Shown in pieces: positions 1-64,000 of a stretch of 64,000 nucleotides of DNA (positions are counted from its first letter, which is position 1; each line of letters starts with the position of its first letter). The translations under genes and the position numbers were made by a program. The DNA is from Octopus vulgaris (taxonomy: Eukaryota): the NCBI GenBank assembly GCA_951406725.2, contig OX597839.1:17670001-17734000 (forward strand). The letters are read 5' to 3'. A model generated the notes under the pieces. The model did no database searches. It saw only the letters and a list, made by a program, of their open reading frames with translations, and was not told the DNA's origin.

Positions 1-188
1 ATTAATTTGTGCTTTGATATTTATAAAAATGTTGTCTTAATGATGATGCTCTGTTGATTACAGTAATTAATATGCCCGTATTTTTAATTTATTTTCTTTT
101 TTCTTTTGCCTATATTGCAGCTTGCAACTTTTTATTTATTTTTTTTTGTATCACACACACCTACTCATCTCTCTCAATCTCTGTAACA

Positions 189-206
189 TACACATATCTA
201 TAAACA

Positions 207-257
<51 letters not shown>

Positions 258-260
258 TTT

Positions 261-302
<42 letters not shown>
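189..302. repeat. (TCTA)n microsatellite
   Basis: Direct tandem TCTA/TATC array. Confidence 0.95.
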
Positions 303-380
303 CCCATATATATATGTGTGTGTGGTTTTAAACATCTAAATATACTGGAAACAACATAATCAGTATCTAGATGTATTAAT

Positions 381-429
<49 letters not shown>

Positions 430-436
430 CAGCAGC

Positions 437-492
<56 letters not shown>

Positions 493-493
493 C

Positions 494-541
<48 letters not shown>
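381..541. repeat. (TAG)n microsatellite with repeated CAG/AAG interruptions
   Basis: Tandem GTA array; explains the poly-Y and poly-L ORFs. Confidence 0.95.
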
Positions 542-542
<1 letters not shown>

Positions 543-1129
543 ATAATGCATATATGTGGGTGTATGTGTGTGTATATTTATATTTATACATATATATATA
601 TATATATATAGCAGTTTATGAAACATACACGAAGAGAAAACCACCATGTAGATTCCTTACATGCTAAAAATGGCAGTCAAAGCCTAAAAGCATGAAAGAA
701 TATTCTTAGATTAAAGCACGTTGATTTGTATGCAAGCAAGACATTTGAGTGAATAAAATACAGTAAACCTTATACTTTTTTGTTTTTAATAAGTTTTGCT
801 ATTACTGACCAAATAAAACAATATTTGGTTAGTAATATTACTTAAGATTTTGTAAATTGTACTAATTGATATTTCTCCAAATAACATGCCCGTAAATTAA
901 TTACATTAATATACTTACTGATATATTATAAAGACCAACCACCTCATGTCTGTAATGGGATTGACCAAAGTTCAACCAGATCAAATGTAGTATAGAATAT
1001 GACGAATATTATTCTCAGAATTTTATTTGGCAGCACTGACAGACATTGGAAGTAGAAACGGCTGTTAGATGAAATAAAGATTTGCATTAAAGCATAATAA
1101 TCGTAGTCAATTTGTTTGCTTAATTTAAA

Positions 1130-1280
1130 TTTGATTCCTGATAAACTCTTGTTTATTTTTATTATTCCCTGTATCCTATGAGCATAATATGCTTGCATAT
1201 GTATGCCCAGGGTTAACATAGGTAATTTATACCGGTAGTAAGTTAGACGGTTACTCCAACCGCTAACTCTACTAACCTAT
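1130..1280 (+). mobile_element. Terminus of a (TA)n-inserted, probably Penelope-like element
   Basis: gataaactc...catatgtatgcccagggttaacatagg...taactc..ctaaccta-(TA)n is shared with 15430-15590. Confidence 0.55.
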
Positions 1281-1305
1281 ATATATATATATATACGTAT
1301 GTATA

Positions 1306-1639
1306 TCAGCCAGGATCCCTGGTCTGGTGGTACGTAAAAAGCACTATCCGACTCGTGGCCGATGCCAGCACCGCCTCGACTGGCTTCCATGCCGGTGGCA
1401 CATAAAATACACCAATCCGACCGTGGCCGTTGCCAGCCTCGCCTGGCATCTGTGCAGGTGGCACGTAAAAAGCACCCACTACACTCACGGAGTGGTTGGC
1501 GTTAGGAAGGGCATCCAGCTGTAGAAACATTGCCAGATAAGACTGGAGCCTGGTGCAGCCTTCTGGCTTCCCAGATCCCCGGTCGAACCGTCCAACCCAT
1601 GCTAGCATGGAGAACGGACGTTAAATGATGATGATGATG

Positions 1640-1645
<6 letters not shown>
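1306..1645 (+). mobile_element. 5'-truncated RTE-X LINE 3'UTR copy (family B) with (GAT)n tail
   Basis: Contains ggcgttaggaagggcatccagctgtagaaa and ends gttaaatgatgatgat. Near-identical to 62275-62588 (-) and homologous to the UTR after the RTE ORF ending at 24926. Confidence 0.85.
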
Positions 1646-1690
<45 letters not shown>

Positions 1691-1818
1691 ATTTATACAT
1701 ATTATATGTATGTATATATGTATAGTTTCCAAATTTTCCTATTTTATATAGAAAATAATATTCTTATCCCTTAGACAGTTATTCCAACTGCTTAACTCTA
1801 CTAACCTATATATATATG

Positions 1819-1869
<51 letters not shown>

Positions 1870-2274
1870 TTATACATATTATATGTATATATGTGTGTGT
1901 AGTTTGCAAATTTTCATATTTTATATAGAAAATAATTTTCTCATGTTTTGCTTAAAACATAACAATGGATCAAAACAAGCAAGACAGAGGGGGAAATATA
2001 CATAGACGTACATGCTCACACAGACACACACATGTGTTTTCTTAGATTATCTTATTAGGCTAGGATAATACTTAATTGATGATTTCTCATTTGGAGGTTT
2101 TGTGGCATATCTGTGTAGTAAGAAGTTTGTTTCCCGGTCAACTTCTCCTGAGTTTAGTCCACTGTGTGAATAAGTACTAAACTTAAAATTCAACTAAAAT
2201 TCTTCAAGGTGGTTCCCCAACATGGCTACAGCCTTACTGACAGAAACAAGCAAGCAAAAGATAATACCCACACA

Positions 2275-2309
<35 letters not shown>

Positions 2310-2312
<3 letters not shown>

Positions 2313-2545
2313 TCATCATCATCGTTTAACATCCATTTTCCGTGCTAGCGTGGGTTGGACGGTTCAACCGGGGTCTGGGAAGCCAGGAGGCTGCACCAGG
2401 CTCCAGTCTAATCTGGCAGTGTTTCTACAGCTGGATGCCCTTCCTAACGCCAACCACTCCGTGAGTGTAGTGGGTGCTTTTTACATGCCACCGGCACAGA
2501 AGCCAGTCAAGGTGGCGCTGGCATCAGCCACGTTCAGATGGTGCT
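2310..2545 (-). mobile_element. Family B RTE-X 3'UTR copy
   Basis: (CAT)n cgtttaac...ctggatgcccttcctaacgccaacc, inserted in (TA)n. Confidence 0.85.
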
Positions 2546-3532
2546 TCGATATATATATATATATAACGTTATTATCAGTCCAAATATGCTTGATGCACAT
2601 TCGAACTGGGGAACAAGCTCCTCTCTGCAATATATGTGTGTGTGTGTGTTTGTATGCATATATATTTTTACTGGCCTTCCCACCTAGCCAGGAGTGTGGC
2701 ATTATTTGAAAGCTGAAGCAAAGCAAGGAAGTGCATTGTGACCAGCAGTGTATAGCAACATCCAATAGTCTGATCAATACAGCGATATATTTATATATTT
2801 GGTGTTGACAAATGGACAAATAAAACATCTTTTCATGTCTTTATATGGAATTTCAGTGTGACATCAACCTGATTACTCTTAATTACCTGCATTTCAATTA
2901 CTCATATAATGAATGGTTTGGTTAATGAATACGACTCTTGAATGGATGATGTTCGTGCATAGAGACCCCACTGTATAATGAATGGATTTGTTATTGCATC
3001 ATGTTTGGAGGTGATTGCTGTCTTACAAGAATTACAGCAATTCGTTACTTCATCTACTTCATAACCTTAAAATTCTGTTGTGGCAAAAAAGAAAAGCCGT
3101 ATCTTCATTTGGGTCTTTTCCCTATCTTTATCAACATTGATCAGCTGTTAGATATTGCATGTCAAAGTTTTAGGCTATTTATGTAACTCTCCTATGCATT
3201 CATAGGTACAGGCCTGGTTGTGTCGTTAAGAAGCCTGTTTTGCAACCATGTGGTTTCAGGTTCAGTTCCATGGTGCAGCACATTGGACAAGTATCTTCTA
3301 CTATAGCACCAGGACAACCAATGTCTCGTGACTAAATTTAGTCAGTGGAAACTGTAGGGAACCCCATCATATATACAGGGTAGGCCAATAGCCATGCACA
3401 AAGTAAGTTTAATATGCTTTGAAATTGTCAAAGATATGCTTCATTTTTTTCTACAGTTTAATAAAATGATGAATACACATATACTTGTACATAATGAACA
3501 AAATTTAATAATAATAATAATAATAATAATAA

Positions 3533-3990
3533 GTCTTGGTATAAAAGATGGGCTACAGCTCAATACCACAGATTTGCTTGTTAGTTGTTTGACCGTAACC
3601 AGTTGGCCATGCCCCGTAGTGGCTGACAATATATGCATCTCTGATCATGAGCAGAAGTAGTGGAACATCATAGCCATGTGTTGAGAGGAGTTCTTCGGGG
3701 TTTGAATAATTCACCTCTGGAAACATGGGTGTTTCATTCAAAATCCTTAAACAACCCTTATTCAAGGACCATTTGAGTGGGATGGGCTACTGGAAAAAAA
3801 TTCTAACTGGGCCCCACCTACAAGGTCATGTACTGTTAATCTTGATATAAGACTATAATGTCGTGCACATATGGTTTTGATGCATGTGCCTTGTGTACCC
3901 TTGACAGATTGGTAGTCATGATGGATATACTGGGCTTTGTATATTTTACCCCAGTGTCACTTTGATGGCATACACCGCTCTCTCACTCAA
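3533..3990 (+). mobile_element. Unclassified retroposon-like insertion bounded by (AAT)n on both sides
   Basis: GC-richer ~460 bp block between two (AAT)n tracts, ending ctctctcactc(aat)n. Single copy in the window. Confidence 0.45.
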
Positions 3991-4270
3991 TAATAATAAT
4001 AATAATAAAGTAATATAAATATAATGTCAAATGTTTTGATGCATGACTTTTTATCCACCCATGTATATGTAGGTGCAGGCATGGTTTTGTAGTTAAGAAG
4101 CCTGCCTCCAAACCGAGGGGTCTTAGGTTCAGTACCTCTCCATGGCATCTTGGGCAAGTGTCTTCTATTACAGCCCCAGGCTGACCAAAGCTTTGTGAGT
4201 GGAGTTGATTGACTGAAACTGAAAGACATCAGTCATATACATTGACATGTGTGTATATCTATGTCCGCAC

Positions 4271-4674
4271 ATACTCTTTACTCTTTTATTTGTTTCAGTC
4301 ATTTGACTGTGGCCATGCTGGAGAACCGCCTTTAATCGAGCAACTCAACCCCAGGGCTTATTCTTTTGTAAGCCCAGTACTTATTCTACCGGTCTCTTTT
4401 ACCGAACCACTAAGTAACAGGGACACAAACACACCAGCATCGATTGTCAAGCAATGCTAAGGAGACAAACACAGACATACAAACACACACACGCATATAT
4501 ATATATATATATACATATATACGACGGGCTTCTTTCAGTTTCCGTCTACCAAATCCACTCACAAGGCTTTGGGCGACCCGAGGCTATAGTAGAAGACATT
4601 TGCCCAAGGTGCCACGCAGTGGGACTGAACCTAGAACCATGTGGTTGGTAAACAAGCTACTTACCACACAGCCA
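4271..4674 (-). mobile_element. tRNA-derived CORE-like SINE (family A)
   Basis: Reverse complement of 17011-17462. Confidence 0.9.
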
Positions 4675-5374
4675 CATGTGTATGTAGGTTTGTTTACTTT
4701 CCTATAGCATTAGCAGTTTAAAAAGAATAGTCCAAAAGAATAAGTACCAGACTTTAAAACCAAACAAACAAATAAATAGCAGTGGTTGATTTGTTCTACT
4801 AAAACCCTTCAAGGCAGTGCTCCAGCACGGCCACAGTTCAATGAGTGAAGCAAGTAAAAGATAAAAGATTCCTTTCCTTCTTGTTTATTACTATCCTTTC
4901 TATTTGTTTTATGCAGATGCACAAATTATTTAACTATTTCCAATAATCAATCAGATCTATCTAACTGACTTAGCCTTTATCTTTTCTTACAGACATTGAT
5001 CTACTAATGTTTTGACTGAGCCTCAGCTGCATTGATCTAGATTGTCTGGGAGAATCTCCTTTTGCCAGTTTATTTAATTAATAACTGCATTAAGGTCACT
5101 ACTCAATGTTTGAGTCTATATATTAGAGTCTATGTTTGAGTTTATCAATTAGACTCACTGTCTGAGTCTAAATAATATCTTCGGTACTAGAAGAAACGTC
5201 ATCAAACTTAATATTTTAAAGCTGAAAATTTATACTTTTTTATAAAAATGGCTTGACAATTTGCATCTCTTGGAATAAAATAAAACTAATGAAAAAAAAC
5301 AGAACTAATATTTTGACCATCCTGTCTTAACTCGAGAATTGGCTACATTATGACTACATTATTCAATATGTCTT

Positions 5375-5461
<87 letters not shown>

Positions 5462-6454
5462 ATATATATATATATATGTATATGTATTTATATAATAGCA
5501 TTTGATTTGAGGGAGATTTGGCTGTTATTTCAGACAAGTTCAACAATCAAATTGAGATTCACTTCTTAAGCTCGTTAAAGTTACTTTTGTTGGATGTTGA
5601 TGTTTAACCACATCAAAATGGTAAGCTGGCAGAATTGTTAGCACCCCAGACAAAGTGCTTAGTGGGACTGAGACTTCTGGCAGTTTGCTGTGCTTGATAA
5701 GACACTTCAAGCTAAGTAAAATCATGGTTGTCCTTGCAAATAAGCATGTCCCCTGTATCGCTCTTCAGCTGAGCAATCCTAATCTTGTGAGCTTGTGGGT
5801 GGGTGCTGGTGACATGTAAAAAGCACCCATGCTGGTGTCCTGTAAAAGCACTTGTGCCAGTGCTGGGTAAAAGTGCCTAGTACACTCTGTAAAGTGGTTG
5901 ACATTAGGAAGGGTATCCAGCCATAGAAACCATGCCAAACAGATATGAAACATGGCCAGCTCCTGTCAAACCGTCCAACTCATACCAGCATGCAAAATAG
6001 ACATTAATTGATGATGATTATTATTTTGATAAAAGTGCATTTTTAAATGCTAACAAATATAGTATGATATTTACTCATGTAAAAATCATAGCCCTAATTT
6101 AGTGTTAAATCCTTGTACAAATTTTTTTTCCCCTTCACCATCATAGTTTTAGATTTGCCCCATGTTTAAATTGCACCCCTGTTTCTTCACTTAAAATCAA
6201 GTATAAAATATTGTGACTTATATACAAGTAAATGTGGTTGGTGGGAAGCTCCCAGACAACAGTGTTTTTAGTTTTCATGTTGAGTTTTAAGATTTATTGT
6301 GTTTTCAGAAACAGAATATATGTAAATGTTATAAGTTCAAGTAAATATTATGAATTAATTTTTTTTTATTTTCTGTTTTCTTAAAAAATACATTTTTGCA
6401 GAAATTTATAGTGTAATGGAATTTCATTTTCTTTAATTATATTTCTTCTCCTTC

Positions 6455-6469
6455 ATATTATTATTGTTG

Positions 6470-6515
<46 letters not shown>

Positions 6516-6562
6516 CATTATTATTATTATTATTATCATTATTATTATTATTACTATTATCA

Positions 6563-6614
<52 letters not shown>
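6455..6614. repeat. (ATT)n microsatellite
   Basis: Tandem array; explains the poly-N and poly-L ORFs. Confidence 0.95.
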
Positions 6615-6820
6615 GGTGGTTAGCAGGCAGCATTGTTAGCTCACTGGGCAAAATGCTTAGCAACATCTCATCCATCTTCTGAGTTCAAATTCTGCTGAGG
6701 TCGACTTTGCTTTTCATCCTTTCAAGGTTGATAAGTATCAGTTGAGCACTGGAGTTGAGTTGATTGACTTATCCCCTCCCCTGAAATTCCTGGCTTTGTG
6801 CCAAAACTTGAAACCACTAT
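6615..6820 (+). mobile_element. Diverged tRNA-derived SINE (family C)
   Basis: gagttcaaattc B-box followed by gtcgactttgcttttcatcctttc, as in 45062-45293. Confidence 0.75.
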
Positions 6821-7850
6821 TATTATTATATCCAGGAGTTTTCTCTAATTTTCTATTTGTTTGTTTTAATAGACTTTCATCTTATAAAATGATCAAAAAC
6901 AAAATAAATTTGTAGGTAGATCAAGAGAAACAGGTGGAACTCTATTATGATGAAATATGCCAGAGGAGAGTGACAAAAACTGACAAGAAATAGCATGGGA
7001 ATGATTTACTGAGTAAGAGTTCAATGTGGGTCTAATAGACAAACAGACTTTTGGCAGGCAAAGACTGTATTTACTTGGGGAAAATGTGTGAATGAGTCCC
7101 TGTGCAGGATGAATTGGTTAAAAAAACTTGAAGGTGCTGAAGAAAGCTATTATATGTGTCATAATCTTGTGCTTGATGGTATCTTCTTGTTCTTTTACTT
7201 GTTTCAATCATTAGATTATGGCCATACTGGAGCATTGCCTTGAAGGGTTTTAGTCAAACAAATCGAAATCTGTAGTTTATTTTAGCAACCTTAGATGGAT
7301 TGAAGGCAAAATTGATCTCATAAGGGGTCAACCTAAATGTATTCATGGATGATATCTGAAATAAAGAGATAAAATGGTCAAATCTGCTCAGTTAGTACTG
7401 ACCTGGAGCTTAAACAATTACTGCTAAATGATAGTCTCTTTCATACACCTTTCTGTCTTAAAAATATCATACACTGTACTAAACCTGAATCAGTAAGGTC
7501 AAAGATGGAACATCTCACATCTCTGGTTATAAGTCATTGAGAGAGAGAGAGAGAAAGAGAGAGGGGACAGAGAAGAGAGAGTGGGGTGAGAAGATGGTGA
7601 AACTGTGATGGAATGGTTCACCCAAATTACAGGGAAGTGTATGAGTGGGACCAAGGATTACATAGTGTGAGTGAGTGGGGAAATTTGCAGGATTGTGAAA
7701 GGAGAGTGAGAATTGGATGGGGGAAGGAACGTAACGAGTAGATACAAATTGAGGGAGAGGTGTTAGGAGGATATGTTGTGGGGAAGAGATTCAGCAGGGA
7801 CAGATTGTGTGCAGGGGCGTGGACATAAATGACATGCTCTTATAGCCTCA

Positions 7851-7907
<57 letters not shown>

Positions 7908-7934
7908 GTAAATGTAATATGTGACAATAGCCAA

Positions 7935-7995
7935 GATAAAACTCTGAGTTTCGGATGCCAAGGTGGAAATCCACAACACTATCTCTTCGGTTATC
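7935..7995 (-). ncRNA. Type I hammerhead-like motif, CCGAAGA core variant
   Basis: Reverse complement reads GATAA CCGAAGA [bulged stem II gat..gtgg attt ccac..atcc] GAAA CTCAGAG TT TTATC. Confidence 0.6.
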
Positions 7996-8000
7996 CGGCC

Positions 8001-8117
8001 AGATAACCAAAGAGATGGTGTTGTGGATTTCCATCTCGGCATCCGAAATTCAGAGTTTTAACCGTAGAGATGGTGTTATGGATTTCCACCTCGGCATCCG
8101 AAACTCAGAGTTTTATC
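8001..8117 (+). ncRNA. Tandem pair of hammerhead-like motifs (cores CCAAAGA 8007-8013 and CCGTAGA 8062-8068)
   Basis: A 55-nt unit occurs twice, each ending GAAA(C/T)TCAGAGTT. Outer helix I is gataa/ttatc. Confidence 0.55.
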
Positions 8118-8219
8118 ATGGCTACCAAATAATTGTCACATATTACATTTACAGATAAATTTCCTCTATTTACATAATATCGAGGTATCTTTCTTTCTTT
8201 TGTTATCTTACCGTTTTTA

Positions 8220-8277
<58 letters not shown>

Positions 8278-8373
8278 ATAAATAAATAAAACATACGCAT
8301 ATATACATACATATTTATTATATTGTTATTATATGACCGAACGCACGTGTTGTTTCTCTTCTCCAAGTAAGTT

Positions 8374-8424
<51 letters not shown>

Positions 8425-8440
8425 GTTGATCCAAATTTGT

Positions 8441-8481
8441 TGGTTCTCTTGGGTTTCAAGCGTGATGCTAGTTGTCAGCCA
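8441..8481 (-). ncRNA. Decayed antisense hammerhead copy in hairpin 8426-8551
   Basis: Reverse complement reads TGG CTGACAA CTAGCATCACGCTT GAAA CCCAAGAG AA CCA. Confidence 0.6.
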
Positions 8482-8495
8482 CTCTGAATATGAAA

Positions 8496-8536
8496 TGGCT
8501 GATGACTAGCATCATGCTTGAAACTCAAGAGTACCA
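8496..8536 (+). ncRNA. Type I hammerhead ribozyme motif (GUA site at 8531-8533)
   Basis: TGG CTGATGA ctAGCA-tca-TGCTt GAAA CTC-AA-GAG TA CCA; helices I, II and III can all be paired. Confidence 0.8.
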
Positions 8537-8619
8537 ACGAATTTGAATCAAACTGCTTTGACCCATACATGTAACTCCCAATAAATTTGTTGAGTGTCCT
8601 TCTTTCATTTGTCCACTCA

Positions 8620-8657
<38 letters not shown>

Positions 8658-9489
8658 CGCTTATATGTTTTTGTACCTTTGGTTGTCACCCACCTCCCCA
8701 CTATTTGACAACTGGTTGGGAGAAAGAACAAAAATTTGATAAACTATACCTAGAAAAAAAAATCAGATGTGATGATCAATGTTGGAATGCCTTTAAATAT
8801 AGTTCTGCTCAATTTGGGATAACTTGGGGTTAAAGAACAACACTAGAATAAATGGTGATTTTCTCTTGTTTTTAAAGTGTTTCATGAAGATTGTGATAAT
8901 AAAAAGAACTCATTCCAAAAGACATTTATGGCAAATCTTGTCTTGCTTAATGTCACACCTCAGAACAAGTGAACATGACAGTTATTATAACATCTCAAAT
9001 GAAAACTCATGAATATTGTTACATTAAAATATACTTTTTCTGTGTAATGCTGATAATTCAGTAAGTCAATCAATAAATTAATGCGCGTGCACACACACAC
9101 ACACACACACACAGGCATGGATGTGTAGTTAAGAAGTCTGCTTCCCAACCTCGTGGTTTCAGGTTCAGTCCCACTGTGTGGAACCTTCTACTATAGTCTT
9201 GGGACAACCAAAGTCTAGTGAGTGAATTTGTTAGACAGATACCTAAATAAGCTTGTCACATATATAAATGTGTGTGTGTGTGTGTATGGGGTGCTGTCTT
9301 CTTGCCTTGACATCACATTATAATTGCAAGTGTCACTGCCACACGTGTGATGTCTTCCAAGATATATCTGTTCATGTGCATATTAATGTACTGTATTAGA
9401 TGGCATATAAAATGCATTTTTCTAAAGAAATGTTTCTAAAAAATCCCCCCAAGTCCTGCATGCAAGGCTGGACCTTCATAAGTTTTAAA

Positions 9490-10130
9490 GCACAATGAGT
9501 TGGGAAAGGAAAAACACCTGCACCCCAAACTAAAAAGGTCTTCTTCCATGTATGGTGTTGTTATCTGCTTGGTTGGATATGAAAGGTTTAGTCCACTTTG
9601 AACTTTTAACCCAAACCAAATGATAACAAAGGAGGTCTACTGTGAGCAGCTAGAGTGGTTTAAGTCAGTGCTAGAAGAAAAACAATCTTTAGTTTCAAGA
9701 CAAAAAGTGTCCTTCCATCAGGATAATGCTCGGCCACATACAGCAAGGATGACATTCCAAAGGCTGAAGCAGTTTGAATGGGAAATGAAGCCCCACCCAC
9801 CATATATGCCAGACATTGCTCCATCTGATTATCATTTATGCCACAGTCTTCAAAATCATTTGGACAGAAAAGATATGAATTCTGCAGACAAGGTCAGAAC
9901 AGTACTTTGTCATGGACAAGTGAATTTTGTCAGTACTTTGTCATGGACAAGTGAACTGTTCTTTGTCATGGACAAGTGAATTTTGGAAGTGGGGCCTTGC
10001 AAATCTACCTGATAGATGGAAGAACATAGTAGAAAATGATGGAGAGTATGTTCTAGATTAAAAAAGAACTTTATCTTTTGAAAAATAAAAAAAGGATAAA
10101 AAGAACCACATTATTTATGGGATGACCCAA
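9490..10130 (+). pseudogene. Mariner (DD34D) transposase C-terminal remnant with right end
   Basis: ORF 9620-9979 has FHQDNARPHT and HPPYMPDIAPSDYHL motifs. Later ENDGEYVLD* and the end ttatttatgggatgacccaa-TA. A ~30-bp triplication at 9901-9985 disrupts it. Confidence 0.93.
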
Positions 10131-11427
10131 TATATTGAGTTCTACTAATTATTAGTATCACTGTGCCTAAACAAAATCACAATATATATTACAGTAATGG
10201 CTGTATGATTTTGTGGTGGGGGATTTACTTTAAGTTCTTTTTTCATTTGCAAAATTCAGGTCACTCACTAACAAAGTGACAAGACTCATTTGTTTAAGTC
10301 AGTACTGCTCCTGGTGTTTGAGGTTGCCTGGATTGTTTGATGAATATGCATACATATGTGTTGTCTGTGTGTATGTGTGTGTGGGAGAGTTAACTAGTGC
10401 TCGTGGGTTTGTGTGGCACCCTATAACACGAGTGTGTGTGTTTCATTACTGATTATGTGTTTGGATGCATATATATTTTATATGTATATGTAATTGTATG
10501 CCTCTATTCACCCAGGAACCTCAAATGGAGACTCTCTGAAATGTTTTACAACTTTTTCACTGTATCTTTAATCAGTTTTATCAGGAGAATGCAAATCAGT
10601 CTGCTCCGTTCTATTTTCAAGAACCTGAGCATTTGTAGGTTTCAATGCAGATTTGTTGATTTGTTGCCTGGTACACCTATGATAAAAGGTACAAATAAAA
10701 CTTTACAGCCTGGATGTAAGGGCTGTAGATTTCTCCTCACTCTACATGGCAGCTGATCTCTACAGCTGTGCACAGTCTTTGTTTCTTGTCTCATATAACT
10801 ATATCTGGCCTGTTGTGCTAACACTGGGTTGCTGTTCTATTGCAATGTTTGGACCACTATTCTTTATGTTTAAAAGTGTGGATACTTTCAGCTTCTGGTG
10901 TGCCTTTGATATCTGCCAATAGGCTGTCATCATTGTTATTGTAGTTGCTCAGTCACAAACTCAGCCTTAATTTAACACATCTATGATCAAAGATGTTTCT
11001 TCCATGACCACCCTACCCTTTCATGTATCTAGTTTAACAAGTTGTTGCTGTTTAACCTCACTCCTGCCTTTATCTAGCAAACCCTTGGTCCAAAAGACAC
11101 TCCTCCTATGACCATCTCATCATTTCTCATATCTTGAACTACATGTCCTTCCATTTATTCTGCTAGTAGCATGTAGTCTGAGCAAAATTTAGCTAACACT
11201 TAACATGTTTGAGTGAGCAAAAGACTTGTTACTTCAGTTCATTGACAAAAGTGATACGATCATCTTAAATAGGAATATCTAAAGAAATATTTCAGTTAGC
11301 CTGTTGTGTGTGTGTGTGTGCATGTGCTTCTGTGTGTTTGTGTCTGTTGGTCTGTTTATGTCTTCACAAGTTAGTGGTCTGGCAAAAGAGACTGACAGAA
11401 TCATTACCAATTTTTTTTTAAATAATT

Positions 11428-11705
11428 ACTGGTGTTCATATATTTGACTAAACCCTTCAAGGTGGTGCTCCAGCATGGCTGCAGTCCAATGATTGAAAGA
11501 AATAAAAGATAAAAGATGTACTGGAGTTTGATTTATTTGACTAAACCCATCAAGATGTTGTCCCAGCATGGCCACAGTCATTGACAGAATGAAGTAGCAG
11601 ATAATGGATTAAAAGAAGTACTGGAGTCGATTTGTTTGACTAAACTTGTCAAGGCATTGTCCCAGCATGGCCACAGTCCAATGACTGAAACAAGTAAAAT
11701 ATATA
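11428..11705 (+). repeat. Three tandem ~90-bp copies of the family A SINE 3' end
   Basis: ctgg..tttgactaaac..caag..ccagcatgg.c.cagtc occurs three times. Confidence 0.8.
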
Positions 11706-12352
11706 AAAAATTAAATCAATATGACTGAAGAAAAATTTACAAAGCAAAAGTGATGGATTCATAATTTAAATGGAATTAGCTCGACATATCAAATTAAAAC
11801 TGCTTCAAGAGTAACTGATATACGAGAATCTTTGATAAAAATTAATTGATAAAGGGTTAATGTAAATATTTAATTTTAAATTGAAATCAGTCTGCATTAA
11901 AATTAAAATTGTAAAATATTGTTTTAAAAGTCCTTTGAGTATTTTCATTAAACATATCGTTTGTATTAAATATTTTTAAGAATATAAATCTCTTATCTGG
12001 AAGAAAATTTAATTGCTTGTAATAACCACTGTTATCAATGCATATCAATGTTTTGGATTTATTATTGTTTTTTTTTTTTCATTATGTTTTCTTTTAATGC
12101 ATTCTGTTTTGTAATTCTTGTTCTTTTATTAATTGAGAAAGGTTGAAACTAACTGTTTCATATTTTTAATCATAGATAGCTCGATAGACAAATAGATAGA
12201 GAGATAGATCGATAGATAGATAGTGAGAGATGGACTGATAAAGTGATAGATAAACTGAGATATATATATATATATTTTTATATATGTATTTATAGAAAAC
12301 ATGTAAACGTGTGTGTAAAGACAATTGTATTCATACACATTTTTTATAGAAG

Positions 12353-12387
<35 letters not shown>

Positions 12388-13073
12388 GCAGGTATGTGCA
12401 TATGAATTTAGAGTTCACTTCATAACCATATGGCTTCAAATTCTGCCACAGCATGACACCTTGAGCAAGTATCTTGTACTCTAGCCGCAGGTTGACCAAT
12501 GCTTTGGCAATGGAATTGTAAGATAGAAGCTATATGGAAGCTTGTATGTATGTGATGCATCTGTGTGCATACACACACACACGCACAATGGCTTGCAAAA
12601 ACTTTATAGTCTGCTTAATAACACACAATGTTAATTTAATATGTAAAATTATCCAACATGAATGAAAGTTTGTCTCGGTATTTTTGTGACTCTCCTTGAA
12701 CTAATATCATGGCTTTTACCTAATTAGGCTTGTATTTGATTACATTATCAATAAGAGAAAGATACATATTTATCTACTCTTTGATCAATGTTTCTTTTAT
12801 CTCTCTAATTGATGTAATTTTCAGCGATCTTGCTCTCTACATTCTGTCAAGGTATTCCAGTGTGTGTGTTCTACAGGATTGAGATCGGAAGCTTTGAACA
12901 ACCCATTTCAGAGATATGTCTCTGTGACTTCTTTTTCTGAGCTTGTGATGCCTTGCTTGTATGACATTGTGTTCAATCTTTTTCTGATAATTTAGTTGTC
13001 TTATCAATTCCTTCATTGGAAGAGATGGTAAAAAAAACACCACCTTTCAAATATTTGATTGTATTCTGGGTCA

Positions 13074-13284
13074 CTTAAACCAGTCATATCCACCTTAAAT
13101 ATCTAACCTGATTTATGTTCAAACAAGCTAAATCTGGCCTCTCACACCTATCCTACAATGTCATTTTAAAGCTAAACAATCACAACATCAAAATCACATA
13201 AGCTACAAGATAATGCATGATTAATTCAAAACAATGTAAATAAATAAGCATTATACTTGATAGAATAATCTGAATGCCAAAGGG
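13074..13284 (-). mobile_element. piggyBac-like MITE, one end decayed
   Basis: Ends gaatgccaaaggg-TTAA; reverse-complement match to 47198-47375. Confidence 0.75.
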
Positions 13285-13356
13285 TTAAATGATTTTCAAC
13301 AAAAAGGAGCAACAAAAGGAGCATTGACATTAAATGATGGTGAAGACGATGATTGT

Positions 13357-13400
<44 letters not shown>

Positions 13401-13650
13401 CACACACATATGTGTGTGTGTGTGCATATATATATAGATTGTATTTGTAATGTGTGTGTTAGCTGGTTGAATGTTTTTTTCTGAAAACCCTGGCTTATCC
13501 AGATTGTCACTTAGGCATTTATTAGCATAATCATTTGTACCAATTTAATTGATATAAATGTGAATTTATAATCTGGGTTCAGAAGCCAAAAGTTTTCAAG
13601 CAGTTGTCCATAGTTATCCTCTGTAACCTTGATTTTTGAAGAGATATGAG

Positions 13651-13704
<54 letters not shown>

Positions 13705-14269
13705 TTAACAGTTTAAATCTATTACAATTTAAGGTTATGGTAAAATACATTTTTCCTAAGTATTCCATATAGGGATTGAATCCAGAACCATGTGGTTGTT
13801 AGCAAACATGATCCCCCACACACACACACATACATTTGTGTATAAGTGTTCCATACAATGTAATGACACCTGCTTTCAGAAAACCTCTCCTATAGTTATG
13901 TCTTCTCCCTAAATATGAGATACAGGTTGAAATTATTGTTTTCAGATTTGTATACACACAGGAAATTACTGTGTACATAATTGTTTTTTATTTATATATT
14001 TTGCCACAGTGAAAAATTTTCACATGACATCAATTTAAATATACATACAAACATCATAAAATTATTCGAAACATTAGATTTCTGTGTTGCCCAAGGAGAC
14101 AACAACAAAAAACAATAAGTACAATGATGCATGTGTGTGTATATATATGAATTATTATAATGTTTTATACTACTATGTATATATAAAATATATATACATA
14201 TATATGTATATATATATTTTATTGAAGTAACTTATTTACATATGTATATTTATAACTTGCATATGTGTG

Positions 14270-14318
<49 letters not shown>

Positions 14319-14446
14319 TAGAATGCTCAATGTCAAATGAATGAGAAAATTGTGCTCAATACATGTAGAGTTTATAATTTATATATGTAAGTATATATAT
14401 ATATATATATATACATATATAGGTATATATAGGTATATATGAATAA

Positions 14447-14654
14447 ATGTGTCGAGAGTAAAGGAATTTTGTTAAAATCTTTGTTCGACTCCATTCTTTC
14501 ATTTATTCATATAAAAAACACAAATTTCCACACAAGAACCTGGAGTTTCTACCCTTAACAGGTCGCTTCAACCATGTTTTCTGACATTAATTTGCTACCC
14601 AGGTATTGGTTAACCGAATTTTCCATGCTAGGATAATTCATTCACCTACTTACC

Positions 14655-14655
<1 letters not shown>
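14447..14655 (+). mobile_element. (TA)n-embedded fragment of the HHR family found at 52321-52975
   Basis: gtcgagagtaaaggaattttgttaaa..ctccattctttcatt matches the reverse complement of 52321-52380. The end ctaggataattcattca matches 52950-52966. Confidence 0.75.
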
Positions 14656-14680
<25 letters not shown>

Positions 14681-14687
<7 letters not shown>

Positions 14688-14931
14688 ATCACGTGACCGA
14701 CCAGACCATCAGATGTTGCTACACATCGCTGGTCACAATGCGTTCGCATTGTTTTAGCCTTCGAATGATGCCACCCCGCTGGCTAAGCGAGCAGGCCAAC
14801 AGAAGAAAGAGTGAGAGAAAGAGTGGTGAAAGAGTACAGCAGGAATCACCACCCCCTGCCGGAGCCTCGTGGAGCTTTTAGGTGTTTTCGCTCAATAAAC
14901 ACACACAACCACTAGGCCATTGCGCCTCCAC
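14681..14931 (-). mobile_element. tRNA-derived SINE (family D) with an internal deletion in the head
   Basis: Near-identical to 23321-23617; inserted in (TA)n. Confidence 0.85.
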
Positions 14932-14935
14932 TATA

Positions 14936-14992
<57 letters not shown>

Positions 14993-15261
14993 TATTGAAG
15001 TATATGTATTCTTTTCAACTCTCTTATTCATTTACTCTACTCCTTGTGCTGCAGCAATACTGAAGTACTGCCATGGAGGGGTTAGTTACTCAAATTGGCT
15101 TATTTTAAGTCAGGTTCTTATCTTATTAGTGTCTTTTCACCAAACTGTTAAGTTATGGGGACATAAACAAACCAACATCAGTTATCAAGCAGTGAGAAAA
15201 AAAATTGCAAAGATCCACCATCCACACACACACATTCATATTGTCATATATATATATATAT

Positions 15262-15590
15262 AAAATTTAAAGAAAGCAGAAAATGGAGAAATATTGATGA
15301 ACAACAAATGACTTACATCAATTATTATTTATTATGTTATTATTTATTTTGAATGAATAACAACCGATGTAAATCAGTTGTTGCTCATCAATATTTCTCC
15401 ATTTTCTGTTTTCTTTAAATTTTGATTTTTGATAAACTCATGTTTAACCTTGTCTTTACCTATAATTTATGAGTATAATATGTTCACATATGTATGCCCA
15501 GGGTTAAACATAGGTCATATACCGCTAGTGGAATGGATACTTTTATTCCTGAGATGGTTATTTTAACCTCTAACTCAGCTAACCTATACA
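15262..15590 (+). mobile_element. Fold-back (TA)n-embedded element (hairpin 15262-15423 plus family terminus)
   Basis: ~65-bp inverted arms; the terminus is shared with 1130-1280. Confidence 0.7.
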
Positions 15591-15619
15591 TATAAATGTA
15601 TATATATATATATATATCT

Positions 15620-15931
15620 CACCTTCACCTTGACTGACCAGTCCATTGGGCATCCATTTGACACTGCTGGTCACAGCATGCTGTCCAACCCTCTCTGAAT
15701 CGCACCTTTCTCATCCACGTGATCCCAATCGTCCTCCTGAAATTGTAACTCCACCCAGAAGGCCTCCTTCTGGGTGGTCGTTTCCACTCGCACGGGTACC
15801 ACTCGACAAATGCGCGGGTCCACCAATTATCAGTGAGCCGGGTGACGTGTCCAGCCCATCTAAACTTGCTGCATGTATACTCTGCGATGACATCCCTCAA
15901 GCCGGACTTCTTTCTGATGATCTTGCTAGTG

Positions 15932-15932
<1 letters not shown>
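15620..15932 (-). mobile_element. RTE-clade LINE 3' end fragment
   Basis: KFRWAGHVTRLTDNWWTRAFVEWYPCEWKRPPRRRP is a typical RTE C-terminal WxGHV..R..GRP region. Confidence 0.88.
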
Positions 15933-15975
<43 letters not shown>

Positions 15976-15980
<5 letters not shown>

Positions 15981-16436
15981 GGGCACTGACTAGCTCCTCT
16001 TTTGCTAAAAGTAAGAGCTAAAATAACTCAAAAGTCTCAAAAACATTGAACTTAATGACTGACAATGAGAGGTAAGTCCCCAGCGTACATAGTCAGATCA
16101 TGATTTTGGATTTTGATGTAGGCCATCTTAATGCCTAGGGTTAGACTCAACTACCTCTGCCAGTCTTATAAGAAAAACCATTGAAAACATTTGCTGATTT
16201 TCAAAATGGTAAAGGGGTAAATAACAAATTAAAAAGTATGGCTTACTAACAATTAGAACCTAAAGGCAAAATTAATAGAGGTCATCAGTCATTAAGTTCA
16301 ATGATTTTGTGACTTTTGAGCTATTTTAACTCTTATTTTTAGCAAAAGAGGTCCTAGTCAGTACCCTCTGTCACTTTTATGGCCTCTATTAATTTTGCCT
16401 CTATGTTTTAATTGCTAATAAGCCACCCTTTTTAAT
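15976..16436. repeat. Interleaved double inverted repeat (A-B-A'-B') within (TA)n
   Basis: 15976-16062 pairs with 16284-16371; ~16228-16285 pairs with 16379-16436. Confidence 0.8.
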
Positions 16437-16437
16437 C

Positions 16438-16492
<55 letters not shown>

Positions 16493-16562
16493 CTTGTGCA
16501 TGTTCTCTTGTTGTCTGTTAATTTTATTAATTTATTTGAACTGATTATATATATATCGATAT

Positions 16563-16629
<67 letters not shown>

Positions 16630-17010
16630 ATATTCTTTCAGAAACGAAGAATGTGCAAAAACATGTTTGGTTTTTTTCCCCCCGTTTATGTGTGGTGGTG
16701 GTGATGGTATGTGTAGATACACACATGCATTCATGGACTGTAAGCATGCATATAAACATAACAGTGCAGATATAATGATCTGAGACAGAGAAGAGACATG
16801 ATGGACAGTAGCTGTAATCATTTGCCCAACAGATGTCAACATAATACTAAAGATTAGTGAAAAAGAAAACACCTATGAAAACTCATGAGAAATCTGCAGT
16901 TACTCCGACTGGATTATAGACTTAGATTTCTATCAATAATTATTGTAGCATTTGGTTATGCACCTAACAGATTCAGTACCAATCATGAGAAGCTTAGTTT
17001 AAAAAAAAAA

Positions 17011-17180
17011 AGGAGTGGCTGTGTGGTAAGTAGCTTGCTTACAAACCACATGGTTCTGGGTTCAGTCCCACTACGTGGCACCTTGGGCAAGTGTCTTCTA
17101 CTATAGCCTCGGGCCGACCAAAGCCTTGTGAGTGGATTTAGTAGACGGAAACTGAAAGAAGCCCGTCGTATATATGTATG

Positions 17181-17249
<69 letters not shown>

Positions 17250-17462
17250 ATATGTTTTTGTGTCAGTGTTTGACCCCCAACATCGCTTGACAACCAATGC
17301 TGGTGTGTTTACGTCCCCGTAACTTAGGAGTTCGGCAAAAGAGACCGATAGAATAAGTACTAGGCTTCCAAAGAATAAGTCCTAGGGTCGATTTGCTCGA
17401 CTAAAGGCGGTGCTCCAGCATGGCCACAGTCAAATGACTGAAACAAGTAAAAGAGTAAAGAG
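17011..17462 (+). mobile_element. Near full-length tRNA-derived CORE-like SINE (family A)
   Basis: A-box tggctgtgtggt, B-box ggttcagtcc, CORE-like gtggcaccttgggcaagtg, internal (TA)/(TG) tract and aaagag tail. More than 15 copies or fragments in the window. Confidence 0.9.
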
Positions 17463-18059
17463 TAAGAACACATCTAATGGAGAGATTACAGCTTCAATCT
17501 ATCAAAGGTATTGGCAAAACATCTGAAACATTCAAGAAGTTCAGCATGTAATAGGATCTACATGTGCAACAACATCTATGTCTGCACCTCTATGTACCTG
17601 CACAGATACTTATGTGTATTCATATATCTGTACTTGCATACATACATCATATGCACACACACACACACACACACACATACACACACACATGCACACAAAC
17701 AGGAGACTGAATAAGGCAATATCAGAAGCATATCTGGTCTGCATCATCATGGTAAAAAATTTCTGAAACAAAATATTGATTTCAAAATTTAGCAGAAGGG
17801 CAGCAATTATGAGAGAGGCGTTAGTTGATTACATTGTCCCCAGTGCTCAACTGGTACTCATTTTTATTGTCACCCCCCGTCCCCAGAAAGATAAAAGGCA
17901 AAGTCAACCTCAGTGAAATTTGAGCTCAGAACAAGAAGATCGGCTTTTCTGTTTGTTTGTATGTTTTGATTCTGAGACCTTTTCCATATGTGTATACATA
18001 TGTGTTTATAAGTAAAAATCCTTATTGCCTCTAAAAATTCCATATATATTATTTCTCTG

Positions 18060-18811
18060 ACATCATCATCATCATCATCATCATTATCATCATCGTTTAA
18101 TGTCCTCTTTCCATGCTGGCATGGGTTGGACTGTTTGACTGAGGACTGGTGAGCCAGAGGCTGCACCAGGCTCACTCTGATCTGGCAAAGTTTCTACAAC
18201 AGGATGCCCTTCCTAATGCCAGCCACTCCAAGAGTGTTGTGGGTGCTTTTACATGCCACCGGCATGAGGGCCAGTCAGGCAGTTCTGGCAAAGACCATGC
18301 TCAAAAGGTGTTTTTATGTGCTACCTGCACAGGAGCCAGTCCAGCGGCACTGGCAATGACCATGCTCGAATGTTGTTTTTCATGTGCTGGCAAGGCGATG
18401 CTGGCAATGATCACACTCGAATGGTGCTTTTCACGTGTCACCGGCATAGGAGCCCTGGCAACGATCATACTCGGATGTGCTTTTAATGTTCCACTGGCAC
18501 AAGTGCCAATCAGTTGGTACTGTCATCAGCCATGTCAGCAATTTTGATTTGTTTACACTTGCCTCAATAGGTCTTCACAGGCAAAGTTCATTGTCCAATG
18601 AGTGAAGGGTACTCATAAGTGGGCCGGTTACACCCCACGTTCGGATGTGCTTTTAACATTCCACTGGCATTAGTGCCAGTCAGGTGGTACTATCATCAGC
18701 CATGTCAGTAATTTTGATTTGATTTCACATGCCTCAATAGGTTTTCACAAGCAAGGTTTATTGTCCAATGAATGAGGGGTATTCATAAATGGGCTGCTTA
18801 CACCCAGTGGC
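18060..18811 (-). mobile_element. Long family B RTE-X 3'UTR copy with internal duplication
   Basis: Extends to ttgtccaatg..gggtactcataagtgggc, matching the sequence just after the RTE ORF stop (24957-25010). Confidence 0.85.
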
Positions 18812-18973
18812 ATATATATATAGTTCTAGGTAAATGTTTTATCGTATCTTTAATTTTTTTCTATATGGTATGATTTAAGTATATCATCGTTGAATTGCTA
18901 CATGGTGGTTCTTCTCTAATTTATATACATTTATATATATATATATATCATCATCATCATCATCATCATCATC

Positions 18974-19711
18974 GCCAAATGGCGGAAAGATGGAATTAAG
19001 GATTGAAGGTAACCTTAAACGGTTAAATTTCGTAGAGTAAGATAGGAAAAAAAACAAAGCAAGTTAAGACATTTAACGAATGAGCAACGAATGAGAGGTA
19101 CGGAAGATAAATGAGATAAAAATCTTTTAACTTGCTGTGGATATCAGGCCGGAAGTTGATTTGGAGAAGAAGGAAGTTTGAATTGGGGATTGTAATGGCC
19201 AAATGGCGGAAAGATGGAATTAAGGATTGAAGGTAACCTTAAACGGTTAAATTTCGAACGGAAAAGTTTATGAAAATAAACAAAAAACGAAGGCAGGTTG
19301 AGTACAAACAAATGTATTAGTATAGCGCTCAGGAATAGAAATAGAAAAAGTCTTTTATGTTTCGAGTCTACGCTCTTCGACAGAAAGATACACAGGAAAA
19401 AACAAGGAGAGAAACAAGGAGAGAAAGTATGAAATGAACGTAAAAAAATAATATATGAGAAAAATAAAGTGAAAACGAAAGGGACAGTTTTTACGAACAA
19501 GTTCAGAAGTTTAAAAGTTTGTAGACGTCGTGGTGTATTTCAAGGATTTCACATCAATAACAAAGTCACTTTGATCTGTGTAGGAGAGGTGCAGCCAGAG
19601 GGTAGGTATCCTTAGAGGTAAAAAAATCCAATGGAGAGGTAGTAGTGTCCGTCGAGGAAAGGTAAGAGTTGGTAGTGGTAGAATATAGGATTAAAGTGAG
19701 ACCACGTGAGC
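18974..19711 (-). mobile_element. Probable Penelope-like terminal repeat region with minimal HHR
   Basis: Perfect ~59-bp direct repeat (18974-19032 / 19198-19256) and HHR at 19351-19388. Flank resembles 40505-40580 and 61560-61765. Confidence 0.55.
19351..19388 (-). ncRNA. Minimal hammerhead-like motif (core CUGUCGA)
   Basis: Reverse complement reads TCTTT CTGTCGA A GAGc-gtag-aCTC GAAA CA TA AAAGA; 5-bp helix I. Confidence 0.6.
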
Positions 19712-19798
19712 ATATATATATAAACAAAATGCCTCACTCATAGCGCTTGTATGTTCTGAAAATGTAACTTTCCCAAATTTGGTGCACTTCATATTCAA

Positions 19799-19879
19799 GG
19801 CTCTGATGAAGCTATGAGATTTTATCCTAGTTCTCAACTAAGAGCCCATCACATCTTATAGAAGAAACAGCTGTAAGCT
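19799..19879 (+). ncRNA. Type I hammerhead ribozyme motif (GUA site at 19873-19875)
   Basis: GGCT CTGATGA ag CTATGAGAT...ATCTTATAG aa GAAA CAGCTG TA AGCT; helix III is the palindrome ACAGCTGT. Confidence 0.82.
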
Positions 19880-21442
19880 AATGACGTTCATTACATAACA
19901 TTTTGTTTTTCCAGTGTCATCTCTTCTTGTTACCTCTCTTTCTAAAACCTCTATATACTCATATAACATTGTGTTCTGAACACAACGCCTAAATGAAACA
20001 TTGACACATACATGTGTGTGTGTGTGTGTGTTGTGTGTTTAAGAAATTTGCCTCCTAACATCATAGTTTCATGACACCTGAGCAAGTATCTTCTACAGGC
20101 CCTGAGTTGACCAAAACCTCATGAATGAATTTCGTAGAGGGATACTGAAAAAATTCTATCGTGTCTGTGTGTGTGTGTGTGTGTGTTAGTGTTTCCTTGT
20201 TTTGACATCACATAATATTTGTGAATGAGTGTCATTCATTGCCAATCTTTTGTGAAAATGTATCTGACCAAGGCAAACGTTACCTTACTTGGAAACCTTA
20301 TTTGATGGCAGAAAGGGCATCAAACTGTAGAAAAAGTCTGCCTTTACAAATCCATCCAACCCATGCAAGCATGGAAACATTGATGTTAAAATAATGATTA
20401 TTATATGTGTGTGTAAATATATATATATATATATTCACACATACACACAGATGTATATATATATATATATATGCAGGTGAATACATACATATATGCACAT
20501 AGGTATGTATTTACATACACACAAGATGAAAACAGGCTTTCTGCAGTTCCAACTACCAAATTCACTCAGATGGGGTTTGTTGGCCCAGGGCTATAGCAGA
20601 AGATATTTACCCAGGATGCTATACAATGAAACTGTTCCTAGAATCTCTTGGTCATGGAGAGAACTTCTCAATCACACAACCATGGACCCAAGCCAAACCA
20701 GGACTAAAAACATATTAGAATGTTAATAGCGATTCATTTATCATTTTAACAATCAACTAAATTTATGATTATCAATTAATTGCCATAATTAATATAACGA
20801 TATAATAGTGCTGAATAGAATTAGTTTCAGGGCAATAATCTTTGTTTTAATTTACATTATTTCATTTTATTGACTTTTCTCAATTGCAAAAAGATTTTGT
20901 GCATTAAATACATTAACCTCTGCTTCTGATGTCGCTGCTGCTGCTACTTCTGCCACTGATTATTATTTCCCTCTTTTTCAAATTTTGTTTATACCTCTTA
21001 CTTTTAAATGTATGATAAAAAATTTAGATTACAAAATCATTTTAATCATCATCACCACCATCATTTTAGCATACACTTTTGTATGCTTGCATGGACTGGA
21101 AGGAATTGATTGAAGCAGGTTTTCTGAAGCTTGATGCCCTTCCTGTCAGCAACCCTCACCTGTTTCTGAGTATGGTTACACATCCCCATGACCAGACATT
21201 TCTTGGAAGATTGCAAACAAACGATATTGCTTCTACAATAGTGACATTCATATGAAGTCAAGGCAAGGGGACAGTAACACCGACCTTCAACGACACACAT
21301 ATCCATACATATACATATACCCACATACCCATACATGTGTGTGTGTATATTTATACATGATGGTCTTCTTTCAGTTTCTCTCTACATATTCCATTCACAA
21401 GGCATTAGTTACTTACACAAGGTGCCATACACACACATATAA

Positions 21443-21675
21443 TCATCATCATCGTTTAGCATCCGCTTTCCATGCTAGCATGGGTTGGACGGTTTAACTG
21501 GGGTCTGGGAAGCCAGAAGGCTGCTCCAGGCCCAGTCTGATCTGGCAATGTTTCTATGGCTGGATGCCCTTCCTAACGCCAACCACTCCGTGAGTGTAGT
21601 GGGTGCTTTTACGTGCCACCAGCACAGGTGCCAGGGGAGGCTGGCAATGGCCACGATTGGTTGGTGCTTTTTACA
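21443..21675 (-). mobile_element. Family B RTE-X 3'UTR copy
   Basis: (CAT)n start and ctggatgcccttcctaacgccaacc. Confidence 0.85.
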
Positions 21676-23278
21676 TGCATATATATTAATAATATATTAT
21701 AGTGCACTTTCCAGAGCTCCTCTGCAGGTGTTGGATACCAAATGTTATCATACAATAGGATGTACATGTGAAAATCATCAAATATCCATTGAGTATAAAC
21801 AAATTTTAATACAAGAAGATAGATTGAACTGGCTTTATTACAAATTACTATATTTGTTTCAACGCATCATCATCAATTTTGTATTAATATAATTCAACAA
21901 CAACTGCATACATGCATATCCTTGCTTGACCTGGTGATAAGTTACGAAATTTTTAGCAGCAGATTCACTAAGCTACCAAGAATTTCACCCCAAGTCCTGC
22001 ATACAAAGTTCCATTATTGGCAATAGAACATTTATTGCTTCATTACGAAGGCCTGAAATATACCATTAAGTTAATAGAAAGTTTGTAACCTAAGGAGGCC
22101 AGTGTTAACTTGCAATAGCAAAAATCAATGAATATAAAGTTCAGAAGATTGCAAAATGTATTTGTCATGAGGCTGTCTCTAGCCCTTCACTTGTAAATGA
22201 CGTAAACCTGAAAAAAACCTGAAGTTGAGGAATATATTTAGAGAGCAGAATGAAAGCCAAACATATACAATACATACATATATATATATATAGAGAGAGA
22301 GAGAGCGAGAGAAATATATATACACACATGATGCAAATATGGCTGTGTGGTAAACAAGTTTGCTTCCCAACCACATGATTTTGATTTCAGTCCCACTGTC
22401 TGACACTTTGCCCTGAGCAAACCAAAGTTTAGTGAGTGGATTTGGTAAACAAAAACTGAAAGAAGCTCATCGTATGTATGTATGTATGTATGCATGTATG
22501 CATGCATGCATGCATTCATGTACGTACATACGTAAGAATGTATGAATGAATGAATTAGAAGTAGCTTAAGTGTTGTAAACAACATCAAACATACATACAC
22601 ATTGTATCTGCTTTGCTAGTTTGTCCGTCAGCTGTGATTCAGTGTATTGGAGATGTCTCTCTCAAAGCGGCAGGTGTTAAGAGACCTGAAGGTCAGTCGT
22701 GGACAGGTGAGACAACTCACTCTAAATCCTATTTAAAAGTGATGGGGCATCGATGTTTTGTCATTTTTCTAACTTATCAACATCACATACCCAAACCAAA
22801 CCCAAGGCAAATTGAATAGCCTATCCATGATTATACATAAAATGGTATAAAGACCATCTGCTGGTATGCCTGAATAGTGCATATGTAGGAATAACACATA
22901 CATAGGAACAATGCATACATAGGAATTCCCAAAACATAACTGACTGGTGAACTAACAAATCACATACATAAAGTGTGTGATTGATATATGTGTATGTTTG
23001 AATAACATGAATGTCATAAATTTCCAATATTCTGTGGAAACATACCTAACCTTGGGGAAATATTAGCTTGTTTAGAAATAGGTAAGGGTTGGTGACAGGT
23101 AGAGCATTTGTCTCAATATACTTTGTACAACATGTATGTGCGTGTGTGTATATATATATATATATTAATAATATTACTTTTAATATATATTCAAAATAAT
23201 ATAAATTAATTAATTTTATGTATTGGCTTATGTTTTTCATTGTTTGATTTGCCTAATAGTTGTTTTATCTCTAATTTA

Positions 23279-23320
<42 letters not shown>

Positions 23321-23324
<4 letters not shown>

Positions 23325-23615
23325 ATGACCGACCAGACCATCAGATGTTGTTACACATCGCTGGCCACAATGCGTTCGCATTGTTTTAGCTTTCGAATGA
23401 TGCCACCCCGCTGGCTAAGCGAGCAGGCCAACAGAAGAAAGAGTGAGAGAAAGAGTGGTGAAAGAGTACAGCAGGGATCACCACCCCCTGCCGGAGCCTC
23501 GTGGAGCTTTTAAGTGTTTTCGCTCAATAAACACACACAACGCCCAGTCTGGGAATCGAAACCGCGATCCTGCGACCACGAGTCCACTGCCCTAACCACT
23601 AGGTCATTGCTCCTC

Positions 23616-23617
<2 letters not shown>
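23321..23617 (-). mobile_element. tRNA-derived SINE (family D), complete head
   Basis: Reverse-complement head tgacctagtggttagggcagtggactc..ggtttcgattccc carries A and B boxes. Confidence 0.88.
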
Positions 23618-23668
<51 letters not shown>

Positions 23669-23723
23669 CGGAGATGTACTTGCATAGCGAGTGACTTGAT
23701 CTGAGATCGTGTGCTGGAATGAA

Positions 23724-24011
23724 AACAATTGTAGCGTGGAAGGTGTTTATAAGCCATTTAAGAAACACACAAAACCGTTAGATTCACTTCAACATTTAAA
23801 TTTAATTTGTCAAAATATTTTCGTCACTATGAGACTATGACCTGTTCACTCACAAAGCTTCGTGATGCAGCATGAAGCTTTGTGAGTGAACAGGTCGTGG
23901 TCTCAAAGTGACGAAAATATTTTGACAAATTAAATTTAAATGTTGAAGTGAATCTAACGGTTTTGTGTGTTTCTTAAATGGCTTATAAACACCTTCCACG
24001 CTGCAATTGTT
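23724..24011. repeat. ~140-bp-arm near-perfect hairpin in (TA)n carrying two opposed HHR-like motifs
   Basis: Arms pair with few mismatches around the centre at ~23867. Confidence 0.95.
23879..23929 (+). ncRNA. Hammerhead-like motif with compensatory G3-C8 core (GUGAACA); mirror copy at 23806-23856 (-)
   Basis: TTTGTGA GTGAACA g GTCGT-ggtctcaaa-GTGAC GAAA ATAT TT TGACAAA; helix I 6/7 bp, palindromic helix III AATATT, UUU triplet. Confidence 0.65.
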
Positions 24012-24559
24012 ATATATATATACATGTATGTATATATATATTATCATCATCTGAAAGTCCACCCGTTCATGCTTCCGTGGGATTTACACACACATATATA
24101 CATGTACCCCCTCTTTAGTGAGACATCTGCTTCTGTCTCTCTGTCTCTCTCTAACCATTTATTATCTGACACAAGATCACCTCTTCCAATGACCCCACCT
24201 CTCTCAAAATTCCTCGTCTTGCAAAATTACTTGGTAACCCTGCCAGTGCTGGCATCCAGTCCACACTGTGAAGTGGTTGATATTTGGAAGGGCATCCAGC
24301 TGTAAAAACCATGCCAAAACAGACCTTGCCTGTGCTAGTGTCATGTAAAAAGCACACAGGGTGGATTGGTGTTAGGATGGGCATCCAGCTGTAAAAACCA
24401 TGCCAAAACAGACACTGAAGCCTGGTATAGTCTTCTACCTGACCAGCCTGTCAGGCCATCCAACTGATGTCAACATGGAAGAAGGACATTAAATGATGAT
24501 AATGATGATGATAATGATGATGATATATATATATACTCACACACACATTTCACAAATCT

Positions 24560-25342
24560 ACTGAGGACATGTGTAAGCTTGCAAGGGATGAAGCCAGTAT
24601 TCTCCACTGGATGTGTAATGTCAGTGTGCATACACAACAGTGTAAGCACATTGAGAGAAAGGTTGGACTTAAGAAGCATCAGATGTGGTGTGCAAGAGAT
24701 ACAACTGCACTGGTATGGTCATGTGTTGCGAATGGATGAGGACAGGTATGTGAAAAAGTGTTGCACCCTAGCAGTTGAGGGAATCTGTGGAAGAGGTAGA
24801 CCCAGGAAGACCTGGGATGAGGTGGTGAAGCACAACCTTCGCACATTGGGCCTCACTGAGGCAATGACAAGTGACCAAGACCTTTGGAGATATGCTGTGC
24901 TTGAGAAGACCTGGCAAGCCAAGTGAGACCATAACCATGGCTTATGCCAGTGCTACATAACCAGCCCATTTAAGAGTATCCTTCAATCATTGGATAATAA
25001 ACTATGCTTGCAAGTGAAATCATTGTCATGGCCAATGACAGTACCGCCTGATTGGCACCCGTGCCAGTGGAATGTTAAAAGCACCATTCGAGCATGGTCG
25101 TTGCCAGTGCCGTCAGACTGGCTCCAGTGCAAGTGGTGCATAAAAAGCACCATTTGAGCATGCTTGATGCCAGTACCACCTGACTGGCCCTTGTGCCGGT
25201 GGCACGTAAAAGCACACAATACACTCTTGTAGTGGTTGGCGTTGAAGAGCATCCAGCTTTAGAAAATTTGCCTTCTGGCTCACCAGCTTTCATTCAAACC
25301 GTCCAACCCATACCAGCATGGAAAGTGGACGTTAAATGATGT
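24560..25342 (+). mobile_element. RTE-X-type LINE 3' end: ORF C-terminus plus family B 3'UTR
   Basis: ORF 24579-24926 contains QLHWYGHVLRMDEDRYVKKC..GRGRPRKTWDEVVK, followed by UTR with ~65-bp subrepeats and a gttaaatgat tail. Confidence 0.9.
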
Positions 25343-25732
25343 TGCCTATACATGTGTGTATGTATTTATGTGTATATGTGTGACTGCAGGCATGTATGCA
25401 TGTATAGCAGGATCTCTGAAGACCATATACAGTTTCCAGGGTTTATATAAGTTCTACCTAGTTTTCTTTCAATGACAATTAGACAATATCAGGTTATGAA
25501 TGAAAAAAGAAAAGAAAATCCAATGAAGAAATTTGTTTCAGTTGTTTACTGATTTGATGTTATATATAGTTGATATCTAGTTTATATTTATGTATGCATT
25601 TGTGTATGTATGTTTAAAAGGGGAGGTGAGAATATATGTAGCCAGTTGGTTAGTCACTATTGTTGCTATCAGAAATGGGTGTTAACCAATATGTCAGCAG
25701 TCGATAACAGTTTCTGGTGAATTGGTTACATT

Positions 25733-26002
25733 CAACAACAACAACACCTACTACTACAACAACAACAACAACAACAACAACTACTACTACTACCACTACC
25801 ACTACCAATAATAATAATGATGATGACGATGATGATGTTGGTTTCTTTCATAATACCACTATTATTATTACTATTACTACCACTATTGTCACTGCTACTA
25901 CTTCTACTACTACTACTATTATACTACCACTACCACCACCGCCACCACCACCACCACTATTACTACTGCAGTAACAACAGCAACAATAACAACAACAACA
26001 AT
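25733..26002. repeat. Compound trinucleotide microsatellite (ACA/ACT/ACC/ATG)
   Basis: Low-complexity array; explains the poly-T and poly-P ORFs. Confidence 0.9.
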
Positions 26003-26231
26003 ACATTTTAACAACTGTTATTTGTTACAAAACTTAATTCTCATAAAAGGAAGAATATTTAGTTCAGTCTGACTGACTTCTTTCTGTGGTTCCTTAGATC
26101 TTCTCTCTGCTGTTACCCTTTCTCCCTCTCTCTCTCTCTCTCTCTCTCCCTCCCAGTTTCCATCATGCTCCTCTTTATGTTTATCTCTTCTATCTAGCCT
26201 CTTCATTAGTCCTATTCTATTTACATTTATA

Positions 26232-26288
<57 letters not shown>

Positions 26289-26291
26289 GTG

Positions 26292-26347
<56 letters not shown>

Positions 26348-29080
26348 CACATATATGCACACACACAACCACAGATACTCATATAATATGAATATACTTA
26401 TGTGTATATAAACAAACCTACATAAATGTTATACGTTTATAAACAGCAAATTATAAATGTATACATCTTTGTATAAATACCTAAATTCAAAATGCATATA
26501 TGGGCACATATGTACATGTGACTGTCTGTGAGTATATGTGTGTGTGTGTGTGTGTGTATGTGTGTGTGTGTGTGTATGCGTAGACACACATATACATTTA
26601 TGCTTATAACTACATATATCTTTATGCATATACATATATATGCATACGTGTATACATACAGTTAGACGTTTATATGCATGATGATGATGATGATGATGAT
26701 GACACACACACACATTCATTTGCTGCTGTTTCACATTGATTTCTTATCCCACTCAGCATCTATTGTTTGCCAACTCCATCCTAGTGAATACTGCTAAATT
26801 CCTCGCCAAGGATCAAGTGGGTTGCATAGATTCAAAACAATTGCATCCAACCATTCCTTTACTCTTCAATAATGAACTTTAACTATAAACAATATCTGCA
26901 ATTTTTCTGGTATCTTTGCTTCAGTTCCTCTTTCCTCTTCCACTCAATCTACCCTACTGCATCCGCCTCCTTTTTGATTGATGCTTCAAAATGAGATCTG
27001 ACTTCATAGCATTTTCTTTCATTTTTTTCACTTTTCTTTGTTAGAGAGAGAAAGAGATAGAGAGGTGGCATGAAAGAAGTAAGAGTGGGAGGGGGGTTCA
27101 GGGTCTTTATTTTTGAATTTTTTTGTAAAGTTATTCATCATTATTATTATTGTTATTACTATTATTAGCACAGCTCATTATTCCACCTCATTTCATACGT
27201 TAAATTTTTCTGACGTGTAAACTAATAGAAAGTAGGGCTTTTGTGTTCCATTTTTGCCGAGAAAACAGAGCCAGATAGACAAACTCTTTGGTAGGTGTTT
27301 AGGAATTTGAGAATTGTTTAGAGATAGTTTTAAAGATGCGGTGTTTTCTGAGGCAGCAAAATGTAGATTTATTTAGATCAGTGCTGGTTCTGTTTAAAAT
27401 GAAAAGATTAAAAGCTACAGGGACATAAACAAACCAACACCAGTTGTCAAGTGGTGGTGGAGACATACACACGCACACACACATACAATGGGCTTTTTTC
27501 AGTTTCCTTGAAACCCTATACAGCTCCTCAGCTTACAAGTTTTCAGTCAAACCAGCCAACCCATGCCAGCATGGAAAACAGATGTTAAAAATGATGTCTA
27601 CCAAATCTGACAAGGCTTTGATCAGCCCTAGACAATAACACAAGACACTTGCCCAAGGAGTCACACAATGGGACTGAACCTGGAACCATGTAGTCGGGAA
27701 GCAATCTTCTTCCCACACAGGGGATCTGTGAGTGTGTTTATTATTGATGCAATGACCTTCCTAAAATACAATACAGTACAGTTTGCATCCATAAAATTCT
27801 TCCTTCTTCACATAGTGTTGGAGAAGTTTAAAAAGTTTGAACCCATCTTAATGGCATTAAACATGACTGTCTGTCCACCCCTTGTCAATCTTCACAGCCC
27901 AGCCGTAAACTCCTAATCTGAAACACTGATCTAATGTGTCACCACCTCCACCCTTGTTTTCTTAATGTGGTTTAAAACGAAGCTTTTAACATATCTAAAG
28001 CACAAAAAAAAACCAACATCTTCAAAATATCCAGCAAGGCATACTGGAGCTTAATAGTCAGGATTAGGCTTTCATTTCAAACAAATAGCGATTAAATATG
28101 ATAACCAAAACATCAAACATTACTAATTATTGTAAAACACAACTTCTGAAAACAAGTTTGGTGGTTATGAAATGATTTGATTAAAAAAAAAAACTGTTTT
28201 TGAATGACCATAAAAAAGTTTGTTTGTGACTGATGAGTAAAAGTAGGATAATATTTAAATTTAACTATCAGACAAACACAAGATATTACTTAAAAAACAA
28301 AAAGAAAGTCTACATCTTTATTATATGAAATCAATACATAGGGACGGACTAAGGCCACAAAGTGTTCAAGAGATAATGATGCTGATTATGTAATGATAAT
28401 AATAATGAAGGTGACAGTGATGGTGGTGGTGGTGGCATTGGAAGTATGATGATGATGATAATTTGGAATGAAAGTGTGTATATGTACAAAAAAATTTGGA
28501 ACCACTCTGCTTGATAGTTAATGTGAATGTGTAAATGTTGCAACAAAAATATATAAGCTGTCTTTCATCATTTCATTTGTTTGGGTCATTGGAGTGCAGT
28601 TATGCTGGGGCGGCTCTGCCTTGTAGGTTTTAGTCTAACAAATTGATCCCAATACTTATTTTTGAATTTAGTACTTATTCCATCAGTCTTTCCTTGCTGA
28701 ACCAATAAGTAACATGGACATAAACAAACATTAGTTGTCAAGCACTTAAAAGCCATAAGACAAAGACACACATCTGCATACACACACACACATGTGCATA
28801 CATGCAAACATATATACATACATATATACACACACATTATATATATATATATTATCAATGGAAGCAGTATTAATACCTAAAGGTAATTTTTATATCCTGC
28901 TCAACATGAATGCCTTGTTAGAACATTCTATATATATATATATATATATATGTATATGTATGTATGTATACAGGTATATATGTATATATATACACACATA
29001 TATATACACGTGTGTATATATGTATATATATATATACATAGATATGTGTGTGTGTATATATAGATATACATGTGTATATA

Positions 29081-29120
<40 letters not shown>

Positions 29121-29130
<10 letters not shown>

Positions 29131-29835
29131 TAAATTAGAGACAAAACCACTATTATGCAAATCAAACAATGAAAGACTTAAGCCAATACATAAATTAATT
29201 TATATTATTTAGATATACTCTTTACTCTTTACTCTTTTACTTGTTTCAGTCATTTGACTGCGGCCATGCTGGAGCACCGCCTTTAATCGAGCAACTCGAT
29301 CCCGGGACTTATTCTTTTGTAAGCCCAGTACTTATTCTATCGGTCTCTTTTGCCGAACCGCTAAATGACGGGGACATAAACACACCAGCATCGGTTGTCA
29401 AGCAATGCTAGGGGACAAACACAGACACACAAACACACAAACACACACACGCATATATATATATATATACATATATACGACGGGCTTCTTTCAGTTTCCG
29501 TCTACCAAATCCACTCACAAGGCTTTGGTCGGCCCGAGGCTATAGTAGAAGACACTTACCCAAGGTGCCACACAGTGGGACTGAACCCGGAACCATGCGG
29601 TTGGTAGACAAGCTACTTACCACACAGCCACTCCTGCGTAACAGTTATTAAAAATAATAATTGTTACATATCTAAATAATATAAATTAATTTATGTATTG
29701 GCTTAAGTCTTTCATTGTTTGATTTGCATAATAGTGGTTTTGTCTCTAATTTAATATAATATAATATTTTACTATAAAGTTGGATTCAATCCTAAATCTG
29801 ATTTTTCCCTGTAAGTTTGGATTTATTCCCTAATA
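29121..29835. mobile_element. (TA)n-embedded fold-back element with a family A SINE in its loop
   Basis: ~90-bp near-perfect inverted arms 29121-29215 / 29669-29763. Related to 23190-23290, 30290-30420 and 49085-49235. Confidence 0.85.
29216..29638 (-). mobile_element. Full-length young family A SINE
   Basis: Reverse complement of 17011-17462 with CpGs retained. Confidence 0.92.
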
Positions 29836-29861
29836 TTTATTATTATATATATATATATATA

Positions 29862-30241
29862 CACTACCGTCAGAAATTAATTAGCACCCTTGATTTGCTC
29901 TTCACTCAAGGTATGTGCTGTCACCTAGTGGCCATATCTCGAACTATTGCTTTGTTGCAAGTTCACTGTTGCGCAGAACGATGACGTAACTTTGTTTGCA
30001 GAGCAGTTTGAGAGTCTACAGCCTTATGATGTTGACATAGCAGTGCAACAACAACTTGGAGTGCGGATGCAGACAAATCTTCCTTTGTTTAATAGATATA
30101 GGTAGCGCCTCACAAGGACCGAAATCACACCATACTAAGTTTTCTCATCCCGTAAGACGTTTTGAACAGCTCATAGGTTAATTGATTTAACCTATTTAAT
30201 GTAGAAATTTGAGAAGTGCTTATTAATTTCTGACGCAAGTG
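29862..30241. mobile_element. Tc1/mariner-type MITE
   Basis: 26-bp TIR cactaccgtcagaaattaattagcac / gtgcttattaatttctgacgcaagtg, flanked by TA. Confidence 0.85.
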
Positions 30242-30491
30242 TATATTTATATATATATAATAATAATAATAATAATGATGATAATAATGGGGAATATAAT
30301 TCCAAACTTACAGGGAAAAATTCAATTTAGCAATTCTAAATCAAATTTCACAATATATAATATATGTATATAATTAAGAGAAATAACCTCTATTAAGTAA
30401 TTCAAGAGTGAAAGACATTATTATAGAAAAATTTACATATACTATAATAAATATTGTTCGAAAAATCACTAAATTAAATAAACATTAAATT

Positions 30492-30589
30492 GACTATGCG
30501 CGTTTCGTGATTATATCTTTAAATCAGTAATGATAAAATCGATACTATTAAAATTAATTCGATTTAAGATTATAGCTACTCTTCAGGTC
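30492..30589 (-). ncRNA. Type I hammerhead motif with long helix II
   Basis: Reverse complement reads GAC CTGAAGA GTagctataat...atataatcAC GAAA CGCGCA TA GTC; C-A mismatch in helix III. Confidence 0.65.
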
Positions 30590-31191
30590 TAAAATAATAA
30601 AATAAATGTATGTATCTTAGCATAAAATAATTAACAAATAAATATAGAAATCATCATCATTTATCGTTTAATGTCCGCTTTCCATGCTAGCATGGGTTGG
30701 ATGATTTTGATGGAGGGCTGGCAGAGTTTCTACAGCTGGATGCCCTTCCTAACGCGAACCACTCTGAGAGTATAGCAGGTGCTTTTACATGCCACCGGCA
30801 CAGGGGCCAGTCAGGCAGCACTGGCAATGACTTTGCTTGAATCTTCTTACACATGCCTCCGGCACAGATGCCAGTTAGGCGACACTGGTAACAATCATGC
30901 TTGAATGCTGCCTTTTACATGCCACCGGCATGGAAGCCAGTTAGCCGCTCTGGCAACGATCATGCTACGTATCATAACAATAAATAATCAAATAAAATGT
31001 AATAATATCAATGAAAAATAAAATCATAACTTATCTTATTGAAGAAAACCAGTTAACTGGTTTGTTATGATTTTATTTTTCATTAATATTATTACATTGT
31101 ATTCGATTATTTATTGTTATGATACATATATTTCTATATTTATTTGTTAAATATTATATGTTAAGATACATACATTTATTTTATTATTTTA

Positions 31192-31289
31192 GACCTGAAG
31201 AGTGGCTATATTTTTAAATTGATTTAATCTTAATAGTTTCGATTTTATTATTATTGATTTGAAGATATACTCATGAAACGTGCATAGTC
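31192..31289 (+). ncRNA. Type I hammerhead motif, mirror copy of 30492-30589
   Basis: GAC CTGAAGA GTGgctatat...atatactCAT GAAA CGTGCA TA GTC. Confidence 0.62.
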
Positions 31290-31390
31290 AATTTAATGTC
31301 TATTTAATTTAGTGGTTTTTTCAAATAATTTGAACTTACTCTCCGATATCTTTACTGAGTACCAAGTCATCAGGGTAAAGTGTCTATCTA

Positions 31391-31424
<34 letters not shown>

Positions 31425-33153
31425 TGTATATAAAATATGAGCACTTTTCACATGCACACATATAGACATACATGCTTACGCAAACATGTAACTGAAGGCA
31501 CTTGGTTCATTGGTTAGAGTGTTGTGCTTGTGGTCATAGGATCATGGATTTAATTTGTGAATAGGGTGGTGTGTTGTGTCCTTGACCAAGGCATTTCATT
31601 TCACATGGCACTAGTATGTTCAGGTGTAAGTGAGTATTAGATTAGTGATGGTGCAACTGTGTCTCTCCCTTCAGTTATTTTTGATGTTCCATTGGGTCCA
31701 AGATAGGAGAACTGAAAGCATGTCTGTGTCTTCTCATAAACACCTAAAACAATTAGCAAAAGCATGGTACATACTACCAACTCATACTTGCTTGTGAGTG
31801 ATACCTATGGTTTTATATATAACCTACATATTAAATATATGTATATATGTATGTACAAATATACATATATACTGCAACCAAATTTCTTCTACACCAATGC
31901 ATCTCTGATAACCACAGTTTTATTGATTAAAATTTGCTAAGTACACCTCAAAACATCTTTTTCTGCAGCTGTTTGTTCAGCGTGGGAGACTATTCATTGT
32001 ATTTATGATGAATACCATCTTCAACATTAATGCTACAAATGCTACAACTATAAGCCATGTTAAATAACTGGTTGTTCTATTACTATTCCTTGAAGTAATC
32101 TTTTATTCGAAACTATAGCAATATTTGCCTTAAACCTGAATTCATCATGCAGAGAAGTACTACAAACAATATGTCTGGACATGACAACAACATCAGAGAA
32201 AAATGATGTAGGATGAAAAAAAAAAAAAAAAAAGCAGAATCTAACAAGTTGTTGTAGGAGAAATCAAAATTATAAAGTACATTTTTCTTTTCTTGGAGTT
32301 ATGAACTCAATAATGACATGTAATTGCTATAAATGGCCCAGAAATAATGATACCTCTGTTAGTTATATGAATGGGATGAAAATATGAGACAAACTTTACA
32401 CTCAGCTAAATTATTTCATGACAAGAGAATTATACCAATAAGAAACATTTGAATATAAGAAGAGGGTCAATTGCTGTAATTTTACTCTCGCAAATGAAAA
32501 CAGGAGGCAAGTAACAGCACATGAACACATTCCTAGAATACGTTCATGCAGCATGTCTGACAACGGAGCCGACACCAACTCTCACTAGGTTACCTTGTGG
32601 TAAAGCAGACTAACCACATTTAGCCGTTAGTGACCACAGCAGCTGTCAGGATAAAAAAGTATAAGTAGAAAAGCTAAAAAATATAAGTAATTAAGATGTA
32701 TTATTTATGAAATGGTGGTGTCCTGGCTGAACCATTAGTGTATTGGACAAAATGCTTTCTACTGAGTTATTTGTGTCACATCTCAGTTCCTTCCAACCTC
32801 TTTCAGATGCAACACTTTTCTGAATTCATACTGATTCAAATATTATTGCCAGCCATGTACATCCTGTACGGTTTGATATTTGCAGCTTTCCATACCAGAA
32901 TATTCTTTTGTTTGAGATGGTCCCAAGTGCACCGATCCCTCTAGGTAACATGCTTTTGAGGCTCTATAGATGCTCCATTAAGCTTTGATCTACGTAGCTT
33001 TTTCTCTCTACTGTTATATTCGTAAGAAATTTTTTCCTTTGTCTTGCTGTTCAACATCTGGCCTAATTCTGTTCACTGATATACTCATTGTCTGGAAATA
33101 GTACTTCACTGCTGTCTACTTTTCACCCTCTCCACAGTTCAATAACAGCACAA

Positions 33154-33196
<43 letters not shown>

Positions 33197-34349
33197 GATA
33201 TTATTAAGGCAGCAAGGTGGCAGAATCATTAGCACGCTGTCTTTTGGATTTGGAACAGGAGAGAAAAAGACTATTGATCTGCAGTAAGACTATCAGTTAT
33301 ATGGCATTACTTATCAGACATGAACAAATAGCTACATGTTTACTGCAAAAAACATTGAAAAATAGACAAAACTATTTGGAGATAGTAGAGGAAGATCATC
33401 ATTTAACATTCACTTTTCCATGGGTCAAACAAAATTTGTTGAGGCAGATTTTCTATGGCCTGATGTCCTTTCTATCACCAAGCAAGGCAACATTTGCCCA
33501 TGGCCAGATGTTTTTTACGCAGAAGACTGGAAATGAACAACTTTGCTTGGATGATACTTGTTTACAGACATCACATGATATCAAGACAAGAGTACACACA
33601 CACACACACGCATGCACGCACACATACACACACACACACACACACACTGTCATAGATATGACGGAGTGTTTTTCATTTTTTGTCTACCAAATTTGGTCAT
33701 AAGGCTTTGGTTTGCCCAGGACAATCATAGAAGACATTTACCCAATGTACCTCACCATGAGACTGAATCTAAAACTACAAGCTTCTTAACCACACAACAA
33801 TACCTGCAAGAGCATCATCATCATCATCATCATCATTTAACATCCGCTTTCCAGTTGTCTGTTGTGACATGGTTTCTACAACTGGATACCCTTCCTAATG
33901 CCCAGAAGATTTCAGTATAAATTGACAACCATGGAGTTGTCTGAGAAATTTGACCATCAGAAGTGAGTAGTAGTAAAAAAAGATTAACAAGTAATCTTGT
34001 CAAAATTGGTCTGTAGTTTATTAAAAGATGAGGAGGTAGTCTCTAAAAATATTGAGGCAACTTCTCTGGTGGGAAATATAGAATGAGAAAATTGTAATTT
34101 AACAAGGATGCAATGTATTGAGAAGAAATCTGAATGAAGTATTTTCCCTCCTTTACACTGAAAGTATACACTTGTGACTGATGATATCTTTGAGACTGTA
34201 ATACAAAAACTTCAGGATAGGTAAGTAGGTAAGCATGAAAGCACCAGGAAGAGACTTGATTGTTGGCTACTGGTACTAAAAGCTGACCTTTTATCGGGAG
34301 TATCTTACTGACCTTTATGAGGAAAGCTGTCGATATATAAACACACTTA

Positions 34350-34384
<35 letters not shown>

Positions 34385-34832
34385 TTGTATTGTGGTCTCT
34401 CCTGTGGTAGATGACAGATGGGAGCTCTGCAATTTCTCGTTGGACAAACTGCACAAGAGGTTTGTTTATAGTGATCAAATGTTAGTGATGTACATTAGTT
34501 CACTCTCGCCATCAAATCAACATTGCTTATATAAAGGTGCACAGCGTGCCACATGCCAGATGTTGAACTGATTGCAGAGTAACATGAAATGAAGTATTTT
34601 GCTCAAGAACACAACACACTGCCTGGTCTGGGAATCAAAGCCACAACTTCATGGTTGAGTGCAACACACTAAACACTTGGCTACATGCCCTCACACACAC
34701 ACACACACACATGTGCATGCACACACGCATGTGTATGCACACACACATACGTGCATGCACACACACACACACGTGCATGCACACACATATGCATGCACAC
34801 ACACACACACACACGTGCATGCACACACACGC

Positions 34833-35408
34833 AGTCTTTTATTCTTTTACTTGTTTCTGTCACTTGACTGCAGCCATGCTGGAGCACCGCCTTTCAGTCG
34901 AATAAATCGGCCCCAGGTCTTATTCTTTGTAAGCTTAGTACTTATCCTATCGGTCTCTTTTGCTGAACCACTGTTACGGGGATGTAAACACACCAACATC
35001 ATTTGTCAAGTGATGGTGGGGGGACAAACAGGCACGCCTGACGAAATGCGTAGGCGTATTTCGTCTGCCGTTACGTTCTGAGTTCAAATTCTGCCGAGGT
35101 CGACTTTACCTTTCATCCTTTTGGGGTCGATAAATTAAGCACCAGTTACGCACTGGGGTCGATATAATGGACTTAATCCATTTGTCTGTCCTTGTTTGTC
35201 CCTTCTGTGTTTAGCCCCTTGTGGGTTGTAGAGAAATGGGTGGGGGGACAAACACAAATACGCACACACACACACACATATACGGCAGACTTCTTTCGGT
35301 TTTCATCTACGAAATCCACTCACAAGGCTTTGGTTGGCCTGAGGCTATAGCAGAAGACACTTGCCCAAGGTGCCATGCAGTGGGATTGAACCTGAAACCA
35401 TGTGGCTG
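34833..35408 (-). mobile_element. Family A SINE interrupted by a family C SINE (35031-35236, +)
   Basis: Family A sequence breaks at ggtggggggacaaaca and resumes with the same motif at ~35238. Confidence 0.8.
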
Positions 35409-36094
35409 TTTCAGTCATTGGATTGCTGCTGTGCCTGGGCACCACATTGAAGAATTTAGTCGAATAAAACAACCTCAATATTTAGAATTTTTCTTAAAGT
35501 CTGATGCTAATTCTATCAGCCTTTTTTGCTGAACTGCTAATTTTATGAGGGTGTAAACAAACTAACACCAATCGTCAACTGGTAAAGGCAAACAAATGCA
35601 AACATGCAAAAAGAGAATGTCTGTCTGTCTGTGTGCGTGTGAGAGAGAGAGCAAGCATGTGTTAGTATATGGCTGTGTATATGAGAGAGAGAGAGAGAAA
35701 GAGCATGCATTGTATATGGGTGTGTATATGAAAAAGGGAGAGAGAGAGAAATGATGTAAATGTCTAAATGAATGAGTAGAGAAATTAATTAATTTTGGTA
35801 CGCAGCAAATTGTAAAAATCATATTTTCTATATTTATAGATTTTTCATTTTAATATCTTACATATAAAATATTTAAAAATGATGTCATGATTTCTTCGTT
35901 TTTATTCACTCTTTTACTTTTCTTCTTCTTCTCCCCCCTCCTCCTCTTCTTCCTCACAATGAAATATTTTCTTCATAATTTGAAAAATCTGAAGCGAGCT
36001 GAAAAACATTCATTTTTAAAACCAAAGGCACGAATTTTATACGTTTTTATCCTTATTTGTCAAGATTTTCAAACATTTCAGCTACATAATATAT

Positions 36095-36132
<38 letters not shown>

Positions 36133-36985
36133 CTTTGTAATTCACAAGGTTTAATTAATTATTTAATTAATTATTTAATAATAATAATAATACTAATCAT
36201 AATAAAATTAATAATAATGTAGATAAAAAAATCAATTATAATTCTCATGCATTCTTTCTGCTGCATGTAATAAAATTATCATCATCATTAATTTTATCAT
36301 CATTATTATTATTGTTGTTGTTGTAAGTAGTAGTAGTAGTAGTAGTGTCATCATTATTATTACTACTGTCATAATCATCCAACTCATCATCATTATTATT
36401 ATTAGTTTGCTCATTTTTTAAAACCTTCATTTCGTTTGTTTTGTCAAAAACGGAAGTAAGAAGTTTGTCTCTGTTGTTAAGACAAAGAAGTTAAAAAAGA
36501 AAGAAAGAAAGCACGAAAATGACACCCCATCACCCCCCCACCACCACCACCACCAATATGGATTTACTCCTAAATCTGTCATGTGTTGTTTTGTTCCTGT
36601 CAAGTAATGCAATCAGCATAATGTACATTGTCTTCAAGAAGTTGTCCTGTCTTCCACTGGTTGGTACTTCTTAAATCAGCAGTGTACCCTTCCCCCATCC
36701 TCTCTCTCTCTCTCTCTCTCTTACACAATATATTTATTTAGTTACAGTTTTATTATTTTGTTATTCAATCTCATCTTTCATTGAGTTCATCAGTTTGATA
36801 CTTTTATGTTTGTATTTGTGTGTCAGTAAGTTAGTATTTTATGTATGATGTGAGTCTGACTGTATGCGTGTGTGTGTGTGTGTGTTGTATGTGCTTGTGC
36901 ATGTGTGTGTATATATATATGGGTTTGTGTATAAACATATATGTATCATCATCATCCTTTAACGTCCATTTTCTATGCTGGCATT

Positions 36986-37365
<380 letters not shown>

Positions 37366-37566
37366 ATTCTTATGCACATTATGTAAGCATATACAATCAT
37401 GGTTTTCTGTGTGTGTATGTTAAGTTAATTATTTATTTTTCCCTTTTGATATCATTTTCATATTTTTTTCCAATAACTTCCGGTCTGTATTCTATTACAT
37501 CTTAGAAACAATGAAACTATTTTTCTATGAACCATCCACAATGGAAAGCAATCTCTCTCTCTCTCT

Positions 37567-37635
<69 letters not shown>

Positions 37636-37694
37636 ATAATTGTTTTTCTTTTTCCTGCAGATTCAATTGTTTTTAACATGTTAATCATTGATTA

Positions 37695-38150
37695 TCACCC
37701 CACCCGTCACCCACCATGCCCTCAACATCACATTGCACTAAACATCATCATTGTCACACCCCACCACTAGACCCCCAAAAACACTCCTTCCCTCCACTAT
37801 ATACGTCTCGTATTGCCTGACACCTCGCCATACCATACCCTACCACAGTACCCCACATCGTATCATGTCACATCATACAATGCTGCAGTACATCATACCC
37901 CATTCCACACTGCACTGCCATGCTACTCCACCCCATGTTATGTCCACACCTCCCTACATTACACCATGCAGCCAGACCACTTTGCACCACTACATCCAAT
38001 ACCACATGATACCCCACCACACACCACTACACTACATCATACACTACTACACATAACTGCACAACACCAAATGACACCCCCCTCTGCCTCCACACCATGC
38101 CACAAACCACGGTATTTTAAACTACCCTCTGCATCAAACCACACCATCCA
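37695..38150. repeat. Degenerate C/A-rich pentamer-like low-complexity repeat
   Basis: Recurrent cacca/cacac/acatc/cacta units. Confidence 0.7.
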
Positions 38151-38417
38151 TATATTTTAATTATCGTGTGTGTTTGTTTATGTGTGCATATGTGTGTATA
38201 TATGTGTGTATGTGTATGTACGTATGTGTGTATATATATGTGTGTGTATATGTATGTATATATGTGTGTATATGTATATGTGTGTGTATATGTATGTATG
38301 TGTGTATATGTATATATGTGTGTATATGTATATGTGTATGGAGAACGGACGTTAAACGATGATGATGATGATGTATGTATATATGTGTGTATATATATAT
38401 ATATGTATATGTATGTA

Positions 38418-38448
<31 letters not shown>

Positions 38449-39437
38449 GTATGTAGGCATGTATGTGTGTATATGAATATGTGTGTGTGTATGTGTGTGT
38501 GTGTGTGTTGCCATGTTATTAACTTTTATTTATTTCATATTTATATGAAATCATATTAAGTATTTAGACCAAGAATGATATGGCTGAATAATACCCATAG
38601 CCTCGGTAGGTCATTGTTGAGAATCCGACCAAAAAGTGTAATGGATTGTTTCTTCTGATAGGGGCCGATGGAGGAGATGCCTGAAGATTCTACTCCTACA
38701 GCCCTCCCAGGAATAGTGGGAGTAGGACAGAAAATGAAAATATACATGTGTGTGTGTGTGTATTAACCTGACTGTAACCCAGATTGTCTCCATTTCTCAA
38801 GTCCTGTTCCATTTCCCTATTTTCATTTTACTTGAGACCTACTATATAAACAGTTGTTTTTTCTTTCGTCATTGTACATCTTCTTTCTCATTTTTCTGCC
38901 TCTCATTTCTCTTTTTCTGTATCTTCTTTTTTCATCTCTGTGATAAAGGGCATCACCTGAAATATCAGATGTGTGTAAAAATGTGTGGGGAAGAGTGTTG
39001 ATTAGTTTGGTCAACTCACACATGCAGTTGGAGCGTATTCAGTTTTTATAAATGTATTTTACATCTTTTTACCAAATTTTATCTTCTCTGGTCAGGTGGA
39101 TAGGCATCACTGGCCCTCTTTCAACTCCTATGATCTCTCTTGATGGCTCCTTGCACCAACCCTAGGACCCCACTTTAGCTGGTGGGTTAGATCAAGTGAG
39201 GAGATAGTGTTAAGGCAAAAGATTCTGGGTAAGGCTTCTCAATGAGTCCCTAGCCAGAGCGGAGGAACCTGTTTAGGTCAAAGGACTAGTTTTAGAGACC
39301 AAGGCATGTCTCAAGTAGAGGCATATGGTTGTGACTAAATCTTGGAGAGGAATGGGCACTACCAAGCTAACTTGCCCCAGATACCTCCATGTTGATAACA
39401 ACCAGACCAGAATCCATACTGGATTGGTCTTCAGCCA

Positions 39438-39575
39438 TGTTAATATCAAAGAGTGGACAGGCCTCAATTTCACTGACACACAGAGGGCAGCAGAAGACTG
39501 AAAGAAGTTGTGAAATCTAGTTGCAACATCATCAACGAATACCCCAATGACCACACACTCAAGGGATAGGGAAGA
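39438..39575 (+). mobile_element. RTE LINE extreme 3' fragment
   Basis: Manual translation NIKEWTGLNFTDTQRAAED*KKL*NLV, followed by a short gaagaagaa tail. Confidence 0.7.
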
Positions 39576-41611
39576 AGAAAGGATGCTCTCTGCATCAGAT
39601 ATAAAAAGAAAGGATTTTGTTCTGTGCACCAGGAGCTTACCCAATATGTCCACAGTAGAGTCTGATGATTAGTTTTCCCTCTTTGGTACATTGTTGTATT
39701 ATATATTTGTATTGTAAAAGCCCATGGCTTAGTGGTTAGGACAGCATTTCTCAACTGCACATATATATATACTGTATATATACCTATGCATCAGAGTTAA
39801 TGCTGTAACCTGGAGATAAATATGAAACAGCTGCAACTACTGTGGAAATATTAAAAACAGTTTTGCCTCTCATAACTGGATTTTTGCTCTTATAATGTAC
39901 CTATTAAAACAAAGACTGGAATATGTGTTACCATTTTAATTCTATTACTTGTGTTTCATTACTTTATGGGAAATACGTTTTATGGATATTGATAATAATA
40001 TAAATATAATAAATTCATAATATAGATAAATAGATAGATACACACACATGCATGCACACACACACACACACACACACACACGTAGAAACATGTAGAAAAC
40101 CCACCAACTGTAAATCTTCAGATGTAGATGCAAAATAATATAGTTGAAGACTTGGAAAAATTCTTTATATATAGTTATTAAGATTTACCTGGAGTACAGT
40201 GAAATAGCAGGAGAAAAGGATAAAGAAGAAAGAAATAAATAGAGAAAGAAATAGAAAGGGAGTAAAAAAGAAAGAGAGAAAATTTTAAGGTGAGAGGTAT
40301 ACAAGATAAAAGGAGCAAATTATCAACTTTTGCTATAACATTCATTTTTTTGTTAAAATTGCATAAAAATTATTTAATATATATTCATAAATTATTTAAT
40401 TTATATTCGTAAATTATTTAATATATATTCAGAAATTTATGAGGGCACAGCTTGGATTATATTCCCTTTTATATACATATATTTATATTTTAATATTTCA
40501 CTGAAGCACAGCAAAGGACGAAGACAGGTGTATGAACAAGAAACAAGTGTATTAGTTTGACACTGGGAGAAAAATGAAAACATGTACATGTATACATTTT
40601 ATGCTATAAGGAATGATTGATAAATGGAAGTCCAAGAGATGGTCATGGTTGGGATGTCTATGATCGTAGTGTCTACTTAGTCTGTTGTAGTCAGCTAAAA
40701 TAACAACAGTATCACTATCTACTTCATAGTTTCGAGGAAAGTATTCCATAATGTTTTTGAATTTAGAACTCATCAAGCTTGACTTTATTTTTCACCCCCA
40801 CCTCATGTGAGGGTGAGGGTGTAGATCGATAGAATACGTCATCATCAATAATATATTATGATTGATTCAATCAATTATATCCTACAGCTACAAAAATTGG
40901 CCTTGTGCCTAGACTGGTAAAAAAAAAAATCTGAATCTGTTTCATAAAGACATCAACTGAATATAATATAGATTCCTGAAGAAATGACTGGTCAGCTGTC
41001 TAGATTGCTGTTCCTATGGTCACTTGTTCAAATAATCATGATAACTACAGGCATGATTGTGGTTAAGAAGCTTGCATTACAAGCATGGGGTTTCAGTTTC
41101 AGTCCCACTGAGTGGCATCTTGGGTGTCTTCTACTATAGCCCCAGGTTGACTTATATTTTGCAGGTGGATTTAGAAGACGGAAACTTTGTAGAAGCTCAT
41201 TTGATATGTGTGTGTGTGTGTGTGTGTGCGTGCACCCCACTGCTTGATAATTGGTATTGGTTTATGTATGTCCCCATAACTTAACACTTCGTTAAAAGAG
41301 ACTCACAGAATAAGTGTCAGATGCAAATATAAGTCCTGGGGTCAATTTGTTTGACTAAACCCCTTCAAGGCAGTACCTAAGTATGGCTGCAATAAAATGA
41401 GTTAAAGAAGTAAATGATAAAAGATAGGCACAGACATGGCTGTTGAGTTAAAATTTTCACTTCTCAGCAATGTCTTTTTTATTAGAGTTTTCAGTCCCAC
41501 TGTGTGGTAACCTTGCACATATATCTTCTACTATACACCCTAACTAACCCAATACCTTGTGAGTAATAATTGATGGATGGAAACTGAAACTGCACAGATA
41601 CCCATTTTATA

Positions 41612-42901
41612 CTTTTGCAGTCTTGCCTTCTTGATTTCTCTCCCATTTCACATTATGCATTCCCTGTTTACATAAAAGAATGCTTTCTCCACTTAAGATA
41701 GGGGAATAGATTAAAATGCAAGAAGTTGTTTTTTTTTAATTTAAAAGAGGTAAATTATATCAGTTTTTACCTATTTTAGTCAAACAAATCGACCATAGTT
41801 CTTATATTTACATCTGACGCATATTCTACCAGTATCTTTTAATGAAGTAAGTTATGGAGACGTACATAAACTGACACCAGTTATCAAGCAGTGGAGTGGA
41901 CAAACACTGGTGTTTCATAACAGGCACCCATTTCAGTGGCACGTAAAAAACACCTACTACACTCTTGGAATGGTTGGCATTAGGAATGGCATCCAGCTGT
42001 AAAAACCATGCCAGATCAGACCGAAACCTGGTGCAGCTCCCCAGCTTACTCGTTTTCAGTCAAACCATCCAGCCCTTGCCACAATGGAAAACAGATTTAG
42101 ATGATGATGAAAATACATTTATAAACACACACATTAGGTAACCATATATCTTCCCTACAGCAAAACACTTGTTCCTGTCCTTCTATAATACTCTGAATTC
42201 TTAACATGTGGCACAAAACCACCTTCCTCAACACTACTCACCCTCATATTTGAGTGGTCTTGTGTTGTGGGTTACCTGGTAACCTCACTGGTGCTAATAA
42301 CACATAAAAAGCACCCAGCGCATTCTGTAAAGTGGTTGGCATTAGGAAGGGCATTCAGCTGTAGAAACTAGGCTAAAGCTGACATTGGAGTTTGGTGCAG
42401 TTCTCTGGCTTGCCAGCTCCTGTCAAGCCATCCTACCCATGCCAGCATGGGAAGCAGATGTTATGTGATTATGATGATGGGGAGGAGGAGGAGGATGTTT
42501 GGCATTGCTATTATAACTAGTTCAATTGTGCTTCCTGTCAGAACACAACTCACGGTCCCACCTGAAGAGCATATTTCATCCCTCCAATGAAAGTACCTTT
42601 AAATGTTCATTTGTATTCATGCCTCACATCAATAATCTTTGAGATAGTTCTTGTTGAACCAATAAGCAGGTTTTTCTGCATTGTACCCAATCCCACATAG
42701 AATTCTAGCTTTCCAAGGTTTCTTCTCAAATAGGTTAAAAACTGATATAATTTACCTCTATTAAATTTTAAAAAAACCAACTTTTTTCTTCTTGCATTTT
42801 AATCTATTCCCCTATCTTAAGGGGAGAAAGCATTCTTTTATGTAAACATGGAATGCATAATGTGAAATGGGAGAGAAATCAAGAGGGTAAGACTGCAAAA
42901 G
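41612..42901. repeat. Long inverted repeat, ~170-bp arms (41612-41776 / 42728-42901)
   Basis: cttttgcagtctt..tttctctcccatttcacattatgcattcc.. matches the reverse complement. The spacer holds family A and B fragments. Confidence 0.92.
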
Positions 42902-44269
42902 AGATCATCATAAAGAGATCATTTATGTTAGAAAATTTGTTTTTGTATTTGGTCTGCAAGATTTTTGATGTGAGCTCATATGCTGAAATATCTTGGGAGG
43001 GTCGTTATGTCAATTATAAACACACTCATTGGTTCTATTTCATTTGTTTTATTATTAGTCAACTAGATAACCATTTAACTAATAGATTGTTTGATTAATC
43101 TTTCAGTCATTCAGTCAATTAGGTCTGTCAAAGTCTTTCTGCTGTCATTTGCATGCATGTGTGTCTGTGTATGTACCACTAATATATTGCTGTCAGTGCA
43201 ATTCTGATTTCCTGTACAAAGTTAGCTTGGTTCTTAGTTCAGAAGAATATTCTTATTATTTATAGTTCTGATACCAATTTGGTTGAAGCTGTCGCTAGTT
43301 CTATGATACAATAACCATCCAACTTAAAGTGTTTTATATAAATCTAGCCTTCCCCAATAACTTTATGCAAGAATTGTTTATGTAATTTATGTTCCATACT
43401 TCAGCTTAATATTTTTTTTTAGCTTTTATTTCTTTCAATCCTAGAACTGTGGCCATGCTGGGTTTTAGTCAAACAAATCAATCCTAGAACTTGTGTTTTA
43501 TGTTTTTTCTTTTCATATCTGGTATTTTTTCTATTGGTCTTTTTTGCAAAGCCACTAAGGACATAAATAAATCAGCACTAGTTGTCAAGCAGTGCATGGG
43601 GTTAAAATACAGACACACAGACACACACTAATAGACATATATGATGGGCTTCCACACAGATTCCATCAATCAAATTCACTCACATAGGCATCAGTTAGCC
43701 TGAAGCTGTAGTAGAAGATACTTGCCTAAGGTGCTGTGCAATGGGAGTGAACCCAAAACCATGTGGTTGTAAATCAAGCTTCTTAACCACACACCGATGT
43801 TTGCACTCATTTCTCCTAATGGAAAAATTATTTCATAAATGTCTCAAAAGTTATATTCAGAAACTAATTGCAAAACATAGGCAATGTATCGTAAAAGAAA
43901 TATGGTCTCTGAAATATAGTTAATCCAGCTATGAACATTTTGATAATGCTCCCCTACCACACCTTGTGTTTTTTTTTCCAATCAATTGCTTGATCAAATC
44001 AGCCATTTCTTTCTCACAGCTAGGTGAAGACTTTCTTTTACTTTTCTATAACTTTCAGTTTCGGATATTGACTCACCAATTTTTGTCAAGTTTATCCAAC
44101 TCAGTCTTCCATCTTGTTTCTTGTCATCTTTTGTTTCTTTTGCTGTTTTTTTTTTAAATGCAGTCTGTCAGTTTTTCCCTTCACCTACTGTCACAGTATC
44201 TCTGGACATCCATCTATCCATCTTCTCCATCCTCTGTTCATGAGATGTTTGTCAAGATAACGTCCTTAA

Positions 44270-44489
44270 CCCTTTTGTTACTGTATTTATTTTGAGATGT
44301 TCTGTTTTTCTTTCAATTACTTTAAATATAACAAAGAATTTATCAAAATAACTTAGTTATCATTAAGCTAGTGTTAGAAACATAATTTGTGACGAAGGTT
44401 TGGTGGAAGATTTTAATTCAAAATTTATGAAAACAAGACATTTGTACTCAGAGCCAGAGCCGGTTTCAGCCGGGTTGGTAACGAAAGGG
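44270..44489. mobile_element. piggyBac-like MITE
   Basis: TTAA-cccttttgttac ... gtaacgaaaggg-TTAA. Confidence 0.88.
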
Positions 44490-44779
44490 TTAAGCACCTC
44501 CTCCACAGGGTCCTTTCAGAAGCAACTGTCATTAGCCTTTTCTGCTGGGTTCCCAAGAATAACCAACTGAAACTATGGATATCATCCAACTATCTCCATA
44601 CTCCTATCAGTTGGATCAGCTTAAATCATGTAACAACAGTATGATTTGATCACATCTTAGAACACTCAATGTAACTATCTACAAAAACAGAAAAACCTAT
44701 TACATTCACTCTTCATTTATTCTTTATGTATCAACATTTTTGTTACCCTACTGTGGCTTAGTCACTGACACAGTTTTTA

Positions 44780-44920
44780 GTTTACCTCTAGGTTGCCTGC
44801 CAGTTGGCTTGGCTTGAAGGATTTTTCTTGCAATTCTTTCCTGCAACATTCTAATCACATGTCCATAGTACCAGAACTGTGACCTCTCAATGCAGAGAAG
44901 TAGTGGCTTGACCTGGAGAC
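44780..44920 (-). mobile_element. RTE LINE C-terminal fragment
   Basis: Manual translation QVKPLLLCIERSQFWYYGHVIRMLQERIARKILQAKPTGRQPRGK. Confidence 0.8.
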
Positions 44921-45061
44921 TTTCTGATCTCTGAGCTAGGAACCCTGTCTCAGCTATTTCTATTCATGATCATACTGTTTCAGTCATTACCAAACCCTAA
45001 TCCAATTTCAGTGATTTTATAACTTTGATGATGTCATTTAGTTATATTTGTTTCCCATTTA

Positions 45062-45293
45062 AGGCGGCGAGCTGGCAGAATCATTAGCACACCGGGCGAA
45101 ATGCATAACCGTATTTCGTCTCCCATTATGTTCTGAGTTCAAATTCCGCCGAGGTCAACTTTGCCTTTCATCCTTTCGGGGTTGATAAATTAAGTACCAG
45201 TTACACCCTGGAGTCGATGTAATCGACTTAATCCCTTTGTCTGTCCTTGTTTGTCCCCTCTATGTTAAGCCCGTTGTGGTCAATAAAGAAATA
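45062..45293 (+). mobile_element. tRNA-derived SINE (family C) with Nin/Deu-like central domain
   Basis: ggcggcgagctggcagaa head, gagttcaaattcc B-box, gcctttcatcctttcgggg..gataaa..agtaccag. The domain name is from recollection of Nin/Deu SINE consensus. Confidence 0.85.
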
Positions 45294-45340
45294 TATATTT
45301 GTTTTCCATTATTTAATTTTAATGTTGTTGATATTTACAG

Positions 45341-45448
45341 GCATCTCCATACAGTCCAGAACCAACAATGAACAGTCATCAAATGAACTCTCCAACACTG
45401 AATGCAATTAATATGCATCCAGCCACAACCCAGGGTAACCAGGTAGCT
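45341..45448 (+). CDS. Candidate internal coding exon (108 nt, phase 0-0): ASPYSPEPTMNSHQMNSPTLNAINMHPATTQGNQVA
   Basis: T-rich acceptor ...tttacag|, open 36-codon frame, strong donor |gtaagt. Non-repetitive S/P/N/M-rich peptide; gene not identifiable. Confidence 0.7.
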
Positions 45449-46706
45449 GTAAGTGATCCATTTTTATGTCTTAATAATAATTATTGTATTTGGTAGCATA
45501 AAAAATACATGACCATATTAGATGCACCCCAATTTCAGCAGTGCATATTCAAGGAAAAAATGTTTTAGTGCATTAAAGCATGCTTCAAGTTTATTTTAAT
45601 TTGTACTTTGAAATGTGTAGAGGACCGATCCAAGCGACTGCACCATTTCCCCAAATTTGTAGCCTTATCTGATACCAGAAATCAGATGATTCTTACTGTC
45701 AGTCGGGTTCACTGTCCATAATGGTCAGTTTACATTAGTTTACTAATTACAACTCTCTTGTGACAACATTTTTAATTAAATACATTATCAATGTGTTTCA
45801 GTTATTTTTGAAAATGGCTAAGAATTTTTTGGGGATTTAATAAAACCTTCTTTGATCAAATCCAGAATCATATTGTTAACAACACCCTCTTCTTTCTACA
45901 AGGATGACATATTTAGCTTTTCATCGTAATGTATTTTTTAAAAATCTTTTCTATAAGTATTTCCCTAGTCATTGCTCTGATGGACTTCTTGGTTTAATAC
46001 CTTCTGTGATGACCTTTGAACATGTCACCTGCTTCTCTTTTCAGGTGCATCATTTCTCTGTTCAGCTTCATGTTAGTCTTGAGTCCTTTTATTCTAATTG
46101 TTTTGTTCTTTGAACTGCTGATCTCTGGAACTTGCCACCATCATCTTGTTTTCCTCAGGTCAATGATATTCAGTCCTTTAATCTTTCTATCAATTAACAT
46201 CTTTTGAAATCATAGGCCCCTTGTTCTCCTTCTTTATAATCCCTTACGCTACAACAGCCTCCAAGCTTTCTTAGAACAAAATCGTATAAAAAAAATAACC
46301 GATTGTATAATTAATCTGATGTTTAGAATATAATTTGAACAAAAGTTCTTTACATGAAATTATGATAAATGACTTAAGAACAAGAAGTCATCTCTCTTTC
46401 AGGCTGGTTGCTTTCTTTTACTAATTTACAAAACGGTTAATTCCTTGGCTAATTCTTACATTCATTATCATGTCTGGTAAGTTCAGCATCATCAATTCAC
46501 CACAGGGAAAGTTCACCATCAATTCACTGTTTTTTTCAATAAAGTAGTTTTTAACTATTAATGGTGGGATACTATGGAATTATATATGTTTGGTAAACAA
46601 TGAACTTTCCTCAGTGAACTTTCTTCACAGTGAATTGATAGTAGTGAACTTAGCTGTAATCATCCTTTATATACTCATATCTATTCTCTGTTCTATGTAA
46701 ATGCTT

Positions 46707-46959
46707 TGAGTTAAAGAAGTAAATGGTAAAAGATAGGCACAGACATGGCTGTTGAGTTAAAATGTTCACTTCTCAGCAATGTTTTTTTATTAGAGTTCTC
46801 AGTCCCACTGTGTGGTAGCCTTTCACATGTATCTTCTACTATACACCCTAACTAACCCAATACCTTGTGAGTAATAATTGATGGATGGAAACTGTGAAAC
46901 TGCACAGTTAGCCTGAAGCTGTAGTAGAAGATACTTGCCTAAAGTGCTGTGCAGTGGGA
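46707..46959 (+). repeat. Local chimeric duplication of 41398-41597 fused to 43692-43746
   Basis: Near-identical direct copies joined at a shared CAG. Confidence 0.88.
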
Positions 46960-47197
46960 CTGTGATAGTCTTGTGATAGTTTTGTAAAACAATGTATAGA
47001 ACAGTGTAGGAGTGGTTGTCAGCCATTTTGATAAACTGGAAATCAAACAAAAATTTCCACTGTACTTCACATGGAAATTTTTCCTTTACTTGTTTCAATC
47101 ATTTGACTGCAGCCGCACTGGACAGCACATTGAAGGAATTAAGTCAAGTTTTAAGATGTTTCCATATTATTAGCTGAATTAGTATAAGCATATTTAA

Positions 47198-47815
47198 ACC
47201 TTTAGCATTCAGATCACTCTATCAAATGTAATACTTGTATATACACACTGTTTTAAATTAATCATGCATTATTTCATAGCATTGATATTTCAATGATATT
47301 AGCTTTAATTTTAGAATAGAATTGTAGGATAGGTGTGAGAAACCAGATCCAGCTGGTTTGAACATAAAACAAGTCTTCTCTGTGTGAAAAGTCTGGCTGC
47401 ATACACGTTAGCATATGTCAGGTGCATACAATTGACAACACAGTCAATTAAGGTTTATTCAGTGAGTTCTATTCAACACATGTTTACATGTGGAATTAGC
47501 AGAATCATTATTAACTTTAGATGGCTCGCAGGCGAGGTGAACAAATTAGTGAGAGAGATAGACTGGCAATACTTCTACGCTACAAGAAAATTAAAGACGT
47601 GGTCTTGGGAAGAGCTATCTGAGCGGAAAATTCGTGGATGTATTCAACATCAAACTCGTGTTCGGCATCAAATAGTAAACTGTCGTGGTGGTAACAGATT
47701 CGTGTAATAAATTTTGCGTTTATTTTTGTTCCATAATATATATTTTTTCGGATGCAGCCAGACTTTTCACACAAAGAATATTTGGACAGATGTGGCTGGT
47801 TTGAATGCTAAAGGG
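47198..47815. mobile_element. piggyBac-like MITE containing a nested TIR element (47376-47778)
   Basis: TTAA-acctttagcattc ... gaatgctaaaggg-TTAA. Nested TIR tgtgtgaaaagtctggctgcat / atgcagccagacttttcacaca. Confidence 0.85.
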
Positions 47816-48288
47816 TTAATAAAGAAAACATCAGAAACTAACTTAAAATAATTAGTAATGCCAAGAGGAAAATATAATTCAAAATCTGAGAATATATACA
47901 TTTTTAATTCTTAATAATCAACAAAATTTACTGTGTGACACAAGGTCCTAGTGTTTTGTGTGTTGATATGTGTCAAACTGATTTTAAATCAAGGTTGATT
48001 ACATTTATATACTGGTCATAATGGTAATTTTCTGGATCATTCTAAAACAAATTATGGAAACATTTACAAGGTCATGTGGGTAATGTATATTGTATAAATG
48101 GTTTTCTTATTAAGCGGACAGATAAGTAAAATAAGTAAAATTAGAATAAAGGGGAATATATATATATATATATGCATATATACAGATATACATAAATAAA
48201 TTTGCTGATAGATATGTATGCATGCACATATAAATATATTTTCTTATATCCATTATGAAGATATATATATATATGTATATAGCAAAAA

Positions 48289-48326
48289 CTGTCTGATGAA
48301 CGGCAACGAGAAACTCAGAGTAACAG
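48289..48326 (+). ncRNA. Minimal type I hammerhead ribozyme motif (GUA site at 48320-48322)
   Basis: CTGT CTGATGA a CG-GCAA-CG a GAAA CTCAGAG TA ACAG, in an ~80-bp insert between (TA)n tracts. Confidence 0.82.
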
Positions 48327-48472
48327 ATTTTGTTGAATTTTCTGCTGCTTAAAATAAAGTATATATATATATATATATATACAAGATAAGAAAATGGAGA
48401 AATACATCTAAATCAAATATCAATTACCATGTTATCCCATAGAGGGTTGCATTTACTACCCCTATCTCCATT

Positions 48473-48569
<97 letters not shown>

Positions 48570-48655
48570 GATGGATATATATATATGTGTGTGTGTGTGT
48601 ATAAGATAATAAGATATCGCTTATTTCACTGTCATCTCATATTTTTATTTATATA

Positions 48656-48691
<36 letters not shown>

Positions 48692-49044
48692 AAATGACAG
48701 TGAAATAAGTGATTATCTTTTGAAGTTCATAAGGTAATCATTTATTCCTATGTCATTGCATTTATTACTGCTCTGCATTAATCTACACCAGGTTATTAGT
48801 CTTGCAATGCCTGTGTGTGTTCCAAAGTATATTATGGACTGCATATTTATAAAATAAACATTTCTGAATGGCTCAAGAGCTGATTATACACTCAGTGGGA
48901 TTCAATTAATTGCATACATTACCTGAATATCATTCTGCCAGTACATCTCTACCAATGTTAGTATTCATTTATCATTGTAGTGTATGCATTTTATTCTGAC
49001 CTAACCAGGTGCCTTAACTTTAAGTACTTTATTCAACTGATTCT

Positions 49045-49083
<39 letters not shown>

Positions 49084-49234
49084 GAATTAGAGATAAAACC
49101 ACTATTAGGCAACTCAAACAGTGATAGACATAAACCAATACATAAATAACAAATAATATAAATATAATTAATATAATATATAATATATATATAAAATATA
49201 AAATATTCTGTAAGTTTGGAGCTATACTCCCTAA

Positions 49235-49312
<78 letters not shown>

Positions 49313-49599
49313 GTAAGAAAATGAAGAGAATTGCAATTATCCCCATGTGGTGAGTTGTAATGCAAAAAAGTATATGTATAATAAAAGAAGGAAAATGAAA
49401 TAGCTTACATAGTTTTAATATGAAATATGAAATGACAATAATTTCAATGTCATAACTAGTGAAAGGGAAACCAGTAGACAACCACAATACTTTTTCATTT
49501 AAAATATATTAGAACTATGTAAACTGTGCATTTTCCTGTTATTTTATATATATATATATATATTTAAATACACATGAGGATGACCTTCCACTCATGACA

Positions 49600-50325
49600 G
49601 AGGAAAACTATTGCTGAACTTTCACTCGGCCTTTCACTCTGGGAGAGAAACCCTTTGTTGCCAGCAGAGGCAGGAGCTCTCTAAACTTAGCCCAGCCTAA
49701 TCTTATTCTGACAGCTATGTTCTCGGAGCATCCACCTCCACTACTAACTTAATTACCTAGGTAATGGATGCTATCTACTACCCCCATGGCAGCTGATGGA
49801 GTCTATTTTCTGAACATTTTCAGTGTTTATTGTACCTGCACATGTACCACACAGGAAAGCTATTTTCCCTGTTAACCTTTATCTGATATTACTGCACCTT
49901 TTGTGTGTCCAAAGCTTACACCAGGTGGACCTTACAGAGTTATCACCTACACCTTTTCTACAGATCGAGCAGCGCCATCTACCTGAAAGGACTTGTAATT
50001 TGTCTGCTTTCCTACTTACTAAGACTTTGGTTTTTGCTAGTTTAACCCTGAGGCTCTTCAATTCTAGACCTTGCTTCCATACCTGGAACTTCTTCTCCAG
50101 TTCTGGTAGTGATTCAGTTGTAAGAACAAGGTCATTAGTGTAGAGGAGTTCCCACGGGCAGCCTGTCTTAAATTCCTCTGTTATTGCCTGAAGGACTATG
50201 ATGAACATGTGGAAGCTTTGGTGAACCCCTACTTGTACCCTGAATTCTTTGCTGTGCTCATTGCCAATCGTCACCTTACTGGTAGTGTCTCTGTACATAG
50301 CTTGTACAGCTCTCACCAGCCACTT
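49600..50325 (-). mobile_element. RTE-X LINE reverse transcriptase fragment
   Basis: ORF 49879-50337: VRAVQAMY..FRVQVGVHQ..WELLYTNDLVL (degenerate YADD)..LRVKLAKTKVL..CSICRKGVG. Confidence 0.92.
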
Positions 50326-50595
50326 GTTTCCAGCCACTTTTAGGTTTGTTAATTATTAATCAATTATTATCATTACTCTCTCTTGCTTACTCGTTTCAGT
50401 CATTTGACTGCAGCCATGCTGAAGCACCGTCTTTAGTCGAGAAAATTGACCCCAGGTCTTATTCTTTGTAAGCCTTGCATTTATTCTATCGGTCTCTTTT
50501 TGCTGAAACACTAAGTTACGGAGACGTAAGCACACCAGCATCGGTTGTCAAGCGATGTTGGGGTAACAAACACAGACAGACAAACACACACACAT

Positions 50596-50638
<43 letters not shown>

Positions 50639-51692
50639 TAGGATGGGCTTCTTTTCAGTTTCCGTCTGGCTATAGTAGAAGACACTTGCCCATGGTGCTA
50701 CTTACCACACAGCCACTCCTGTCATTGATTCAATTATTTTAAAAGTATGGGAAATAACTCTAGACATATTTCAGTTTTATCATGACCTCATCAGCAAAGC
50801 ATAAACTTAACTGTACATACCAAAATAATAATAGAATTGCCCAGTAAATATAAAAAAATAGTACAATGGTTAGTATAAATTAGTTTAAAGCAGAAAAGAT
50901 AAGGATTTGTTGGAAGATGAAAGATTTTCTTGATACAGAGCATTTTGTTTATTTTGGCTGGGGTGGAGAATAGGAAAAATGCCTTTATCAAGTAACATCG
51001 GTTTTTCCGTGCTGGCATGGCTCAGACGATTTGACTGGATGCAGCAACACGCAGAACTCTGTCATGCTGCAAAGTCAGCTTTTGGTAAGGTTTTTACAGC
51101 TGAATGCCCTTCCTTATGCCAACCACTTCTTTACAGAGTGCTTTTTATGTGGCACCAGCATTAGTGAGGTCACCAAATAACTTGCAAGGCAAGAAGAGAA
51201 CCTGAAAGGGAAAAGAGAAAGGGAAAAGCTCATTTGGCTAAGGCTAAGTAGGGGTAGTATTTGAAATGTGTCTTGCTGCATCCCGTCAAATCATCTGACA
51301 CATGTCAGCATCGAAAACACATGTTACTTGAAGGATTTATCCCTACTCCCCACACCACCAAGTTAAGTGTGGTTTGTTTTGGGGGCGGGGATAATATTCC
51401 ATATTTCATCTAGTCTCGTTTCTGATAATTTTTTTTTTAATAATTTTATTCCACTACTAAATACAGAAGTGATGTAATATCAATATCTTATCTATTTTGG
51501 GAACTTTAATAATTACATTACTATGACATTCACGATTTCATATAATATATCTTTGCCTAATGCCTGTTGAATGTTAGACAAACTTATTTATGTATGAGTG
51601 GAAACTGGATTTTTGTCTGTTTGTGTGTTTTGGTACTGAATTACTGCTGCTGAATATAATAACGCTAATAATAATAATAGTAATAGTTTATT

Positions 51693-51727
<35 letters not shown>

Positions 51728-52229
51728 AAAAAATCTTCGCTCAAATCTAATTGAATTGTTCTGTCATCAATCAAACGTATTTTAACTTTATAAAGAAAAA
51801 GAAAAAGAATAATTTTTTAAAAAAAGAAATCAGTTTCGTATCGATATCTGATTATTCTAATTGCATTTTGAAATCAATAAGTTCTAAATCATCATCATCA
51901 TCATCGTTATTAGAAACAACAGCAGTGCCGTCATCACTACAGTTATCAAAATCATCATCATGAGTATCATCATGCCACCATCTCTATCAGTTTAAAATCC
52001 CATTTGTTTTCCGATGCACCAACAAGGGATTTGCTACATGGTCACCCAACCTTCCAGAAATAGCTGCTAAATTTCCTTCAAAGAACACCACCCAACTGCA
52101 GTAGTAAAAGGAAGACATTGGAAAATGTAGTTCCTGAAGGGCCAGTACACTATTCAAGAAAATACAAAATGAAGATACATGGTCATGACTTGATTGTTTT
52201 TTGATCGTAGGTTTGCTTGATATGGGCAC

Positions 52230-52324
<95 letters not shown>

Positions 52325-52370
52325 GAATGAAAGAATGGAGTTGAACGACGATTTAACAAAATTCCTTTAT

Positions 52371-52451
52371 TCTCGACATATGTTTCGAAGACTGCATATT
52401 CCTAATTTCGAAGGAATAAGGGGTGCATTATGCCGTCTTCTCATCAGGAAA
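52371..52451 (-). ncRNA. Canonical type I hammerhead ribozyme (GUC site; cleavage between 52375 and 52374)
   Basis: Reverse complement reads TTTC CTGATGA GAAGAC...GTCTTC GAAA CATATG TC GAGA; all core positions are consensus. Confidence 0.9.
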
Positions 52452-53003
52452 GACAAGGAACTTATGTCAGCATCATGATGAACAAAAACTTTTAGATGAC
52501 TGCCCACACGGAGTCCATAGTGATAATGAATGTTTCTTTAAAATATTAGTTGAATGGAGAAGATTCTAGAAAGTTCAAGAGTTCAAAATAGGTTGGGAGG
52601 GGAGAGTTCTAAGAATAGGAAGGTGACAGGGTGCAAGTCGTATGTATGGTGATGTGTTGTTGTTTGCTTTTGCTAATGAGATTGAGTGCCTATGTGTGTG
52701 TGTATATATAACTGCATTCGTGTCTATGTGTGTGTATGTGTGTGCGTGATTGTGTGGGGGGGGGATAGATGCCAAAAACAACTAGTGGTGAAGTGACAGG
52801 TTTGTGTCTGTGTGTTTGATTGTGTTTACGATAGAGAGAGGGAGAGAGAGAGAGAGAGGTGGGAGAGGTAGAGAGACAAAGGTAAAACATACCCCAACGA
52901 ATTTGGTAGTAGTCCTTCATGAAACGGAGTATAAACCTAATTATCCATACTAGGATAATTCATTCAACTACTTAAATATATATATATATATGTATATATA
53001 TAC

Positions 53004-53049
<46 letters not shown>

Positions 53050-53569
53050 CATCATCATCATCATTTCACATCTGCTTTCCATGCTAGCATGGCTTGGACG
53101 ATTTTGACTGAGGGCTGGCGAGCCAGATGGCTGCACCAGGCTCCAATCAATGTATATATATATATACATAATATCTGTGTGTATATATATATATATACAT
53201 AGTATATCTATGTGCATATATATATATATATATATATATGTAAAATGAGATAGGGGTTGTAAATTCAACCCTCCATGGGATAACATATATCCAGTATACT
53301 GCTAGAGAAGTACCCAACAAAGCTAATACATAAATGTTAAAAATTGCGATGCAATTAATTCATTTACTGTATTAGGTGGGCAAAGGTAAAATCATTTTTA
53401 CCGTAAATTAATAATACAAAATGAGAAAATGGAGAAATATATCTAAATCAATCATCAACTATAAGATAATACCGAATCAATACTTTATTAAAACACTACA
53501 CAATAGCAATGATATTATACATTAATATAGTACAAATATAACAAGACATAGAAATACATTTACATTGTA

Positions 53570-53681
53570 GCTGACAGCTGTTTCGGCCATGAAGGCAGGT
53601 ATGTCCCATTTAACCTATTAGCCATATAATGCAGGTATAAATGAGACATTAACAAGAATATCTTACGGCCTCTTCAGAGAT
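53570..53681 (-). ncRNA. Type I hammerhead ribozyme motif (GUC site)
   Basis: Reverse complement reads ATCT CTGAAGA GGCCGT...ATGGCC GAAA CAGCTG TC AGCT; helix I has one mismatch. Confidence 0.82.
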
Positions 53682-54299
53682 TTTAATGCAAGTATGAGTA
53701 CAAATCCTAAATAATTTACATATAAATATAAATATGTGTGCATACATACTCATATTCTTACATATATATATATACACAATAATACAATATAAACAATATA
53801 GATCAATATACATCAACAAACACAATAATGTTCCATATTGAACTCCACAGCTCCTCAACCAACATCAAGAAACCACAACAGACACACTCACACTCAATGC
53901 AGGCATGTATATTAAACAGTTCAATATATTAAAATGTGTCACTTCACAAAAAGCCAATAAAGTTAATACCACCACCACGGTACCATCCAATGCAAGCGGA
54001 CATCCGCATATATATGCAATCAGTCGAATTCCTCTGTTTGCATGGTATTAATTTTCACAGATGCATTCGATTGGCCTATACTTTTAAATTTGAATTACAA
54101 TAGAAATTTTACGGTTAGTTAGCTAGGAAACATACACACGCGCACGCACATCCACAAAACGTGCGCACATACATACATAGTCATATGTATACACACACAC
54201 ACACATACACACATACATACCCACATACACAACCAAATCATAAATAACATAAGAGGTACTACACACACACACACACACACACACATAGGATTGCGAATG

Positions 54300-54660
54300 G
54301 ATATGGATTACTAATGGAGATACTGTATGCAGATGACTTTGTTCTGATGAGTGAGAAGATGAAAGGATTGAGAGAGAAGTTTTGGAAATGGAAGGAGGCA
54401 TTTGAAAACAAGGGATGAAGGTAAACAAATGACTGAGACATGTAAAAGAGTATAGACATCAAGAAATATTAACAGTGAAATAAAGAAAAAAAATTATTTA
54501 AATTCTATGTGGATCCACTCTGTTATACATAACTGAAAAATGGACATTAACAAAAATATTGTGAGATAGATTATAAATGCCTTTGAAATTTTAGAAAACT
54601 TTTGAGAGAATAGCATGGAGAAGACACAACACCAATGATGAGGTTCCAAAAGTGGCAAAA
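54300..54660 (+). mobile_element. Degenerate RTE-clade RT fragments
   Basis: LLMEILYADDFVLMSE..KFWKWKEAFENKG (YADD at 54326-54337), then TLLYITEKWTLTK..INAFE..RIAW..TNDEV. Confidence 0.85.
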
Positions 54661-55329
54661 TGTAAGAATATTTTATGTCATCATCAAATAAAAAAGAAAA
54701 ACTAAAAGTCTGAGGCTCATCATTTCCTGCTCTCTCCGCCTGTGGAAGAATGCACACTAACATGAGATAGTTACCACCATGGTATGAATCTATGTTATTG
54801 GACATACCTCATGTTAGTTTTATCAACCAGCATCTTCTATGTTGGCTTACGGCATGTTGGAAGATGGTATTAATTTTAGAGTTTTCCTTCTCCAAGATTG
54901 ACTACTTCCATTGCATCTAAGGAGCTCAATATAACCTTCCAAATAATTATTTAATCCACAGACGGGACTCCGAGGGTATATTGTTAGTAAGGAAGGATTT
55001 ATAGAGATTGTTAAGAGAAAGCAAAAGGAATGGAAGAAAAGAAGAAACCCATGAATTATATGGATGGATAATATGAAAATATTTTTTTTTTGTAATTTTT
55101 CTTGAGCTCCAGGACTCATAGCACTGATTACTCAGTTTCCATGACAAACTGACATCTTCTGAATTTGTAGGCCTCTTCTTTCCCTTCTTTGTAATCTCTT
55201 ACATCTTACACTACAGTGGCCTCAAGACTTGTTTGGAACAAAATCATAAATAGATAAAAAAAAAGGAAATTCAGTGGGCATCTACACAGTTCCTCTTTAT
55301 AAAATTACCCTTATCAGGTATTGAATGGA

Positions 55330-55560
55330 GGTATATGGCTAGTGGTTCAGGTGTTACACTCATGATGCTAAGATTGTGGTTTCGATACCTGGACCAGGCA
55401 ATGCATTGTGTCCTTGAGCAAAAACACTTCATTTCCCTTTGTTCCAATCCACTCAGATGACAAAAAGTTTTTATCCTGTGATGGACCAGCATCTCATCCA
55501 GGGGTATGGGTGTATATGCCACAGAACCTGGGAAACTAGCCATATGAGCTTCTGGCTTAG
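55330..55560 (+). mobile_element. Older tRNA-derived SINE related to the family D head
   Basis: ggctagtggtt..ggtttcgatacc..tgtgtccttgagcaaaaacacttcatttc; related fragments at 31495, 34560 (-) and 57420 (-). Confidence 0.65.
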
Positions 55561-56435
55561 AAAGGACCTTTGGTCCACCAGATATAATCACTGCTATAAT
55601 AAACGATACTTGATAAGGGGTCACACAGTGTGATCAAACCCTGAACCAGGCAGTTGGTTGCAAAATGTATTACTCATATATTTCTCATGCCATAAGCTGA
55701 AGTAAAGTGAAAGTTTATGAAAATTAGATATTCAGATGTTTTGAGAGAGATGATGATAATGATGACAATGACAATGGTTGTGATGATAATGATGATGTTG
55801 TTACTGTTGTTACCATTGCTACTGCTCTCCAGGTTAGCCCTGATGGAACAGAGGCCTACAATCAATAGCATTCTGGCCACAACCATTTCATTCATTTCTC
55901 ACAAATGGCAGCAAAAGGACTTCAACAAATCTAGCCGACAGATTGATTGATTGACTGACCAATTAATCAAACAATCAATTAGTTAATTGTTAAATAGTTA
56001 ACCAATTGACAAATAAAAAATAAAGAAGTGAAATAGAATCAGTGCCTGTGTCTATTGTTTTCGTAATGACTGCCACAAGAGAGAACAATATGTTTTTTTT
56101 AATAATCTATGTTTTTCCGTCAGACTTTATTTTTTCTCTTTATATTATTCTTCACTTGTTACTCATTTGGTGTAACCTTCAATCAACTTCTCCAATCAAG
56201 GAAGAAGCTAGAGAGAAACCATGAATGTCACAACTTCCATAGTTTTATTTATTTATTTCCTCCATACACTCCCTGCTGCAATTCCAATATATTCCTTGTA
56301 AGAAATCATTATTTCACTTTAGTACTTGTCCCAACAATTCATTCAGATATCTAAATTCTTCAAAATCATTGAAATTACATTAGAAGAGAAAAGCTTTTAA
56401 AATACAAAGTATAAATTGTGTATATACATATATAT

Positions 56436-56501
<66 letters not shown>

Positions 56502-57556
56502 TCACATACCCACACACTCACACATGCACATACACACACACAACACACACATATGTATATATATAATGTCTTTGTGTGTGTCTGTGTGAATATAGTATAT
56601 ATTTTTATGTGTCCATGAAACAATATCTGTGTGTATATCTAGGATGTCTTTGTGTGCTTTGCATAGCTATATGCCCCAGCATGGTCACAGCTCGTGAGCT
56701 GAAACTAGATAAAATATAAAATAAAATATCTATATAGTTACTTATGTGTGGTCATAAAATATGTGTATGTGTATTTATCTGTATGTATGTGTGTGTGCAT
56801 ATGTGTTCACTGTATGATGCACATATGTGAGTTAGTGTGAATGCAAGTATTTGTGTATCTACCTAGAATTTCTGTATCTGTGTATGGGTACATTGAATGT
56901 CCTGTATATTTATGTATTTGTATCTGTATAGAATGTCTATATATATATATATGTCTGTGTACATAGTACGCATATATCTGTGTACATGCATTGAATGCCT
57001 GTGTGTATATATATGTATATGTGAGAAGAACTGAAGTGACAATGAGATAATAGAAATATAACATAGATCCTTAAAAAATATCTCTTCAGTATCAATGAAT
57101 TCATACTTCATTAATTAATGTGTTAATTAGAATGACCCTATATAGTTTGGAAAGTAAAGAAAATAATTCCTTCAGGACAAATTTAGTATATTTTTAGTTT
57201 CTACATTACTGCAATGACATTCTGTATACAATCTTGCTACAAGACAAATTTTTGAATACTTTGCTTTTTGTCTCAACTCATAATATTATCTAAAATACTT
57301 TAGTGACTTTCTGTATATGAACTACTTCTAAGACAAATTTTAACTTTTGGTTATCCCTAAAGCTTAAGACATTGCCTCCATAACTGTGTATTGGTATTTT
57401 TGTAACAAATGTTGATGGAAAGGGAACTGGAGCAATGTGAAATGATGAGTTTTGCTCAAGAGCACAATGCTCTGCCTGGTCTGGGAATTGAACCCATATA
57501 TATAAATATGCGTGTGTTTGTGTATTATTGACTCCTTTCCTTCATATCATATGATA

Positions 57557-57785
57557 AGGTGGCGAGCTGGCAAAACCGTTAGCATGCCAGGCGAAATGCG
57601 TAGCCGTATTTTGTCTGCTGTTATGTTCTAAGTTCAAATTCCGCTGAGGTCGACATTGCCTTTCATCCTTTCGGGGTCGATAAATTAAGTACCAGTTACA
57701 CACTGGGGTTGATGTAATCAACTCAATTCGTTTGTCTGTCCTTGTTTATCCCCTCTATGTTTAGCCCCTTGTGGGCAATAAAAAA
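57557..57785 (+). mobile_element. Family C SINE
   Basis: Matches 45062-45293. Confidence 0.88.
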
Positions 57786-58776
57786 ACACATACTTGTAAA
57801 TGAAAGTCACCATAAGCAATTGGGCACCTACATTTCCAATCTTCTGTGAAAACATTTCTGGTTGTGTATCACCTTGCTTGGAAATAGGTGAGGGTAGATG
57901 ACAGGAAGGGCATTTGACCACAGAAAATCCACCTCAACAAAATTCTGTCCAACCCATAAAAAACTGGATGTTGAAACAACGATGATAAAAATGTCGTACA
58001 GTAGCCACAATAACAGCAGAAGTAAGGTTTGAACACTTTGATTATTATGTAGTGAGTCATTAAGTCTCGTAGACACTGTGCCTCTCTCACTCAAGTTTGA
58101 AAAAAGTACTTTTAAAACACTTTTCAAGCTTTAAACCTTTTAATTAAATTTAATTTCACTGAGCTGTTTTATATTTTCATTTTCATGTTTTTTTTCAAAA
58201 ATACCTATCAATAAATTATACATAGCCGCTAGCAAAGTCTGAACACAAACTACTTAAAGTAATTAGCTATTTACTGAAAATGTTCTTATCTGTAAAACTT
58301 ATCTAAACACACCAATACATTTTTATTATTTCTGATAAGTTACTTATTTCAAACTACCAGCACTCTGCTAGGTAATAAAATTTTCATTAGCCAGCATCGT
58401 GATCGCGTCTTGTATTTCATAGAACTTAAATGAAATTTTAGCAACACACAACTTTTGATGTTGTATCATCATCACAGCTGTCATCATCATCATTGTCTAT
58501 CATCATCATCATCATCATCATCATATGTGATTATAAGACTGGATCCAGCAGAATCTGCAGAAGGAGCCTTCATGTTTCAACAGAGGGGTAGGCAGCTGTG
58601 TCAATGCATTGTGGAGTGCAGAGAGTAAGATGAGGCAAGTAAGACATCTTGGTTATCCATTGCATCTGTCTCTATCCTCAGTTGTCTTGACTTGGTCTTG
58701 CCATTGGACTGAAGATGGTCATGAACCCATGAGTGATGTTGATGGTATGCAACTCTTTAAGGCGGTGAACTGGCTA

Positions 58777-59010
58777 AGGCGGCAAGCTGGCAGAAAGGTT
58801 AGCACGCCGGGTGAAATGCTCAGTGGTATTTCGTCTGCCACTACATTATGAGTTCAAATTCCGCCGAGGTCGACTTTGCCTTTCATCCTTTTGGGGTCGA
58901 CTAAATAAGTACCAGTTACGCACTGGGGTCAATATAATCGACTTAATCCGTTTGTCTGTCCTTGTTTGTCCTCTCTGTGTTTAGGCCCTTGTGGGTAGTA
59001 AAGAAATAGG
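58777..59010 (+). mobile_element. Family C SINE
   Basis: Matches 45062-45293; ggtatgcaa.tcttt occurs on both sides as a likely TSD. Confidence 0.88.
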
Positions 59011-59324
59011 TATGCAATTCTTTTTCACTTTAAACAAACTCACCACAAGTCATCAGTCATCCTTGAATGATGACTAGATTGTTCTTGTCACTCTGATGGA
59101 TAAACATATTTAATTGTATAATACCTCTATAATCTTCTCTTCTCTTCCCTTTCTTATTTCAGTCATTAGACTGCAACCATGCTGGGGTACTACCTTGAAG
59201 GATTATATATATATATATATATATATAAATTATAAATATCATTACATTACAATAGTATTATTTTCAATACAATAGTAGTAAAAATTGGTATCTTGTGCTA
59301 CTATTTCTTATATATATATATATA

Positions 59325-59577
59325 TTGATAAAAACGGTAAGATAACAAAAGAAAGAAAGATACCTCAATATTATGTAAATAGAGGAAATTTATCTGTAAA
59401 ATAATATGTGGCAATTATTCAATACCCAAGATAAAACTCTGAGTTTCGGATGCCGAGGTAGAAATCCACAACACCAGATAACCAAAGAGATGGTGTTGTA
59501 GATTTCCACCTCGGCATCCGAAAATCAGAGTTTTATCTTGGCTATTGAATAATTGCCACATATTATTTTACAGATAT
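59325..59577 (-). mobile_element. Fold-back HHR element (hairpin 59391-59576), same family as 7907-8225
   Basis: The right arm holds AGATAA CCAAAGA..GAAA ATCAGAG TT TTATCT (59476-59538, +). Confidence 0.82.
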
Positions 59578-59615
59578 ATATTTCATGTTTTATTATTTGC
59601 AATTTTTACAACTTT

Positions 59616-59660
59616 ACATTACTAGTACTTTCATGTGTTGTGCAATCATCAGGTTTATGT
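59616..59660 (-). ncRNA. Hammerhead-like motif in the loop of hairpin 59581-59728
   Basis: Reverse complement reads ACATaaAC CTGATGA ttgcacaacacat GAAA GTAC TA GTaATGT; palindromic helix III AGTACT, weak helix II. Confidence 0.55.
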
Positions 59661-61140
59661 AGTGACAGTCATGTTCCACAATTGACATCTATAAAAATGT
59701 AAAAATTGCAAATAAAAAAATGTGGAAATCAGACTAAGTTAGAATTTCATTAATTAATATGCATATATATATGGAACATTGGCTCTTGAAGCAGATGATA
59801 AAGCTTTAAATATTTATACCCTATTATTTATGGCTTTATCATCTGCTTTGAGATCTAAGGTTCCAAGAAAAAATTATTTCATGGTCTCTTGGAATTTATA
59901 AATTCTTATAATATCAATATATACATATATTAGTTGTATATCATACAGGATGCATATGACTCTTGACTGATAATCTAAGGTCTCAAAAATAATGTATTAT
60001 CCACCCATTAATGTAATTCCAACACACATTAACAACTGACTAAACCAAATTACCTCCAACAAGTAAAAGTCTGAAAACAAGCATGGACATTTAGGAAAAA
60101 CTTATGAAAATGCTTAGACCAGGCAATGGGTGAATTGATGCCATTATGTTTAGTTTTTTATCTAATTAACCCCTAAATTAATGAAATTACTGTAAAAACA
60201 TATTTAAAAATGAAAGTAGAAGCATTTATATTTTTTCTGAATTTCTGAAGTGAAGAATTATCATTGAAATGTTTAATTTAGTATAAATCCATTTGCCTAG
60301 GGTTATGCCATACTGATGGTTTCAAATAAGGATGAAATGGTACTATACATGGCTACTTGTAAATAGAAAAAACAAAATTTAAGATATTGTATTGAGCAAA
60401 AAAAAGATATATGTGAATTCAAGGCATCTTCTTTCTTACAATTCAACTTATGAGGAAAGCGTTAGATCAGGGTTGTTGGAGGGAAGATGCTGAGGCATTC
60501 GTCCAACAGTGGACTGAAAAGTCCTTGTAAATGAAACATCCCCAGTACTAAATAAATGTACGTAGAAGGTAATGATACCCCTATACAAAAGAGTTTATAC
60601 ATACACAGGTAGATATGATAGTAGGCTGTTATGTAGACGTATACATATATATATAAATAGGTAAATGCATATGTAAGTAAACAGATAGATAAGTAGATAG
60701 GTAAGTACATAGGTAATATGGACATACAAGCACACACACACAAATGTACAGACATGAACACACAAACATGAATATGCAGAATACATACATAAAAAGGTAC
60801 ACACATGCATACATATATATATGCATACACATACACATCTACATATGTGTATACACATGCATACTGATGCACATACATGTGCACAAATAAACAAATAGAA
60901 TGCAGCTCAGATAACAGTCAACAACTATTGAAGAGGTTGTAAGAAGCAACGGAAATTTTAGATAAAATAATTAAGTAAATGAGTGGAAATCAAACCAGAG
61001 AGTGTGTTAATTAATAAGGCATTCAAGCAGAATGACTCTCCCCAGGCACAATAAAATATGTTTCAATACACAAATTCACATAAAGAATCTTACAAACCAA
61101 ATACAAAAACAAAATATATGTATTTATATAATGTCTTTTA

Positions 61141-61530
61141 GTGTTTTACTTGTTTCAGTCATTTGAGTGTGGCCATGCTGGAGCACTGCCTCAAAGGGTT
61201 TTTAGTTAAAGAAATCAACCTCAGGACTTATTCTTTGTAAGCCTAGTACTTGTTCTATTGATCACTTTTACTGATCTGCTAAGTTACGGGGATGTAATCA
61301 CCAACATCATTTGTCATGTGAAGGTGGTGGGAACAAACACAGACACAAAGACACACACACATACATAAATATATACATGGGCTTCTTTCAGTTTCTGTCT
61401 GCCAAATCCACTCACAAGGCTTTGGTCGGCCCGAGGCTATAAAAGAAGACACTTGCCTAAGGTGCTATGCAGTGGGACTGAACCTGGAACCATGTGGTTG
61501 GGAAACAAGCTTCTTACCATACAGCCACAC
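61141..61530 (-). mobile_element. Family A SINE
   Basis: Reverse complement of 17011-17462. Confidence 0.88.
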
Positions 61531-61652
61531 ATACACACATACATATGTAGTTAATCCAAACATGAAAACACAAAGAGAAAACACAACAACATGAGGATGT
61601 GGAACAAGTATAGTGTTATTGGACGCTCAGGAAAGGAAGAACAAAAGGAGGA

Positions 61653-61685
61653 TTTAACATTTCAAGTGGAGCTCTTTGTCAGAAA
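61653..61685 (-). ncRNA. CpG-decayed minimal hammerhead
   Basis: Reverse complement reads TTT CTGACAA A GAGC-tcc-ACTT GAAA TG TT AAA. Reverting CpG transitions gives CTGACGA A GAGC tcc GCTC GAAA CG TT. Confidence 0.6.
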
Positions 61686-62274
61686 CATAGGAAAAGGAAA
61701 CATCCAAGGAAGGGAAGATGGAGGAAAAAAAATTGCCAACGGTACACACGCGGTCACATTTTGAATGTATATATATATATATAGTTCTTTACTTTCGAGA
61801 AATATTTTTTTACACAATTGCTTGAAACTGATCAGGTCGGACACAAGACACTAGACATTATACAACTTTGTTTGAGAAGAGACAAAATTTAGTTAATTAT
61901 CCTATAGTTATGATTTACATCAACATAGTAAATACATATAACACAATAAATACACCAAGACAAGGAACATATCAATATATTAATTAGAATAGAAATAAGA
62001 AATATACATGTAAAAATATACTTGAAAAGGATAAATAAAGAAAGAGTGATACATCGATTCAAAATTATATTAAATATAAGATTAAGAATGTTGAATTAAG
62101 AATTATAAGTTGTTGGTACATCAACAGCAGTGGGAAATCTTAATGATGGATTTGAAAGTCAGAGAAATAATAAGGATAAATTTGTTCCAACTTCATTATG
62201 GTCTTCTTCTCCTTCTTTTTTCTGGATGTGGTGTCTACTCAATCAGTTAGGTGGTGTCCACTTATCCTTTAAGC

Positions 62275-62588
62275 ATCATCATCATCATCATCGTTTAACG
62301 TCCGTTCTCCATGCTAGCATGGGTTGGACGGTTCGACCAGGGATCTGGGAAGCCAGAAGGCTGCACCAGGCTCCAGTCTTATCTGGCAATGTTTCTACAG
62401 CTGGATGCCCTTCCTAACACCAACCACTCCGTGAGTGTAGTGTGTGCTTTTTACGTGCCACCTGCACAGGTGCCAGGCGAGGCTGGCAACAGCCACGGTC
62501 TGATTGGTGCATTTTACGTGCCACCGGCACGGAAGCCAGTTGAGGCGGCACTGGCATCGGCCACAATTCGGATGGTGCTTTTTACGTG
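62275..62588 (-). mobile_element. Young family B RTE-X 3'UTR copy
   Basis: Near-identical to 1306-1645. Confidence 0.88.
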
Positions 62589-62805
62589 TATATATATTAC
62601 CTTTTATTTGCTTCAGTCAGACTGTGACCATGCGATGGTACCACCTTAAAGAATTTTAGTCGGACTTATTGAGCCCTGTACCTTTGAATGAGTGGTACTT
62701 ATTCTGTTGATTTCTTTTGCCAACCACTAAGTTATGGAGACGTAAAACACACCAATACCAGTTGTCAAGTATTAGTGGAAGACGAATACGCAAAGACACA
62801 CAAAC

Positions 62806-62846
<41 letters not shown>

Positions 62847-62885
62847 TTATTCAATATATATATATAAGGTTTATTCAATATATAT

Positions 62886-62936
62886 ATAAGGTTTATTCAA
62901 AGCAATGAATAGCTTATGACGAAACCATGGTAAGCT
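62886..62936 (+). ncRNA. 5'-truncated hammerhead (helix II plus GAAA CCATGG TA, no CUGANGA)
   Basis: ataaggtttattca-aagcaa-tgaatagcttat gac GAAA CCATGG TA agct. Confidence 0.55.
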
Positions 62937-63227
62937 TTGCTTTCTGACTTTTTAATCATCTCATAATAATGACTTTTATGACTTTTATTACTACCTCAGT
63001 TCATCTAAATGTATATATCTGTTGTTACCTTTCATAAAAAGCCTTTTCTTTTTTTATTTACAATATGCATTTTCATTGATTTTTCTTAATTTCCCCTTAC
63101 ATTTCCACGTGTATTTTATATTTTCTTTTTGTAACATATTTCTACTATATATAGGCGGCGAGCTGGCAGAAACGTTAGCACGCCGGGCGAAATGCGTAGC
63201 TGTATTTCGTCTGTCGTCACGTTCCGA

Positions 63228-63263
<36 letters not shown>

Positions 63264-64000
63264 GGTCTTCTTCGGTTTCCATCTACTAAATCCACTCGCA
63301 AGGTGTCACACTGTGGGACTGAACCCAGAACCATGTGACTGGGAAGCAAACTTCTTACTTCAGTAACATAAAAACTTTTATTCCATAAGTCCCAAGTTAT
63401 TCTGGCAGTTGAAAACAAATCAGGAGTATGTATCATATATAATACATGGATGCCAGGAAAATATGTCCCATGTATTACATGTGGCACACAGCATAGGCAA
63501 AGGGTTAAGTCGACGACTATGAGTGTCCTCTGTAACACTGTGTCAGTGTGGAAACAAAAATCGATATTTTAACGATGGAAAAAAAATAATAGTTTCATTT
63601 TGTTTTTTGATGTGTTTGATGGTGTGAGACTTCTTAGTAACCAGTTGCAATAGATTCTATATATTCACACCCAGAACCACCAAGTGGTGGAGTGAACTTC
63701 TTACTAAGTCACACGATGTAAATATAATGTGACATTTTAATGGGGATATTTATTATATAAATGACTCAAAACTTTTATACAGAATCCTCGCAAGTTTTAG
63801 AACTTCAAGTAATGTCTGTTCAAGTTTCTGTTTCCAAGAAAGAATTATTCTAATATATATCTAAAGTACCAAGAACAAAACAAAACAAAACAAGGCAAAA
63901 CAAACAAAAAACAAACGAATGAAAAGCCACCTAAATAATTTATTTGCCATTATCTACTTATCTATTATTACTAATTGATTAATTAATTTTCATTTATCTA

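Follow-up and report, generated by a model that had tools for sequence, protein, structure and literature searches.

A natural G3-C8 hammerhead motif family in an abundant octopus Penelope-like element, likely a compensatory swap of the core 3-8 pair

Results

An inverted Penelope-like element insertion

The window analysed here is a 64,000-nucleotide stretch of the Octopus vulgaris genome (GCA_951406725.2, contig OX597839.1, forward-strand positions 17,670,001 to 17,734,000), and all coordinates without a locus label are positions within it. At 23724..24011 it contains a 288-bp hairpin made of two inverted-repeat arms of 144 nt each (23724-23867 and 23868-24011), which are complementary at 138 of 144 positions and differ at 6 sites (minimum free energy -235.4 kcal/mol, z -34.6). 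A hammerhead-like motif is read on the + strand and mirrored on the - strand, as the original prediction of a ~290-bp hairpin had described. Beyond the hairpin, the left arm extends to 23666 through a one-sided tail of 58 bp. Both ends of the resulting 346-bp insertion adjoin (TA)n, and its end points are the same two points where matching copies stop. The features are:

23666..24011, no strand assigned: whole insertion, a two-armed (inverted) Penelope-like element (PLE) stub of family A, judged from its arms, the shared copy ends and the full-length relative L103
23666..23867, - strand: long arm, with leader, hammerhead, 5′ UTR and the first 30 codons of the PLE frame, then the tail
23868..24011, + strand: short arm, an inverted copy lacking the tail that starts at the putative transcription start region (GATG, 23864-23867)
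23666..23723, - strand: 58-bp one-sided tail between two fixed 3′ ends, putatively two reverse transcriptase (RT) start sites (meaning taken from the available part of PMC11167929)
23978..24011, + strand (mirror start 23757, - strand): first codons (ATG GCT TAT...) of the PLE RT-endonuclease frame, judged from the L104 frame, which begins MAYKHLPRC, and from continuity in L103
23879..23929, + strand: minimal type I hammerhead motif, G3 at 23886, C8 at 23891, predicted cut after 23922
23806..23856, - strand: mirror hammerhead motif, G3 at 23849, predicted cut after 23813
23884, + strand (23851 in the mirror arm): private C-to-G change in helix I, creating a G-G mismatch with 23924

The parent element is visible in longer copies. 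L103 has the arrangement pLTR-ORF-pLTR, with two direct repeats of ~1.1 kb around an RT/GIY-YIG frame and one hammerhead motif per repeat (at 1542 and 5803, 4.26 kb apart). In L106 we observe a 998-aa open frame with a C-terminal GIY-YIG domain (E 1.6e-5, above the Pfam cut-off). Pfam RVT_1 has no match to this frame; its assignment as an RT is based on a YVDD motif, on 133 homologues including ones named as RT-containing, with Octopus vulgaris and a sea cucumber represented, and on a match to an RVT_1-positive PLE of the same genome (BLASTP E 4e-9). We found direct pLTRs, an inverted short copy, a one-sided tail and a microsatellite target lacking a clear target site duplication, all traits of EN+ PLEs, and the inverted 5′-truncated arm, one-sided tail and (TA)n target form a known PLE insertion pattern (PMC8557442, from the text available). 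The locus is recognisable by these characters as a two-armed stub of an abundant PLE of the EN+ type. Two other identities were rejected: Naiad, since the endonuclease is C-terminal, and a retrozyme, since the stub represents one end of a coding element and copies start elsewhere than at the cut. A search of viral contigs found no relative.

The hairpin lies outside the ribozyme proper and is the usual inverted PLE insertion. The two motifs of the window lie on opposite strands, so no dimer is possible within one RNA, and RNA read across the hairpin is predicted to fold into a 141-bp duplex that buries them both. With these features and a damaged helix I, the window copy is by all sequence indications inert.

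Several other repeats neighbour the insertion. Directly to its left, at 23322-23607, is a GC-richer repeat of ~290 bp within (TA)n; similar sequence also flanks L104, so it is probably another dispersed element. Copies of a common octopus SINE-like repeat with 66-bp subrepeats lie at 24240-24500 and 24930-25340, next to the end of an RTE-like LINE (about 24560-24800).

The hammerhead motif and its G3-C8 core

The + strand motif has the layout of a minimal hammerhead. Helix I is formed by 23879-23885 and 23923-23929 and helix II by 23894-23898 and 23908-23912, followed by GAAA at 23913-23916 and N17 at 23922. An extra G (23893) stands between positions 9 and 10.1, the G10.1-C11.1 pair is G23894-C23912, and helix III is reduced to the 6-nt palindrome AAUAUU (23916-23921). 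A pattern search returned two matches in the window and none in 100 shuffles, and no Rfam hammerhead model matched at E<=10 within 22000-26000. Minimum free energy folding of the motif formed helices I and II and neither helix III nor a dimer form. The sequence allows dimer pairing; cofolding returned an alternative intermolecular structure that lacked helix III.

On both strands the core reads GUGAACA, differing from CUGANGA at positions 3 and 8 just as originally noted. Both arms also carry a UUU cleavage triplet and the G-G mismatch in helix I, and these two features fared differently from the core. The mismatch is indeed common to the arms, where it was presumably copied from one molecule or later homogenised, but it is not a family feature: a G of this type occurs in 14 genome matches, two of which are this locus, versus 6,088 with the pairing C. 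It is private decay of this locus. The UUU triplet had been called unusual, and yet it is present in 13 of the 41 metagenome motifs beside related RTs that are described below (from highly redundant contigs).

A DNA search of the octopus genome gave 2,117 candidates, 40 of which were scored. Using a pattern in which positions 3, 7 and 8 were left free, we found 6,088 matches, compared with none for the reversed control. Among the first 100 of these, 95 have G3 and C8 together and 92 read GTGAACA; the family helix I, TTTGTCA/TGACAAA, is perfectly paired. The expected family with a fixed GTGAACA core and this helix I is therefore real, and the literal C3 U G A N G8 A9 core is absent as the family norm. 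C3 occurs in only 20 matches genome-wide, 19 of which still have C8, and 334 matches combine G3 with a letter other than C at position 8. For four runs whose labels are organisms B, C and D, the contigs list no core difference at 5% or more. G3-C8 is a genuine natural trait of the motif family, very common in this genome. It was also correctly anticipated that CUGANGA searches would miss the family, its core lying outside that descriptor and Rfam giving no hammerhead match here; thousands of motifs in a single genome go undetected by CUGANGA descriptors and by Rfam.

We then asked how constant the motif is within family A, using 143 of 190 copies after dropping the 47 that had been picked for G8 or C3. 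U4 G5 A6, A9, G12 A13 A14, A15.1-U16.1 and H17 each keep their majority letter in at least 135 of the 143. Variants at the level of subfamilies affect 1 of 38 motif positions versus 13 of 75 loop and flank positions (p=0.03), a comparison among related copies that is biased towards conservation because part of the set had been selected by patterns in which motif letters were fixed. The sole variable motif position is an A-to-G change opposite U in helix I, giving a U-G wobble. Subfamilies that differ by about 17% still share all core letters besides the 3-8 pair, the G10.1-C11.1 pair and the palindromic helix III.

At position 8, G stands in 34 of the first 100 non-C8 copies listed, and G3.G8 copies make up about 1.9% of family A versus a background C>G rate of 0.53%, which makes them ~3.5 times commoner. 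Such copies would be expected to be inactive, and their excess speaks against strong constraint on the core. The 34 fetched copies (L265-L298) are spread over subfamilies and found in all older ones. We rejected G3.G8 as a basal evolutionary intermediate, since these copies are scattered and have no diagnostic site in the shared element body; the excess could stem from minor source elements, from a mutation hotspot or from conversion by CUGAAGA families.

Two unusual arrangements of family A were also observed. Head-to-tail arrays of 170-190-bp stubs, each with its motif on one strand, are present at L114:4100-5470 and L112:3800-4500 and could form dimers if transcribed. The copy L247 (G000:C2:15126197) is missing precisely the part of the ribozyme enclosed by the two helix I strands.

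Sister families and covariation of the 3-8 pair

Sister family B, 54% identical to family A in amino-acid sequence, carries a C3-G8 motif at the homologous place before the start codon and in the same frame (G-GTC...GAC-GAAA). A C3+G8 pattern in that frame gives 5,819 genome matches versus 158 for the control. The C3-G8 matches include CTGAAGA and CTGATGA families, and L152 and L155 share the GTCA/TGAC helix I with family A. In an alignment of 11 sequences, which are related and were hand-picked, 93% of cells are paired, compared with 22-46% in controls with the strands slid, and both sides have changed in 5 of the 12 pairs; because the sequences are related, the shuffle count is not a probability. 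Eight of these sequences have CG at the 3-8 pair and three have GC, so that all 11 are paired there; A15.1-U16.1 is likewise present in all 11. Helices I and II covary, and helix III is a 6-nt palindrome only.

Related RTs at 76 metagenome loci yielded the 41 motifs mentioned above, again from highly redundant contigs: 26 with C3-G8, 14 with U3-A8 and one weak GC candidate. The last (L172) was taken as chance, lying 4 kb from its own RT match and having weak helices. In a 14-row protein tree, A groups with B (88/100), and the clade that encloses them has C3-G8 and U3-A8 members. This nesting suggests that G3-C8 is derived in A, and the homologous sister motifs (CUGAAGA versus GUGAACA), together with the covarying helices, point to a compensatory swap. 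The natural covariant family that had been proposed is consistent with the G3-C8 of A against the C3-G8 of its sisters, and from these comparisons G3-C8 is likely a compensatory swap of the core 3-8 pair.

The clade shows other core changes as well. Family B1 (L122:1737-1794, G000:C9), which is young, high-copy and has an intact 1,308-aa ORF, reads CUGAUGC, that is, A9C. Among 100 family B matches listed, about two thirds carry the A9C change; A9 itself is found in older B copies. The metagenome relative L160 combines U3-A8 with C9. Since A9C is present in the youngest sister subfamily, cores in the clade may be under weak constraint.

We also observed, by eye, an apparent U15.1-A16.1 instead of A-U in a C3-G8 motif of another metagenome relative (L159:4973-5015, 44% aa identity). 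A second, distant octopus PLE family (L087:4383, L095:3611, L076-L083) has a U3-A8 hammerhead lacking the extra nucleotide and 781-aa RT/GIY-YIG frames, many of them intact.

Copy ends and the putative transcription start

Most copies run through the predicted cut site: about 88 do so among the first 100 of 2,469 matches anchored at the 3′ side, scored by eye. Two of the 3′-anchored copies stop exactly at the cut; these were dismissed as inversion joints, explained by the 7-nt complementarity of helix I. Among the about 87 copies that could be scored by eye in the first 100 of 200 matches picked for short 5′ ends, there was no clear spike of 5′ ends at the cut, with 3 exact ends, 14 from the cut to +2, and ~3 per position over 29 positions.

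Further upstream, the leader is recognisable in 120 of 194 copies. Of these, 36 continue upstream, 41 begin at AGATG, and 43 begin one or two bases later. An extra G precedes AGATG in 30 of the 41, at a position that is C or T in the element (p about 1e-10 versus 25%). An untemplated 5′ G in RT products is a copy of the cap. The extra G therefore suggests a transcription start 24 nt upstream of G3 and templates that were capped and uncut; by the pattern of copy ends, this likely PLE transcription start lies at an initiator-like TCAG. A branch-point-like word and CAG stand before the leader. An intron ending at that point was not supported, as the context of the putative donor varies and no ends cluster, and a transcription start with a cap-derived G explains the 5′ ends better.

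Discussion

On balance we think it probable that the window holds a dead stub of a PLE with a fixed G3-C8 minimal hammerhead, and that the core is likely a compensatory swap keeping a slow, dimer- or protein-dependent predicted self-cleavage in the source elements. RNA started in the upstream pseudo-LTR would contain two motifs, which could pair via their AAUAUU palindromes into a double hammerhead. Aided by the PLE protein, this would be cut slowly after U17, with G3-C8 retaining the tertiary pair. RNA started in a downstream or solo pseudo-LTR would contain one motif and stay uncut, and such RNA may be the template from which thousands of 205-bp stubs arose, some having an inverted second arm and others lacking it, and the window copy being among them. 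Two fixed sites would serve the PLE protein as starting points for cDNA, which would yield a long arm with the tail and an inverted short arm.

It is possible, rather than probable, that the motif descends from a hammerhead and no longer cuts, G3-C8 being kept as a structure bound by the PLE protein or lying close to the start, or having hitch-hiked in a successful source element. The mostly uncut templates, the excess of G3.G8 copies and the A9C cores of the young sister subfamily and L160 agree with such a loss, as does the report that PLE hammerhead mutants do not lower insertion in vitro (PMC11167929, in the part available). However, in a dead motif nothing would explain why two transversions brought back precisely the 3-8 Watson-Crick pair, which is important in the active fold, and across the diverged subfamilies the remaining core, G10.1-C11.1 and the palindromic helix III have persisted.

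That the hairpin locus is itself an active covariant ribozyme unit, with a functional G-G mismatch and UUU, is very unlikely: both arms do share the mismatch and have intact cores, but the mismatch is in 14 matches against 6,088, the arms have drifted at 6 sites, and the opposite-strand motifs would be buried in the read-through duplex and could not form a dimer in one RNA. A chance likeness, in which a MITE-like palindrome contains an accidental hammerhead-like word, fits the absent Rfam match and is highly improbable, since the motif belongs to an RT/GIY-YIG element and occupies the place at which sister families have canonical hammerheads.

With the inverted pair of family A, the proof of the hammerhead tertiary 3-8 pair by natural covariation would be complete. 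PLE families with G3-C8, C3-G8, A9C and U3-A8 coexist in one genome with intact ORFs, so that the role of PLE hammerheads and the relevance of cleavage can be tested side by side. As a speculative extension, to which we give limited credence, the clade could represent a natural scan of the core in which G3-C8, U3-A8, A9C and U15.1-A16.1 were amplified through a chaperoning PLE protein. G3-C8 would then be active in attenuated form, cutting only in full-length two-motif RNA, and an entire set of such variants would have escaped descriptor searches, perhaps including some in PLEs believed to lack hammerheads. Lunse et al. 2017 reportedly describe about 150,000 PLE variants.

Comparison with known systems

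The closest structural relatives are the minimal hammerheads (min-HHR) of metazoan PLEs, for which the available text describes natural motifs with C3-G8 and U3-A8 only (PMC4209133, Cervera and De la Pena 2014). Like these, family A has a type I motif in the pLTR, the extra nucleotide between 9 and 10.1, G10.1-C11.1, a short palindromic helix III, and thousands of mostly solo copies with some opposite-strand pairs. It differs in its G3-C8 core, a longer helix I (7-8 bp) and a helix II of 5 bp. Natural U3-A8 hammerheads have been published (Perreault 2011, PMC3088659; a Schistosoma PLE variant, PMC4209133) and are likewise natural cases in which the tertiary 3-8 pair changed in a compensatory way. 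However, U3-A8 keeps the pyrimidine-purine order and requires two transitions, passable through U-G, whereas G3-C8 inverts the pair and requires two transversions.

Insertions of EN+ PLEs (Craig 2021, PMC8557442) share with the octopus element the inverted arm, one-sided tail, (TA)n target and RT with a C-terminal GIY-YIG; the octopus tail is 58 bp, compared with 30-40 in theirs. G3-C8 is known as a laboratory variant (PMC3884650), and a natural G3-C8 was not found in the hammerhead and PLE literature covered in part here (including PMC6765202 and PMC11014351), so that an earlier report is possible.

A further comparison is with the Poseidon PLE of the anole (Frangieh 2024, PMC11167929). There, a single C3G or G8C change kills the hammerhead and the double C3G/G8C change partly rescues it, the ribozyme needs the PLE protein, uncut RNA is the main template, and the tail marks two RT start sites. 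The octopus element has the same swap, a one-sided tail and AT-rich targets, and its copy ends likewise point to uncut templates. The ORF starts inside the motif in the anole element and 56 nt after the predicted cut in family A. The swap was a laboratory control in the anole element, whereas here it is the wild type of a high-copy family, and the family A motif is likely a natural form of this known laboratory rescue mutant.
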